Source: an uncultured Bacteroidales bacterium (lineage in GTDB: Bacteria; Bacteroidota; Bacteroidia; Bacteroidales; VadinHA17). Taken from it: DNA of 64,000 bases. Both the position numbers and the translations under genes were made by a program. Positions 1 through 64,000 of the stretch are shown one piece after another. Location of the stretch: the NCBI GenBank assembly GCA_963849945.1, contig CAWKJD010000003.1, positions 232,678 through 296,677 of the forward strand, in the 5' to 3' direction. Numbering within the stretch: the stretch's first letter is position 1; every line of letters starts with the position of its first letter. The notes below the pieces were generated by a model, which did no database searches, was not told the origin of the DNA, and worked only from the letters and a program-made list of their open reading frames with translations.

Positions 1-477
1 CTCAGCCTGAATTCCCCATTTTTTTGTGTTTGCCTGGCAATGCATCATCATTTGCTTTTGAATATCAATACCATAAAACCGGAGGTTCTCTGCCTTGCTT
101 TTCATCCAGAGGTAGTTCTCCCCTGCTCCCATGCCGGTTTCCAGAACCGAAAAATTGTCTCTCAGATCAAGCCGGCTCAACACCTCTCTGCGGGCGTTAC
201 CTGCACCACCACAGAAAAGGAAAAGGAAATTATTGACCGGCGTATATGCTTTAGCGTACAATGTCCTGACTATTTTCTCCCTTCTGCCGGAATATTTCAG
301 CCCAGCCTCTCCAAGGAAATCAGGATAACCTTCCGCATCCATAAATTCCCTGCCGCATCCAGGGCAGACCAGGCTGTCTTCTGAATGACCGGAATTATCT
401 GAAGCTCCGGCAAATGCGAGCTCACCCTTGCATTCAGGGCAGCAAAGAATATCTAATGAATCCGGTTTCATCTTCAT
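1..477 (-). CDS. Partial (runs off window) SAM-dependent methyltransferase with N-terminal Trm112-like zinc ribbon
   Basis: Not in ORF track (no stop in window). Manual translation: MKMKPDSLDILCCPECKGEL...LVCPGCGREF...VLETGMGAGEN...FYGIDIQ, giving two CPxC motifs plus SAM motif I (ExGxGxG) and motif II (GID). Start at 477 or 471. Confidence 0.8.
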   Translation of the reverse strand, partial: MKMKPDSLDILCCPECKGELAFAGASDNSGHSEDSLVCPGCGREFMDAEGYPDFLGEAGLKYSGRREKIVRTLYAKAYTPVNNFLFLFCGGAGNARREVLSRLDLRDNFSVLETGMGAGENYLWMKSKAENLRFYGIDIQKQMMMHCQANTKKWGIQAE

Positions 478-614
478 TCATGGCTTAGGTATATACAAAT
501 TATGCAATGTTTTTAATTAAATCATAATTTTTGAAATGAAATAGCTTGATTTCTTCCGCCAATTGTCGAAAAGATGATTTAAATTGTATCAATCAACCGA
601 AACCAAATAATCTT

Positions 615-1562
615 ATGAAAGTACTCATCACAGGATCTTCGGGGTATCTGGGAAGTTTGCTTGTCAATTATATGGTTTCAAAAAAAATAACCGTTATCGG
701 AATTGACAACAGGAGTGGTAATGCTGTTCTCCCGGGAGAGTATTTTAAATTTTACCTGTGCAGTATCATTGACAGGGCTTTGCTTGAGGAAATCTTTTTT
801 CGGGAACAACCGACACATATTATTCACTTCGCCTGCACCTTTAATAAAGTGCGGGACAGGAAAAAGGAGCAATTAATAGATGTGGACGGTTCTGAAAACA
901 TTCTGGACATATCAAACCGCACTTTATCAGTTGAACAGGTCATTCACTCAAGTTCTGCGGCTGCATACGGAGGCTGGATGGATAACCCCGAATGGATCAA
1001 TGAATCTCACCCGCTCAGACCCGGGAAGTACAGGTACGGAATGAACAAGAAAGCCATTGAGCAGATTTACCTGACTTTAGCAGTGCGGGAGAACCTCCGC
1101 ATTGTGATTCTCAGAATTTGTACGGTGACTGGCCCATTCTTCACCAGCGATAGAATAATCCTGAGGTTGCTTACACAGTTTCCCTTTCTTCCCGGATTTT
1201 GCAAAGACTGCAAAATTCAGTTGCTGCATGAGGACGATTTTGTATCGCTCCTTGACAAAGTCATAAATGACAGCCTCATCAAAGGGGTTTACAACGTGGC
1301 TCCCGACAGCTTTGCAGCCGTACGTGACTTAGCTCCAGGGAAAAAATACTTCATGTTTTCGGCGGGTGTCATCAAAAGTATCCTCTGGGTACTTTGGAAT
1401 CTGAAAATCCTGAATCTTCAGCCTGCCGGCATCAACAACAGTATCTACCCTATCATTCTTGATCCTGCAAAATTGCAGGCACGTTACAATTATAAATTCC
1501 GGTATTCCACAGCTGAAGCGCTCGCAGCAACTCCGCACAAAAAAAGAAGTAAATTTGAATAA
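615..1562 (+). CDS. NAD-dependent epimerase/dehydratase (extended SDR)
   Basis: MKVLITGSSGYLG (TGxxGxxG), SSAAAYG, YGMNK (YxxxK). ATG at 615 preferred over upstream TTG at 546. Confidence 0.85.
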   Translation: MKVLITGSSGYLGSLLVNYMVSKKITVIGIDNRSGNAVLPGEYFKFYLCSIIDRALLEEIFFREQPTHIIHFACTFNKVRDRKKEQLIDVDGSENILDISNRTLSVEQVIHSSSAAAYGGWMDNPEWINESHPLRPGKYRYGMNKKAIEQIYLTLAVRENLRIVILRICTVTGPFFTSDRIILRLLTQFPFLPGFCKDCKIQLLHEDDFVSLLDKVINDSLIKGVYNVAPDSFAAVRDLAPGKKYFMFSAGVIKSILWVLWNLKILNLQPAGINNSIYPIILDPAKLQARYNYKFRYSTAEALAATPHKKRSKFE

Positions 1563-1580
1563 TGCTTATTCAATAGTTTT

Positions 1581-2219
1581 ATGGCAGATAAGTACGTAAT
1601 AACCCTCGGGCGGCAACTCGGGAGCGGAGGCAGGGAGATAGGCCAGAAGCTGTCCGCAAGGCTGGGAATTTCCTTCTATGACAAGGAACTTATAAGGATC
1701 GCTTCCCGCGAGAGCGGCATTAAGGAAAATCATTTCGAGGAAGCTGATGAAAAGAAGACGCATAGTCTTTTCGGGGGGTTGCCTGATCTGCGCGGTTTTC
1801 TGACGGATGAGGTCTATACAAATTATTACCTGAGCAATGAAATGTTGTTTAAGATCCAGTCAGACGTTATCCGCAATCTGGCAGACCTGAACTCAAGTCT
1901 CTTCGTAGGACGCTGTACCGATTACGTTCTTAAAGACCATCCCCGATCGCTCAGTGTGTTCATCAGCGCAGATATGAGGGACAGGATCAGGCGTGTGGCA
2001 AAGATTCAGGAGATAACCGAAAGCAAAGCCGAGGACTATATCAGGAAAACAGATAAGAAACGTGCTGATTATTATGAATACTTCACTGGCAAGGTATGGG
2101 GAGCAGCAAGCTCATACGATCTGTGCATAAATTCGTCTGTGGTGGGAATTGAAGAAACCATATCTTTTATTCAGAGTTTTGCAGAAGCAAGATTTGGGCT
2201 TAAGGGTGACAGGTCCTGA
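1581..2219 (+). CDS. Cytidylate kinase-like family protein
   Basis: ITLGRQLGSGGREIG P-loop variant, VGRC, D..RADYYEYFTG..WG...YDLCINS. Confidence 0.85.
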   Translation: MADKYVITLGRQLGSGGREIGQKLSARLGISFYDKELIRIASRESGIKENHFEEADEKKTHSLFGGLPDLRGFLTDEVYTNYYLSNEMLFKIQSDVIRNLADLNSSLFVGRCTDYVLKDHPRSLSVFISADMRDRIRRVAKIQEITESKAEDYIRKTDKKRADYYEYFTGKVWGAASSYDLCINSSVVGIEETISFIQSFAEARFGLKGDRS

Positions 2220-2352
2220 AGATTTCTGTACATTAAAAAGTGGATAAATTCCCTTTTTCGTAAAATCAAAACGAGCCAGACAAGGATAATTGACGCCCGG
2301 AATTAGATTTTCAACGGCAATTATTTTATTTTTATGTTATAATAAGGACTTT

Positions 2353-3432
2353 ATGGATAAGATACTGGGAGTTCTGGCACCGGTCATTATCATGGCTGCG
2401 ATATTCTTTCTCAATGCATTCCTTCCGGGAAGGTGGGTGCGAGGTTATATAACAAAACCGGGATCATCTGAAAAGATGAGATATCATCTCAACGGAATCG
2501 TGGTGTTCATTGTGGTGGTAGCTTTATGGTTCCTGCTCGGGATAACAGACCTGGTTCCTTATGATTATCTTTATAATTACCGGTGGTACGGACTGACAGG
2601 TGCATGCCTCCTGGGCATAATTGTCACTCTGGTGCTGGTTCTGCCCGTGAAACCTGTAAGAAAGTCATTTGCAGCGGACCTCTTCTTCGGGAGAACGGAA
2701 AACCTTCAGCTTTTGCAGGGCAGGGTGGACATTAAGATGTGGCTCTATCTCGCAGGCGCGACCATGCTTGAGCTTAACGTCCTGAGTTTTACCGCCAGCC
2801 ACATTATTGCCTACGGTAATTCTTCTTCACCCGGCATAATCCTTTCAGCCTTCCTTCTTACATATTTTGTGGTTGAGTATCTTTTGTTTGAAGAGGTTCA
2901 CCTATATACCTATGACCTGTTTGCAGAGAGAATAGGCTTCAAGCTTGGATGGGGGTGCATTGTATTCTATCCTTACTTTTATCCCATAGGCCTGTGGTCT
3001 ACTGTCACCCTGCCTGATCCAGGCACTCCTGACTGGCTGCTTGTGCTGTATGCAGGCATCTTCTTCTCCGGATGGGTGCTGGCAAGAGGAGCGAACATGC
3101 AGAAGTATTTCTTCAAGCGTGACCCGGCAAAGCCATTTCTTGGTATAGTACCGCAGGTATTGACTGACGGAAACAACAGTCTGCTTGTGAATGGTTTCTG
3201 GGGTATCAGCAGGCATATTAATTACCTTGGTGAGATACTCATGGCCATGGGAATCATCCTGTGTACCGGTTACCCGTCACTCATCTGGCCATGGCTTTAC
3301 CCGGTCTACTATGTCTTGCTGCTCTTTACAAGACAGCATGATGATGACGGACGTTGTTCGGCAAAATACGGCGAGTTGTGGCATGAATACAAGAAAAGAG
3401 TCCCCTGGAAGATAATCCCTCACATCTGGTGA
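2353..3432 (+). CDS. ERG4/ERG24-family (sterol reductase-like) polytopic membrane protein
   Basis: Y.LNG, DLFFGR, TYDLFAERIGFKLGWG, ANMQKYFFK, LLVNGFWGISRHINYLGE, RQHDDDGRCSAKYGELWHEY.KRVPWKIIP, all hallmark motifs of delta14/delta7 sterol reductases. ATG at 2353. Confidence 0.85.
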   Translation: MDKILGVLAPVIIMAAIFFLNAFLPGRWVRGYITKPGSSEKMRYHLNGIVVFIVVVALWFLLGITDLVPYDYLYNYRWYGLTGACLLGIIVTLVLVLPVKPVRKSFAADLFFGRTENLQLLQGRVDIKMWLYLAGATMLELNVLSFTASHIIAYGNSSSPGIILSAFLLTYFVVEYLLFEEVHLYTYDLFAERIGFKLGWGCIVFYPYFYPIGLWSTVTLPDPGTPDWLLVLYAGIFFSGWVLARGANMQKYFFKRDPAKPFLGIVPQVLTDGNNSLLVNGFWGISRHINYLGEILMAMGIILCTGYPSLIWPWLYPVYYVLLLFTRQHDDDGRCSAKYGELWHEYKKRVPWKIIPHIW

Positions 3433-3459
3433 TCTCTCAGGCTGGTCAGCTGCAGTGTT

Positions 3460-4263
3460 TTACAGCCGGTACATTTTTCTGGTGTTGTCTCCCATGATTT
3501 TTATAGCTGTTATGCGGGGCAGTAATCTCTGCATCATGAACGATGCGAGCCTGTTCCCCCGGCCGGAGATGAATGAAGGCTTTCGGCCAAGCCTGCGGAA
3601 ACTCTCTCTGACGACATCTTCAGGTTTTTGTGCTGCTGGCGCCAGCAGGCTTACTTTTCCGGGTTTTGAGCGGATATAACCGGGGGTTTCTGTTGCACCT
3701 GCACAACATGCTATAATATCCACACCTTTATCCTTCCACTCATACCAGAGGCTTTCAGCCAGTACCCTGTTGAACGCTTTTGTTGCAGCATAGGTTGCCA
3801 GATAGCCGCTACCCTGTAATCCTGCCATTGATGACATAAGAATGACTGCTCCCCTTCCTTTCTCAACCATCTTACCTCCGAAATGGTGAACCAGGTTCAT
3901 AGGGGTGATCATATTCAGGCGGGCGGCCCTGTTATGGCCTTCTGCCGGGTGTTCTGTAAAGGAGCCTATATGGGAAAGCGCAGCATTATAAACAAGGATG
4001 TCAATTTCCTTCCCGTCAAGTGACGCGGCGACATGTTCTGTTGCGCCCTCATCAGACAGATCACAAGCCATACAGGTGATTTCGACTTTATACCTGTCAG
4101 CCAGCGTGTCTGCCAGTTTCCGGAGTGGTTCCAGCCTTCGGGCTATCAGGATGAGATCAAACCCTTCAGCTGCCAGGAAGGACGCAAATGCGGCTCCTAT
4201 CCCCTCAGAAGCCCCTGCAACAAGGGCTGTAGTTCCGTATTTCGTTTTCAAACTCACGCTCAA
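3460..4263 (-). CDS. Short-chain dehydrogenase/reductase (classical SDR)
   Basis: AGASEGIG, YNAA, SS, YAATK catalytic motif. Confidence 0.9.
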   Translation of the reverse strand: MSVSLKTKYGTTALVAGASEGIGAAFASFLAAEGFDLILIARRLEPLRKLADTLADRYKVEITCMACDLSDEGATEHVAASLDGKEIDILVYNAALSHIGSFTEHPAEGHNRAARLNMITPMNLVHHFGGKMVEKGRGAVILMSSMAGLQGSGYLATYAATKAFNRVLAESLWYEWKDKGVDIIACCAGATETPGYIRSKPGKVSLLAPAAQKPEDVVRESFRRLGRKPSFISGRGNRLASFMMQRLLPRITAIKIMGDNTRKMYRL

Positions 4264-4301
4264 ATTTATAATTTACCGGTGACAATTGATCGTGTCATGA
4301 C

Positions 4302-4330
4302 AAAAAAAAGTCCCGCTGGTTGGGCGGGAC
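4302..4330 (-). terminator. Intrinsic terminator of cold-shock gene
   Basis: Minus strand GTCCCGC-CCAACCA-GCGGGAC followed by T8. Confidence 0.85.
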
Positions 4331-4362
4331 CTAAGGTCATTAAATGTGCATTATATTTTCAA

Positions 4363-4554
4363 CTATGCAAGTTTCACATTAACGGCATTTAATCCTTTTT
4401 TACCTTCCTGAAGGTCAAATGTAACTTCGTCATTCTCTTTGATCCTGTCTATGAGACCTGATGAATGTACAAAATACTCCTTGGGTGAGTTGGCGTCCTT
4501 GATAAATCCAAATCCTTTGGATTCATTGAAAAATTTAACAATTCCTTTGTTCAT
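4363..4554 (-). CDS. Cold-shock protein (CSD)
   Basis: KGIVKFFNESKGFGFI (RNP1), YFVH (RNP2), 63 aa. Confidence 0.95.
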   Translation of the reverse strand: MNKGIVKFFNESKGFGFIKDANSPKEYFVHSSGLIDRIKENDEVTFDLQEGKKGLNAVNVKLA

Positions 4555-4577
4555 TGATGTTGTTTTAAATTACGGCG

Positions 4578-4585
4578 CAAATGTA
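4578..4585 (-). promoter_or_regulatory. Bacteroidota -7 promoter box (TACATTTG) upstream of cold-shock gene
   Basis: Matches TAnnTTTG consensus ~25 nt upstream of the ATG. Confidence 0.55.
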
Positions 4586-4659
4586 ACAGGTATTTTTCAA
4601 TATTGTATCAAAAAACGGATTTATTATTAAAAAATATTGCTGAGAAGCGAATTTGGAGG

Positions 4660-6105
4660 TTAATTCTTCCAGAAAGACCTGGTAAAAAGCGCAATTATCG
4701 GGAATAGCTCAAGACGGCCGAGAATCATCAGTGCAATCATGCTTAGCTTTCCTGTAATGGTGAAATGAGCAAAATTGCTCATATTTCCTGAAGCACCTAG
4801 CCCAGGGCCAATGCCTGCCAGCGAAGTGGCGGCTGCGCCGGCTGATTCCTGTATGGATATTCCTGAGACAACCATAATAAGTGTACCTATAACAAAAATG
4901 ATCAGGTAAAGCTGGATGAACACTGTCATCAGATGATTAATATCCTCCGGTACGACCTTGCCGTTCAGTTTTACGGGTGCGACAGCGTTCGGGTGCTGAA
5001 GCCTGAGTATGACACTGCGTAGGTTCTTCATCGAGATGACGTGCCTTGCCATCTTTATGCCTCCCGTCGTGGATCCGGTAGAACCGCCCGCGAACATTAA
5101 AAGGAACATAAAGAAAATGCCTGCACGCGGCCATACTGTGTAATCAGTAGTAGCAAACCCAGTGCACGATATCTGCGAAACTGCCTGGAAGAGAGCATGT
5201 CTGAAAGATTCTTCAAACGGCCTGTCCGTACCGGTATAAAGGACAAGTGTTACAAAGACAACAGCCACTGTTGTGAAAAAGATATAAAACCAAAACTCCT
5301 CATTTCCTTCAACCTGCCTGAAATTTCTTTTTACAATAAAATAATAGACAACGTAGCTGGTGGCAGCGAGAAACATATACAGTGCTATAACATACTGAAT
5401 ATATGGCGAATAACCTGCAATGCTTGTATTTTTTGTTGAGAATCCCCCGGTTGCAACGGTTCCGAATGAATGGCAAATACTGTCGAATAAACTCATTCCC
5501 CCCAGAGTTAGCAGAATAATCTCGGATATTGTTATACCCAGGTATATGATCAGTATAACCCTGGCAATTGATTTGGTCCTTGGGAGAAGCTTCTGCTTAA
5601 CGGATGATTCAAGTGAAAAAAGATTGTATCCCCCCACTTTGAGTGTTGGCAGAACGATTATGACCAGCAGAATAATACCAATACCCCCGATCCAGTGTGT
5701 CAGGCTGCGCCAGAATAGTATCGATTTGGGCAATATTTCGACTTCCTTTAAAATAGAAGCTCCGGTGGTCGTAAACCCTGACGTGGTCTCGAAGAGGATG
5801 TTGATATATCCTCTTATCTCACCACTGAACAGGTAAGGCAGGGTTCCGGCAAAAATCAATGTAAGCCAGCCCAGAGCTACTGCAAGGTAACCTTCCCTGA
5901 TGGTCACCTTGTCCTGCAATGAACTGCGGATGCCGAAATAAAGCAGTAAACCCGGTGCCAGGGTGGCGACAAATGCAAGAATAAAATTTATAAAGGGTTC
6001 TGAATAGATCACTGCAACAGGAATGCACAGGAGAAAGGCAGATGAAATAATAATCAATATGAGACCAGATATTTTAAGGACAGTGTTGAAGTTGATGGTT
6101 CTCAT
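4660..6105 (-). CDS. trkH: TrkH-family potassium uptake permease
   Basis: FETTSGFTTTGAS, WIGGIG, ATGGFS, GGSTGSTTGGIK, LGRLE pore motifs. Confidence 0.92.
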   Translation of the reverse strand: MRTINFNTVLKISGLILIIISSAFLLCIPVAVIYSEPFINFILAFVATLAPGLLLYFGIRSSLQDKVTIREGYLAVALGWLTLIFAGTLPYLFSGEIRGYINILFETTSGFTTTGASILKEVEILPKSILFWRSLTHWIGGIGIILLVIIVLPTLKVGGYNLFSLESSVKQKLLPRTKSIARVILIIYLGITISEIILLTLGGMSLFDSICHSFGTVATGGFSTKNTSIAGYSPYIQYVIALYMFLAATSYVVYYFIVKRNFRQVEGNEEFWFYIFFTTVAVVFVTLVLYTGTDRPFEESFRHALFQAVSQISCTGFATTDYTVWPRAGIFFMFLLMFAGGSTGSTTGGIKMARHVISMKNLRSVILRLQHPNAVAPVKLNGKVVPEDINHLMTVFIQLYLIIFVIGTLIMVVSGISIQESAGAAATSLAGIGPGLGASGNMSNFAHFTITGKLSMIALMILGRLELFPIIALFTRSFWKN

Positions 6106-6189
6106 TTCCGCATTAAAACAAATGCCGGACAGTCAAAAAAGCTTGATATGTCCACTAAGCTGCCTGAAGTAATAAACGTCCGGACTTTG

Positions 6190-6264
6190 TGATTCCGGCG
6201 CGATTCGAACGCGCGACCCACAGCTTAGAAGGCTGTTGCTCTAATCCAACTGAGCTACGGAACC
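6190..6264 (-). tRNA. tRNA-Arg (anticodon TCT)
   Basis: GGTTCCGTAGCTCAGTTGGATTAGAGCAACAGCCTTCTAAGCTGTGGGTCGCGCGTTCGAATCGCGCCGGAATCA folds into a cloverleaf with anticodon loop CTTCTAA. CCA is not encoded. TATATTTG promoter box at 6289-6296. Confidence 0.95.
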
Positions 6265-6342
6265 GGTAAGTGGTAAAAAAAACCGCCGCAAATATAAACA
6301 CATTTTTTCGTTTCCCAACAGAATACAGGGCAGCAATGAAGG

Positions 6343-8118
6343 TCATGCAGACTTCATCCAGTTAACCAGTCCCTTCTTCTCAATGATCTGTTTCAGTTCA
6401 GGCGGGAGAGGCTGGAAAGTAAACCGCTTTCCTCCAATTGTAAGCGATCCTTTATCAAAGTCGATGTCAACCTTATCTCCGGGCCTGTACGCCTCAACCG
6501 CATCCCTGTGGACGATCAGCGGAAGCCCCTGATTGATGGAAGAGCGATAGAATATGCGGTTTACCGACTTGATTATCACAGCCCTGATACCCAGATGAGC
6601 CAATCCTACTGAGGGGTGCTCACGCGAGCTCCCGCAGCCGAAGTTATCACCTGCAATAATGATATCCCCGGCCATTGCATTTTTGCTGAATGACGGATCA
6701 AAATCGACGAAAAGCAATGGCAAAATGGCAGCAGCATCGGAGCTCATGACACTGTAGGTGTGCTTGCCTGCAAACATCTGATCGGTGCTTAGATTGTCAA
6801 CATCGGAATAATTCCAGATATTGCCCTCTTTCCTGTTCTCTCCTTCCCTGATAACAATTGTGGCGCTCTGGGGAGGGTTAAAGGGAAATACTTCATCTCC
6901 CTTAACCTCTCTTGGGTCTGTGATCACACCGGTTATGGACGATGCAGCCACCGTTGCGGGTGAAGCAAGGTAGATAGAAGCTTCCTTATTGCCCATCCTG
7001 CCGAGGAAATTACGGTTGGCGGTTGAGATAACCACATGACCGTTTGCCGGAATACCCTGGCCGGTGCCGAGGCATGGTCCGCAGGAAGGACTCAGGATAT
7101 TTGCCCCTGCTTCCAGGAGATCAGTAATAATGCCTTCCTTTATCGCCTGCAGATATATCTCTCTGGAAGCCGGAATTATATGAAGCTGGAACCCTGGTTT
7201 CACCTTCTTCCCTTTCAGGATCGCAGCTGCTACCCTCAGATCTTCAATCCTGCCGTTGGTGCAGGTTCCGATAAGTCCCTCATGCACCACGGTGCCGGCG
7301 ACGGAGGCGACAGATTTAACATTATCAACGTTATGAGGGGCAGCAACAAGCGGAAATACCTGCGAAAGGTCAATGGAAATACGGCAGTTGTATTCAGCAC
7401 CTTCATCTGCCCACACTCCTGTTGTTGCTTCACCTGTATATTTCTGAAGAACGGCATCGGCAGGGAAAACAGCATTCTTCGCACCCATCTCTGATGCAAG
7501 GTTGGCAACCGTCATTCTCTCACTTATACTCAGGGTTGAGACTCCCTCTCCGTGAAACTCTATCGACATGTAGTTGGCGCCGTCAGAGCCAAGCATACCT
7601 ATTATCCACAGTGACAAGTCCTTGGCACTGACACCCGGACGCAATTTCCCCTTGAGGTCAATTCTCATTGAAGGAGGCACAAGGAACCATGTCTCGCCCC
7701 GTTTCCAGATACCGGCTGCTTCGGTACGGTCAATACCTGCCGCAAGTGCATTAAATGCGCCTGCCGTGCAGGTATGACTGTCAGATCCGACAATTATCAT
7801 CCCCGGCCGTGCATGGTATGACATCAACTGGTGACAGATACCGGTCCCTAAGTCATAAAACTTCATGATTCCCTGTTCGGTAACTATATTGCGTATGTCC
7901 TGGTACTGCGTTGCCAGCTTTGCGTCAGCAGGGGGTGCATTATGGTCAAGCACCACCAGCATTTGAGCGGGGTCAGCGACCTTCTGCCCTCCCATCTTGC
8001 GGAAAGTCTGGTAAATGCTTGAGGTATTGTCGTGGGTAAGTATTATGTCAGGTTTTCTGAAGACTATAGCTCCCTCAGGGGCGCCGAGTATCTTTTCAAC
8101 AAATGTCTGTGGTTTCAT
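6343..8118 (-). CDS. Aconitase-family hydratase, fused LeuC+LeuD (large+small subunit), canonical active site
   Basis: VLDH, GICHQ, DSHT, GTCTNG, SCGPCLG ([4Fe-4S] ligands), TANRNF, C-terminal swivel domain NFGCGSSREH. Confidence 0.88.
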   Translation of the reverse strand: MKPQTFVEKILGAPEGAIVFRKPDIILTHDNTSSIYQTFRKMGGQKVADPAQMLVVLDHNAPPADAKLATQYQDIRNIVTEQGIMKFYDLGTGICHQLMSYHARPGMIIVGSDSHTCTAGAFNALAAGIDRTEAAGIWKRGETWFLVPPSMRIDLKGKLRPGVSAKDLSLWIIGMLGSDGANYMSIEFHGEGVSTLSISERMTVANLASEMGAKNAVFPADAVLQKYTGEATTGVWADEGAEYNCRISIDLSQVFPLVAAPHNVDNVKSVASVAGTVVHEGLIGTCTNGRIEDLRVAAAILKGKKVKPGFQLHIIPASREIYLQAIKEGIITDLLEAGANILSPSCGPCLGTGQGIPANGHVVISTANRNFLGRMGNKEASIYLASPATVAASSITGVITDPREVKGDEVFPFNPPQSATIVIREGENRKEGNIWNYSDVDNLSTDQMFAGKHTYSVMSSDAAAILPLLFVDFDPSFSKNAMAGDIIIAGDNFGCGSSREHPSVGLAHLGIRAVIIKSVNRIFYRSSINQGLPLIVHRDAVEAYRPGDKVDIDFDKGSLTIGGKRFTFQPLPPELKQIIEKKGLVNWMKSA

Positions 8119-8136
8119 ATTGTCTGATGATAGGAA

Positions 8137-9954
8137 TTAAATTTTTCCAAGAAGCCCGCCTTTAATATATATCTCATACTGTGCGTCATAGAACGGGCTA
8201 ATAGTCATTTTCAGTCCGGTGCGTTCATTGACTGCTTCTCCGGTAAGAAGGTTTACCGTCAGTATGTCCTGATCCCTGAGACCGATCTTTTCAAACAAAT
8301 CACAGGTAAGAACAGGGAACGCTGCATTAATGGCATTGCGCTCATAAATGGCTCCGAAGGAGCGTGCTATCACAGCCTGGATGCCCAGGGAAATAAAACA
8401 GTCCACCGCCTGCTGGCGGGAGCTTCCGCTGCCGAAGTTCTTACCGGCAATTATTATGTCACCTGCCCGGGCCTTCTGTGCAAAGTCTTTGTAACCTTCA
8501 AGGTTGTCAAAGGTATATTGCCCCATTTCGCGTATGTCCGTTATGGCAAGATAGCGGTTATGAAAGATCATGTCAGTGTCAATATTGTCACGTTCGATCA
8601 TCCAGACCCTGCCTTTGATTGAGGTTGGGCGTTCCGGGCCGGTTTTCCGGGGATTATTTTTCTGCGTCACAGGCTGTCCTTCCGTTTTCTCAAATGCAAC
8701 GGGTCTGGCAGGGATGGCATCAGGAGTTGTAATATACCCTGCCAGTGCCGAGGCAGCTACCACAGCGGGGGAACCAAGGAAAACACTGCCCTGCCCCTGC
8801 TTGCCCGGGAAATTACGGTTACCAGTGCTGACAGTCACTTCACCTTTACCGTTCTGTCCCACCTGCCCGGCTGCACATCCGGCACAACCGGCATTGGATA
8901 CAAGTGCTCCCGCATTCTTGAATATTTCAATCAAGCCTTCAGCCAGGCACTCTTTCCAGACTTTATCGGTTGAAGGCACTATCTTAAGCACCACTCCCGG
9001 GGCTACTTTCTTTCCCCTGAGGATATCTGCCGCAGCACTCATGTCTTCAATGCGTCCGTTGGTGCAGCTGCCGATGAATGCAGAATCGATCCTTGTCAAA
9101 GGCAGTTCATTCACCGGTACGGTATCATGCGGTTGACCCGGTCTTGATACCATCGGCCTGAAGGTTGTAACGTCTATATCTGCAATAAGCTGATATGATG
9201 CGTCAGCATCAGCAAAGACAGGTTCAAAGGGTTCTTTGGTACGGGCGCGGCAATAGCTTATTATTTCTTCTGAAGGCGGAAAAAGAATTATTATTGCACC
9301 CATCTCAGTCGCCATAGATGAAATTGTTATGCGCTGATCGAGTGTCATTCTGTCAACTGCCCTGCCGTAAAGTTCGATACTGAACCCCAGGAGAGTGTTG
9401 GCTCCGTAGATATTGAGCAGGTTAAGTATAACATCCTTTGCAGTAACGTCTCCGGGCAACTCTCCGTTGAGGTTTATCTTCACGGATGAAGGCACCTTGA
9501 ACCATACTTTTCCGGTGTTCCAGGCAGCGGCTATATCCATGTCGCCCATACCCTGTCCGAATGCACCCACGGCGCCAAGGATATTCGCGTGTGAGTCAGT
9601 TGATACTGCAGTGGCGCCGGGCCAGATATACCCCTCTTCAATAAGAATATGAGTTCCGATACCGGCATTGATATCATAGACCTTAATATCATTATTACGG
9701 GCGAATTTCCGGCAGATATGCTGGTTTACTGCATATTTCTGGTCGGAACCGGTAGGATTGCAGTCGAACGTAAAGAATGTCCTGGCAGGATTGTCAACCG
9801 ACAGACCGAAGTCCTCGAGATTCCTGACGACATTGGCTCCGCCGAAATCCCTCGCCGCACGGGTGTCAATGCCAATATCGATAATGTCCCCGGGTTTTAC
9901 GCTCCCGTATTTTGAATGCAATGCAATAATCTTTTCGGTGATTGTCATTCCCAT
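8137..9954 (-). CDS. Aconitase-family hydratase, fused LeuC+LeuD, variant active site
   Basis: GSCTNG, GCAGCAAG, STGNRNF, NIDTD, NFGSGSSRQQA. DH is replaced by DC and GICH by GIGTH. Confidence 0.85.
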   Translation of the reverse strand: MGMTITEKIIALHSKYGSVKPGDIIDIGIDTRAARDFGGANVVRNLEDFGLSVDNPARTFFTFDCNPTGSDQKYAVNQHICRKFARNNDIKVYDINAGIGTHILIEEGYIWPGATAVSTDSHANILGAVGAFGQGMGDMDIAAAWNTGKVWFKVPSSVKINLNGELPGDVTAKDVILNLLNIYGANTLLGFSIELYGRAVDRMTLDQRITISSMATEMGAIIILFPPSEEIISYCRARTKEPFEPVFADADASYQLIADIDVTTFRPMVSRPGQPHDTVPVNELPLTRIDSAFIGSCTNGRIEDMSAAADILRGKKVAPGVVLKIVPSTDKVWKECLAEGLIEIFKNAGALVSNAGCAGCAAGQVGQNGKGEVTVSTGNRNFPGKQGQGSVFLGSPAVVAASALAGYITTPDAIPARPVAFEKTEGQPVTQKNNPRKTGPERPTSIKGRVWMIERDNIDTDMIFHNRYLAITDIREMGQYTFDNLEGYKDFAQKARAGDIIIAGKNFGSGSSRQQAVDCFISLGIQAVIARSFGAIYERNAINAAFPVLTCDLFEKIGLRDQDILTVNLLTGEAVNERTGLKMTISPFYDAQYEIYIKGGLLGKI

Positions 9955-10069
9955 GATAAAGTGTTTTAGGATTTACCCGGAGGCAAAATTAGCATTCCGG
10001 ATTGTTATTTATAACGATAAATATCATTTCCTGGCAGGAAACGGAAATAAATAACAGCGAAGGAATTAC

Positions 10070-10918
10070 TCAGCTCCTGTATTGTGCCCTGTAGTCGCGT
10101 GCAGACATTCCCGCGTGCTTTCGGAACTGCTTGTTGAAGTTTGATACTGTAGCGAATCCGCACTCGAAGACTATCTCATTTATCTGGTGGTCGGTTTCCC
10201 GGAGGAGGTAGCATGCTTTATTTGTCCGCACCTGGTTCACATAGTCGACAAAACCGCTTCCCGTGCTGTGTGAGAAGAAGCGGCTGAATGAATGAGGACT
10301 CATTTTTGCAATGGCTGCGACCTCCTTAACGGGTATAGGCCTGAAGAAGTTCTCCCTGACAAACGAGCATACATCAGTCAGGCGCCCGTCAATCACTTCA
10401 TGTCCGTTATCAGAGGCTTCTCCCGAGAGCAGCTTATATTTTTCAGCAGAACATAAAGTCTCGAAAAGCTGAAACAGGCTTACCATCTTCCTCATGCCAG
10501 TCTCTGTAAGCATTCTCCTGAGAGGCTCTTCAGCTGCTCTTCCGGTCTCAGCTGTAAAGGAGATGCCCCTTGAAGCGTCATCAAGCAGGCGACGCAGCTG
10601 CATCATCTCAAATTGCGACAGAATAGGTTCTCCAAGCGATTCACGCTTGAAATGACACATGATGGCATGATAGCCCGTGTCGTTCTCATCCTTTTTGTAG
10701 AAGTTCCAGAAGTGTTTAAGGTCAGGACCGTAAATCACAAGATCATAGCGGTCAAAGATCTCCACCGAGTCACCCGCCACGCGCGTTCCGTTGCCGGTGA
10801 TATTCAGGACAATCTCATATTCAGGATGGACATGCAGAAAACTGCTCTCGCTGTCGATCCATTCAGCCCTGAAGCCGGAGCCGTCATCATGCCTGATGCT
10901 GATAATTTCAGGAATCAT
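10070..10918 (-). CDS. AraC-family transcriptional regulator with cupin sensor domain
   Basis: HVHPEYEI cupin, FSRFF and ECGFATVSNFNKQFRK double HTH. Confidence 0.9.
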   Translation of the reverse strand: MIPEIISIRHDDGSGFRAEWIDSESSFLHVHPEYEIVLNITGNGTRVAGDSVEIFDRYDLVIYGPDLKHFWNFYKKDENDTGYHAIMCHFKRESLGEPILSQFEMMQLRRLLDDASRGISFTAETGRAAEEPLRRMLTETGMRKMVSLFQLFETLCSAEKYKLLSGEASDNGHEVIDGRLTDVCSFVRENFFRPIPVKEVAAIAKMSPHSFSRFFSHSTGSGFVDYVNQVRTNKACYLLRETDHQINEIVFECGFATVSNFNKQFRKHAGMSARDYRAQYRS

Positions 10919-11035
10919 AAGGAAAAATGTTTAATGTCAGGGTAAGTAATGATCCAAATATTCCGACTAAAATTACTAAAGTAAATGAGAACTGGGTCCG
11001 GCGTTTATCACCATAATTCATTATTTCGTCAAATA

Positions 11036-11067
11036 TTTGCTTTGTGTGAAATATTTTGTTATATTTG
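11036..11067 (+). promoter_or_regulatory. Bacteroidota housekeeping promoter (-33 TTTG / -7 TATATTTG)
   Basis: TTTG at 11036-11039, 20-nt spacer, TATATTTG at 11060-11067. Confidence 0.7.
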
Positions 11068-11089
11068 TATCAAAGCTATTGCTTAAGGT

Positions 11090-11272
11090 AAAAAGAGGAG
11101 AGCAAGGGTTACTTGTGGGAATCAAAAGGATTGTATTGCAGACATTGACTTTCACATGGACCTATCGGCTGACTACCATAGGTTACTTCCTTTTATCAGA
11201 CAGTAGATTCCGGGATTATCTCATAAGCCCGTTCCTTAAAGCTCCACATTGACCCTCTCCTCTTTCTTTTTT
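11090..11272 (+). ncRNA. Candidate structured non-coding RNA (unassigned family)
   Basis: AAAGAGGAGAG (11092-11102) is perfectly complementary to CTCTCCTCTTT (11255-11265). Further pairing GGGTTA/TGACCC and TGTGG/CCACA, internal hairpins, own promoter, 3' T-run. Confidence 0.55.
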
Positions 11273-11282
11273 GTACCTGCCC

Positions 11283-11984
11283 ATGAAAACCTTCCTACGA
11301 CGATTTGAGAATAACAGGGAACTGATCATCCTCTTTGGTACGTGGGGTATCGATGAAAAGGCTTTTTCAACTCTCTGCAGTGACAAGGTTGATTTTATCC
11401 TATTCTATAACTATTCAGCTGACGAGCCACTCATTCTGCCGGAGATGAAGACTTACAGGAGGGTGACCGTTATCGGGTGGTCGCTGGGAGTATGGGCTGC
11501 AGAGTATTACAGCCGCAGGATGGGCATAAAACCTGATCTGACTATCGCCATTAACGGTACACCTGTGGCGGCTGATGATAAATACGGAATTCCCCTGAGA
11601 ATATTTGAGGCAACCCTCGAGAATATCTCCAACTACAGCATGGGGAAGTTTTATCTCAGGGTTTTCGGTACGCGCAGCCGCTTTGAGATGAACAGACAGA
11701 ATATACCTTCCCGCTCCGAAAAGTCGCTCCATGACGAACTGCGGTGGCTCTACAACAGGATGATGGAGCCTGTGGCAACAGGTTTTGTCTGGGATTATTC
11801 GCTAATAGGCTCGGAAGACAGGGTATTCAGAGCATCAAACCTTATCAGTTACTGGTCAGAGCACCCTGAGACAAGGCAGATAATAGTTAATGCACCGCAT
11901 TATCTTTTTGATAACTGGGACACTATTGAAGACCTGATAAGGTTTGTAAGAAGGTTCCGTCTTTCGCCTTTCCGCAATAAATAA
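11283..11984 (+). CDS. DUF452/BioG-type alpha/beta hydrolase (pimeloyl-ACP methyl ester esterase-like)
   Basis: LIILFGTWG, GWSLGVWAA nucleophile elbow, AINGTP...YGIP..IF..TL, C-terminal PHY. Confidence 0.75.
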   Translation: MKTFLRRFENNRELIILFGTWGIDEKAFSTLCSDKVDFILFYNYSADEPLILPEMKTYRRVTVIGWSLGVWAAEYYSRRMGIKPDLTIAINGTPVAADDKYGIPLRIFEATLENISNYSMGKFYLRVFGTRSRFEMNRQNIPSRSEKSLHDELRWLYNRMMEPVATGFVWDYSLIGSEDRVFRASNLISYWSEHPETRQIIVNAPHYLFDNWDTIEDLIRFVRRFRLSPFRNK

Positions 11985-11987
11985 TTC

Positions 11988-13325
11988 TTAAACGTCACGC
12001 AGGAGTACATTTGCCTCAGATGTGGCAATCATTGTCTCAAACGTGGTCAGCGCGGCGTCAATCTTCTTGTAGTCTGCGTTATTAACCACGATTTTATGAG
12101 ATGAGCCTGAATTGTCAAGCTTTTCGAGGACGAATGAAAGGGTCATCCTGTTGATATCGGTGGCCGGCTGATAGACATATCTGTCCTCAGTGTCATCCCA
12201 GAATTCAGTCGCGAGTCCGGCACCATGCAAATCGTCGAGGCATTCATGTACGGTTCTGACCGGTAAACTGAGCTCAAGAGATATCTCTTCAGGCGATCTC
12301 GGCTTAACCCCTTTAATAAAGTCATTGGTCAGGAAACGCAGCACAAGGAGCGACAGCCTTTTTTTCTGTCTCGGTGAAACCGTCTGGACATCAAATTCGA
12401 ACTCATATCGTGTTATGTTCTGGAGATAATATGAAAGCTGAGCCCCCACAAGCACCACCACCCAGCTCATCTGCACCCATATCATCAGAAGTGGTATGGC
12501 TGCAAAGCTCCCGTACAGGGTACCGAGTTTTGATATCCCCATCTGCGATTCTACATACAGTATCTGCAGGATCTGGAGAGCAATACCTGCCAGCAGACCT
12601 GCCACTGCAGCCGGTCTTACCTTTACCCTGGTGTTAGGCATCACAAGATATGCCGCGGTAGCCAGGGCACACAACAGAATATACGGAACCATCTGGACAA
12701 GGAATGAAACCACTGGTTTCAGCCCATCAAGAATATCAGACTTGCTGAGCAGGTCATTGAGCCTGGTCGATGCAAGCACTGTGACGCTGCTGGATGCTAT
12801 CAGTACAATTGGCAGAAGAATGATAATGGCAAGATAATCGGTTATCTGGCGATACCACGCCCTCGTCTCTTCGACCCTCCAGATCGAGTTGAGGGTGGTC
12901 TCAACGTAGGAGAGCAGCTGACCGGTCGTATAAAATAACAATGCAACACCCACCCCTGCTATCCATCCCCCGCTGGCCTGCTCAAGCATGGTATTGGCGA
13001 AATCAAGAATCCAGGCCATCACCTGTTCCTCGTTGTGGAACTGCGTAATAATCTGAGCTCTCAGCTGATCCTGCATTCCAAACCCCTTTGCAATACCGAA
13101 ACCCAGTGCCACCATGGGTATTACCGACAATATGGTAAAAAAGGTGAGGGCTGAGGCTTTAATATAGATATTATCCCTCTTTATACCTTTGAAAACCATG
13201 TAGATAATACGTATCTGACAAATCCAGTAAGCTTTGTTTCCAGTGAGCCTGTTCATCGGAGTCTTCCAGATATCTGTCCGGATCCTGTTATAAGTCTCCT
13301 TGATCCATTTAAAGGGATTCTTCAT
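11988..13325 (-). CDS. YihY/BrkB-family membrane protein with C-terminal wHTH
   Basis: ASALTFFTILSVIP, LNSIW, YGSFAAIPLLMIW. Confidence 0.88.
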   Translation of the reverse strand: MKNPFKWIKETYNRIRTDIWKTPMNRLTGNKAYWICQIRIIYMVFKGIKRDNIYIKASALTFFTILSVIPMVALGFGIAKGFGMQDQLRAQIITQFHNEEQVMAWILDFANTMLEQASGGWIAGVGVALLFYTTGQLLSYVETTLNSIWRVEETRAWYRQITDYLAIIILLPIVLIASSSVTVLASTRLNDLLSKSDILDGLKPVVSFLVQMVPYILLCALATAAYLVMPNTRVKVRPAAVAGLLAGIALQILQILYVESQMGISKLGTLYGSFAAIPLLMIWVQMSWVVVLVGAQLSYYLQNITRYEFEFDVQTVSPRQKKRLSLLVLRFLTNDFIKGVKPRSPEEISLELSLPVRTVHECLDDLHGAGLATEFWDDTEDRYVYQPATDINRMTLSFVLEKLDNSGSSHKIVVNNADYKKIDAALTTFETMIATSEANVLLRDV

Positions 13326-13407
13326 TTTCAAAGATTTATACCGGACTACAAATTTAACAAATGATCTTCAAACACTATTATTATCTTCACATTTTGAAAT
13401 CAGAAGG

Positions 13408-14109
13408 ATGATTATCACCATTAAAGAGTTTTTCAGGGGAGCACAAGAGGCTGAGGGAGTGACAGTTATAATTGACGTCTTCAGAGCCTTCAGCACTGCA
13501 TGCTATGCTTTTGACAGCGGTATCAGGCGACTTATTGATGTTGCCACCCCTGACGAAGCATTTACTCTCAGGGAAAAACTGAAAACCGGGACAATTATTG
13601 CAGGAGAATGTGATGAGAAGAAGCCTGAAGGCTTCGATATGGGTAACAGTCCTACTGAAATGATGACCGGCAACCTGCAGGGAAAAACGATGATACATTG
13701 CACAATGGCAGGCACGAACGGCATAATGAGGGCGACGGGTGCCACAGAAATACTGGGTGCAGGACTGGTAAATGCCGGAGCAGTAGCCTCTTATATCAAT
13801 ATGATCAATCCGGGGAAGGTGACCCTTGTTGCAATGGGATACCGGGGAGTTGATTCAGCTGAGGAAGACCTCCTTTGCGCCAGATACATTAAAGAACTGC
13901 TGAATGGCAATGAGACAGATATTAATGATGAGATAAATGCCCTGAGAAAAGGGTCAGGAAGCAGATTCTTCAATCCGGAAAACATTTCTTTCAGCCCCCC
14001 TACCGACTTCTTCCTGTGCACTGACCTGAACAGGTTCAACTTTGTACTTAAAGCTGTAATGACCACCTCAGGCTATGCCGAAATTCTCAGACTTGACATG
14101 AACCATTAG
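13408..14109 (+). CDS. 2-phosphosulfolactate phosphatase-family protein (ComB-like)
   Basis: VIIDVFRAFST, GFDMGNSP, AGTNG, EEDLLCA. ATG at 13408. Confidence 0.85.
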   Translation: MIITIKEFFRGAQEAEGVTVIIDVFRAFSTACYAFDSGIRRLIDVATPDEAFTLREKLKTGTIIAGECDEKKPEGFDMGNSPTEMMTGNLQGKTMIHCTMAGTNGIMRATGATEILGAGLVNAGAVASYINMINPGKVTLVAMGYRGVDSAEEDLLCARYIKELLNGNETDINDEINALRKGSGSRFFNPENISFSPPTDFFLCTDLNRFNFVLKAVMTTSGYAEILRLDMNH

Positions 14110-14159
14110 TATTATCTGGCAGGAAAATTGTATAACTCAATTCAGCTAGTTATCCCGAT

Positions 14160-15608
14160 ATGAAATTTAAGTACTTCATCACAATAACTCTGGCTTTGGC
14201 ATTGCCGGGTTTTTCTCTGCTGAGCGGCCAGACCGGCCATTCTGTCGGAATCACAGTCAAGGGGGCTCCGGAAACAAAAATAAGACTTGCATATCATCTT
14301 GGCAGTGAGCAATATATAAAAGACAGCTTAACCACTGATAGAGATGGAAGGGGAAGGTTTACGGGCAGTGAAAAGCTACTGCCAGGTGTTTATATGATTG
14401 TATTTCCGGGGAACACATTTTTTGAGTTCCTTGCAGGTGAAGATCAGCATTTTGACATCAGCTGTGATATGAAGGACCCTGTGGGGACACTGGCTTTCAT
14501 TGGTTCGGATGAAAATGACCGGTTCCTGGAGTACCAGCGTAAGTGGAAGTCGCTTCAGGAAGAGGCCACGGCCGTAAGTGAAAAACTCAAAGCGGCATCA
14601 CCCTCCGGCGGTGAGGCGGTTGCATTAAGGCAACAACTCAGTGATCTCGAAACAAAAATGAAGCAGTACCTCAGGGAAACGTCGGAAAACAACAAAGGCA
14701 CCCTCCTGGGAGCCATAGCGAGGTCAATTATCCCTGTCGAACCCAATCCTCAGAAAGTCCCGGCAGGGATGGCAAACCCTGATTCAATTTCGCGTATATG
14801 GTCATATCTCTACTATAAGGATCATTTCTTTGACAATATTGACTTTTCAGAGCCGGGCCTGATCCGGAGCCCAGTACTGGGCGGAAAGCTTGAACAGTTC
14901 TTCAGCCAGGTTGTGATACAAATGCCGGATTCAATAAACAGGGAAGCTGACAGGGTACTGGACATGAGCAGTAAAAACAAAGAAGTCTTCCAGTATGTTG
15001 CCATGTGGCTGCTGAACAGGTACGCCACAAGCGAGATAATGGGACAGGATGCCGTTGTGGTTCATCTTGCCGACAGGGTTTACCTTGCCGGAAAGGCACC
15101 CTGGGCTTCAGAAGAGTATATAAATGAATTAAGGAAAAGAGTTGACAGGCTCAGGCCGAACCTGATCGGCACGAAAGCCGCAGAGATGGTCATGAGCAGC
15201 TTCGCCGGATATTATGTATCACTCTATGATGTCAAGGCTGAATTCACCATAGTCTATTTCTGGGAGCCTGATTGCGGACACTGCAAAGAGGCAACACCGG
15301 TCCTCAAGGCATATTATGATGCTAACAAAGACAAAGGAATTGAGGTATTTGCAGTCTGCACACAGTCTGACCGGGAAAAATGGGAGACTTATATAGCTGA
15401 CCACGGGCTTAATTGGATCAACGGCTGGGACCCCCAGCGCTTAAGCCGCTTTGATTATTTCTACAACGTCGAATCGACTCCTCTTGTCTATATCCTCGAC
15501 AGGGATAAAAAGATTATTGCCAAACGAATTTCTGTTGAAGATATTGGACCATTCATCGAAAACTACCGGAAATATGAAGCCCAGCTTCAGTCGCCGGCCG
15601 GGAGGTGA
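14160..15608 (+). CDS. Exported redoxin/TlpA-like protein (DUF4369/DUF5106 + thioredoxin domain)
   Basis: Signal peptide, FWEPDCGHC CxxC motif, YNVESTP cis-Pro loop. Confidence 0.8.
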   Translation: MKFKYFITITLALALPGFSLLSGQTGHSVGITVKGAPETKIRLAYHLGSEQYIKDSLTTDRDGRGRFTGSEKLLPGVYMIVFPGNTFFEFLAGEDQHFDISCDMKDPVGTLAFIGSDENDRFLEYQRKWKSLQEEATAVSEKLKAASPSGGEAVALRQQLSDLETKMKQYLRETSENNKGTLLGAIARSIIPVEPNPQKVPAGMANPDSISRIWSYLYYKDHFFDNIDFSEPGLIRSPVLGGKLEQFFSQVVIQMPDSINREADRVLDMSSKNKEVFQYVAMWLLNRYATSEIMGQDAVVVHLADRVYLAGKAPWASEEYINELRKRVDRLRPNLIGTKAAEMVMSSFAGYYVSLYDVKAEFTIVYFWEPDCGHCKEATPVLKAYYDANKDKGIEVFAVCTQSDREKWETYIADHGLNWINGWDPQRLSRFDYFYNVESTPLVYILDRDKKIIAKRISVEDIGPFIENYRKYEAQLQSPAGR

Positions 15609-16597
15609 CTTATCAGGTTATATAAGGAAGTATAACACTCTATTTCTGAATTATTTATCAGTATCCATTCAATTGTGTTGCCGGTTTCATTGACGATCAC
15701 TTTCAGATCAGCAGCAGGCATAATCATATAGCCTGATCTCCGCAACGCTCTTTCGGTAAGTTCCCTTACAACACCTGTGCTTTCCAGTGCAACCGGCGAC
15801 AGTCTTTTTCTAACAAAACTGAATGTTCCGGCCGTCTGACTGAAAGAAAGAAGGGGGCTTTCAAAGGTTCTGGCAAGAATACCCGATATCATAAGATCTT
15901 CCGGGGCTCCCTGTGTTACTCCCTCTTCTGTCATCAGCCATAACCTGTCGGCCTCATTTATCGCCGTATCCAGATCGTGAGTTGAGTAAATAACGCATTT
16001 GCCCTTTTCCCTTGTCAGCTTCCTGAGGAGACCGACGATGCTGTACCGTGACGGCAGGTCAAGGAAAGCGGTAGGTTCATCCATAACCAGAAGGTCGGTG
16101 TCCTGGGCAAGTGAACGTGCTATCAGTGTCCGCTGTCTTTCACCATCCGATATATTATCAATATTACGGTCAGCCAGGGGAAGTAAACCGGTAACCTCAA
16201 GAGCTTCATTGACATACCTTTCATCATCGGCATTCAGCGACCCGATCCAGTTTGTATATGGAAAGCGTCCGAGGGCGACCACTTCCCGGACTTTTATATT
16301 TCGCATTGCGATGGGCTCCGTAGAAGTGAAGCTCACGATCCTGGGCAGGCCTGACCTGCCTATTGTGTGTATATCCCTGCCTTCCAGTCTGACAATTCCA
16401 TGCAGGGAAGGCTGCAGTGCCACCATCGTCCTGAGAAGAGTGCTCTTGCCTGTGCCGTTACGCCCTATCAGTGCCACGAGCTCGCCATGGTGCGCGGTCA
16501 GAGAAAGATGATCCATCACCGTCCTGCCCATACCCTGTGTCAGGTAACCGATGGCAAGGTCAATTGTCTCTGCAATAATATTACCTGTCCCCGTCAT
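15587..16597 (-). CDS. Cobalamin/iron-chelate ABC transporter ATP-binding subunit (BtuD-like)
   Basis: GRNGTGKST Walker A, SDGERQR, MDEPTAFLD, STHD. ATG at 16597 overlaps the permease stop. Confidence 0.88.
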   Translation of the reverse strand: MTGTGNIIAETIDLAIGYLTQGMGRTVMDHLSLTAHHGELVALIGRNGTGKSTLLRTMVALQPSLHGIVRLEGRDIHTIGRSGLPRIVSFTSTEPIAMRNIKVREVVALGRFPYTNWIGSLNADDERYVNEALEVTGLLPLADRNIDNISDGERQRTLIARSLAQDTDLLVMDEPTAFLDLPSRYSIVGLLRKLTREKGKCVIYSTHDLDTAINEADRLWLMTEEGVTQGAPEDLMISGILARTFESPLLSFSQTAGTFSFVRKRLSPVALESTGVVRELTERALRRSGYMIMPAADLKVIVNETGNTIEWILINNSEIECYTSLYNLISHLPAGD

Positions 16598-17634
16598 AAT
16601 TTCTTCACGAGTCCCGCTCTGCCCAATATGATCCACAACACAACAGGTATACCTATCAGTGAGGTCACGGTGTTGACCGGTATTATCTGGCCTCCGCCTG
16701 GCAGTGTTGAGATTATGTCACTTATCAGTAGTATCACGGCTCCGCATATAGCCACACCCGGCATGAGAGTGCGGTGGTCGGTTGTGCCAAGGATAATGCG
16801 TGTAATATGAGGAACAGCAACGCCTATAAAGGCCAGGGGACCGCAGAATGCGGTGACGCTTCCTGCAAGGATGCTGGCTGAGGCAAGCAGAACGATCCTT
16901 GTCCTTTTCAGATCAACTCCCACTGTTTTTGAGAAGCTTTCGCCCATAAGCATGGCATTGAGTGGCTTGACCATAATAAAGGCTATCAGCATTCCTGCAA
17001 GTACAGCCAAAGACAGTATCCTGATCTGAGGATAGGACATATTGCCCAGGTTGCCCATCGTCCATATGACATATGTCTTGAGCATAGCTTCATTGCTGAA
17101 GTACTGCAAAAGGCTCACTACGGCTGAGATGGCGCTGGCCAGAAGCAGTCCGACGATAAGTACTGTCATTATGTCGCGAACGCGTGCCGAGACAGCCATG
17201 ATTATCGCCATCACCGCTCCGGCGCCGGCCCACGCAGCCAGTATCAGGCTCCAGCCCTGCAGCGGACTGCCGGGGTTGAAGCTGAAGAGTGGCGTGATTG
17301 TCAGCACTGTCAGTGCAACGCCCAGGCCGGCGCCGGAGCTGACACCAAGTACATCAGGACCGGCAAGGGGATTGCGGAAGAGAGTCTGCATCAGCAATCC
17401 GCTGACTGACATCGCAGCACCTGCAATGACCGCCGTCAGAGCCTTGGGAAGGCGGAACTGCATTGTTATGATCTCACCGCCGGGTGTCCCCTGACCGAAG
17501 AGCGATCTGAGCACATCACCGGCTTCAAGACGCGTGCTGCCAACCAGCAGATCAACCATCAGAAGCACGATCATGAGCAGGAACAGGGCAATAATACTCA
17601 GGCGCTGTGACTGCTGTTTTGGTTTTCCGCTCAT
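16594..17634 (-). CDS. Cobalamin/iron-chelate ABC permease (BtuC/FecCD family)
   Basis: RLPKA, QTLFRNPLAGPDVLGVSSGA, GPLAFIG..VPH. Confidence 0.9.
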   Translation of the reverse strand: MSGKPKQQSQRLSIIALFLLMIVLLMVDLLVGSTRLEAGDVLRSLFGQGTPGGEIITMQFRLPKALTAVIAGAAMSVSGLLMQTLFRNPLAGPDVLGVSSGAGLGVALTVLTITPLFSFNPGSPLQGWSLILAAWAGAGAVMAIIMAVSARVRDIMTVLIVGLLLASAISAVVSLLQYFSNEAMLKTYVIWTMGNLGNMSYPQIRILSLAVLAGMLIAFIMVKPLNAMLMGESFSKTVGVDLKRTRIVLLASASILAGSVTAFCGPLAFIGVAVPHITRIILGTTDHRTLMPGVAICGAVILLISDIISTLPGGGQIIPVNTVTSLIGIPVVLWIILGRAGLVKKL

Positions 17635-18773
17635 TTCAGCCTCCTGTAATAAAGTTGTTTGTGGTCAGGCAATAACTCGGGATGAATGATGCTGATAATG
17701 TCCTCCAGCAGAAGGTCAGGGCGCACAACAGCGCTCTCCCAGTAGTCATTTCCGCCTGAGGGTGTCGTTCTGTTCCTGTTGTTCCATATGTTTCCGGACC
17801 TGTAGACCAGCAGCTTCGTCATGCGATGATCTGCTGCAGCTATTTCGTCAAGACTTCCGGCTGTTCCGGGATTAATCCATATATCCGCCTCCGTGGCCCG
17901 TCTGAAGACTGCCTCGACCGAGAAAGGCACTGAATTTGGTTCGCGGAGATCATCAAAGAGATACTTCCCCCCGGCATCTGAAATGAGTCTTCCAATATAT
18001 GAATTGACCGGTGCAATATACCATACACCCTCCCATGGAGCACCCAGCAACACCTCAGGATGTTCCTTCACATTGGCTCTGACCATGTCAGCATGGCTTA
18101 GATAAGCGTCGGAAACCTTTCTGAAAAGACTGTCGGCCAGGGCTTCTTTTCCTGTAAGCAGCCCGAACACCCTTATCCATTCGCACCTGGCAAGGGGGTG
18201 TTCCTCAAGGTAATCAGCATTATACATGACCTTCACCCCCATTTCTTCAAGCTTGCGCAGATATTCTGCTGATGAGGCCCCCACACCGTATGCTATGAGA
18301 AGGTCAGGTTTCAGTGAAACAACAAGCTCCTTATCAAGATTGCTTTCATAGCCTACATCAGATATCCTGCCGCGATTAATTGCTTCCTGAATTAGCGAGT
18401 CATAAATAAGATCAGTACCCGATATGCCGACAATGGTTTCAACAGCATCAAGGGCTCTCAGCATTGCTGTATGCGTTGTTGACATGCATACGATCCTCTG
18501 AACAGGAACCCTAATAACCGACGCTTCCGGAACTGTGTCAGGCAGCCCGGCATCACGATTGACAATGTAATAAACCAGCTCAGTGCCGCTTGTGTTTTGC
18601 CACGGATTTGTGATGACAAGCCTCCTGTAACCCGCAAATTCATCAATACGGAAGTGCGATGCGGAATATCCTGCACTTTTAGTAGTGTCATTCAGGTTTT
18701 CCGCAGGGCGATTGCCATTGCGGCAGGAAGAAAGTAAAAGGGTTGCTGCAAGAAGAACTGCATCAATTCTCAT
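17631..18773 (-). CDS. ABC substrate-binding lipoprotein (BtuF-like)
   Basis: Lipobox LSSC, VPVQRIVCMSTTH, EEHPLARCEW, GGNDYWES..VRPD. Confidence 0.85.
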   Translation of the reverse strand: MRIDAVLLAATLLLSSCRNGNRPAENLNDTTKSAGYSASHFRIDEFAGYRRLVITNPWQNTSGTELVYYIVNRDAGLPDTVPEASVIRVPVQRIVCMSTTHTAMLRALDAVETIVGISGTDLIYDSLIQEAINRGRISDVGYESNLDKELVVSLKPDLLIAYGVGASSAEYLRKLEEMGVKVMYNADYLEEHPLARCEWIRVFGLLTGKEALADSLFRKVSDAYLSHADMVRANVKEHPEVLLGAPWEGVWYIAPVNSYIGRLISDAGGKYLFDDLREPNSVPFSVEAVFRRATEADIWINPGTAGSLDEIAAADHRMTKLLVYRSGNIWNNRNRTTPSGGNDYWESAVVRPDLLLEDIISIIHPELLPDHKQLYYRRLK

Positions 18774-20947
18774 CACCTTGAACCTATTTTAATCAGAGTG
18801 CCCGTATAGGTCAGGCTGTCATTGATCAGGCAATAATGATATATTCCCTGTGCAAGTGAAGGAAGTTCTACGGTCAGAATACCCGGAAAGATGTTTTTGT
18901 ACTCTGAGGCACTGACTACATGTCCGACGTGATCATAGATAGTCAGTTTTGATGATGCTGAACCTGTGTCAGTGATACTGAATGAAACGCTGCTGCTGAA
19001 CGGATTGGGAAATACGTTCAGAGGCGAGGGATCCGCCGATGGATTATCCACACTGTTAAGAACGGAATTTTCGACCATGATAACACTTATCGCCAGGGAG
19101 ACCGGAGCCGGAAATGAAGGATGGTCCGTAAAGGGCCTCCAACTGGTGCCGTCATTGAACCATGCAGTGTTCTGGCCTGGCAGAAGATAGGGTGCAGAAT
19201 GTTCTACAGCAAACTGGGGCTGGGACTGGGTAAGATTATTCTTATAATATATCCCATAACCAACATAATATGAGCCCGATACGGGAACTGTCCTGCCGAA
19301 ATCCACTTCCAGGTCATAATCATTCCTGACTTCACGCAGTTTGATAAGCCGTGATGCAATGACTGTTCCCGGACGTGTTCCTCCGGCCCAGATGTAAACA
19401 CGTATTGAATCGGTTTCTGACAGGTACCATGTTGCAGCTACCCTGAGATGCACCCAGGCTATCTCCCCGGTTCCTGAAAAAGCAAAGTTCTCAGCATATT
19501 TAACAAGACTGTCCGAATTATGTCCTGTTGAAAAGCCAAACTCCGGAGACAAATATGCATCAGTTGTTCCTGCATCGCTCACCGGGATATTGTGTAGCGT
19601 GTCGGACCTGGAGAGGTTATAACCATACGGATCACGCCCGTTGACAATCGTGGCACCGGTGGACAACGGGTCAAGCCATGGCTTGAGGTTGGTATCAGTG
19701 ATGTTTGTCAGACTGAACATTTTACTCAGCTTGGCGAAGTAGTCATTCTGGGGATTTGCGCATGTGGCCGCGCCTCCTGTGAGGGTACCGCGCAGACGCC
19801 CGTTCTGATCAAACAGAGGGCTCCCTGAAGAGCCGTGTTCTGTTGTCCCCATATCCCATGTCACTATCCGCCAGAAACCATCGGAAGTAAACCCTGCCAC
19901 AGGATAAGAGGAACTTACGGGGGAGTTGTCGTCAATTGATATCTTCATTACATCTCCTTCCGGGTGATGCAGGGTATAGGTATTTGAAGGAGCAGAGGCA
20001 GTTATGTTCCACCCTGCAAAGTAAGGCTTGAAAACCAGCGATGGAAACTTGTTGAGTTCTACCAGGGTGAAGTCTATGTCAGGATTTGAAGCTCTCAGCA
20101 ACGAACCGCTCATGGAGTGCATATTGGTAAGATCCGGACCGTCGCACCACGGACTTTCATAGTTAAAAACAAATATCGTGTTCGAAGCATCAGTAGCGGT
20201 TTCTATGCAGTGCTGCGCCGACAGAACATAGGCTTTATAATCACTGCCGGTGTTGTTAACAAGCACGCCTGTGCAAAGTTCGGCACCTGCCACAAGCAGA
20301 CGTACCGTTGAGCGGGATGATTTCAGGTAATTGGCATTGGCGGAACAGTTTATATCTACCTCGCAAACATCTGAACGGCCAAAATAGGCATCCTTCGTAC
20401 CGGTAAGCCCGAAAAAACCTGCGAAATCATGTGCGACCTGCTTTACCCCTATTGCCCCTTCTGGTACGGATTTCCCCGGGAAATGGCATTCAAGGACCAT
20501 CCTGTCACCGGGCACTGGCAGCAAAGGCATGGTGATCTTATTGGTTCCGCTCTCATTTGTGAATGCTCCCCTTACTACCTGGCGGCCATAGTCATAGACA
20601 TAGACATAGGCTCCGTCAGGGAGGTCAAACGGTGAAAGTATAAGGTTAAGTGAGAGTGCTCCCTTTGATGAGAAAGGCATCACCCAGACAGTCTCACTTC
20701 CATCTCTGACCGTATACCCGGCATTCTCAGGGGTAAGATTAACCTGTACCGGTATGGCGAACTGAAGAGGCTGGTCCTTTGGCTGGTCCATCGAGCGCAT
20801 TATCTCAATCTGAGCAGGATCGACTTTCAGATCGTACCATAAAGTGATATTCTGAAAGAGCGGTTCTCCTGCCGGATACTCTGTCTGACCGTAAATTGTA
20901 ACGGATGACAGTAAAACCACGATTGAAATGATATGTCTGCCTTTCAA
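18773..20947 (-). CDS. Secreted trypsin-like (lysyl-endopeptidase-type) serine protease with T9SS C-terminal sorting domain
   Basis: Signal peptide and propeptide. Triad SAQHC (His), DFTLVEL (Asp), GSSGSPL (Ser). C-terminal VFPNP...GIYHY..LIKI. Confidence 0.85.
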   Translation of the reverse strand: MKGRHIISIVVLLSSVTIYGQTEYPAGEPLFQNITLWYDLKVDPAQIEIMRSMDQPKDQPLQFAIPVQVNLTPENAGYTVRDGSETVWVMPFSSKGALSLNLILSPFDLPDGAYVYVYDYGRQVVRGAFTNESGTNKITMPLLPVPGDRMVLECHFPGKSVPEGAIGVKQVAHDFAGFFGLTGTKDAYFGRSDVCEVDINCSANANYLKSSRSTVRLLVAGAELCTGVLVNNTGSDYKAYVLSAQHCIETATDASNTIFVFNYESPWCDGPDLTNMHSMSGSLLRASNPDIDFTLVELNKFPSLVFKPYFAGWNITASAPSNTYTLHHPEGDVMKISIDDNSPVSSSYPVAGFTSDGFWRIVTWDMGTTEHGSSGSPLFDQNGRLRGTLTGGAATCANPQNDYFAKLSKMFSLTNITDTNLKPWLDPLSTGATIVNGRDPYGYNLSRSDTLHNIPVSDAGTTDAYLSPEFGFSTGHNSDSLVKYAENFAFSGTGEIAWVHLRVAATWYLSETDSIRVYIWAGGTRPGTVIASRLIKLREVRNDYDLEVDFGRTVPVSGSYYVGYGIYYKNNLTQSQPQFAVEHSAPYLLPGQNTAWFNDGTSWRPFTDHPSFPAPVSLAISVIMVENSVLNSVDNPSADPSPLNVFPNPFSSSVSFSITDTGSASSKLTIYDHVGHVVSASEYKNIFPGILTVELPSLAQGIYHYCLINDSLTYTGTLIKIGSR

Positions 20948-21033
20948 TCTCTTATCGTTGTCGGGTTAAATTTAGTCAAAAAGTGCTTTGGATCAGATAA
21001 GATGTGAAATTGACATGCAGTTTGAACCGGTCT

Positions 21034-23016
21034 TCATAAGATTTTAGTCTTGTTTGAAAACGTCAAATTCATTTTCAGAGTATACGTTCTCCCGGGCATC
21101 GGGTAATACCGGACACTTTCAGTTGACTTGTTGAAAATATTATTCACTTTCAGATCTACAGAAACGGTTGATTTCCCTATTTTTATCACAGCACCCGCGT
21201 TGGCGTCAGCAAGAAAAGAAGGTGGAAGCCATTCGCTGTTATCTGATATTGTAAATGTCCTGCTCTCGTATACCCCGGTCATACCAGCTCTTAAAAATTT
21301 CCAGCCGGCAGTCATATTAATATTCAGGAGATGGAGCGGAGTGTATACCAGTTGTTTGCCCAGCGAAACATCGTTGAGCATATCTGAGGAGGCAACAACC
21401 GAACGGGTAAAGGCATAGTTTATATAAGCATTGATATTTCCTTCACTAACAGGGAGTTCAGTACTTACTCTGCCCTCTATTCCTCTGACATTCACACTAT
21501 TGATATTTTCTGCAGACCAGATCCCGTTTTCTCCGGGCACCCACTGGATCAGATCGTTAACCCTGGAGGCGTGAATTGTTATGTCAACGCTGTTGCGTAA
21601 ACCTGACGGAGCAATGCTCACGAACGAATAAGCTGCCTCTCCTCCCAATGATTTTTCGGGCATAAGATCAGGGTTTCCACCTGGAATCCAGTAAAGGTCA
21701 TTCAGGCAGGGCAGCTTCGAATTGCGGCTGATACTTGATTTAACAATATGTTTGCCGTCGCCTGAGAGCACCCAGGTGGCACCCGCTGTAAATTCCGGCA
21801 TCGATGTCGTTCCGGTGACGACAATCTGCCTTGCCTGGAAGATGACCCTCAGCCTTTTGACGGGATTATACCTGGCAGCCAGTGATGAAGAAAATACATT
21901 TCGAAGATAAGTTGTTTCATAACTGATAGCCCGTGCTCTCTGGAATTCATCCCCGGCAATGAAAATGATCTCCGCCTTATCATTTATCGGGTATCCCAGA
22001 CGCGCTTTCAGCATGTATATTTCTGACCTGTTGTCCCCTGAAAGGGCAAATGCTTCATTATTGTAAAGGTTTATATCGTACGATTCACCTGCTGTAATTT
22101 CAGCTTTCAGTCTTCCCGGAGCAGCCGAATATTTTATCACGCTCCTGACCGACCTGTCTTTCTGTGTCTCTCCATAATTCTCCTGTTCCGTTGTCACCGG
22201 GCCCGGCAGCTCGCGGTATGTATCATTATACCAAAAGTGTGCAGTAAGCACAGAACGCCTGACACGAAATGCGAGATCGGTCATGATACCGCCGGAGGCT
22301 GAGGCTGAATTAGTCCTCCTCTCGCCATCAGCGCCATCAGGGTCATTATTGTTTACAAAAAGAAAATCATTATCTGCTTTGCCGCCCCAAATACTCAGGT
22401 TCGCGGATAACTTTTCATTGCCTGTCCGGAAAATCAAAGATGAAGCATAATCGTCGTAGCTGCCTGCCCTGATGGTCAGCGATCCTTCCGTGCCTCCCTT
22501 AAAGGATGGCTCCGACAGCAATTCTATCTTGCCACCGACTGATCCCGTGATGTCCTGCAGGTCAGATCCGCCTTCCGTTATAAGCATTGAAGAAGCTGCA
22601 AAGACAGGTATAATCGCAAGGTCAATCTGACCCGGGCCGGGAGCTGTAACGGAGAGGCCATTCCAGGTGACCAGTGTATGATTACCGGACATGCCTCGCA
22701 TCGAGACTGATGCCAGACCGTTTGTGCCGTAACGCTTGACGGAGATGGAACTGACTGACTTAAGCAAAGTGGCAATGTCATCTTCCTGGTAACGCATCAG
22801 GGTGACTGAATCAATCCTGGTGACACTGTAGGGAGAATGTCTCACCGAAGCAGGAGCTGTGACGGTAACAGCTGAAATATTTACCGTATCATCAAAAAAC
22901 ATATCCTGAGCCTCGCAGGGCCTCAGCAGGCTGAACTGCAAAACAAATATTGCTGCCGGAATAATATACCGGCGCAACAGGGGCGGGTTAATATAGGTAA
23001 ATGACCTCTTAAACAT
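21034..23016 (-). CDS. TonB-dependent receptor, BtuB-like
   Basis: Plug motif SMRGMSGNHTLVTWNG, NDLYW.PGGNPDL.PE, NNIFN...YPMPGR. Lies downstream of a cobalamin riboswitch. Start ATG at 23016, since the longer ORF overlaps the riboswitch. Confidence 0.88.
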   Translation of the reverse strand: MFKRSFTYINPPLLRRYIIPAAIFVLQFSLLRPCEAQDMFFDDTVNISAVTVTAPASVRHSPYSVTRIDSVTLMRYQEDDIATLLKSVSSISVKRYGTNGLASVSMRGMSGNHTLVTWNGLSVTAPGPGQIDLAIIPVFAASSMLITEGGSDLQDITGSVGGKIELLSEPSFKGGTEGSLTIRAGSYDDYASSLIFRTGNEKLSANLSIWGGKADNDFLFVNNNDPDGADGERRTNSASASGGIMTDLAFRVRRSVLTAHFWYNDTYRELPGPVTTEQENYGETQKDRSVRSVIKYSAAPGRLKAEITAGESYDINLYNNEAFALSGDNRSEIYMLKARLGYPINDKAEIIFIAGDEFQRARAISYETTYLRNVFSSSLAARYNPVKRLRVIFQARQIVVTGTTSMPEFTAGATWVLSGDGKHIVKSSISRNSKLPCLNDLYWIPGGNPDLMPEKSLGGEAAYSFVSIAPSGLRNSVDITIHASRVNDLIQWVPGENGIWSAENINSVNVRGIEGRVSTELPVSEGNINAYINYAFTRSVVASSDMLNDVSLGKQLVYTPLHLLNINMTAGWKFLRAGMTGVYESRTFTISDNSEWLPPSFLADANAGAVIKIGKSTVSVDLKVNNIFNKSTESVRYYPMPGRTYTLKMNLTFSNKTKIL

Positions 23017-23051
23017 AACTTTTCTTCCCGAAAGCTCCTTCAACAGGATAC

Positions 23052-23243
23052 GTTCTGGCAGGTCTTCTGACTCATCCCTACTCGCCGGGCCTTCCCGCCC
23101 GCCGATTGGCGGACAGTGGCGGGATTTCCGGCTGTAATGATCCGCCAAAAGGGCGGAACAGGCTTCACAGCAGCGGGTACTGTCCCTGATTTAAACAGGG
23201 TTCCCTTTTCACTGCCGGTAAAAAAAACCGGCAGCACCAGAAT
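23052..23243 (-). ncRNA. Cobalamin (B12) riboswitch
   Basis: Minus strand: GGTGC...AAAAGGGAACCCTG.TTAAATCAGGGACAGTACCCGCTGCTGTGA...GCCACTG...GGGAAGGC...GAGTCAGAAGACCTGCC (B12 box). Confidence 0.95.
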
Positions 23244-23309
23244 GAAACAAAGGTAATAATAATCGAATAATTGCGGCTGATAATTATTAACAGGTACAGA
23301 CAGAAATGT

Positions 23310-25508
23310 TCATTTCATAATGAACCTCAACTCCCCTCCTGCCATGATCTCACTATAGGTTATATAGTTACGGTTAAGTTTCCGATGGTTAAGAAAGACC
23401 TCACTGACATTTACCTTATCCGGTGCATTATTTTCTGCAATGACTTTAAAGGTCTTCCTTCCGGGTAAACTTATCTCAGCCCTGTCAAGGGAAGGACTGC
23501 CAAGGATGAACCTGCTGTCTGCAGGGTTTACCGGATAAAAGCCCATTGCTGAAAAGATATACCAGGCTGACATCTGCCCGCAATCCTCATTGCCGCACAG
23601 GCCATCTTTTTCCGCAGTGTACATCTCACTCATGATCCTTCTCACCATTGTCTCTGTTTTTTCAGGTGCACCGGCCATTGAGAATAAATATGCTATGTGA
23701 TGCGAAGGTTCGTTGCCCTGAGCATATTGCCCTATCAGTCCGCTTATATCAATCGAAGCGTTTTCGCCTTTCACCGCCTCCTTAACCATGAACAGGGAGT
23801 CAAGGCGCCGGATGAAGCGTTCCCTGCCGCCAAACAGCGATATCAGCCCTTCAACATCTTGAGGTACGAGCCAAGTGTATTGCCATCCGTTTCCCTCGGT
23901 GAAATCGGAGTTGGTATGGTGTGAATAAAGCGGATCATAGCCCGGGCGCCAGGTGCCGTCGCTCATTTTGCCACGGACGAAGAAAATTGAAGTGTCAAAG
24001 AGGTTACGGTAGTTTTTCGACCTCTCCAGGAAGGCGGCGGCCAGGTCCCTTTTTCCCATGTCTGCAGCCATCTGGTATATGCACCAGTCGTCAATGGCGT
24101 ACTCAAGCGTCTTGGAGACTGATTCATTCTCAAGATCGGAAGGGATATAGCCGTATTTCCTGTACTGATCAAGCCCCCTGAAATCAAGACCGGCAGAATG
24201 CAATGATGCGCTCAGGGCGCTGTCATAATCAAATCCCCGGATATTCTTATGTATCGCATCAGCTATCACCGGGACTGAATGGTAACCTATCATGCAGTTG
24301 GTTTCGTTCGCGACAAGAGACCAGACCGGCAGCTTACCCTGCTCCCTTCTGATTGAAAGCATCGTATTAATGAAGTCAGGAACCATGTCAGGCACCGTTA
24401 TTGTGAACAGCGGGTGGGCTGCCCGGTAAGTGTCCCATAACGAAAAGACGCTGTAATTGACAAAGTTTACGGCGGTGTGTATCTCATGATCTGTACCGCG
24501 ATATCTGTTATCAGCATCCATGAAAAGACTCGGTGCTATCATGGAGTGGTAGAGTGCGGTGTAAAAGACTTTCAGGGCAGCGGTGTCAGCTGAGGCAGCT
24601 TTAATGACACTGAGTTTGTTCTGCCATGACTGGCCGGCCCGGGCGGCAGCAGCGTTGAAATCCCAATCCGGCATCTCCTCCTTCAGATTATCTGAAGCAC
24701 CTTCTTCATCAACAGCAGAAATTCCGGTTTTAACGACCAGGTCATCCCCTTTCCTGAGCTCAAATCCCAGAATGCAGGCAATGTTTGTACCTTCAACGTA
24801 ACTGCCTTCAGTTTTCATCCCTGATTTTATCATAATTACGCTGGAAGGCCTGACTGAAAAAAGAGTGGAAAAGTACACGAATTGTTTTTCTGCCCACCCG
24901 GATGAGATGCGTCTGCCGGAGAGGGTGCTGCCATCCCATTCAAGGCTGCAGTCAGTTGGTCTGTCCCAGTTAACTGCAAACCCCAGATCAACCAGAACAC
25001 CCATAACGCCATCAGCGGCAGCAGTATACCTTTGAATACCGCAGCGAGGGGTTGCGGTAAGCTCCACATCAACTCCGTTAGCCAGGGCAACAGCGTAGTA
25101 ACCTGGTCTTGCCTGCTCGGCTTCATGCGAGAAATAACTCCGGTTAAGTTTGGCCAGTGATGCCGTGCTGTCAGCCAAAGCAAGGCTGAATTCATTCATT
25201 GAAGGGAGGAAGAGTATATCGCAAAGATCACCTATTCCGGTGCCGCTCAGATGCGTATGACTGAAGCCGGCTATGACAGAGTCAGAGTAATTATAACCCG
25301 AACACCAGTCCCACCCGGAGGTTCCGTTATCCGGACTGAGCTGAACCATCCCGAAGGGTGTTGTTGCCCCGGGGAAGACATGACCATGAGAAGCTGTTCC
25401 GATGAAAGGATCGACAAAGCCTGTCAGATCTCTTTCAGCAGGTGTGCTGCATGAGAAGGCTATTACCGTCAGTACCGCAGCGACAAGTCTTATATTCCTC
25501 ATTCTCAA
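23310..25508 (-). CDS. GH92 alpha-mannosidase (lipoprotein)
   Basis: VDPFIGT, PGATTPFGMVQLSPD, GFSHTHLSGTG, SLWDTYR, QGNEPSHH, GNEDCGQMSAWY. Lipobox AFSC. Confidence 0.93.
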   Translation of the reverse strand: MRMRNIRLVAAVLTVIAFSCSTPAERDLTGFVDPFIGTASHGHVFPGATTPFGMVQLSPDNGTSGWDWCSGYNYSDSVIAGFSHTHLSGTGIGDLCDILFLPSMNEFSLALADSTASLAKLNRSYFSHEAEQARPGYYAVALANGVDVELTATPRCGIQRYTAAADGVMGVLVDLGFAVNWDRPTDCSLEWDGSTLSGRRISSGWAEKQFVYFSTLFSVRPSSVIMIKSGMKTEGSYVEGTNIACILGFELRKGDDLVVKTGISAVDEEGASDNLKEEMPDWDFNAAAARAGQSWQNKLSVIKAASADTAALKVFYTALYHSMIAPSLFMDADNRYRGTDHEIHTAVNFVNYSVFSLWDTYRAAHPLFTITVPDMVPDFINTMLSIRREQGKLPVWSLVANETNCMIGYHSVPVIADAIHKNIRGFDYDSALSASLHSAGLDFRGLDQYRKYGYIPSDLENESVSKTLEYAIDDWCIYQMAADMGKRDLAAAFLERSKNYRNLFDTSIFFVRGKMSDGTWRPGYDPLYSHHTNSDFTEGNGWQYTWLVPQDVEGLISLFGGRERFIRRLDSLFMVKEAVKGENASIDISGLIGQYAQGNEPSHHIAYLFSMAGAPEKTETMVRRIMSEMYTAEKDGLCGNEDCGQMSAWYIFSAMGFYPVNPADSRFILGSPSLDRAEISLPGRKTFKVIAENNAPDKVNVSEVFLNHRKLNRNYITYSEIMAGGELRFIMK

Positions 25509-25511
25509 TGG

Positions 25512-28121
25512 TTATCTGATATACTTTCGTATTTGCTCTCCCGTGCCAATTCTGTATCCTTCCGATAGGAAAAGAATATTACCGGTGCGGTCACAGCACA
25601 CCACCACCGGAAGAGGATGATCTGCCATACTGCCATTAAGTGATGACAGCATTAAAGCCAGTTCATTGTCAGGAGCATAAATGCTGTTTCCGGGCAATCC
25701 GTTAATATCCCCAGGTTGAAAAGATTCAGAGGTTGCGGAAGGATTATACATGAAAATGAAATTCCCTCCCCACTCATCAAACTCTTTTTTTAGCTGCAGA
25801 AGATCATTGAGTATATGACGTGTAGGCTCTTTCCCCGGTTCGATCCAGATCAAGACGACTCCCTTGCCTGAAAGGGATTTAAGCGCAGTTTTTTTACCGT
25901 TATAAGGTGTAATAGTCTTTTCAAAGTCGATTTTTCTCCCTGTCAGGAGGTTATTTTCCTTGTGACGTAGTTTGACCTCTACTCTGGCATCTTCACCCAT
26001 GGAAAGCTCAAAGAAGTTCAGTGAGGCGAGTACGTTGCCGTTCCCCTCTCTGTTGCCTGTTGTAAGCATATACCTGCCCGGGGCTAGTGGTAGCTTTTCA
26101 GGTATATCTTCCACTCTTACCCCCTCTCCGTAGTCAAGGGTTTTGTAAAGGCCATTTTCAAGCACTGCCAGGGTGAAATGGATATTATATTGCGGCACAG
26201 GTGACTTCTCCTTAGAGAATAAAGTGACAAACCCTTTTTCTCCTGAAAACCTTCTCTCGCCGGTGAACCAGACATCATGCCATTCGCCGGCCTCAAAATA
26301 CTCAGGTTTTCCAGTGCCGGGCGCCAACCGTGCCGGATACCCTATAGTACGACACATAGCCACAAAGAATATATCACGCGAGTGCCTGTCAGTAGTGCGC
26401 AGCCTTAAAACGCCTTCAGGGGTCAATGGCGTACCGTAGTAATTCTCAGTTTCAGTGATCGTTATGGCAGTGTCAATCCAGCCGGCAATTGATGACGGAT
26501 GAGCAGCAAAGCTGCTGTAAAGGTCTTCAGTCATCGCTTTAAGCGAACTTCTGAAAGGGCTGAGTATTTCATTGTCAACTCTCGGAGAAAGGATCCATTT
26601 ATCATAGAAGTGCTCTTCCATAGTATCAGGTCTCGCGATAACATTAGTCAGATGGTCATTAAGGATGTCATGTGGAGTGTCACGGAGGTCTTTCTCAGAA
26701 ATATTCTCGAGGAGTCTTACTGCCAGATCAGCTTTAGAACCGGAGCCTGATATGAAAGATGCAATTTCCATGTAATTGCCCATGGATGAGTGCAACAGCT
26801 TTGTAATATGTTCTTCGTCTATTCCACTTGATGAAGAGAGTTCAGCAACGGATACGTCAGTCATCCAGGAATTGATTCGCGACTGCCTTATGCTGTCTTC
26901 CTTTTTGAGCATCAGGTTGTTCAGCCTCACAAGCTCTTCTTCAATTCCGGGAAGCGGTGTCAGCATCAGCGGGGCAACCAGGTCTGTACTTATGGTTACG
27001 GGAGGATGAACTGATGATATGGTGACCTTTATCGCAGTATCAGACGGGGAAGCAAAAGTAAATCCGTACCGTGATCCGTCGTCAGCCCATATAAGAAGTG
27101 ATCCCATACCTGTCGTAAGACGACTCGTACCCTTCTCATCGCAAACCAGTGTGGAGAGCGGATAAAATTCAGCATAATTGTATAATAAATATCTGACGGC
27201 AGCTTTCGGAACCGGGACTCCGGCAGTATCGGTGACAATCACCTCAAGATCTTTAGTGATTGCATATCTGTCGAGTGTATTTATTTCGGCGAAGAGCTTC
27301 TCTCTTCTTATCAGAGGCTCTTTGTCTTCATACCTGCCGAAAGCTCTCGTATGAATTAGCATTGCCCGCCTGGCGGGCTCGGTGAACCATCCTCTGTCCG
27401 TAACTGGTTCGGGCTCGCACGCTCCCATGTAATGCCAATTACCATCTATCCATACTTCAACCCAGGCATGATTATCATCGGTGTGAGCCCAGCGGGGAGT
27501 ATAGACCTGTCTTGCAGGCAGACCTGCGGTGCGAAGGGCAGACACGGTCAGAGTCGATTCCTCACCGCAGCGTCCCCTGGCAGATAGTATTGTTGCCATG
27601 GGTGATGAAGTGCGAATGTCAGAAGGCTGGTAAGCGACTTTTTCATGGCACCAGTGATTGATCTCAAGCGCAGCCCCGGTTGCATCAAGCCCTTTAATGC
27701 GCGACTTCAGTTCTTCATAATAAACGAGCCTGAAGCTGTCAGGGTTTTCATTGTTAACTCTCGGAGGAAGCACAAAGTGCAGAAAAATTTCATCGGGTAC
27801 TGAAGGGCCCCAGGGCATCTCTTCCCTTGTTCTCAGGGCTCCATCAATCTCTGAGAGAAGAGATTCGGGAAGATAAACCGCAAGGTCATTCAGTGGCATA
27901 TATGCCAGAAGGAACTGTACGGCTTCTCGCCGCGCATTGCCTTTTACAGTATCAGCAATGCCAAAGAGGTCACCTCTGACCGGAGAATAAAATTCCGCTC
28001 GCTCGAGGTAGTCCTCTTTGATTTCGTTTCTGAATTTTTTGTCAACAATAAGATGGCTGTTGCTGCATGAGAGCAACGCTGCCATAAGAGTAACCGCAGG
28101 CAGCCAAAATATCCGTGTCAT
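25512..28121 (-). CDS. Transglutaminase-like domain lipoprotein
   Basis: Lipobox LLSC, GRCGEES (Cys), DNHAWVEVW (His). A second, degenerate TG-like repeat (VAMCRTIGYPAR) follows. Confidence 0.82.
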   Translation of the reverse strand: MTRIFWLPAVTLMAALLSCSNSHLIVDKKFRNEIKEDYLERAEFYSPVRGDLFGIADTVKGNARREAVQFLLAYMPLNDLAVYLPESLLSEIDGALRTREEMPWGPSVPDEIFLHFVLPPRVNNENPDSFRLVYYEELKSRIKGLDATGAALEINHWCHEKVAYQPSDIRTSSPMATILSARGRCGEESTLTVSALRTAGLPARQVYTPRWAHTDDNHAWVEVWIDGNWHYMGACEPEPVTDRGWFTEPARRAMLIHTRAFGRYEDKEPLIRREKLFAEINTLDRYAITKDLEVIVTDTAGVPVPKAAVRYLLYNYAEFYPLSTLVCDEKGTSRLTTGMGSLLIWADDGSRYGFTFASPSDTAIKVTISSVHPPVTISTDLVAPLMLTPLPGIEEELVRLNNLMLKKEDSIRQSRINSWMTDVSVAELSSSSGIDEEHITKLLHSSMGNYMEIASFISGSGSKADLAVRLLENISEKDLRDTPHDILNDHLTNVIARPDTMEEHFYDKWILSPRVDNEILSPFRSSLKAMTEDLYSSFAAHPSSIAGWIDTAITITETENYYGTPLTPEGVLRLRTTDRHSRDIFFVAMCRTIGYPARLAPGTGKPEYFEAGEWHDVWFTGERRFSGEKGFVTLFSKEKSPVPQYNIHFTLAVLENGLYKTLDYGEGVRVEDIPEKLPLAPGRYMLTTGNREGNGNVLASLNFFELSMGEDARVEVKLRHKENNLLTGRKIDFEKTITPYNGKKTALKSLSGKGVVLIWIEPGKEPTRHILNDLLQLKKEFDEWGGNFIFMYNPSATSESFQPGDINGLPGNSIYAPDNELALMLSSLNGSMADHPLPVVVCCDRTGNILFLSEGYRIGTGEQIRKYIR

Positions 28122-28127
28122 TAAAAA

Positions 28128-29171
28128 CTATTTTAAATAAGAGCCGCAGCTGCTCCTGATAACAAGTTCGGGTGTCATGTTAACCTGGCGCTTATACTTG
28201 CTCTTACCCTGGTTTTTCACTTCAGACCAGATTATGTTGGCCACCTTGAGAGACATGGCAGAAAGCGGTTTGCGCAGCCTTGTCACAGGTGTGGTCAGCA
28301 GGTCAAACCCTATTCCGTCTTCCATTGAAACCAATGCCACATCCTGGGGAATCCGGATATTCTTTTCCTGAAGGGCAAGGTAAAGCGGGAACACCAGAGG
28401 TGAGTTTATAACAATGATTGCATCACTCCTGTGAGGCGGCCTCAGGAAGTTCTCTATCTGGGCAAAATCAAACTTTTCTCCTGCTTTAGGCAGCTTTCCA
28501 ACGGCAAAATGAACAGAGTCAAATCCTTTAGATTTCTTTGTAGCAGCTTTTAGTTCCTCAAGCATTTCCTTGTCATATGAGGCTGTGTCTTCACCTGAAA
28601 TTATAACCAGGTTCCTAAGTCCCAGGGACATAAGGTGTTCGGTCATGATTGTGGCGCCGGCAATTCTGTCTGTGCATACAGTGTTGAGCCGCATTCTTTT
28701 AATGCTTTTCTCAAGGAGCACAAGGGGATAGGAATCCCTGTTCAGGGCTCTTACCACACTGTCATCGGCAGCGCTGCCCAACAGTATCATTCCGCTGAAG
28801 AATTTCTTCAGCGATGTAATAAGTCTGTTGAAACGCAAGTCATCAGGGTCTCTTGTAAAGACAGAAAAGCCAAGACCAATGCTTGAAAAGGCTTTCTGAA
28901 GGTAGGGAGTAATCTCATAGATAAATGGGTCATTCATTGATGGCACCACCATACCTATGACACCGGGCCTCTCTTCTACCGGAGCAGCTGTTTCGCCTTT
29001 TTCGCTCACGGCATTGAAATAACCCATCTGTCTTGCAGCTGCAAGGACCCTCTCCTGTGTTTCTTTTTTTATTCCGTGCTGATCGGCTTTATTGTTCAGC
29101 ACCAGTGATACTAAAGTACCCGAAAGACCTAGTCTTGCGGCAATGTCTTTGTTTTTAACTTTCTTCCCCAT
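28128..29171 (-). CDS. LacI-family transcriptional regulator
   Basis: KDIAARLGLSGTLVSLVLN HTH, IPQDVALV, PELVIRSS. Confidence 0.88.
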   Translation of the reverse strand: MGKKVKNKDIAARLGLSGTLVSLVLNNKADQHGIKKETQERVLAAARQMGYFNAVSEKGETAAPVEERPGVIGMVVPSMNDPFIYEITPYLQKAFSSIGLGFSVFTRDPDDLRFNRLITSLKKFFSGMILLGSAADDSVVRALNRDSYPLVLLEKSIKRMRLNTVCTDRIAGATIMTEHLMSLGLRNLVIISGEDTASYDKEMLEELKAATKKSKGFDSVHFAVGKLPKAGEKFDFAQIENFLRPPHRSDAIIVINSPLVFPLYLALQEKNIRIPQDVALVSMEDGIGFDLLTTPVTRLRKPLSAMSLKVANIIWSEVKNQGKSKYKRQVNMTPELVIRSSCGSYLK

Positions 29172-29241
29172 ATGTAAAAATTTTAAAAGCTAATTTAGAC
29201 AATAAAATATTAGATAACCTGAGCGTTAAACATTTTTAACC

Positions 29242-29266
29242 AAAAAAAAAGTGCCGTAAAGCACTT
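29242..29266 (-). terminator. Intrinsic terminator after yidC
   Basis: AAGTGC-loop-GCACTT hairpin followed by a T-run on the minus strand. Confidence 0.7.
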
Positions 29267-29273
29267 CTCTTTG

Positions 29274-31250
29274 TTATTTTTTCAGGGATTTATAGCCGCT
29301 TTGCTTGGCTGCTGCATCAAGCCGCTGCTGCCACTTTGATTTCTGAACGGGTTTCTTCTTGTTTTCCTCAATCTTTTTCAGGATTTCTTCTTCGCTCACG
29401 AAACGCTTTGAAATCTGGGTCTGGATGATTGAGATAACGTTGGCAAGGAAATAATAATAGGTCAATCCAGCTGAAAAATTATTCAGTATCAGCATGAACA
29501 TTACAGGCATCATATACATCATTGTCTTCATGCCCGGCATCTGTTCCTGCCCGCCGGTCGGACTGCTGATTTTAGTCGTAATGATTGTAGACGCTGTCAT
29601 AAGCAGTGTAAAGAGGCTGACATGGTCGCCGTATATCGGTATTGTGAAAGGCAGATGCAGTATCGAATCATAGGTCGAGAGGTCATGGGCCCAGAGAAAT
29701 GACTGATGCCGCAACTCGATGGATGCCGGGAAAAAGCGAAACATGGCAAAAAGAATGGGCATCTGCAGAAGCATGGGGAGACACCCTCCCATGGGACTGA
29801 CTCCGGCCTTCTTATATAGCTCCATTGTAGCCTGCTGCTTCTTCACTGCATCTTCCTTCTTCGGAAACTTCTTTCCGATCTCGTCTACCATGGGTTTCAT
29901 GACCTTCATCTTGGCCTGTGACAGGAAAGACTTATGCGTCAGAGGAAAGAGCACTACTTTAATGAGGAGTGTCATTATGAGAATTATGATGCCATAGTTG
30001 ACAAAATAATTGTCAAGCAGGTTAAAAATGGGTATAATGACAAACTGGCTTATCCACCTTATTATATTTCTTCCCAGAAAAACGAGTTCTTCCAGTTTGA
30101 TGCCATATTTTTTCAGGGTGGTGAAACTGTTCGGACCAAAGTACATCTTCATTTTCACCGCAGTGTTCTCCCCATTTGTAAATGGTACGCCGATCTCAGA
30201 TTCGAAAAACCTGAGGTACTTTGAGGTAGGATCTGCATTGGTCGAAGAGACGGAGGCATTCAGGAAATAATCATCCGAGATCAGCACAGAAGAAAAGAAC
30301 TGGTCCTTGTAGGCGATCCAGTCAGTCTTCATGAGGTTCGTAGCTTCAGTAGCTTTCTTCTGTTTTGCCTTTGAACTGCCAAGACCTTCAACACCCTCCT
30401 GGTAGACCTTGTATTTCAGTCCGGTATAGGTATCTTCATTCTGTCTGCCCTGCTCCTGCTGTGGGACATACATTTTCCAGTCAAGAGTCAATGATGTGGT
30501 GTTTGCCGGAATGATCGATCCCATTGAGTTGAACTTCGTTTCGAAGTCAACCATGTATTCACCGGGATGCACGGTATAAATATAATCTATTGAGGCTCCG
30601 TTATTGGCCAGAAGCCTCATGGTCAGGGTTGCTGCCTGGCTTGTCACAACTATGGGGCCGGTATAATTCTCTGGTTTGAAATAAAGGTCATTTGTGCGAA
30701 CCGCTTTATTATCCGCGGTAAAAAACTTATATCCGAATACCGTTGAGTCACCATTAAATAATACCACAGGGAGCGTATCATAGGTCTGATAGTCCTTCAG
30801 CGTTGCAGAATAGATTCTCCCTCCCCTGGATGAAACTGTAAGCACGAGTCTGTCATTTTCAATTGTGTAGAACTCATTCTCACCCTTTGCGGTACCCGAG
30901 AAAATTCCAAACGCCATACTGTCAGGTGTTGCACCTTCCGCGATCTTTCCGGTCACTGCCGCAGTATCAGCACCGGTAATAGCTGTTACAGGTTGCTGGG
31001 GCTGTCCGCTTACGCCCAGCTTGTTGTTCAGTTCAACGATCCGGTTATAGCTTCTCTGATCCTTGGGCCTTTTGTTGCTTGCCTTGATATATGATTCCCT
31101 TGCAGCCTCAAAACTTCCTGCCATATAAAGAGAGTCAGCATATTCAATCTCCGCGTCAAATGCCTTCTTTACCTTTTGATTATTATACAGACTGAAACCA
31201 AGAAAAATCAGGAAAATAAGTGCGATTCCGGTTATTGTATTTTTATCCAT
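29274..31250 (-). CDS. yidC: Membrane protein insertase YidC
   Basis: MDKNTITG, GGCLPMLLQMPI, FLWAHDLS, GLTYYYF. Confidence 0.95.
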   Translation of the reverse strand: MDKNTITGIALIFLIFLGFSLYNNQKVKKAFDAEIEYADSLYMAGSFEAARESYIKASNKRPKDQRSYNRIVELNNKLGVSGQPQQPVTAITGADTAAVTGKIAEGATPDSMAFGIFSGTAKGENEFYTIENDRLVLTVSSRGGRIYSATLKDYQTYDTLPVVLFNGDSTVFGYKFFTADNKAVRTNDLYFKPENYTGPIVVTSQAATLTMRLLANNGASIDYIYTVHPGEYMVDFETKFNSMGSIIPANTTSLTLDWKMYVPQQEQGRQNEDTYTGLKYKVYQEGVEGLGSSKAKQKKATEATNLMKTDWIAYKDQFFSSVLISDDYFLNASVSSTNADPTSKYLRFFESEIGVPFTNGENTAVKMKMYFGPNSFTTLKKYGIKLEELVFLGRNIIRWISQFVIIPIFNLLDNYFVNYGIIILIMTLLIKVVLFPLTHKSFLSQAKMKVMKPMVDEIGKKFPKKEDAVKKQQATMELYKKAGVSPMGGCLPMLLQMPILFAMFRFFPASIELRHQSFLWAHDLSTYDSILHLPFTIPIYGDHVSLFTLLMTASTIITTKISSPTGGQEQMPGMKTMMYMMPVMFMLILNNFSAGLTYYYFLANVISIIQTQISKRFVSEEEILKKIEENKKKPVQKSKWQQRLDAAAKQSGYKSLKK

Positions 31251-31276
31251 TATTGTTTTTCTGATTTAATGAAGTT

Positions 31277-32911
<1,635 letters not shown>

Positions 32912-35143
32912 TTATTCCTCAAACATGGAACTGTCTATCAGTTTCACCTTCTCTTCAAGGATCTTTATGTTCCTTTTAGCGTCGGCGATCTTCTCCTCCA
33001 CCTCCCTGATCATATTGTCGGCATTGGCAGACTTGGCGAAGAAACCGATATTATTTTCCCAGAGCACTATATCGCTTTCAAGCTGTTTGATCTTACTGTA
33101 GAATTTCTCACGTTCATTACGCACTTTTCTTGCAGCGCGGGGATTTGATTTAGCGCTGTCGACCTTGCTCCTGTATCTGAGAATATTCTTGTCCTCGTCA
33201 TCAAGCTTGAGCCTGTCGAACTGTTTGTTAAGGGCATCCTTGTATTTACGGGCTATCTCCTCCTTTTTATTGAACGGGACGTACCCTATTTCAGTCCACT
33301 TTTTCTGTATTTCCTTAAGCTGTTCAAAGCCGGCCTTGAGATCTTCGCCCGGATCAAAGGTTTCGAGCTCTGTCAGCAGCGCCAGTTTTGCGTTAAGGTT
33401 ATCTTCGTATGATGTATCCCTGCCGGCAAAGTACTCTGATTTGTGTGTAAAGAAAGTATCACAGGCCTTACGAAACCGCTTCCAGATCTTCTCGGAATAC
33501 TTTTTCGGTACAGGGCCTATTTCCTTCCATTCTTTCTGAAGCCTGATGAGCATTTCAGAAGTTTCCTTCCAGTCAGTGCTCTCCTGAAGAGCTTCGGCTT
33601 TCATGCATAGCTCGGTTTTCAGCTGGAGGTTCTTAACCTGTACTTCCTTGCTCTCGGCAAAGAACGCGCGTTTCTTTTCAAAGAACTTGTCGCATGCAGC
33701 CCTGAACCTGAGGTAAATTTTGTTATTGTATTTTTTTGGTGCAAATCCGAGTGTTCTCCAGAGCTTCTGGCATTCCATAATGGCGTCGGATTTCTCCCTG
33801 AAATCGGCAAATGTCAGAATCTCACCGTTAGCTATTTCCTCAGCTTTCTCGCACAGTGCTATCTTGGCATCGAGGTTTCTTTTCTGCTCATCCTTTTGCT
33901 TTTCAAAGAACTCATGATGCCTTTTGTTGACTTTGGATGTCGCTTCACGGAAGCGTTCCCAGATGTCATTTTTAGTTTCATGAGGCACGGGGCCTATCTC
34001 GCGCCACTGGTTGTGATAGTCCTGTAAAAGTTTAAAAGCGTTGACAGCGTTGGGTTCAAGGAGCAGCTCCTCAGCTTTTTCGCTCAGCGCAATTTTGGCT
34101 TCCAGGTTCTTTTTCAGATCGAGGTCTCTGAGCTCACGGTTTATCTTGATGTAATCATAAAATATCTCTACCGCGTGGTGGTAGTTTTCCCATAAGTCCT
34201 TCAGGGCTGACTGGGGCACTATCCCGGTGGAATGCCACTCATTCTGCAAATTCCTGAATTCCTGGAAGGTCTTGTTGATTGCCTCTTCGCGGTTAACGAG
34301 TTCTTTTATCTTCTCAATTATCTCGAGCTTTCTGTGCAGGTTCTCCTGCTTTTCGCTCTCCTGAATCCTGTTATAATCACTTTTCCTGTTACGGTAGGTC
34401 TCAAGGATTATCTTGATCCTGTTTTCAAGTTCGTCCGGCTCAGGCTTGTAATCTTCAATATTACCGCCCTCCTTTGCAAAATTGAGCCTTTTTTCATTGA
34501 ATTCAGTTTTGGTCTTCTTGTAGAAAAGCTCCTTTATGCGGCTGACATCTTCAATTATCTCTGACGGAGGTCTGTTTTCAACTATCAACCCTAGGGTCTC
34601 AACCAGTTCTTTCCTTGAGAAGTCGCTGTAGTCTACCGGTGGTAGTGTAATGTCGTCATAATTGACGCTCTCGTCGACATGTGCCTCCTGGTCTCCGGTT
34701 TCAGCAGATAATTCAGCTGCTGGTTCTTCGCCTCCTTCTTCAGCAGCAGGCTTTTCATCTCCTTCTTCAACAACAGGCTGTTCAACCTGTTCTTCAGCAG
34801 CAGGCTCTTCATCTCCTTCTTCAGCAACAGGCTGTTCAACCTGTTCTTCAGCAGCAGGCTCTTCATCTCCTTCTTCAGCAACAGGCTGTTCAACCTGTTC
34901 TTCAGCAGCAGGCTCTTCACCCTGTTCATCAGCAGCAGGCTCTTCAGCCATGGCTTCAACCGGTTCTTCATTTACCGGCTCAACATCTTCAGACACAACA
35001 GGTTCTTTCTCAACTTCGACTTGTTTATCAGGTTTAACCTGTGCTGTCGTCTCATTAATTTCATCTCCCGTAGATTCAGATGCTTTGTTGTCAGCATCGA
35101 ATTGTTCATCATGAACAGAGTTTACCGGATCTTTGGTAGTCAT
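32912..35143 (-). CDS. DUF349 domain protein with acidic N-terminal repeat region
   Basis: Repeated W.EIGPVP / IW.RFR.A motifs, usual Bacteroidota synteny with pyrG. ATG at 35143. Confidence 0.85.
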   Translation of the reverse strand: MTTKDPVNSVHDEQFDADNKASESTGDEINETTAQVKPDKQVEVEKEPVVSEDVEPVNEEPVEAMAEEPAADEQGEEPAAEEQVEQPVAEEGDEEPAAEEQVEQPVAEEGDEEPAAEEQVEQPVVEEGDEKPAAEEGGEEPAAELSAETGDQEAHVDESVNYDDITLPPVDYSDFSRKELVETLGLIVENRPPSEIIEDVSRIKELFYKKTKTEFNEKRLNFAKEGGNIEDYKPEPDELENRIKIILETYRNRKSDYNRIQESEKQENLHRKLEIIEKIKELVNREEAINKTFQEFRNLQNEWHSTGIVPQSALKDLWENYHHAVEIFYDYIKINRELRDLDLKKNLEAKIALSEKAEELLLEPNAVNAFKLLQDYHNQWREIGPVPHETKNDIWERFREATSKVNKRHHEFFEKQKDEQKRNLDAKIALCEKAEEIANGEILTFADFREKSDAIMECQKLWRTLGFAPKKYNNKIYLRFRAACDKFFEKKRAFFAESKEVQVKNLQLKTELCMKAEALQESTDWKETSEMLIRLQKEWKEIGPVPKKYSEKIWKRFRKACDTFFTHKSEYFAGRDTSYEDNLNAKLALLTELETFDPGEDLKAGFEQLKEIQKKWTEIGYVPFNKKEEIARKYKDALNKQFDRLKLDDEDKNILRYRSKVDSAKSNPRAARKVRNEREKFYSKIKQLESDIVLWENNIGFFAKSANADNMIREVEEKIADAKRNIKILEEKVKLIDSSMFEE
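34736..34919. repeat. 54-bp coding tandem repeat, ~3.4 copies (EEPAAEEQVEQPVAEEGD)
   Basis: Unit starts TTCTTCAGCAGCAGG at 34736, 34790, 34844 and 34898. Confidence 0.92.
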
Positions 35144-35326
35144 CTTTAATCCTTTTAGATCAGTGCGATATCCAATGGAGGGTACAGTACACGCCCCATT
35201 TTTCAAACCACGAAAATAATGGATTATTGGTAAAACTCAAACCAATACCTCATTTAAATGAGATAACACCATTTCCGAATGTCCAAATCAGTTAACTTTG
35301 ATGCTTCTGGTTCAGTCAAATATACA

Positions 35327-35503
35327 ATGGAAAAGAAAGATATTATTATTCTGGCAGTTCTCTTTGCAACGATTGTGCTAAACTTATATCTGCGCCAGGT
35401 GAAGAAAAAGAAAGCGGCATCAGGGACACAGAAGTATAATTTACCAAAGAAAGGCAGCATATCAGCCCAGCCGGATGACTATGAGCCTTACTCGAAGAAA
35501 TAA
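35327..35503 (+). CDS. Small single-pass membrane protein (58 aa)
   Basis: MEKKDIIILAVLFATIVLNLYLRQVKKKK (TM followed by basic patch). TAACTTTG promoter box at 35293-35300. Confidence 0.6.
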   Translation: MEKKDIIILAVLFATIVLNLYLRQVKKKKAASGTQKYNLPKKGSISAQPDDYEPYSKK

Positions 35504-35514
35504 AGTCAATCAGC

Positions 35515-37719
35515 TCACTGGCCAAGCTCCAGCTGGTCTCTTATAAGCCTGTAGTAGGCACCTTTTTTCTGAGTCAGCTCCTGATGTGTTCCCATTTCCT
35601 GCACTGATCCTTTATCCAGCACCACGATCATGTCAGCATTGCGAACTGTACTCAGACGATGTGCAACAATAATCACTGTTCTTCCGGCATAGAAACCTGC
35701 CAGGTTTTCCACAATCCTTCTTTCGTTTGACGCATCAAGGGCGCTTGTGGCTTCATCAAGCAGGAGCAGTGAAGGCTCCTTGAATATGACCCGGGCAATG
35801 AGTATTCGCTGTTTCTGTCCCTGACTTAGGCCGTGCCCCCCCTGGCCGATCATTGTCTGCAACCCGGCGGGCAGATTATCAAGCAGGGGCTGCAGGTTGG
35901 AAATCCTGACTGCCCGCTTAACACATTCAGGATCAGGATTGTCAACACCAGGAGCAATGTTGGCGATGATTGTTTCCGGGAATATGTAGCCTTCCTGCAT
36001 CACAACACCTGTTGCCCTCCTGAGAGAGGTTATGCTTATGTCTTCAAGTTTTCTCTCTCCTATCATAATGAAACCCTTCTCGGGCCGGTAAAAACCCATC
36101 AGGAGCTTCAGGAGCGTCGTTTTTCCTGACCCGCTCTCTCCGACTATGGCGGTGATCTTCCCGGAGGGTATAAGAAGGCTGAGATCATTTATCACCCATG
36201 GCGAACCCGGACCCTCATACCTGAAGGAAAGGTTTTCGACTTTAATTCTCATTTCTTCCGGAGCCGGGACTTTTCCCGTATCTCCCTCAGCTTCTTCCGG
36301 GTCCATGGCATGGACCTCTGCGAGGCGCTCAAGACTGATCCTGGCATCCTGTGTCGAACGCATGAAACTGATGATCTGAGATACCGGACCGTTCAGCTGA
36401 CCTGTGATGAACTGAACGGCAAGCATCATACCAAGTGTCATAGTACCATTTATAACAGATGTAGCGGAGATGACAGTAATGATGATATTGACAAATTCAT
36501 GTATCAGCGTCCCTCCTGCTGTCTGGAACTGTAATATTTTAAGACCTTTTATACGTGTCCGGTAGATTTCTCCCTGCCGGGCTTCCCACTCTTTTCTGTT
36601 TGAAGCCTCGTTGCCTGCAAGTTTGATCTCCTGCATTCCGTTAACGATGTTGATCATCTTATTGCCCGATTCGGCCATCTGCCTAAACCTTATGTTGTCA
36701 AGGCGCTCGCGCGAAGGCATGAAAACCATCACGTACAGCAGGTAAAGCGCGGTTCCTCCCAGAAAAACGAGCAGGACCGGAATATTGTACAATCCCAGTA
36801 CAACCCCGAAGACCACAAGATTAAAGAAAGAAAAAAGTATTGCCAGGCTTGAAGAGGTGAGGTAGTCCTCAATCCGGCTGTTATCATCTATTCTTTGCAG
36901 AATGTCTCCGTTAAGCTTGGTGTCAAAATAAGCTATAGGAAGTTTCATCAGCCGGGCAAGAAAATCAGACACGATGGTTATGTTCAGTCGTGTTCCCACA
37001 TGAAGAAGAAGCCAACCTCGCGTGAACTCCACTGCCATTCGTCCCACGATGAGCGCCAGCTGTCCAGCAAGGATCAGGTAAATAAGCCTGAGATCACTGT
37101 TCTTAATACCTCTGTCTATTATCGCCTGCGTGAGAAAAGGAAAGACAAGCTGTATGGCGCTTCCTGCAATCAAACCCGCAAAAAGCAGGATTATCTGCCG
37201 GCGATAAGGCTTTAAATAGGGAAGCAGGAAGGCAAAACCGCTTTTTGCCGGCGGATCGTCAGGTATATCTGCAAAGCCGGGTCCCGGCTCAAGAAAGAGC
37301 GCCATTCCGGCATGTTTATCATCATTGCTGTCCGTTGACCATCCTTTCAGAAACTCATCTGTTGTCATCCTGATCCTTCCCAGCGCAGGGTCACTGACCC
37401 AGACTCTTTTTTTGGAAATCTTATTTACCACGATAAAGTGGTTTTGCTGCCAGTGAACAATACAGGGCAGCGGAGCTTTCCCGGAGAGCCCGGTAAATGG
37501 TATCTTCACTCCTGCCACCCTGAACCCCAGGCTTTCTCCGGCGGATTTAAGTCCCAGGAATGATACGCCTTCGCGTGTGATAAATGCCTTCCTGCGAATG
37601 GTCTCCAGTGAAATCCGCTTACCGTGCCACCGTGCGACCATACTTATGCATGCAGGGCCACAATCCATGGCATCATATTGTCTGACAAAGGGATAACTCA
37701 TAACTTTAAGGCAGGTCAT
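35515..37719 (-). CDS. Peptidase-domain-containing ABC transporter (C39 peptidase + TMD + NBD; PCAT)
   Basis: QYDAMDCGPAC (Cys), HWQQNHFIV (His), SDP (Asp), GESGSGKTT, LSQGQKQR, LDEATS. Alternative start at 37701. Confidence 0.93.
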   Translation of the reverse strand: MTCLKVMSYPFVRQYDAMDCGPACISMVARWHGKRISLETIRRKAFITREGVSFLGLKSAGESLGFRVAGVKIPFTGLSGKAPLPCIVHWQQNHFIVVNKISKKRVWVSDPALGRIRMTTDEFLKGWSTDSNDDKHAGMALFLEPGPGFADIPDDPPAKSGFAFLLPYLKPYRRQIILLFAGLIAGSAIQLVFPFLTQAIIDRGIKNSDLRLIYLILAGQLALIVGRMAVEFTRGWLLLHVGTRLNITIVSDFLARLMKLPIAYFDTKLNGDILQRIDDNSRIEDYLTSSSLAILFSFFNLVVFGVVLGLYNIPVLLVFLGGTALYLLYVMVFMPSRERLDNIRFRQMAESGNKMINIVNGMQEIKLAGNEASNRKEWEARQGEIYRTRIKGLKILQFQTAGGTLIHEFVNIIITVISATSVINGTMTLGMMLAVQFITGQLNGPVSQIISFMRSTQDARISLERLAEVHAMDPEEAEGDTGKVPAPEEMRIKVENLSFRYEGPGSPWVINDLSLLIPSGKITAIVGESGSGKTTLLKLLMGFYRPEKGFIMIGERKLEDISITSLRRATGVVMQEGYIFPETIIANIAPGVDNPDPECVKRAVRISNLQPLLDNLPAGLQTMIGQGGHGLSQGQKQRILIARVIFKEPSLLLLDEATSALDASNERRIVENLAGFYAGRTVIIVAHRLSTVRNADMIVVLDKGSVQEMGTHQELTQKKGAYYRLIRDQLELGQ

Positions 37720-37849
37720 ATTAAAAACCTAACGTAAATATATCCATTATTTACCGACCTCTTCTTTCAGTTTGTAACAAAAGCTCCGGAAGGCCGTACA
37801 TAGTATATTCGGTAGCGGAAATACTATATTTGCCAATTATACAGGTTAC

Positions 37850-38416
37850 TTGGGGCTATTCAAGAAGTATCCGGACAATGACATCATAGATGGCATAAGG
37901 AGGCAGGACAGTAAGATTCTTACCTACCTTTATGATGCATATTATGAGGTTGTCCGTGACCACCTGAAAAAGAACAGCGGATCCGATGATGATGTGTATG
38001 ATGTGCTTCAGGAAGCAGTGGTTATACTTTATAAGCAAATCACCGGTGAAGGTTTTACGCTGACCTCCGACCTTAAGGGTTATTTTTTTGGCATAGCAAG
38101 GAATGTATGGAACACGCAGCTCAGATATCAGTCGCGGATGACATCCCTGGTGGCCGAACCGGAAGATACGGCAGAGGCGGAGGATGTCACAGCAGCAACC
38201 CTTGAAAGGATTGTATCCAGGTCATTTGCCATGCTTAAGGAAGACTGTCAGATGGTGCTTAATCTTTTCAGCGAAGGCTGCAGTTATGAAGAGATAGCCC
38301 TTAAAATGGGACTTAAGAACGAATCATACGCAAGGAGAAAGAAATACCTGTGCAAGGAAGCTTTAATGGAGATCATCAGGACTGACCCTGAATATCAGGA
38401 TCTCGGCCCCCTGTAG
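37850..38416 (+). CDS. ECF-type RNA polymerase sigma-70 factor
   Basis: DVYDVLQEAV (region 2), YFFGIARNVW, region 4 CQMVLNLF..GCSYEEIALKMG...ARRKKYLC. TTG start. Confidence 0.88.
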   Translation: MGLFKKYPDNDIIDGIRRQDSKILTYLYDAYYEVVRDHLKKNSGSDDDVYDVLQEAVVILYKQITGEGFTLTSDLKGYFFGIARNVWNTQLRYQSRMTSLVAEPEDTAEAEDVTAATLERIVSRSFAMLKEDCQMVLNLFSEGCSYEEIALKMGLKNESYARRKKYLCKEALMEIIRTDPEYQDLGPL

Positions 38417-41400
38417 ACTGTGGCGATAAGTACTGCAGACACCATAAGTAAAAGCAGCAGGGCTGTATAGAGCTTCACCCTGTTAAACCAGAGAGGGGTA
38501 TCATCACCGTAAATAACAAGTGTTGCCCAGTAATAAGGATGTGACCGCGTCTGATCTGCTGACCTCAGAAACTTCAGGCGGGCACTACGGAGGGCTGAGC
38601 TTTTAGTCTCTCCGCTTCTCATATTCTTGTAAAAAGATTTAATTACTTCGGAAGCAGAATAATCCTCTACAGCCCACATCGACATAACTACCGATCGGCT
38701 GCCTGCAAAGAGAAATCCTCTTGCCAGGCTGAGTATCCCCTCTCCTGTTGCAAGCATTCCCGTACCTGTATTACATGAGCTAAGGACCACCATCATAGCG
38801 TTGATAGGCACATTATAGACTTCGTAGGTGTTAAGCATGCCATCTTCACCGCCTCCTCCGGAAGGTCTGGAAAAGATCATTTTGGAAAAAGCCGGATGGC
38901 TATCATTTACAAGCGTATGCATGGCCAGATGAATTATCTTATAGTTGCGGGCCTGGCTTTTATAGGCTGCCTCTGTGGCATTTTCTCCTATAAAGGCTTT
39001 TCCTCCGCACTGCCTGACTGCATCTTCCGCTTCAATGACTGCATAAGGAAGACTTCGAATTTCACCTCTGAGATTGGGATATAATGTCAGAAGGGAATCG
39101 TCTATCTGCATGCCCTTATATGTGGGTGCAAAAGCAATAAGTTCATTACTCAGGTTACGGCTGCGTACCTGAGTCTCAGATGAGAGGGTCACGCTGTAGA
39201 TGTAGGAAAAACGGTACTTCTTCAGAGCAAAAGGGGCCTCCCGGTAAAGGAGTTCCGGACTCCTGAATTCCTCTGTTATCAATGTTTCAAAAGGAAGATA
39301 GGAAAGGATATTGTCAGGAGAAATAATTATTTTGTCGCCCTTCAGAAATGGCTCAGCAGGTTTGAGAAGGATATTATACAGCTCGAAGGAAAGATCCATA
39401 TATTCATTGAAAGGCTGTCTTACGCTGCTGGTCCCGGGCATTACCGAAAGCATCTTCCTGAACCTGTCCAGGGAACCAAAGAAAGATGAATCAATGTCGC
39501 GCGTAATGATCTCTGTATGATGCCTGTTTGTTACGAATATATAAAGTTTTTCTTCCGTCAGCACATAGCTCAGCAGGTTGGCCTTTCTGCCGATAACATT
39601 TGTGATATCGTCAAGAGGAGTCACCTCACTTTTGAACTTAAGGTTATAGTAAGAAGGGTAACTCTTTTCAAATATCCGTATCAGTGAATCTCGTGATCGT
39701 AGAAGCCCGAAATTAACCTGCTCCCATGTAGCTATTTTCTGTGAATCAGGTCTTGCCTTGCTTTTCTCATTGATGATTTTCTCTTTATAGAAACCAATTT
39801 TCCCCCTTATTTCATTATTCTTGTTCACCAGGTCTTCGGGAAGAGAGAATTTGGCTGCATTAAGCTCCCTCATTGACGCCAGAAAACCAGCGACCTTGCT
39901 TCTTTCAGAAAATTCAAAAGCCCCTCTAAGGTATGATTGATCATGCTGCCGGTTGTATAACTGAACATAGTTGTCAATCATTCCTGTATAGAATTCTCTT
40001 GAGTAAGCGCTCAGGTTTGTCCGGCTCTCCTCCTCACTCATCTCAAGTCTCTGACGGTCAAGTAATGACATGACTTCCCTGCCTTTTTCGACGGCATCTT
40101 TCAGTATATCATCTTCCCCGGATGCCCTGGCCATCGCATTCAAACACCTGTATCTCAGCATAAGTACCCGCAGGTCATCGGATGAGTATGAACCTTTTAC
40201 CTCTGCTGAAGCCGAAACGTCCGCGGTTGATTCAGTTGAACCGATTATGGTGTCTGCCACTTCAAGTGCTTTATTGTATTGACCTAAATCAAATAGTGTC
40301 TCGGCATAGTCGGTCATGATGTACCTTTTCATTGAGTTATCCCACGGATGGCTTTCCAGATAAGGAAGGCAGCTCATGTAGATTTCAAGAGCCCTGTATC
40401 CGCTTCCGGGCGTTTGCCTCTCAAAGTCAGCCCGTGCAGCCAGGATAAGACAATATTCACGGCTGTCAGTACCGAAAGCTTTTCTGACATAAGCAATTCC
40501 GTCCTCCAGCACCTTCTCGCCCTCAGCCTCTCTTCCTCTCCCGTCAAGGAATGATGCATAATTTATATAGAGAAGGTACTTTTCCCTGGTATCTGGCTCA
40601 TCTGATAGAGAGAGTCCTCTCTTAAAGCACTTCTCAGCTTCTTCCGGCTGGTCAAGGTTTTTGTATAATTGCGACATTGTATTCAGTATCAGCTGCTTCG
40701 ATCCGCTTTTATCTGTACCGTACCTGTCATAAAGCTTAAGCGCTTCCTTGCAATAATCGAGTGATTTTGTATACTCGGAATTGCGGCAAAGACTTAAACC
40801 GATGACCTGATAAAGGTCGGCAGTTCGAGCATGTGTAACCTTTTCGGGATAGGTTCCGGCGAGCCGGAGTCCCGCTTCAGCCAGTGAGATTGCATCGTCA
40901 GACTCGTTCATCTCAAGGCAGATGCTTGCCAGGTTCAGGTAGTTGCCTGCGAGTGATGAGGAATCACTGCCTATTACCAGCCTCCTTGCCTCCAGCCCTT
41001 TCATACCCACGTCATATCCCCGCGAAAAATCGCCGGTCTTGAAAAACGTTGCAGCAAGATTACTCAGGCATAAGGCGTACTTCAGGTCAGAGACGCCGGC
41101 ATGCTCTCTGAGACGGGCTGATTTGGTGAAACTTTCAATGGCCTCACCAAACATGTTTCGGCGCAGGAAATAATGGCCTGTTATATAATACGAATCCGAA
41201 AGCAGAACAGAATCAGTAATTTCCTTTGCAGAAAGTATCTTATTGATCTCTTCAGCCAGTATGTCTGTCTTTCCGTCTGCCTCACCGGACTCAATGGCAG
41301 CCTGCAGGTCACTGTTGAGATCTGCCAGACGCAATGCAACGGTGTCCCGTCCCTCAGTACCTTCCGGATTAAATGAACTGGAAAAGAGACTTGCAGGATA

Positions 41401-41463
41401 CACTGCCTGTCCCAAAACAATAAACAGGAATATCAGGGTGAGTAAATGACGTATCTGACTCAT
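38395..41463 (-). CDS. TPR + CHAT-domain (caspase-like) protease with signal peptide and C-terminal TM anchor
   Basis: N-terminal hydrophobic signal, TPR repeats, AFEFSERSK, ISPDNILSYLPFETL, IIHLAMH (His), VVLSSCNTG (Cys), SLARGF..AG..SVVMSMW, HPYYWA, C-terminal LYTALLLLLMVSAVLIATVY. Confidence 0.92.
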   Translation of the reverse strand: MSQIRHLLTLIFLFIVLGQAVYPASLFSSSFNPEGTEGRDTVALRLADLNSDLQAAIESGEADGKTDILAEEINKILSAKEITDSVLLSDSYYITGHYFLRRNMFGEAIESFTKSARLREHAGVSDLKYALCLSNLAATFFKTGDFSRGYDVGMKGLEARRLVIGSDSSSLAGNYLNLASICLEMNESDDAISLAEAGLRLAGTYPEKVTHARTADLYQVIGLSLCRNSEYTKSLDYCKEALKLYDRYGTDKSGSKQLILNTMSQLYKNLDQPEEAEKCFKRGLSLSDEPDTREKYLLYINYASFLDGRGREAEGEKVLEDGIAYVRKAFGTDSREYCLILAARADFERQTPGSGYRALEIYMSCLPYLESHPWDNSMKRYIMTDYAETLFDLGQYNKALEVADTIIGSTESTADVSASAEVKGSYSSDDLRVLMLRYRCLNAMARASGEDDILKDAVEKGREVMSLLDRQRLEMSEEESRTNLSAYSREFYTGMIDNYVQLYNRQHDQSYLRGAFEFSERSKVAGFLASMRELNAAKFSLPEDLVNKNNEIRGKIGFYKEKIINEKSKARPDSQKIATWEQVNFGLLRSRDSLIRIFEKSYPSYYNLKFKSEVTPLDDITNVIGRKANLLSYVLTEEKLYIFVTNRHHTEIITRDIDSSFFGSLDRFRKMLSVMPGTSSVRQPFNEYMDLSFELYNILLKPAEPFLKGDKIIISPDNILSYLPFETLITEEFRSPELLYREAPFALKKYRFSYIYSVTLSSETQVRSRNLSNELIAFAPTYKGMQIDDSLLTLYPNLRGEIRSLPYAVIEAEDAVRQCGGKAFIGENATEAAYKSQARNYKIIHLAMHTLVNDSHPAFSKMIFSRPSGGGGEDGMLNTYEVYNVPINAMMVVLSSCNTGTGMLATGEGILSLARGFLFAGSRSVVMSMWAVEDYSASEVIKSFYKNMRSGETKSSALRSARLKFLRSADQTRSHPYYWATLVIYGDDTPLWFNRVKLYTALLLLLMVSAVLIATVYRGPRS

Positions 41464-41676
41464 CAGTGAGGTTCTTCTTTCTTTCCGGTGTAAAAATATA
41501 AAACTATTCCATACCCCCGTTTGTGAAGTTTTTTTGTCTTTTTATATGGCTGAAAATGAGCCAGATATGATTTCCTGAAAAAAATAATTGATTTTTTTGT
41601 GTCACAAATGGCCACTTTATGACATGTACGGTATAAAGTGCATTTAACCCTGATTAATTTATAAAAACTTTAAGAG

Positions 41677-41814
41677 ATGAAAACCCTGAAAATTGAAAAT
41701 TTTGCTGAGTATGTTCTTTCAAATGAAGAAATGATTAATGTCCGTGGCGGACTTGGTGGTAATGCAAAGGGTGAAACAGGCCCCACCAAGCCCCCCATTA
41801 TTATTGAGATCTGA
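41677..41814 (+). CDS. 45-aa double-glycine-leader peptide precursor (not in ORF track)
   Basis: Manual translation: MKTLKIENFAEYVLSNEEMINVRGG|LGGNAKGETGPTKPPIIIEI*. The leader matches LSxxE(L/M)xx(I/V)xGG. A/T-rich upstream region, and a C39 exporter lies 4 kb away. Confidence 0.82.
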   Translation: MKTLKIENFAEYVLSNEEMINVRGGLGGNAKGETGPTKPPIIIEI

Positions 41815-42010
41815 TTCTGATATAACGGCCTTTCAAAGGCCTGACAAAATATACTTTGTACAGGTGGACTCTGCCGGAGGCAGACCATCGTGGTGCAACT
41901 GAAAACATGCCCTCATGAAGGCATCGGCGCTCAGGAAGGCGCGTTGTAGAAAATTGTAATTAACTGTTTGACAGTTCTTTAAATAGAGGTGTGAAATAAT
42001 ATAATATAAC

Positions 42011-42754
42011 ATGAAGACGATTAATGTCAACAACACAATTGAGAATTACCTCAGCGGTATAACAGGCAAGGCTGAAGAAGCCTGGCTGAAAGAGGAGATT
42101 CGAAAAGATCCGGCCCTTGCCAGGGAGGTAAATCTCAGGCGCAGAACAAATGAGATTCTGGCTGACAGAAATATTATCGACCTGAGAACAAAGCTCGGAG
42201 CCATAGAAATGAAAAAACGCTATAGCGGAACTGTGCGCAGGACAGCTATAAGGGCAGCAAGTTATGCTGCAGCGGTGCTTCTTGTATTAATCATTTCCTC
42301 GGCATTGTATTTTGCCTTCAGACCCGGGTCAAATGAGATGCTTTTTAATAAGTACTATGCCCGGTATGAATCGCCAGGCAATGTCAGATCGGTGGTCAGT
42401 TCAGGTAACTCACTGATGGAGAATGCCATAGCCTCCTACTCAGCCAAAGAGTATGATAAGGCAATAGAGTATCTTCAACAGGTCATCAGCACCGGTCAGG
42501 CTGACATGGAAACTGTCTTCATGCACGGCGTTGCCAGCATGGAGGTAAGAAATTATCCTGCGGCAAGCGGTTCATTCACAAAGGTTATAGAGAATAATGA
42601 TAACCTTTATCTTGAAGATGCCGCATGGTACCTGGGCCTATGCTATATGAAGACCGGCGATGCTGAAAAAGCTCTGAATCAGTTCAAGGCAATAGCCGCG
42701 TCAAAGAGCAGATACAGCAAAGAGGCAGCAAAACTTGCGCGAAGACTTAAATAA
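42011..42754 (+). CDS. Membrane-anchored TPR protein, probable anti-sigma factor
   Basis: N-terminal IENYLSG...EEAWLKEEIRKDPALAREV (anti-sigma-like helical domain), TM YAAAVLLVLIISSALYFAF, C-terminal TPRs (AAWYLGLCYMKTGD). Confidence 0.75.
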   Translation: MKTINVNNTIENYLSGITGKAEEAWLKEEIRKDPALAREVNLRRRTNEILADRNIIDLRTKLGAIEMKKRYSGTVRRTAIRAASYAAAVLLVLIISSALYFAFRPGSNEMLFNKYYARYESPGNVRSVVSSGNSLMENAIASYSAKEYDKAIEYLQQVISTGQADMETVFMHGVASMEVRNYPAASGSFTKVIENNDNLYLEDAAWYLGLCYMKTGDAEKALNQFKAIAASKSRYSKEAAKLARRLK

Positions 42755-42778
42755 GGCTGAAACATCAAAGTTGTTCCG

Positions 42779-43519
42779 ATGATAAACAAACCTCAGATAA
42801 TAGAAGGAGTATCGCATGAGGTGCGTACACAGATGAACTCTATCGTCGCCTTTTCATACCTGCTGAACAATGCACGGTTCAGTGACAATGAAAAACGTGA
42901 GTTCTCTGAACAGATAATATCGTCATGCGAACAGCTCATAGGCCTTTTTGAAAATTTCTTTGATACTGCAGTCCTTGATTCAGGTTCATCAAAAGAAAAC
43001 CTCAGGGAAACGGATGCCGGTAAACTGTTTGAGTCACTAGCCTCAGAATTCAGGGTTTTACTGAGGAAAAAGGACAAGGACAATGTTATTCTCATTCAGG
43101 AGGATAACCTGCCGGAAAGGCTAATGTTGAGAATTGATAAGGCAAGGACAGGCAGAATAATAAGTAATCTCTTCAGGAATGCACTCAGCAATACTTTTTC
43201 AGGGTTTATAAAGCTGGGATGCACTTACAATGATGAGATGATCACGTTCTATATTAAAGATTCTGGCCAGGGTTTTTCGAGTAGCAGTCACCTGCTGCTT
43301 TCCGATAATCCTGAGATCCAATATTCCGACAGTCAGGATACCTATTCCGCTATGAATTTAATCCTGGCCAGAAATCTTATATCGGCATTAAAAGGTAAAA
43401 TCAGGGTTGAAACCAACGATGCCGGAGGTACTTCAGTTTTTGTCTCTTTACCAGCTAAAGAAAGTTCAGGGTTTAAAATACTAACCGGTTCTTCTTCGGA
43501 AAACAGAATTGCTATCTGA
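42779..43519 (+). CDS. Sensorless histidine-kinase-like protein (HisKA + HATPase, degenerate G2 box)
   Basis: SHEVRTQMNSI H-box, NLFRNAL N-box, IKDSGQGF G1. The G2 box reads AMNLILARNL instead of GLGL. Confidence 0.75.
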   Translation: MINKPQIIEGVSHEVRTQMNSIVAFSYLLNNARFSDNEKREFSEQIISSCEQLIGLFENFFDTAVLDSGSSKENLRETDAGKLFESLASEFRVLLRKKDKDNVILIQEDNLPERLMLRIDKARTGRIISNLFRNALSNTFSGFIKLGCTYNDEMITFYIKDSGQGFSSSSHLLLSDNPEIQYSDSQDTYSAMNLILARNLISALKGKIRVETNDAGGTSVFVSLPAKESSGFKILTGSSSENRIAI

Positions 43520-43560
43520 GTTTTTCTGAGGTATTAATGTTGTCTGATAAAAGTCAATTG

Positions 43561-43587
43561 AAGGGGAGGCGGTAGCTCTCCCCTTTT
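43561..43587. terminator. Probable bidirectional intrinsic terminator between convergent genes
   Basis: AAGGGGAG-GCGGTAGCT-CTCCCCTT followed by TT(ATTT). Confidence 0.75.
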
Positions 43588-45526
43588 ATTTATTTGCACC
43601 CTCTGAAAGTACAGTGATCTCGGTTCGCCTGTTAAGTTTCTTGCCCGCAGGGGTTTCATTGTCAGCGACCGGAGAGCCCTCTCCGTAACCGTGAGAAAAG
43701 AGGCGGTCAGGTTTTATACCTTTCTTTATCAGATACTCCCTGACTGAGTTGGCTCTTCTCTCCGAAAGCAGCTGGTTGTGCTCGTCGGTGCCGTCAGAAT
43801 CAGTGTGACCTCCTATCTCAACGATGACCATATTATTTATTGTAAGGAACTCCAGGAGCTTATCAAGTTCAGGCCTGGATTCTTCAAGCAGATCCCATGA
43901 GTCTGTATTATAAAAGACATTATACATCCTCATGTATTCTCCCTTTCTTACCCTGTTAAGCCCTATTGTCTTCCTGTACGGTTCTGTGGAGGTGTAACCT
44001 TCCTCAAAATCAAAGTTCTCGGAATAGATCATATACCCGTCGGCTGTCACATTCAATCCGTAGCTGAATCCTGACGGAAGGCAGACAAAGAAGCCGCCCT
44101 GATTATCAGTGGCCGAGGCGATCACCCTGGATCTGTTTGTGAGGTCTGTCAGTTCAAACTTTGCATTCAGGGGCTTCCCGTCTGCCTTGTCAATGACTTT
44201 TCCTTTCAGGTAAGAAACAGGTTCCGGCCGGATGGCTTCCGGAAGGTCAATGTAAAAAATATCCTTTCCTTTTGATTTCTCCCTGACCGAAGAGAAGAAA
44301 GCCCTTTTGCCTGAAGATTCAATTATCAGTCCGGTCTCATCTGCAGGGGTATTCACTGCCGGGCCAAGATTCACAGGGTCTGCCCATGAAGAATCCCGGT
44401 TAAGAGTTGTCACATATATATCATGGCCCCCGAATGATTCTCTGCCGTTTGAGGAGAAATAAAGCGTCCGGCTGTTGAAATAAATGAAGGGAGAGAATTC
44501 ATCGCCGCTGGTATTGATTGTCTTACCAGGGTTGACAGGTTTGCCCCATTTGCCGTCATTGCCGAGGATTGAGTACCAGATATCCATTCCACCAAATCCG
44601 CCGGGTCTGTTGCTCACAAAAAAGAGCATCCTGCCATTCGGGCTTATTGACGGTTGCGATTCCCAGTAGGCTGAGTTTACGGGTTGCCCGATATTCACCC
44701 CGGGTGACCATCTTGTACCGTCGAAAACTGAATAGTATATGTCACAGCGGCCCTGTCCGTCGTTCCGGTCACATGCTGTAAAATACATTGACCGGCCGTC
44801 AGAAGAGATTGACTGTGCCCCTTCATTACCTGCGGTGTTAAGCGGAGCTCCGGCATTGCGCGCTAATCCCCAGTAACTGCCACCCATCCATTTGCTGATA
44901 TAAAAATCCTCCTGCCTGTCTCGGCCATATGCGCTGGCCCGCCTGACCTCACGCGTGAAGCATAGTTCCATGCCGTCGCCTGTGACGGAAGGCCAGTATT
45001 CATCTAGTTCAGTGTTGACGGAATCTCCCACGCTCATAGGCTCTGTCTGAAAGAGGCTTCCGGGAAATGAGAGGGCGAAGATACAGTTTGAGATAAGCTG
45101 CTCCGCATCAGCCCTCAGCCTGGCAGTTGTTTTAGGCTGTCTGAGGTAAGCATCAAGATGGGATTTTGCCTCCTGGTATCGGCCTGTGCGCATCTCTGCC
45201 CTTCCAAGGTTATACAACGCCGGAGTAAAATACAGTGAGTCGAGGCTGATGGCTTTTCTGTAATGTGTAACTGCTTTTTCCCAATCGCCCTGATCGCTGT
45301 ACAACTGCCCGAGCAAAATATGAGCTTCATAGAACCGCGGATCTTCATCAACAGCGATCTTAAGGTTACTTTCAGCCTGGTCAAAATAAAGCATTTCATA
45401 ATCTCGTTTGCCAAGATCATAGAATTTCAGCGCCCTGCCGGAATGGGTATGCAGACCCTGTCCTGTCACTGAACAACGGCTCAGCAACAAAATCGAAAGT
45501 GCCAGTATGAATGTTCTGAAGCTCAT
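43586..45526 (-). CDS. TPR / PD40 beta-propeller / OmpA-like peptidoglycan-binding protein (PorE-like architecture)
   Basis: N-terminal TPRs, repeated NLG..VNT...E..P PD40 motifs, GHTDSDG...N..LSERRA, NRRTE. Confidence 0.88.
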   Translation of the reverse strand: MSFRTFILALSILLLSRCSVTGQGLHTHSGRALKFYDLGKRDYEMLYFDQAESNLKIAVDEDPRFYEAHILLGQLYSDQGDWEKAVTHYRKAISLDSLYFTPALYNLGRAEMRTGRYQEAKSHLDAYLRQPKTTARLRADAEQLISNCIFALSFPGSLFQTEPMSVGDSVNTELDEYWPSVTGDGMELCFTREVRRASAYGRDRQEDFYISKWMGGSYWGLARNAGAPLNTAGNEGAQSISSDGRSMYFTACDRNDGQGRCDIYYSVFDGTRWSPGVNIGQPVNSAYWESQPSISPNGRMLFFVSNRPGGFGGMDIWYSILGNDGKWGKPVNPGKTINTSGDEFSPFIYFNSRTLYFSSNGRESFGGHDIYVTTLNRDSSWADPVNLGPAVNTPADETGLIIESSGKRAFFSSVREKSKGKDIFYIDLPEAIRPEPVSYLKGKVIDKADGKPLNAKFELTDLTNRSRVIASATDNQGGFFVCLPSGFSYGLNVTADGYMIYSENFDFEEGYTSTEPYRKTIGLNRVRKGEYMRMYNVFYNTDSWDLLEESRPELDKLLEFLTINNMVIVEIGGHTDSDGTDEHNQLLSERRANSVREYLIKKGIKPDRLFSHGYGEGSPVADNETPAGKKLNRRTEITVLSEGANK

Positions 45527-46156
45527 TCAGGGAATATGCATGAATTTGTGTGCCTGCAATGAGACTGTCCAGTGTGTGTGCTTTTTGACATATTCGGTTA
45601 TTTCTGCAATCATTTCGGTATACCGGCTCCATTCAGGTTGTAAAAGGAGCCTGCATTCACCGCTGACCCTTTTCCGGTATTCCTCTGCAGCCTCAAAATC
45701 AGTGCCATCCTTAACAATAACCTTCAGTTCATCAGCCTTGAGCCATATTTCAGGCACCGGTAGTGAGCCTTTCTTGGGTGATAATGTGATCCAGTCCCAT
45801 GTTCCTGAAAGAGGATAAGCACCGGATGTTTCCAGATAAGTGCTTACACCTTTTTGTTTTAGCAGGTCACACAGGGGGCTCATATTCCACATAAGCGGTT
45901 CGCCTCCGGTAACAACTACTAAATCAGCTCCTGCGGCGATGACATTACCAACAATTACATTAATATCCACCATCGGATGCATGTCTGCATTCCATGAATA
46001 TTTTGTATCACACCAGCTGCATCCGATGTCACATCCGCCCACCCTGATGAAGTAGGCAGCTTTCCCGGTATTACATCCCTCCCCCTGGATGGAATAAAAC
46101 TCTTCCACAAGGGGAAGGCGCAAGCCGTCATTGTTGTCCTGAAGACTGACCATCAT
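45527..46156 (-). CDS. queE: 7-carboxy-7-deazaguanine synthase (radical SAM)
   Basis: EEFYSIQGEG, GCDIGCSWCDTK, TGGEP, ETSG, LSPK, SLQAHK. Confidence 0.92.
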   Translation of the reverse strand: MMVSLQDNNDGLRLPLVEEFYSIQGEGCNTGKAAYFIRVGGCDIGCSWCDTKYSWNADMHPMVDINVIVGNVIAAGADLVVVTGGEPLMWNMSPLCDLLKQKGVSTYLETSGAYPLSGTWDWITLSPKKGSLPVPEIWLKADELKVIVKDGTDFEAAEEYRKRVSGECRLLLQPEWSRYTEMIAEITEYVKKHTHWTVSLQAHKFMHIP

Positions 46157-47236
46157 CTATTTCTTATCGAGAGAGAGAAGCCTCATGAAATCACTGTAAA
46201 GCTCCGTGTTCTGCTGCACTCCTGAGAATGCGTCAGATCCGGGTCCGGAAGCAAACACGGGAACCATAACTCCCGTATGGCCTTTGGTTGAGAAAGTTCC
46301 CGAAACTCTCTTTTCAGTTATATCACCGTCTGTCAGGCTCAGACCGCCTGTCTCATGATCGGCTGTAACAACTATCAGGGTGTTTTTTGATTTTTTTGCG
46401 AATTCATATGCAACATTTACAGCCCTGTCCAAATCCAGGGTTTCGTTAACCACTCCGTCAAAATCATTATCATGGGCGGCCCAGTCAATCTCAGAGCCCT
46501 CAACCATCAGGATAAAACCATTTGGATTCCCTGAAAGGATTTCTATTGCCTTTGAAGTTGCCATGGCAAGGTAATTAGTGTCTCTCCCTCCCTTTATCGA
46601 AGGCATTCCCTGGTCTGCCAGAAGTCCGGCAAGCTTATTAGACCGGGACTTCTGCATGTCACTGACAGTGTATACAACATCGTACCCCATTTTTTTCAGA
46701 GCAACGGTAAGATCAGCAGAGTCCGTACGGTTAGTGAAGTAGTCTTTTCCGCCTCCGATAAATACGTCAGCTGTACCCTTCAAAAACCAGGTTGCGATAT
46801 CCTCGTAACTTGCTCTTGAGGCGTTATGGGCAATAAAGGCTGATGGCGTAGCATCGGTGACCTGAGATGTGCAGATCAAGCCAGATGACATCCCTTTTGA
46901 TTTTGCGGTCTCCATGATGGTGGTAAGTATTGTTCCGTCAGGGCGCATTGCAAGCATTCCGTTATTTGTTTTTTCTCCCGTTGATAACGCGGTGGCTCCT
47001 GCAGCAGAATCAGTAATATACCTGTTATTGGAATAGGTTATACTGAAGCCTGTCACTGGAAAGGCCGGGAAAGTCATTGTAAAACCGGAGGATGTCATGC
47101 CGGAATAAACCTGGGCCACCCCCATGCCGTCACCAATAAAAAGGATAAGGTTTTTGGGCTTCTTTTTGCCAACACCGGCAGCTGATAATGAAATAATTAT
47201 CAAAAAAACAAAAATCAGGCTAAGAGATTTTTTCAT
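46157..47236 (-). CDS. Alkaline phosphatase
   Basis: FIGDGMG, TDSAAGATA, EGSEIDWAAH, TADHETGG. Confidence 0.93.
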   Translation of the reverse strand: MKKSLSLIFVFLIIISLSAAGVGKKKPKNLILFIGDGMGVAQVYSGMTSSGFTMTFPAFPVTGFSITYSNNRYITDSAAGATALSTGEKTNNGMLAMRPDGTILTTIMETAKSKGMSSGLICTSQVTDATPSAFIAHNASRASYEDIATWFLKGTADVFIGGGKDYFTNRTDSADLTVALKKMGYDVVYTVSDMQKSRSNKLAGLLADQGMPSIKGGRDTNYLAMATSKAIEILSGNPNGFILMVEGSEIDWAAHDNDFDGVVNETLDLDRAVNVAYEFAKKSKNTLIVVTADHETGGLSLTDGDITEKRVSGTFSTKGHTGVMVPVFASGPGSDAFSGVQQNTELYSDFMRLLSLDKK

Positions 47237-47250
47237 TTTTAGAGTAATTT

Positions 47251-48975
47251 TTAATTGTTTCCGAAAAGCAATTTTCTTTCACGCCGTTCCGCTCCTGAAG
47301 CCCAATGCTCAGGTACAATGCTCCATTCGGAGAGAGGCACAGGTGTGATTTCACCTTTTTTTCTTATCCATTCTGTCATGTAGTACCTGAGATCACGGTC
47401 AGTTGCTGAAATAATCCTTGAAGCAAGCATAGCGTGAGTAATTCCGGCCGCTGCGAAGTGTCCGCCTCCGCCACTTGCCCTGTATGAATTTACAGCAACA
47501 GTATATGTATGGTCAGGATAGAAAGGAGTCCCGTCACTCATCGAGGTTATCGTTACTTTTGAACCTTCAGGTCTGGTCACATCCACAGTATATCGGATCC
47601 CCATTGCGGAATCAAAATTATATGAGGCGCTCTGAAGACGCAGCCTTCCGTTTACCAGAATCGGTTCGCCCTTCTCATTACAACGGTATCTCAGGAGATA
47701 GTCATTCCGGTTTTTCATTGTGTTGAACCATAATCCGTATGAATGCTCCAGGAAACGGTCTACCTCCGCTCCGGTCATTTTTACCGTGTACAGGAAGTTT
47801 TCGAACCTGTAGAGCCTGAACATATCCCTGATCCGCAGGTCACCCTTGCTGATCTGTGCGTCAAAGGATAGCGGGGCTGCAAATGATATCTCAGCACCAC
47901 TGATATCCAGCTGTATTCGATGTATCAGGTCAACAAACGCTGAAGGTCCGAAAAACGCATCCCGTGTTGTCACGGTGGCGTTTGATCTTCCTATTATTTC
48001 TGCGGTATATTTTTTTACGGTGTCAGAAACACCCTTATATCTTTTTATAAATGATGCGGAAGCCGGAAGGGTATTCATTTCGATAAGACTGCCGGTGATT
48101 TCACGGGCTCCGCTATTGTCCGGCTTCGTGCGGAGGGGTATATTTGCATGCATAAGGACCTCTGCCCTGCTGCCGCCATCCAGAAGCAACACTTTTTTCC
48201 CGGCCTTATTTACGACTTCCCTGATATCCTTGTTATGGTCATGACCGCAAAAAATAACGTCAAAACCCGGAACGTTGACAGCCACTGCCATGGAGCTGTT
48301 CTCATCGTCACTCTTCTCATCCTCATATCCTTCGCCGGAATGGAATAATCCGACAATGAGGTCAGGTTTCTCCTTCTGCATTACAGGCATCCATTTTCTT
48401 GCAGTCTTAACCATATCTTCAAACCTGATACCTTGATAAAGTGATTCAGGAAGCCAGTTTGGCACTGAAGGGGTAATTAATCCGAACACGATGATCTTCA
48501 TCCCCTTCTTCCGGATAACGGTATAAGGCTTAAAATACGGTTCATCTGTTTTTATATCGATTGCATTGGCTGCCATTAAGGGGAAGTCATATTCACGTCT
48601 TACCCTGTCATAGACTGCATGACCTGTCTCAATATCATGATTTCCTGCTGTTGCAGCATCATAGTGAAGATAGTTCAGGACATCGGCCACGATATGTTCG
48701 CGCGTGGTGTCCACAAAATTGTAATAGTAGGTCAGCGGGTCTCCCTGAAGTATATCCCCGTTATCCAGCAGGACAATATTATCACTGCCCGCCGTCGTGA
48801 CAAGTGAGGCGAGGTTTGCCAGTGAGTGGTCTGTAGCCGTTCCTTCGGTGTTATCAAACGGAAGGAGCATGCCATGCAGGTCAGTGGTTGCATAGATATC
48901 TAATACCTTTGACTCTTTGCAGCCGGAAAACAATAACAGCAGAAGGATGAATACTGACAATGACCGAATTCTCAT
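47251..48975 (-). CDS. Bifunctional metallophosphoesterase / 5'-nucleotidase (CpdB/UshA-like) lipoprotein
   Basis: Lipobox FSGC, TTDLHG, DNGDILQG, GNHD, GHDH. ATG at 48975. Confidence 0.9.
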   Translation of the reverse strand: MRIRSLSVFILLLLLFSGCKESKVLDIYATTDLHGMLLPFDNTEGTATDHSLANLASLVTTAGSDNIVLLDNGDILQGDPLTYYYNFVDTTREHIVADVLNYLHYDAATAGNHDIETGHAVYDRVRREYDFPLMAANAIDIKTDEPYFKPYTVIRKKGMKIIVFGLITPSVPNWLPESLYQGIRFEDMVKTARKWMPVMQKEKPDLIVGLFHSGEGYEDEKSDDENSSMAVAVNVPGFDVIFCGHDHNKDIREVVNKAGKKVLLLDGGSRAEVLMHANIPLRTKPDNSGAREITGSLIEMNTLPASASFIKRYKGVSDTVKKYTAEIIGRSNATVTTRDAFFGPSAFVDLIHRIQLDISGAEISFAAPLSFDAQISKGDLRIRDMFRLYRFENFLYTVKMTGAEVDRFLEHSYGLWFNTMKNRNDYLLRYRCNEKGEPILVNGRLRLQSASYNFDSAMGIRYTVDVTRPEGSKVTITSMSDGTPFYPDHTYTVAVNSYRASGGGGHFAAAGITHAMLASRIISATDRDLRYYMTEWIRKKGEITPVPLSEWSIVPEHWASGAERRERKLLFGNN

Positions 48976-49079
48976 CTGAACATTTTTTTTGGGTCCCCAA
49001 ATATAACCATTAACAATAACAATGAGATATCCGGAACAGTTGTCTACCCGCTCCTCTTTTTTAATATTTTTGTGTGAGC

Positions 49080-50259
49080 ATGAAAACACATTCGGGATTA
49101 GACATCGTTGCATTACACATGCCGCCGGGGCTGTCCGGTAAAAGGATCGGACTGCTCTGCCATGCGGCAAGCATCACCTCTGATTTAAGATATATCACTG
49201 AGGTTTTCGGGAGCGGAAGCGGTTGTCGCCTGGTTGCCGTTTTCGGACCGCAACATGGTATTTCAGGCCAGACACAGGATAATATGATCGAGTGGGAAGG
49301 TCAGACAGACCCCCTGCTTAAAATCCCTGTCTACAGTCTTTATGGGGAGCATCGCAAACCCACACCGGCAATGCTAGAAGGCCTTGAAGTTCTGGTAGTT
49401 GATCTGCAAGACGTTGGAGCACGGTTGTACACATACGCATGGACTGTCAAGCTTTGCATGGAAGCCTGCGCCGTGGCCGGCATTCCGGTTTATATTCTCG
49501 ACAGGCCTAACCCGATAGGCAGGGTTCAGGCCGACGGCCCGGTACTGAGAGAAGAGTTTTTCACTTTTGTGGGCGGAGCAGAGATACCGTTGTGCCACCG
49601 CATGACAATCGGTGAAATGGCTATCTGGCTTAAGGAAAAATATATTCATGACTGCGATCTTCATGTCATCCGGGCAGAGGGATGGAAGCGCAATTCATTA
49701 TATCGTGAGACCGGACTTCCATGGGTTCTCCCCTCTCCCAATATGCCTGCTCCGGAGACAGCGCTTGTATATCCGGGCACTGTGCTGGCTGAAGCACTTA
49801 ACCTTTCCGAGGGACGAGGCACGGTAATCCCCTTCGAGCTTACAGGCGCACCTTTCATTGACAGCACACGTTTGCTCAATGAGCTGAGAAGCAGGAAAAT
49901 ACCCGGGCTGCGCTTTCCGCATTCATGATTTCATACCTACATTTAACAAATATGCCGGCCAGTACTGTCATGGAATTCAGATACACGTAACTGATGCCTC
50001 AGACTTCAGACCTGTGGTAACAGCCTTGAATCTCTTTGATGCTGTTATAAAGACTTCACCTGCCGGCTCTCTGAGATTCAATCCGCCGCCGTATGAATAC
50101 GAGTACAGGCTGATGCCGTTCGACATACTTTCCGGCGACAGCCGCATGCGCGAGGTGCTTGAAAAAGGCCTGCCGGTTGCTGACGAAATCCGGAGATGGG
50201 ATGCTTCAATTGAATCTTTCAATAAAGAATTCAGACATATGGCCTTATATTCTGAATAG
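49080..50259 (+). pseudogene. DUF1343/NamZ-family exo-beta-N-acetylmuramidase, split by a +1 frameshift at ~49905
   Basis: FGPQHG, DLQDVGARLYTY, LDRPNP, PSPNMP, SEGRGT. Removing one G from CCCGGGC restores IPGCAFRIHDFIPTFNKYAG...GIQIHVTD, which joins the 50014-50259 ORF. Confidence 0.8.
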
Positions 50260-50374
50260 AATGGCCATGGCAGAAAATATAATTGCAGGTCAGTTATCAA
50301 CTTCCTTGTATTCAATGTCATACGAAGGTGCGAAGGCACCATAGATTTTTTTATTTATCACCACTTCGGATAGA

Positions 50375-50992
50375 ATGCTGTTCTCTGATACATATAAAAC
50401 CATAGCCTCTGAATCGAAAGGTCTTTTCAAAGACAGGGGAAGCAGGTTCATATCCGTTGCTATCCCGGTCTCATCTCAGGAGGAGATAAAAAGCAAACTG
50501 GAAGCACTGAGGAAGGAGTATCATGATGCCAGGCATCATTGCTATGCCTGGGTGCTTTCGCCTGACAGACAGGCATCGCGGGTCAATGATGATGGCGAAC
50601 CTTCAGGAACGGCCGGCCGGCCTATCATGGGCCAGTTAAACTCACGTGAACTTACAAACATCCTTGTAGTTGTAATACGATATTTCGGCGGAACTCTGCT
50701 GGGTGTCAGCGGACTGATAAATGCATACCGGACTGCTGCTGATGATGCCCTGTCGAAGGCCAGGATAATTGAAAAGCATGTGACGGAAAACTGGCTTGTC
50801 ACTTTTCTATACCCGGCCATGAACGATGTAATGAAAGTGCTCAAGGAGGAAGGCTGCCAGCAGCACTCTCTTAATTACAACGGCCAGGTATGCTCTGCTG
50901 AGATATCTTTCAGGGCATCACAGTCGGAGAAGGTCACAGGACGGCTGCGTAAGATTTCTGACCTCACCCTTTCATGGCTCCGCACAGGCTGA
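50375..50992 (+). CDS. YigZ/IMPACT-family protein
   Basis: KDRGSRF, ARHHCYAW, DDGEPSGTAG, RYFGGTLLGVSGLINAY. Confidence 0.92.
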   Translation: MLFSDTYKTIASESKGLFKDRGSRFISVAIPVSSQEEIKSKLEALRKEYHDARHHCYAWVLSPDRQASRVNDDGEPSGTAGRPIMGQLNSRELTNILVVVIRYFGGTLLGVSGLINAYRTAADDALSKARIIEKHVTENWLVTFLYPAMNDVMKVLKEEGCQQHSLNYNGQVCSAEISFRASQSEKVTGRLRKISDLTLSWLRTG

Positions 50993-51084
50993 GAAAGATA
51001 TTTTTAAATACTTTTTAACAGCTCTGACAAAAGAGCAATAGTTGTAATAACTTTGCCTTATCTCAGGTAGAAAAACATAACTTA

Positions 51085-51993
51085 ATGAAAACCAGGAGCT
51101 TAGTCTCAATTGATGATCTTTCCACCGAGGAGATCATGAAGATTCTGAAGCTTGCCGCCGAGTTTGAAAAAAAACCGGTACAGGATATCCTGAATGGCAA
51201 GGTGGTTGCAACCCTCTTCTTCGAGCCGTCAACACGAACCCGTCTCAGCTTCGAAAGCGCTGTCAACAAGCTCGGGGGAAAAGTCATCGGATTCACTGAC
51301 TCCTCTACCTCAAGTGTCAGCAAGGGAGAGACACTTAATGACACTATCAGGACAGTGAACAACTATGTTGACCTGATTGTCATGCGTCACCCTATCGAGG
51401 GCAGCGCGCGCTATGCAAGCGAAGTATCTTCTGTTCCGGTAATTAATGCCGGCGACGGGGCTAACCAGCATCCTACCCAGACCCTGCTCGACCTCTACTC
51501 TATCCTTAAGACGCAGGGAACACTTGACCACCTCAATATCTGTATGGTCGGTGACCTGAAGTACGGACGCACGGTGCATTCACTCCTGATGGCGATGTCG
51601 AGATGGAACACCTCCTTCAATTTTGTTGCACCTGAGGAGCTAAAGATGCCAGACGAATACAAACTCTATCTTGACAACCTGGGACTGAAATACCATGAGA
51701 CTATTGACCTCCAGGAGGTGATCAACCAGGCTGACATTATTTATATGACCCGCGTGCAGAAAGAGCGTTTCTCCGATCCGATAGAATACGAGAAGGTTAA
51801 GAATGCCTACGTACTGCATGATCATATGCTTGCCGATACGAAGCCGGGAATGAAGATCCTGCATCCCCTTCCCCGTGTAAATGAGATAAATCCTGATGTC
51901 GATTCCAACACCAAAGCATATTACTTCGAGCAGGCGCTCAACGGTGTATTCACCCGGCAGGCAATTATCTGTACCTTACTTGGATTAAAATAA
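51085..51993 (+). CDS. pyrB: Aspartate carbamoyltransferase catalytic subunit
   Basis: [31 protein letters not shown]. Confidence 0.97.
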
Positions 51994-51999
51994 GAAGCC

Positions 52000-52467
52000 A
52001 TGAAGAACATAAGTGATCCCAAGCAGCTGCTTGTAAGTGCTATTGAGAGCGGTACCGTGATTGATCATATACCGGCCGTCACGCTCTTCAAGGTCATAAA
52101 GATCCTGGGACTGGACAAAATAAAAAATCAGATCACCTTCGGCACCAATCTTGAAAGCAAAACCGATGGCAGGAAGGCCATTATCAAGATAGCCGGGAAG
52201 TTTTTCGAGGATGATGATATTAACCGTATAGCTCTTGTGGCACCCAACGCTAAACTGAATATCATAAAGGACTACCAGGTAGTGGAAAAGCGAGTGGTAT
52301 CTGTCCCTGACAGTATTACCGCTATAGCCAAGTGCATGAATCCCAAGTGCATTACTAATTTTGAAAAGGTGACCACACGGTTTAAGGTTGTCTCAAAAAA
52401 ACCTGTAGCGCTCAAGTGCCTCTACTGTGAAAAGATCACAGACCAGGAGCGGCTGGAGATTATCTGA
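52000..52467 (+). CDS. pyrI: Aspartate carbamoyltransferase regulatory subunit
   Basis: VSAIESGTVIDHI, CMNPKCIT, CLYCEK zinc site. Confidence 0.96.
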   Translation: MKNISDPKQLLVSAIESGTVIDHIPAVTLFKVIKILGLDKIKNQITFGTNLESKTDGRKAIIKIAGKFFEDDDINRIALVAPNAKLNIIKDYQVVEKRVVSVPDSITAIAKCMNPKCITNFEKVTTRFKVVSKKPVALKCLYCEKITDQERLEII

Positions 52468-52498
52468 CAACAGTATTTGATCTTTTTATACGCCACTT

Positions 52499-52686
52499 CT
52501 TTAAACAGGTCGCCCTTACAGGGCTGATAAATTTCAATACCATTATCTCTACAAACAGTAAGCTCCTATGGAGCTATTAATCCCTATAAACAGGCTGCCA
52601 TTCCGTAGCTGTCAACCGCATGGCGGCTTACTGTTTGTAGAATTGAGGCAAAAATTCAATCCTGAACCCCGTAGGGGTGGCCTGTG
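52499..52686. repeat. Cluster of five ~27-bp REP-like palindromic repeats (3 forward, 2 inverted)
   Basis: Approximate consensus CTACAAACAG-nnnGCCCCTACGGGGCT. Forward copies at 52499, 52549 and 52584; inverted copies at 52614-52640 and 52665-52686. Confidence 0.7.
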
Positions 52687-52702
52687 TCCTGATCTCTTTT
52701 CC

Positions 52703-53158
52703 TTATCTTAACCTGTCATAGGACTTCACCTTCTGGTCATCCTTCAGGATGGAGCGATATGCCATCCAGGCAAGGATGGCAGAGATGAGCGGGAAGATCA
52801 CCTTAATTTTCCAGATAACTGTCACATCCATCTTGCGGTCGAACATGATGACGTAAAAAGCTCCGAGGATCAGAGCGCCGAGTGACAACAGCAGTACCAG
52901 CATCGTTATCTTCATTTGTAGCGGTCTCTTCTTATAGAGAAAAATTGCTGCAAGCGTCAGCAGCGGAACAATGACCAGGATCACGGAAAGCGGCCAGAGC
53001 CGCTGAACAGCCTCCCCTCCCGCTTCTCCCAGCCCTTTTAAACTGATGGTAAATAATGTACCTGTACCGTTATCCATCTTTATCAGATCACCAGTCAGCA
53101 TAAGACATGAAAGAACAAGTACGGCTAACAGAAATAAAGTTTGGATCCTTTGTATCAT
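52703..53158 (-). CDS. DUF4293-family membrane protein
   Basis: MIQRIQT start, IFLYKKRPLQ, C-terminal I.KD...VKSYDRLR. Confidence 0.85.
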   Translation of the reverse strand: MIQRIQTLFLLAVLVLSCLMLTGDLIKMDNGTGTLFTISLKGLGEAGGEAVQRLWPLSVILVIVPLLTLAAIFLYKKRPLQMKITMLVLLLSLGALILGAFYVIMFDRKMDVTVIWKIKVIFPLISAILAWMAYRSILKDDQKVKSYDRLR

Positions 53159-53170
53159 ATTATTTTACAC

Positions 53171-55679
53171 TTATTTAGGTGAAAACAATTTTTTGAAATT
53201 CTGGTAATCAAGGTAATACAAAATCTTTAGAGAGATGCTGTTTGTCTGCGGCTTTGAAAAAAGTTCACCGAGATTTTCAAATGAATCGTCTATGATAACA
53301 TCACCCTCCGAGTATATGGCATTCTTCCAGACAATTGACATCTCACTGCCTGGTGCGAAACGCCATGTGTACACAACATCTATATTAAGATAGTTGGTAT
53401 TAACGTCATTATTTCCGGTATATATGATTTGCGTCAGGCTGCCGTCATCCTGCAGCCTGTAATAGTCTCCGTCGTAGTCTGCCCTGGACCAGTAATATCT
53501 GCCTCTGAGGGTGAGGTATGAGTTGGCTGTAAAGATGAACGCGCCGGAAAGGGTGTTTTCCATTGTTGTGACATCACGTTTTCCGAAAATGATCTCATTA
53601 CCAGCCTCTGCGCCGGCATACCCTATGTCATTGACAAGCTTTTCAAATCCAAAAGCATAATTGAATGAAAACCTCCGGCTCGCCTTGTACAGAGGCTGAA
53701 TGGAAAAGGCGTAACCATACTGGTCATAGTCAGACCAACTTTTGTAATACTGAGCCTGGACTTCAGCGTAGAGTTTCTTGCTCATATCAGTGTCACCCCT
53801 GTAACCTATCCCCACTGAAGGAGGCCTGTGGTAGAACATCGACATGTCGGGCGTACGCGGCTCAAAATAATCATCCTGACCCCAGGGCGTGATCTCTGCT
53901 TCGAGAGAGGCTGACCAGTAGTTCATGAAAATGATCTCGCTGCTGAAATCGATGCCGGCTGAAGTATATGCCCTTGGACTGAAAAGCTGTTCATAATTCA
54001 GGTCAATGGAGGTGCGTGTTGACATCAGGTGCCCTATCGGCTCGAAAGTATTGTAAGAGAAATCGATCGAATGACCAAGTCCATTATTATTGCGCAGATA
54101 TCCCATGTCATTGGGATCGTAGGTATCACTTAAAAGCGAGAAATTGTAGTCCGTCCGGAAGTTCCCTCCTGTCTTACCGATATTAAATTCCAGCGCGTGG
54201 CCCAGACTCGTCTCTGCAGCCTTATAATATTTCTGGCTAAGGGCAGCTCTGGCAGAAAAAGAATACAATCTGTTGTCCGTCTGAAGGAGGGTCTCAAAAC
54301 CTGTGACATTGGCTGTGTAAAAATTTTTGTCCTTTTCTGCAGCCCTGATTACGTTGGTGTTGACCAGGCTGATGTATGAATCGTTTTTCAGTGTCTGGTC
54401 CACCACGATCATATTATAGTTTGTGAGCGGCTCTGTCATTATTCTCCTGGTATCGCCGGTGACCGTGTCCTTCACCTCTGCCCACATCGTGTTCGTGATT
54501 GCATTGAACATTCCCAGGCCGAGTCCGCCCCTGGTTCTTCCGGAGACTTTTGTGGCATTCAGCAAGCCCACTTCAACAGGATTATGGGTTATGATCTCAT
54601 TCTCCTCAGTCATATCATAGACCTCAGTTACAAGGTGAGGAACACCCCCTACTCTTCTCGAATAAAAGATGTTTCCCTTATTAAACAACTCGGTGCCCTC
54701 CATAAAGAAGGGTCGTTTCTCATTATATTGCACCTCAAAGGGTGTCAGATTAAGCACATGATCATCAGACTGCACCTGCCCGAAGTCAGGTATCAGCGTT
54801 GCATCAAGGGTGAAGCTTTCGGAGAGGCCCAGCTTGACGTCAAGTCCGCCATTATATGAGGTGCCCACACCGGGCTGACCTGAAATATTCTCAATATAAC
54901 CGGATATGTATGGCACAAAGGATAAACGAAGCGGAGGTTTCACATCAGTTATGCCTGTCATTTCACCCAGATGTGCTATTGTAGCCCCGTACTCCTTGGT
55001 GACAAAGTTCCAGGACGAGGTCTCCCTTGTGCGGCGCACCTCCCTCCAGAAATTAATTCCCCATATCTGCTCATTGGACTTTGAAAATCTGAGTGCAGAA
55101 TAGGGTATTCTGATCTCAGCTACCCATCCTGTATCGCCGATTTTTGTCCGGCTCTCCCAGACTGCATCCCAGGTGTCGTTATTATCCCAGTCATCTTCTA
55201 AGCTGAGTTTGTTGTCTATCTGCACGTTTGAGGCAGTTACCTTAAACACTTCTCCATTCAGTCCGTCATTGAACGGGGAGATTTCAACATAAAATTTATC
55301 AGCGTTAATGTTGTCAGCGTCTCTTGGACCAAGTTCCGTGAAAATACTGTCAGGATGATCATCATGCATAAATGCTCCTATATAAAGGGCATCATCGTCA
55401 AAAAGCAAACGAACCTCAGTATTGTAGGCTGACGGAATACCATTGAAAGGATTGTACATGACAAAATCGGAGGCAGGTGACGGCCTTTATCCATGCCGAC
55501 TCGGTAAGATCGCCGTCAATATGTATTGGTTCATCAGTACGGACAGCCACTGCTCTTTTCTTTTCCTGTGAATCCACAGATCCTTTTCCTGACACCATTG
55601 CCTGCGAAAAGATAAAAGTAAGAATGAATAAGAATGTAATTATCCTGCAAGCTGACGTGTTTAAGGAGTTATTGAACAT
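53171..55679 (-). pseudogene. CBM9-like + DUF5916 outer-membrane protein, frameshifted near 55480
   Basis: The 5' ORF (55679) gives a signal peptide and IHIDGDLTESAW. The 3' ORF gives W.AEIRIPYSALRF, PDFGQVQSD, EKRPFFMEG, FYSRRVG. Removing one base joins them as ...WIKA.PASDFVMYNP. Confidence 0.75.
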
Positions 55680-55837
55680 ATAAATTGAATAGTGTTTAAG
55701 GCAGCAAATATATGCCTCTCCGGCTGATTACAGATTCTTATGCATGACATTAACAATATTTAACGACGGCAATGATAAGAAAACGTACCGTTGCACCGAA
55801 AACATTTTTTGTATTTTTGCAGCTTACTTATAACGTT

Positions 55838-56701
55838 ATGAAACAAACTGAACTGATAATAAACCCTGACGGGTCGATATTTCACCTCCATCTTCTGCCG
55901 GGTGACATTGCAGAAAATATAATCATCGTCGGCGATCCCGGCAGGGTTGAAATGATAGGCCAGATGCTCGACTCAGTGCGTGTCACGAAGAGCAACAGGG
56001 AGTTCAGTACTGTTACCGGAAGGTATCACGACATGGAAATAACCGTAATATCTTCGGGGATTGGCACTGATAATATCGATATAGTAATGAATGAGCTCGA
56101 TGCCCTGGTAAATATTGACCTTGCCACCGGAGTTATCGTTGATGAGCCTCGCTCATTAACATTCGTCAGGATAGGCACTGCAGGGGGACTTCAGGAAGAC
56201 ATTCCTGAAGGATCATTTGTCGCCACGGGCAAAGCAGTGGGTTTCGACGGAGTAATTCATTTCTATGAAGGATATGAATGGTGCCTTGACCACATGTTTG
56301 CTGATGCTCTTGCCAGTCACCTGGAATGGCCTGACACTTTACCGTATCCATATGTGGTTGATGCTGATCCTGCCCTCCTTGAAAGGGTGGCTTCCGGTAT
56401 GCGAAAAGGCGTCACAGTTTCATCACCGGGATTTTATGGTCCCCAGGGCCGCAAACTCAGGCTCGAGCCGTTTGACAGTGAGTTGAATGAAAATCTGAGG
56501 ACTTTCAGGTTCAGAGGTGAATCTATTACCAATTATGAAATGGAAAGTTCTGCCATTTACGGGCTCGCAAAGCTTTTAAATCATAAGGCTCTTACGGTAT
56601 GTTTAATAATCGGCAACAGGGTGACCGGGAAATTTCTTTCCGATTACAAGCCGGCCATGAAAACTCTTGTACAGCAGGTGCTTGATGCACTCAGCTCCTG
56701 A
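55838..56701 (+). CDS. Nucleoside phosphorylase (uridine phosphorylase-like)
   Basis: VGDPGRV, SSGIGTDN, RIGTAG, GFYGPQGR, NYEMES. ATG at 55838. Confidence 0.9.
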   Translation: MKQTELIINPDGSIFHLHLLPGDIAENIIIVGDPGRVEMIGQMLDSVRVTKSNREFSTVTGRYHDMEITVISSGIGTDNIDIVMNELDALVNIDLATGVIVDEPRSLTFVRIGTAGGLQEDIPEGSFVATGKAVGFDGVIHFYEGYEWCLDHMFADALASHLEWPDTLPYPYVVDADPALLERVASGMRKGVTVSSPGFYGPQGRKLRLEPFDSELNENLRTFRFRGESITNYEMESSAIYGLAKLLNHKALTVCLIIGNRVTGKFLSDYKPAMKTLVQQVLDALSS

Positions 56702-57851
56702 ACACCTCAGTTATCTCTTTCAGAATTGTGACTGCAGCCTTACCATCGCCGTAGAAGCCGGGATACTGCAGCAATTCCTTATTATTCATGAAGTATTCCC
56801 ATGCTTCGGCAATCCTCACGGGATCAGCATCGGCAAGCTTAACGGTGCCATTCTTTACCAGCTCCACCCACTCTGTTTCTTTTCTCAGCACAATACATGG
56901 CTTTGAAAAGAAATGGCTCTCTTTCTGCACACCTCCTGAGTCTGTGATGACCATCCTTGCCTTTTTTTCGAGAAGGATCATTTCAAGGAACGATACAGGT
57001 TTTATGACCCTGATCAGGTTATTTCCTGTCAGCCTCTCAAAGAGTTCCGGCGCTTTGTTCCGCAGAGCTATAATCGTTCTGGGGTGCAGTGGCATAACCA
57101 TTACCATGCGGTTGCTGTCAGCCAGGTCTATCAGTGTATTGAAGATAGCCGTCAGCCTCCCCAGATCGTCGGTGTTCAATTCACGGTGTATGGTGACAAG
57201 GACGAACTCATCTTCGGCAATCCCCATGCTGCTGAGGAAATCCTGCTTTTTCCGGTCTGCCAGGTCAGCATAGAAGAGGCTGTTGTCGTACATTATATCT
57301 CCTGTCAGGAATATCCGGGGGTTATTGATATTATATGGCGCCACGTTCTCGGGACGAAACCCTTCGGACATTAAATTCTTGAAAGCGGTGTTCGTAGAAG
57401 CAAAGAGCAGTGTTGAGGCATGATCTGCTGTAATGCGGTTGAGCTCTTCAGGCATAGTCTTGTTGAATGAACGCATGCCTGCTTCGATATGTACCACCGG
57501 ATAGTGTTGCTTCGCGGCAGCCAGGGCAGCAGCAAGAGTAGAATTCGTGTCACCGTAAATGATCACGCAGTCAGGCTTCTCATTCAGGATCACCTCTTCA
57601 ATACGTTCCATTATCAGTCCCGTCTGACGGCCATGTCTGCCTGATCCTACCTGCAGGTTGTGGTCCGGTTTCCTTATTTCGAGCTCATCGAAGAAAACCT
57701 CTGACAGCTCACGGTCGTAGTGCTGACCGGTATGAACTATTATTTCATTTATCTCATCTGCAAACTGTGCGGCAATCGCACGGCTTATGGCTGAAGCTTT
57801 GATTATCTGGGGCCTCGCACCGACAATATTAAGTACAGTGAGTTTCGTCAT
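56691..57851 (-). CDS. wecB: UDP-N-acetylglucosamine 2-epimerase (non-hydrolysing)
   Basis: [38 protein letters not shown]. Confidence 0.93.
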
Positions 57852-59404
57852 TTTGCGTAGTTTACAGCTCTTGTCTCCCTGATTACGGTAATCTTTATCT
57901 GTCCGGGGTAAGTCATTTCATTCTGTATCTTCTGCGCAATTTCAAACGAGAGATTTTCAGTATCCTTGTCTGACACTTTATCAGCGCCGACAATTACCCT
58001 CAGTTCTCTTCCTGCCTGTATGGCATAGGTTTTTGTCACACCGGGATAAGTAAGGGCAAGGGACTCGAGTTCATTAAGCCTTTTGATGTATGATTCGATT
58101 ACCTCGCGTCTTGCTCCGGGGCGTGCGCCGGAAATGGCATCGCAAACCTGTACTATAGGAGCTATAAGGGTTGTCATTTCGGTCTCATCGTGGTGTGCCC
58201 CGATGGCATTGATAACCTCTGGCTTTTCCTTGTATTTTTCGGCCAGCTTCATGCCAAGAATTGCGTGCGGAAGCTCAGGCTCATCATCAGGCACCTTGCC
58301 TATGTCATGCAGCAGGCCTGCCCTCTTCGCCAGCTTCGGGTTCAGCCCAAGCTCGGAAGCCATTACTGAACACAGGTTGGCAACCTCCCGTGAATGCTGC
58401 AAAAGGTTCTGGCCGTATGATGACCTGTATTTCATCTTGCCAACGAGCCTTATGAGTTCAGGATGGAGACCATGGATACCAAGGTCGATTGTCGTACGCT
58501 TTCCGATCTCTATAATCTCTTCTTCGACCTGCTTCCGGGTCTTCTCCACTATCTCTTCAATACGTGCCGGGTGTATCCTTCCGTCAGTCACAAGCTGATG
58601 AAGTGAAAGGCGGGCTATCTCACGGCGTACGGGGTCAAAGCCTGAGAGCACGATGGCTTCAGGAGTATCATCAACAATTATCTCAATGCCTGTTGCTGCT
58701 TCCAGAGCTCTGATATTACGTCCTTCCCTGCCGATGATCCGGCCTTTAATCTCATCAGAGTCAATATGGAAGACTGTCACGGCATTTTCAATGGCGGTCT
58801 CTGCGGCAACACGCTGGATGGCCATCACAACAACCCGTTTGGCTTCTTTGGTGGCGGTCATCTTAGCATCGTCCAGAATCTCATTTATATATGACATTGC
58901 ACCTGTGCGGGCCTCTTCCTTGAGAGATTCCATCAGCTGGTTCTTTGCGTTGTCAGCTGACAGTCCCGAGATAGCCTCAAGCTGTTCAACCTGCTGACGG
59001 TGAAGCCTGGAGACTTCATCTGACTTCTTGTCAAGCAGTTCCAGCTGCTGGGTCAGGCTGTCCCTGATTGCATCAGCCTCGTTTTTTCTCCGCTGTGTCT
59101 CTTCCAGTTTCTGTGAGAGGGCAAGTTCTTTCTGCTTTATTCTGTTTTCTGCCTGATTTGCGCGGTTATTTTTTTCATTGATAACCTTTTCATGCTCAGC
59201 CTTCAGTTGCAGAAATCGTTCTTTGGCCTGAAGTATTTTCTCTTTTTTGATCACTTCTGCTTCAGCCTCAGCTTCAGAGATGATCTTTTTTCTTCTGGTA
59301 CGCAATACAATCTGCCACAGATAATATGACAGGACTGTTCCTGCGATGAAGGTCGCTCCGCCGATGGCGAAACCAACCCCTGGTGATATAACTGCTGTGA
59401 TCAT
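57848..59404 (-). CDS. rny: Ribonuclease Y
   Basis: N-terminal TM, coiled coil, [15 protein letters not shown] domain, LLHDIGK HD domain. Confidence 0.97.
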
Positions 59405-59430
59405 AAAGTTTAAATTTATTTATAAAAAAA

Positions 59431-59623
59431 CCCGCAAGGTTTCTCCAACTTTTAAAAAAACCCCATATCTACATGGCTGAAGCGGCCGTATTACCTTGAA
59501 CTTCCACCGTCACACCTTAGCGTGATCCCGTAAAACCGGGCTGCGGCCTGTCCTTGACAATCCAAGACCAACTCCAAAGTACAAATTGTTGAGTTTTCAA
59601 AATGAATAGAGAAACAATGCGGG
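59431..59623 (-). ncRNA. ssrS: Probable 6S RNA
   Basis: About 193 nt between zapA and rny, the usual 6S location. Ends pair (CCCGCA..TTTCTC / GAGAAA..TGCGGG) and are followed by T7. Confidence 0.75.
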
Positions 59624-59654
59624 CAATATCCTGCTATTTACAAAGAACGCGTAT

Positions 59655-59945
59655 TTATCTTTTTGACAGACAGAGGTCGATTTTTTCACACAACTCCTTC
59701 ATTCCTTCTTCCACAGTTGAATCTTCCTCTTTCTCTTCTATCTCTATGAGCCTGATAACGTACTGGAGGGCTGCCATCGCCAGAAAATCCTGGATGTCCT
59801 TATCAACATAGCGCTGCTTGTACTGCAGCACTTTTTCATTGATCAGCCTGGCTGCTTTCCTGATACGTTCTTCATTTTCACTTTCAACCTTCAACGGATA
59901 ATACCTGTCGGCCACATTAACACGGATCGAAAGCTTATCATCCAT
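59655..59945 (-). CDS. zapA: Cell division protein ZapA
   Basis: IRVNVADRYYPL, EERIRKAA..IN, DIQDFLAMAAL. Confidence 0.9.
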   Translation of the reverse strand: MDDKLSIRVNVADRYYPLKVESENEERIRKAARLINEKVLQYKQRYVDKDIQDFLAMAALQYVIRLIEIEEKEEDSTVEEGMKELCEKIDLCLSKR

Positions 59946-59955
59946 TTCTATATAA

Positions 59956-60249
59956 TTATCTGTCTAAAAGAGCAATACATTTATCTATCTCCCGCACAAG
60001 TTCACTCACTCTCTTCCTTGCCTTCGCGGCATCGTCTCCATTCCCGAGGACTGCCCCCGAGAACTTCGCTCTTTCATATCTTGTCTGAAGCTCCTTTACT
60101 TCTTCATTTTTTTCCGCCAGTTGTCTTTTGACTTCTGACAGTTCATTTTTAAGATCCGCTGCCAGCTCTCTCAGTTTTTCATGCTCTGAAACCAGGGCTT
60201 CCACTGATCTTCTGAGCAAAAGATATTCCTCATATCCCTTTGCATTCAT
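59956..60249 (-). CDS. Coiled-coil protein upstream of zapA (ZapB-like)
   Basis: Heptad-rich sequence, C-terminal LVREIDKCIALL typical of this Bacteroidota locus. Confidence 0.7.
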   Translation of the reverse strand: MNAKGYEEYLLLRRSVEALVSEHEKLRELAADLKNELSEVKRQLAEKNEEVKELQTRYERAKFSGAVLGNGDDAAKARKRVSELVREIDKCIALLDR

Positions 60250-60362
60250 AACTGACAACTATAGTGACAAAAATAACATCTTTTTTGCTCTTTTCAAAAA
60301 AATGATGACATTAAGTTTGCTCTTTTGGTGCTTAAACTTAGTTTTGCACATCAGTTTAGATC

Positions 60363-62078
60363 ATGAATAAAAAAATACTGTTCCTCACTGTTGCTTTAAC
60401 AGTGTCTCTGACTATAAGTTCACAGAATGCCAGGGAAAAACTATTTCTTAGCCCTCTGAAGGAAGTACCCTCGCTGTCAGCGAGTTTCGCTGAGCTCAGG
60501 AATGACCATTTTCACTCGGGACTCGATTACAGGACCGGCGGAGTGACGGGTAAGGAGGTGTTGGCTGCTTCCGACGGGTATGTTTACCGTATAGCAGTCA
60601 GTCCGTCGGGTTTCGGTAAGGCTGTTTATATCCGTCATCCCTCTGGATATTCTACTGTGTATGCCCATCTTAAAAGCTTTCGTCCTGACATCGAGGAGTA
60701 TGTGAAAAAGAAACAATATGAACTCAGGAGTTTCAGCGTCTCTTTGTTTCCTGCCCGCGACCAGTTTAAAGTGATGAGGGGCGAATTGATTGCATGGTCA
60801 GGCAACTCAGGAGGGTCAACAGGTCCTCACCTCCATTTTGAGATCAGGGATTCATCAACTGAAGAGACATTGAACCCGCTGAACTTTGATATGGGGATAA
60901 GCGACAGAACCAGGCCTGTAATAGAAAAAATCATCCTCTACCCGGTTACAAGGCAGTCTTCAGTAAACAAGCGACATACCAGCCTGTCGATGAAAGCTGT
61001 TTCTTCAAATGGCTCTTACACCCTTCCTAACAGTGTAATACCTGTAATCTACGGTCAGACGGGAATAGGTTTAAAATGCTGGGATAACCTTGATAACAGC
61101 TCCAACAAATGCGGGATATATTCGATAGAGCTTCTGGTTGATTCAATAAAAGTTTATTGTTTTACGGCAGACCGTTTCTCTTTCAATGAATCAAGATATC
61201 TCAACAGCCACATTGACTACCCGGCCAAAATAGCTGATAACGAATACATTCACAAGTTGTTCATTCAACCGGGAAACCGCCTGTCAATGTATAACTGCCG
61301 GGTTAACAGCGGTGTTCTGAATTTCAGTGATAGCCTTGAGCACAATTTAATAATTATTGTCCGCGATGCTGCCGGCAACAAATCAACAGCATCATTCAGG
61401 GTAAGATCTCTGTCAGAGGCCCCCGTCAGCCCTCTCGAAATTACCTGCAGCAAAATCATTCCGTATGGAAAAGCCTCTGATTTCACGGCTGACGGTATCA
61501 GGATACACTTTCCTGTTGGAGCCCTGTATGACACGCTGTTCTTCGTCCATGATGTAAAAAGTTCAATCCGTACGTTCCTCTCTCCCGTTCATTCTGTGCA
61601 TAATAAGTACGTTGCCGTGCACGACAGGTACAGGCTGTCAATAAGGCCTGATACCGTCATCGTGGGAAAGGAGGAAAAGATGTGCCTTGCTGTGCTTGAC
61701 GAAAAAGGAAATCCTTTGTATTCCGGCGGTGACCTGCGATACGGTTATGTAAGCGGTGATGTAGGCATCCTGGGCGATTTCGTGGTCAGCATTGACACTG
61801 TGCCTCCGCAGATAAAGCCATCCTTTGCCTCAGGAGCAAACCTGGCTGGAAAGCAGGTATTTACGGTAACTATCACCGACGATTTCTCAGGCATAAAAAA
61901 CTATGAGACATGGATCGATGGTCAATGGGTGCTGGCGGAATATGACGCCAAGAACAACCTGCTGATATACAGGCCTGAGACACCTGTCTTAAAAGAGAAT
62001 GCCCTGCATCACATGGAACTCAGTGTCACCGACGACCGCGGCAACAAATCCATACTGAAGACAGAATTCAGATGGTAA
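60363..62078 (+). CDS. M23-family metallopeptidase
   Basis: HFHSGLD (HxxxD), YAHL, SGNSGGSTGPHLHFEIR (HxH), signal peptide. Confidence 0.9.
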   Translation: MNKKILFLTVALTVSLTISSQNAREKLFLSPLKEVPSLSASFAELRNDHFHSGLDYRTGGVTGKEVLAASDGYVYRIAVSPSGFGKAVYIRHPSGYSTVYAHLKSFRPDIEEYVKKKQYELRSFSVSLFPARDQFKVMRGELIAWSGNSGGSTGPHLHFEIRDSSTEETLNPLNFDMGISDRTRPVIEKIILYPVTRQSSVNKRHTSLSMKAVSSNGSYTLPNSVIPVIYGQTGIGLKCWDNLDNSSNKCGIYSIELLVDSIKVYCFTADRFSFNESRYLNSHIDYPAKIADNEYIHKLFIQPGNRLSMYNCRVNSGVLNFSDSLEHNLIIIVRDAAGNKSTASFRVRSLSEAPVSPLEITCSKIIPYGKASDFTADGIRIHFPVGALYDTLFFVHDVKSSIRTFLSPVHSVHNKYVAVHDRYRLSIRPDTVIVGKEEKMCLAVLDEKGNPLYSGGDLRYGYVSGDVGILGDFVVSIDTVPPQIKPSFASGANLAGKQVFTVTITDDFSGIKNYETWIDGQWVLAEYDAKNNLLIYRPETPVLKENALHHMELSVTDDRGNKSILKTEFRW

Positions 62079-62086
62079 TGCTCTAA

Positions 62087-62986
62087 TCAGAAGAGTTTTT
62101 CCGGATAGAGTCCCTTGTCAACCATCTTGCGTATGCTTTCAACGACAAATGGCTTGTCCTCCCGATAAGTGACCCCGAACCAGCGGCTGCTGCTCCTCAG
62201 TATCTGAATGGTTATTTCTCCCTTCTTCACAAATTTGTCAAGTGATGTTGGTATATCAAGCTCCGCCTTCGGATCGCTGATGCGCTCCTTAAGGAAGTTT
62301 TTGAACTCTTCGTTCAAATAACTGTAACATGAGGGCTTAAAGCCGAAGAGATTCATTGAGACAATTTCTTCACCGGTGTATTGATGTACAACACCCTGTG
62401 CATCAGGTGCAAAGATGCCATCTGGCTTCTTTTCTATACCGCGTGTCTCAACCATTGTCTCGAGGAAGCCGGCTTTGTTTACCTTGCATATACCGCGGTT
62501 TACCTGGCCGTGATCCGAAAGGGTGTTTCCGAGCCTGTATCCCACGATACAGAAATTAGTGTCTCTCTTGTCCTGCATAAGGAAGTCGTAAAGCACCTTG
62601 AATGAATCAACTCCGTAATAGTCATCGGCGTTTATGACACCGAAAGGTTCATGTATTTTTGGCTCGGTGACAAGGATGGCATGGCTGGTGCCCCATGGTT
62701 TCTGACGGCCTTCCGGCACTCTGTAGCCTGCGGGAAGGTTTCCCAGTTCCTGGAAAACATATTCAATCTGGATGACATTCTTAAGGCGTTTTACAAATGT
62801 TTCCTTGAACTGTTCCTCAATGTCACGCCTGATAACAAAGACTACTTTTCCGAACCCTGCCCTCTTGGCATCGTAAATGGAATAATCAATAATCGTTTCA
62901 CCTGACGGACCAACTTGATCAAGCTGCTTGTTTCCGCCATATCTGCTGCCCATTCCTGCCGCAAGTACCAATAATGTAGGTTTCAT
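62087..62986 (-). CDS. Sugar-phosphate nucleotidyltransferase-family protein
   Basis: LAAGMGSRYGG.KQ, KPWGT.HA, INADDYYG, WFGVTY.ED. Confidence 0.88.
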   Translation of the reverse strand: MKPTLLVLAAGMGSRYGGNKQLDQVGPSGETIIDYSIYDAKRAGFGKVVFVIRRDIEEQFKETFVKRLKNVIQIEYVFQELGNLPAGYRVPEGRQKPWGTSHAILVTEPKIHEPFGVINADDYYGVDSFKVLYDFLMQDKRDTNFCIVGYRLGNTLSDHGQVNRGICKVNKAGFLETMVETRGIEKKPDGIFAPDAQGVVHQYTGEEIVSMNLFGFKPSCYSYLNEEFKNFLKERISDPKAELDIPTSLDKFVKKGEITIQILRSSSRWFGVTYREDKPFVVESIRKMVDKGLYPEKLF

Positions 62987-63056
62987 CTGATTTAATGTTT
63001 TAGATCACACAATTATACCTAAATATTACGTACTTTCAAAACCTCAAAACATAGAT

Positions 63057-63803
63057 TTGTCTTTTCTGGTTGAAATATGTGTTGACTCTCTTGAGTCTGC
63101 CACTGTTGCCGAGGCTGCCGGAGCCGGAAGGATTGAATTATGCTCGGCTCTTTCAGAGGGTGGTATAACTCCCAGCGCGGGTCTGATTGAGTCTGTCCGA
63201 AACAATATCAGCATTGAAGTTAATGTCTTAATAAGGCCGCGGGGCGGAGATTTTCTTTACAGTGACAGGGATTTCAGCGTCATGAGGCGTGATATCGAGC
63301 GTGCTGGCGAAGCCGGAGCTGACGGTATAGTAACGGGTATCCTTAACAGGGATGGAACTGTTGATATCGAGCGTACTGCCCTGCTCATTGAGTATTCCTC
63401 TCCGATGAGGGTGACGTTCCACAGAGCCTTTGACATGTGTCGCGATCCTCAGAAAGCTCTTGAAGATGTTATAACTACCGGCGCAACAAGGATACTCACA
63501 TCAGGACAGGCACGCTCGGCAATTGAAGGCGCACAGGTTATAAAGGGACTGGTGGCAAATGCCGGCGAACGCATAAAAATTATGCCTGGAAGCGGGATAA
63601 CTGAATACAATATAGCACTCCTTGCTACCACCACCGGAGCCAGGGAATATCATATGACAGGACGGCACCAGAAGGAAAGCCTGATGACTTTCAGAAGGAA
63701 GGGAGTCTTCATGGGAGACCCCCGGCTCCAGTCTGAATATTCGGTCAGATTTGCAGACGGCGACCGGATCAGATCGGTAATTATGATTCTTAAAGCATTG
63801 TAA
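63057..63803 (+). CDS. cutC: Copper homeostasis protein CutC family
   Basis: RIELCSALSEGGITPS, IRPRGGDFLY, TFHRAFD, RILTSG. TTG start. Confidence 0.92.
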   Translation: MSFLVEICVDSLESATVAEAAGAGRIELCSALSEGGITPSAGLIESVRNNISIEVNVLIRPRGGDFLYSDRDFSVMRRDIERAGEAGADGIVTGILNRDGTVDIERTALLIEYSSPMRVTFHRAFDMCRDPQKALEDVITTGATRILTSGQARSAIEGAQVIKGLVANAGERIKIMPGSGITEYNIALLATTTGAREYHMTGRHQKESLMTFRRKGVFMGDPRLQSEYSVRFADGDRIRSVIMILKAL

Positions 63804-63909
63804 TTTAATTAAAGGTGTTATTTTTGACACCCGGTCCAGAGGGTCCGGGACTACACAGGTTATATTAATAAGTTTAATCACAGATTATTAACATAAATCA
63901 GGTTCTATT

Positions 63910-64000
63910 ATGAAAAGGATAACAGCACTGATGCTGACCTTGCTGCTCTCATTTTGGGTTACATCCGAGCAAAGCAGGGCATGTACTAATTTTCTTGTAA
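63910..64000 (+). CDS. Partial: exported Ntn-hydrolase, probably C69 dipeptidase family
   Basis: MKRITALMLTLLLSFWVTSEQSRA|CTNFLV, a signal peptide followed by an N-terminal nucleophile Cys. Truncated by the window end. Confidence 0.6.
   Translation, partial: MKRITALMLTLLLSFWVTSEQSRACTNFLV

Follow-up and report, generated by a model that had tools for sequence, protein, structure and literature searches.

Introduction

Signalling with peptides that are made as double-glycine (GG) precursors is textbook knowledge in Gram-positive bacteria. The leaders of such precursors have around 15-30 residues, end in G-G, and show hydrophobic residues at positions -4, -7 and -12 and acidic ones at -8/-9. 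To our knowledge, Gram-negative phyla offer hardly any documented cases of such signalling, and a histidine kinase always serves as the receptor. Bacteroidetocins and class II microcins are longer, often have Cys residues that form disulfides, and are antibacterial.

Bacterial TPR-CHAT proteases are switched by RNA-guided complexes (craspase) or, in the case of DdvA, by a periplasmic signal. TPR domains that hold peptides include those of Hop/PP5 with the MEEVD of Hsp90, of LGN/Pins with NuMA/Insc, and of OGT with its asparagine ladder, and the peptide-binding domain of prolyl-4-hydroxylase holds (Pro-Pro-Gly)3. We know of none among those eukaryotic cytosolic TPR scaffolds and enzymes that is fused to CHAT or fed by a dedicated exported peptide. 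As far as the accessible portions of the DdvA reports go, the signal of DdvA is unknown, no associated gene for a peptide or an exporter is described, and DdvA-like proteins are reported only in Myxococcota and one Comamonas; the DdvA-like proteins listed in Table S7 of PMC11506125 could bear on this distribution. In a search of the literature that left supplementary files outside its scope, no link was found between CHAT proteases and double-glycine peptides or PCATs (peptidase-containing ABC exporters), nor did the literature searches find a description of a peptide-CHAT module.

Here we analyse such a module in the window, i.e., the whole stretch of 64,000 nucleotides studied from an uncultured Bacteroidales bacterium. 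As its short peptide is probably cut, exported and caught by the neighbouring CHAT protease, this peptide is likely to signal to a gene switch of the cell that makes it, rather than to act as an antibiotic.

Results

A conserved short gene encodes a double-glycine precursor

The peptide gene and its parts are located in the window as follows:

41677 to 41814, + strand: precursor peptide gene, ATG start, 45 codons and a stop
41677 to 41751, + strand: leader, residues 1-25, ending in R-G-G
41752 to 41811, + strand: predicted exported core, residues 26-45
41782 to 41811, + strand: C-terminal decapeptide P-T-K-P-P-I-I-I-E-I, predicted TPR-docking part

The initial annotation had proposed this frame, and the same ATG start and an identical translation of 45 amino acids were found again. 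It had named a lack of conservation in relatives as evidence against the gene; a full-length match, in single copy, was detected in 35 of the 36 other genomes of the genus, and a search of genome contigs gave 65 loci with homologues. Its description of the gene as unannotated holds for the original track of open reading frames, but not for public data, where 49 homologues are called as proteins, nearly all of them under the name 'hypothetical protein' and one as a 'natural product precursor'. The pN/pS ratio was low in the leader (0.21) and the tail (0.18) and higher in the linker (0.70), the peptide frame is the sole open one in 53 of 53 versions with 45 codons, and the length varies by whole codons, between 43 and 45 amino acids. 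The frame is under purifying selection, and the module to which the gene belongs is in the core genome of its genus, an uncultured one from soils and sediments; the genome analysed here carries one such peptide and one CHAT gene. A Pfam search with the peptide gave no match (best, Mersacidin, E 0.14). Expression was surveyed in three public runs, in which a single RNA library contained related sequence, with possible DNA carry-over: its contigs (95-99% alike) covered 42081-42230 and 43027-43294 only, in the two downstream genes, and none covered the peptide. The contig over 43027-43294 is that of a close relative.

The peptide consists of a double-glycine leader, a variable linker of 9-10 residues, and a nearly invariant tail, PT[KR]PP[IV][IV]IE[ILF]-COOH. 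The leader follows L-S-x-x-E-[LM]-x-x-[IV]-x-G-G, which we take to be the double-glycine consensus. At its end, F-V-L-S-N-E-E-M-I-N-V-R-G-G, positions -12, -8, -7 and -4 are occupied by L, E, M and V, respectively; R23, G24 and G25 are invariant in an alignment of 36 sequences. The Bacteroidetes GG-leader model TIGR04149 matches residues 1-26 with 17 bits (E 0.004), short of its cut-off of 25 bits. The second GG (L26-G27-G28), which had been offered as an alternative cleavage site, turned out to be restricted to one clade: G27 is conserved at 90% or more, but any of G, A, V, R, T, P and I occurs at position 28.

The core, LGGNAKGETGPTKPPIIIEI, lacks Cys and aromatic residues, just as first described, and has two K against two E, and the early conclusion that it is not bacteriocin-like is borne out by its 20 residues, neutral charge and absence of Cys. 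The expectation of a conserved leader with a variable core was not supported, as variation is confined to the linker and hardly any is seen in the C-terminal decapeptide. In this tail, positions P36, T37, P39, P40, I43 and E44 are each conserved at 90% or more, and the third-position entropy is 1.40, against 0.42 and 0.16. The pattern P[TS][KR]PP followed by two hydrophobic residues appears once in the six-frame translation of the genome. Mimicry of a protein C-terminus by the tail was considered and rejected, with one other frame ending in IIIEI and around 0.5 expected (a loose pattern, real proteins). That other frame encodes a protein of 807 amino acids, similar to TonB-dependent receptors, on another contig.

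The peptide gene lies in a module of fixed order

The order of the module is fixed: C39 ABC exporter, ECF sigma factor, TPR-CHAT protease, peptide, membrane TPR protein and histidine kinase. Around the peptide, the window contains:

35515 to 37719, - strand: PCAT, 734 aa, presumed machine for processing and export of the peptide
37850 to 38416, + strand: ECF-type sigma factor, 188 aa, TTG start
38395 to 41463, - strand: TPR-CHAT (caspase-like) protease, 1022 aa, extracytoplasmic
42011 to 42754, + strand: single-pass membrane TPR protein, 247 aa, candidate anti-sigma factor
42779 to 43519, + strand: soluble histidine kinase core, 246 aa, HisKA and HATPase_c

Over the 65 loci, synteny was found in 58 to 65 for each module gene: the exporter in 58 (the remaining loci being short or at contig edges), the ECF sigma factor in 59, the kinase in 64, and the membrane TPR protein, which adjoins the peptide, in all 65.

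The exporter, two genes away from the peptide with the GG leader, has Peptidase_C39 (4.4e-36), ABC_membrane and ABC_tran domains, and matches PCAT1 (4ry2, E 3e-105) and ComA (8hf4, E 5e-87) from end to end. Residues Q14, C20, H94 and D110 of C39 are all there by inspection and, judged from its sequence, the C39 domain is intact. The sigma factor shows Sigma70_r2 and r4_2 domains and a TIGR02937 match (5.3e-14), and the 3' end of its gene overlaps that of the CHAT gene by 22 bases.

The CHAT protease (CHAT domain, 1.1e-49) begins with a signal sequence (hydrophobic at 3-29, ...LG/Q...), followed by a TPR superhelix (around 36-610), the CHAT domain (694-987) and an anchor (995-1020). Residues H845, H849 and C897 are invariant in 53 sequences. 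Its model has a pLDDT of 74.8, and its best matches among solved structures were those of DdvA (8rw5/8rot, E 8.7e-13), with separase and craspase Csx29 next; the TPRs of LGN/Pins and OGT were among the fold matches of the N-terminal region.

The 247-aa protein has a cytoplasmic N-terminal part of three helices (H6-15, H20-32 and H34-50), a transmembrane helix within 77-107 and a periplasmic TPR domain, with one hydrophobic segment and a model pLDDT of 69.8. Its hits were TPR families and, weakly, the anti-sigma LIMLP_03685 (E 0.077); profile searches against solved structures and Foldseek searches with the pLDDT-70 model gave no anti-sigma relatives, only TPR matches. Its topology, its position and the weak hit make it a candidate anti-sigma factor.

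The kinase gene starts 24 bases past the membrane-TPR gene, and its product has neither a sensor domain nor a hydrophobic segment; no response regulator was detected among the ORFs scanned between 25512 and 52467. Likewise, among the conserved neighbours near the peptide no RiPP maturase or immunity gene was found, and the sole radical SAM gene of the neighbourhood is QueE, a queuosine enzyme. The neighbourhood consists of genes for regulators, a protease and a kinase, and of housekeeping genes.

Putative regulatory elements flank the peptide gene

Two conserved elements were detected beside the peptide gene:

41600 to 41628, + strand: promoter-like element in front of the peptide gene, TGTCAC-N17-CATGTA; an imperfect palindrome at 41600-41624 overlaps it
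41827 to 41884, + strand: conserved stem-loops 41827-41841 and 41870-41884, two of a series between the peptide stop and the next gene

An alignment of 53 upstream regions shows the promoter-like element to be conserved, and the sister group (L111-L115) keeps it as well. Within the module it is conserved upstream of the peptide alone, and the ECF and exporter genes have TAnnTTTG-like motifs upstream instead. As the element lacks this housekeeping motif of Bacteroidetes, it is a candidate for an ECF-sigma-dependent promoter. It is the only site of the genome with 0-1 mismatch; a regulon search of the genome gave a further palindrome site with 2 mismatches, between unrelated genes, which was taken as chance. 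In the stem-loops, 8 of the 11 predicted pairs show compensatory changes (23 sequences), and they are probably a terminator, an attenuator or a stabiliser of a short peptide transcript.

Peptide and CHAT genes are linked in other families

Similar leaders with Pro-rich, Cys-free cores were found beside a CHAT gene in other Bacteroidales families, at nine of nine loci, and five of those genomes have only 2-6 CHAT genes in 2.7-5.4 Mb. A peptide was the divergent upstream neighbour of 12 of the 22 CHAT genes examined in other families. Four of these modules also include an ECF sigma factor and a TPR membrane protein, and three a PCAT. The module recurs with different Pro-rich peptides in at least 10 Bacteroidales families. 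The coupling is not general among CHAT genes: in a set of 40 families, each represented by its top CHAT gene, only 4 showed a convincing divergent GG peptide within 1.2 kb. The profile of the genus matched 11 other genomes among 400 of the order and 3 among 400 of the phylum, through the leader only.

The tail is modelled in the TPR groove of the CHAT protein

In the model of the complex, residues 33-45 of the peptide lie in the N-terminal TPR groove, formed by residues 54-381 of the CHAT protein. The ipSAE was 0.78 (0.78, 0.78 and 0.79 in three runs) against 0.02 for the best control, a score that may partly reflect likeness, since TPR-peptide complexes are common among solved structures. Of 80 solved complexes, 58 attain that mark, as do 2 of 110 mismatched pairs; this calibration is only rough for the present complex due to the use of custom alignments. 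The runs agree in at least 55% of the contacts with a partner pLDDT of at least 51, and the pLDDT of the peptide itself in the complex is around 52.

Central contacts conserved at 90% or more are N135, N177, S180, L183, E184, D216, V220 and L223, and further R227, S255, L258, N261, T262, I300 and N301. Conservation was 0.72 at the contacts and 0.61 elsewhere in residues 50-389, a result equalled by 17 of 5000 shuffles. Contact sets moved by 1-4 residues score 0.67-0.72, so that the enrichment is regional rather than specific and gives no independent support to the docking.

The tie between the core and the TPR-CHAT protein that the initial annotation had suggested is sustained by the genus-wide gene order, the nine other-family loci and the docking model. 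The co-variation with the CHAT TPR that it had anticipated did not appear. The distance in the linker correlated with those in the CHAT TPR, the CHAT domain, the membrane-TPR protein and the kinase with raw r of 0.46-0.62 (38 loci), and with that in a PorE-like, housekeeping-like neighbour with r of 0.70. With this neighbour standing for the phylogeny, the partial r with the CHAT TPR was -0.08, and no specific co-variation of the linker with the module proteins was found among the 38 loci (partial r from -0.17 to 0.02).

Discussion

A proposed role for the peptide

The gene, its selection, its fixed neighbourhood, the linkage of peptide and CHAT across families, the intact C39 domain and CHAT dyad, and the docking model come from computation. 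To the explanation that we prefer, namely that the peptide, once exported, is a ligand for the TPR-CHAT protease of a sigma/anti-sigma circuit, we give about an even chance. In this circuit, the C39 domain of the exporter would cut the 45-residue precursor, presumably after G25, and the exporter would move the 20-residue core over the inner membrane. No membrane-fusion partner was found in the genus, so the core probably stays in the periplasm; for a PCAT without a membrane-fusion protein, release of the cargo into the periplasm has been proposed (PMC10986499). In the periplasm, the tail PTKPPIIIEI-COOH would run in extended form along the concave groove that the N-terminal TPR superhelix makes in the membrane-anchored CHAT protease, which faces the periplasm, held by a conserved Asn/Gln ladder (N135, N177, Q219, N261 and N301). 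Occupancy of the groove would alter the activity of the caspase-like domain, with activation as the favoured effect, and the protease might then act on the periplasmic part of the single-pass TPR protein, in such a way that the ECF sigma factor would be freed from its probable anti-sigma factor. This sigma factor may read TGTCAC-N17-CATGTA in front of the peptide/anti-sigma/kinase operon, which would close a feedback loop. The more detailed claim, that the PCAT-exported peptide activates the periplasmic TPR-CHAT protease via docking of its tail and so switches the site-1 cleavage of the anti-sigma factor, is put forward tentatively, and we regard it as rather doubtful.

A different relation between the same partners, which we consider unlikely, is that the bound peptide serves the protease as a substrate, or else inhibits it in the manner of a securin-like pseudosubstrate. 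The tail would dock and the linker would be shown to the active site, either for trimming to a mature decapeptide signal or for holding the protease off as long as peptide is left. The evidence from linkage and docking serves this explanation equally, separase-securin complexes are among the top fold matches of the CHAT protein, selection on the linker is relaxed (pN/pS 0.70) as for a spacer, and the N-terminal side of the modelled peptide points to the later TPR repeats, i.e., to the CHAT domain. However, the linker has no residue conserved as a cleavage site; the model also gives no confident contact of residues 16-32 with the CHAT domain, which is silence and not counter-evidence.

With the peptide co-oriented and directly upstream of the membrane-TPR and kinase genes (65/65 and 64/65 loci), the exported peptide could also be sensed by the periplasmic TPR domain of the 247-aa protein, or indirectly by the kinase, while CHAT would serve another purpose. 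Peptide-binding TPR modules are among the structures that this periplasmic TPR domain resembles, with weak scores. This seems quite improbable in view of five of the nine leader-matching loci (L121-L125), where no match to the membrane-TPR protein of the window was found beside the peptide-CHAT pair.

A role in killing competitors, as a bacteriocin or microcin that the PCAT would export without modification, is a still poorer candidate, despite the GG leader and the nearby PCAT. The exporter of one other family is followed by a HlyD-type protein, an arrangement known from bacteriocin loci, and those relatives may export the peptide from the cell; in this genome (93% complete), such a membrane-fusion partner was not found with a family f19 protein as the query. 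Furthermore, the short, neutral, Cys-free core has a Pro-rich extended tail, and the gene is single-copy at a fixed site in 35 of 36 genomes with its tail under purifying selection, unlike patchy, diversifying toxin loci. None of the conserved neighbours is a candidate immunity gene.

We see a slim chance that the peptide is a RiPP precursor of the TIGR04149/PF14406 kind, with a radical SAM or ATP-grasp maturase encoded elsewhere. The leader resembles TIGR04149 and one homologue carries the precursor name mentioned above, but the score falls under the cut-off of that model, PF14406 gave no match, and the core contains no Cys and, T37 and E44 excepted, shows no conserved pattern of Ser/Thr/Asp/Lys. 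As for maturases, QueE is the only radical SAM protein nearby, and the genome gave one sub-threshold SPASM-like match, on another contig. Finally, a regulatory upstream frame, whose translation and stem-loops would tune the two downstream genes and whose peptide would have no role, fits the compensatory changes after the stop codon, but is nearly negligible given the amino-acid-level selection on leader and tail, the export leader and the retained exporter, which are unexpected for an attenuator.

If the peptide indeed activates the protease in this way, the module would be a peptide-gated caspase cascade in bacteria and a circuit for peptide autoinduction in Bacteroidota, and a candidate answer to the type of signal read by periplasmic TPR-CHAT domains such as that of DdvA. 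The small ligand and the predicted groove make this question directly testable. Its recurrence with other Pro-rich peptides across Bacteroidales suggests that it may be a widespread and overlooked regulatory device. In addition, a Bacteroidetes GG leader alone is no indicator of a bacteriocin or a RiPP.

Comparison with known systems

With the GG pheromones of Gram-positive bacteria (ComC/CSP with ComAB, BlpC, PlnA), the module shares a short precursor whose leader has the form L-S-x-x-E-[LM]-x-x-[IV]-x-G-G, an exporter of the C39-ABC type, an unmodified core of around 20 residues and a probable feedback promoter. Those pheromones act with a membrane histidine kinase and a response regulator, whereas here the kinase is soluble and sensorless, and no response regulator accompanies it in the scanned region. 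The conserved partner of the peptide is instead the periplasmic, caspase-like TPR-CHAT protease with the ECF sigma factor and its candidate anti-sigma factor, not a histidine kinase. The host is also a diderm, in which the peptide may never leave the periplasm.

The TIGR04149/PF14406 RiPP precursors, described in PMC4573289 and PMC8939145, share the general Bacteroidetes type of GG leader. In our case the leader scores under the cut-off, no maturase lies nearby, the core is Cys-free, and the partner is a protease and not a modifying enzyme. Bacteroidetocins and class II microcins have the GG leader, the PCAT-type export and a Gram-negative host in common with this system, but the peptide described here is shorter, neutral and Cys-free, and belongs to the core genome of its genus. 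The modelled binding is like that of TPR scaffolds, with an extended, partly Pro-rich strand on the concave face and a conserved Asn/Gln per repeat.

The similarity to DdvA lies in the periplasmic TPR-CHAT part, the His-Cys dyad and the adjoining ECF sigma gene, and extends to the proposed logic, in which a signal-activated caspase-like site-1 cleavage would free the sigma factor. In DdvA, as described in the accessible text, the anti-sigma domain, the membrane helix and TPR-CHAT form one polypeptide with a cytoplasmic N-terminus. By contrast, the protease of this module has a signal sequence and a C-terminal anchor followed by six residues, the candidate anti-sigma factor is a separate protein, and this 247-aa protein is devoid of the H-x3-C-x2-C motif, which sets it apart from the zinc-binding anti-sigma domain of the DdvA type.

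Peptide Gene and Its Conservation

The small gene reported in the initial annotation was confirmed as an ORF of 45 codons with an ATG start at 41677..41814 (+), with an identical translated product. A 213-base gap separates its 5′ side from the divergently transcribed gene of 1022 aa (38395..41463, −), and 196 bases lie between it and the gene of 247 aa that follows (42011..42754, +). Only one copy is present in its own genome. Of 36 other genomes in the genus, 35 have a full-length match in an open frame, while 24 genomes from other families of the order gave just two matches, both weak (E 0.35 and 0.67). When one genome per species was scanned, 65 loci were found, all in MAGs titled as uncultured Bacteroidales or labelled Rikenellaceae. 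Pooling the loci gives 67 different coding sequences and 64 different peptides.

The 53 versions of exactly 45 codons were used for pN/pS, entropy and frame tests. pN/pS was 0.21 for the leader, rose to 0.70 for residues 26-35 and fell to 0.18 over residues 36-45, the entropy of the tail was 1.40 at the third codon position versus 0.42 and 0.16 at the first and second, and the peptide frame was the only one open in 53 of 53 versions. Among public gene calls there are 49 homologues; one bears the name "natural product precursor", and almost all the others are called "hypothetical protein". We are highly confident that the gene is real.

The leader matched TIGR04149, the Bacteroidetes GG-leader model, over residues 1-26 with 17 bits, below the cut-off of 25, and a Pfam search of the peptide gave no match. 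In an alignment of 36 sequences, the leader consensus is M-K-T-L-K-I-E-N-F-A-E-F-V-L-S-N-E-E-M-I-N-V-R-G-G, with R23, G24 and G25 invariant, followed by 7-10 linker residues, conserved only at G27, and by a tail, PT[KR]PP[IV][IV]IE[ILF], that forms the protein C-terminus. The second GG, previously proposed as an alternative cleavage site, is confined to an LGG/NGG subset and is therefore not conserved as such a site. In a distant sister group (L111-L115), with proteases 33-45% identical, the leader is kept and the core has an acidic start and then a Pro-rich stretch closing on three or four hydrophobic residues. One of these loci, L114, carries two tandem gene copies (7965-8105 and 8156-8281) with nearly identical cores.

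An 807-residue TonB-dependent-receptor-like frame in the same genome (contig C5:792-3215, −) ends in ...T-I-G-I-I-I-E-I and shares its last five residues with the peptide. This may be chance, as around 0.5 such endings are expected under a loose pattern; the peptide tail could also imitate the C-terminus of an outer-membrane protein.

Gene Neighbourhood and Regulation

Genes around the peptide (identities from Pfam and NCBIfam)
35515..37719, −, peptidase-containing ABC exporter with C39, membrane and ATPase domains
37850..38416, +, ECF sigma factor
38395..41463, −, TPR-CHAT protein (the protease)
42011..42754, +, single-pass membrane protein with a periplasmic TPR domain
42779..43519, +, soluble histidine-kinase core
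Beyond the kinase: PorE-family TPR/PD40/OmpA protein, QueE, alkaline phosphatase and 5′-nucleotidase

The order and orientation exporter-sigma-protease-peptide-membrane-TPR-kinase are constant wherever the length of the locus suffices. The exporter was found in 58 of the 65 loci, the sigma factor in 59, the protease in 62, the kinase in 64 and the membrane-TPR protein in all 65, and the peptide was detected by tblastn in 64, the ORF being present also in the single miss (L115). The sigma and CHAT genes converge with their 3′ ends overlapping by 22 bases (38395-38416), an arrangement kept in relatives. The kinase core, devoid of sensor or membrane segment, starts 24 bases after the membrane-TPR gene in 64 of 65 loci, and no response regulator was found in the module.

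Upstream of the peptide, the element TGTCAC-N17-CATGTA (41600-41628) is common to 53 loci and kept in L111-L115. The imperfect palindrome that it overlaps has no other match in the genome at 0-1 mismatch. The sigma and exporter genes show instead TAnnTTTG-like motifs near their starts, TAnnTTTG being the Bacteroidetes housekeeping promoter motif. This distribution of motifs suggests that the ECF sigma of the module would transcribe the peptide operon. The only other near-match in the genome, a palindromic site with two mismatches (contig C17:28804-28828; L141:1501-1525), lies between genes of 209 and 380 aa that look unrelated to the module, and is probably due to chance.

The spacer after the peptide (41815-42010) contains several stem-loops, kept with compensatory changes in 23 aligned relatives. 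The first (41827-41841) follows immediately on the stop codon, and the second lies at 41870-41884. A conserved AT-rich block (...ATAAGTGTGAAATAATA...) precedes the start codon of the following gene. Were the ORF purely an attenuator, the amino-acid selection and the cognate exporter would be left unexplained.

Export Route and Protease

The exporter aligns over its full length with PCAT1 and ComA, and it carries the catalytic residues Q14, C20, H94 and D110. No HlyD-type gene was found in the module, and the HlyD-type protein of another Bacteroidales family (f19) gave no match in the genome (93% complete). In f19 (L117:12390-13706), peptide, exporter and HlyD-type membrane-fusion protein follow in order on one strand. 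PMC10986499 discusses a proposal by which a PCAT without HlyD-type partner delivers its substrate to the periplasm. We infer release of the peptide into the periplasm in this genus, and relatives with a HlyD partner, such as f19, may secrete it from the cell.

The protease begins with a hydrophobic stretch (residues 3-29, with ...LG|Q...) and has a second one near its C-terminus (995-1020), after which six residues remain; its body is therefore predicted to face the periplasm. Its signal sequence (41392-41463) ends in ...V-L-G|Q-A-V-Y-P and fits the "Q-rule" of Bacteroidetes exported proteins, described in PMC10653852 as a Gln after the cleavage site. All 53 orthologues share H845, H849 and C897. 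An AlphaFold model (pLDDT 74.8) showed all-helical repeats at about 36-610 and then an alpha/beta CHAT domain. The best solved matches were the myxobacterial anti-sigma DdvA (8rw5, 8rot; E about 1e-12), followed by separase and craspase Csx29, with low TM-scores, as expected for flexible multi-domain chains. This is the only CHAT gene in the genome.

Association between Peptides and CHAT Genes in Other Families

With the genus profile, leader-only matches were detected in 11 other genomes of 400 in the order. The 20 kb around nine of these loci (seven genomes, five families) were inspected, and a CHAT gene adjoins the peptide in all nine, with ECF sigma and membrane-TPR protein in four and an exporter in three. 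Five of these genomes have 2-6 CHAT genes each in 2.7-5.4 Mb, and by a rough estimate chance adjacency is about 1% per locus. For 12 of the 22 CHAT genes inspected there, a small ORF lies upstream in divergent orientation and encodes a GG leader followed by a core that is rich in Pro and free of Cys, such as D-G-A-T-T-P-P-P-P-V-K-T-G-T-E-E-D-I-I-L, D-G-D-...-P8-10-... or D-G-I-T-P-P-P-E-D-P-P-T-E-P-Q-G.

Of 121 genomes sampled in the order, 69 have CHAT genes. In the reverse test, one CHAT gene was taken from each of 40 families, namely the top-scoring one that had sufficient flanking sequence; only four of the 40 had a convincing GG peptide in divergent orientation less than 1.2 kb away, three loci having less than 200 bases upstream; the loose GG-peptide pattern has a background of about 0.05 matches per kb, none of them leader-like. 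The coupling is thus not general for CHAT genes, and peptide-coupled modules are therefore a subclass, represented here by about ten families. Overall, we consider it likely that the peptide is functionally tied to the protease.

One class of peptides beside CHAT genes is of poly-proline type, with the core D-G-D/N-...-P7-10-...-G-G (L123:10004-10126, L125:9945-10079, L137, L138, L139). Their sole ATG falls inside the leader while the in-frame residues upstream are still GG-leader-like, which makes a start codon other than ATG probable; gene callers would miss or truncate such genes.

Modelled Complex and Interpretation

The complex was modelled from protease residues 40-990, with 53 aligned sequences, and peptide residues 16-45, with 35. 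The complex scored 0.78, 0.78 and 0.79 versus 0.02, 0.00 and 0.00 for controls; in the calibration of the tool, which is only rough with custom alignments, 58 of 80 solved complexes reach the mark used, as do 2 of 110 mismatched pairs, and the score may lean on the abundance of TPR-peptide complexes among solved structures. Runs share at least 55% of contacts, with partner pLDDT of at least 51. In the model, which is uninformative on affinity, the confident interface joins the conserved tail (peptide residues 33-45), antiparallel to the protease superhelix, to protease residues 54-381 with repeat-like spacing. One Asn or Gln per repeat is contacted (N135, N177, Q219, N261 and N301; conservation 0.98, 0.92, 0.70, 0.98 and 0.96). 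The contacts as a whole show an excess of conservation, which shifted contact sets equal. The linker falls outside this interface, which fits its free variation and explains why the co-variation between linker and TPR anticipated in the initial annotation was not seen.

We favour a peptide exported by way of its double-glycine leader, with the periplasmic caspase-like protease of a sigma/anti-sigma module as its conserved partner and, in the model, its receptor; for the full peptide-protease-sigma mechanism, we consider the chances about even. Two alternatives are live, namely that the peptide is a substrate or inhibitor of the protease, or that it is read by the membrane-TPR protein. A bacteriocin is unlikely, given a short, neutral and Cys-free core, a core-genome gene at fixed position with a conserved tail, and no immunity candidate. 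A RiPP precursor is also unlikely, with QueE as the only radical SAM neighbour and a single sub-threshold SPASM match elsewhere in the genome. The earlier interpretation thus holds in part: the peptide is not bacteriocin-like and the protease is its conserved partner, while the second GG and the co-variation did not stand.

Our literature search found no link between CHAT proteases and GG peptides or PCATs. In PMC11506125, DdvA-DdvS, an anti-sigma with its sigma partner, involves a periplasmic TPR-CHAT protein without known signal, and the authors place DdvA-like proteins only in Myxococcota and one Comamonas. The parts of the module are of known kinds: a GG leader with a PCAT, a TPR-CHAT protein, and an ECF sigma with a membrane partner. 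DdvA-DdvS and the Gram-positive GG pheromones come nearest to the combination in logic, and the module lacks one defining feature of each.
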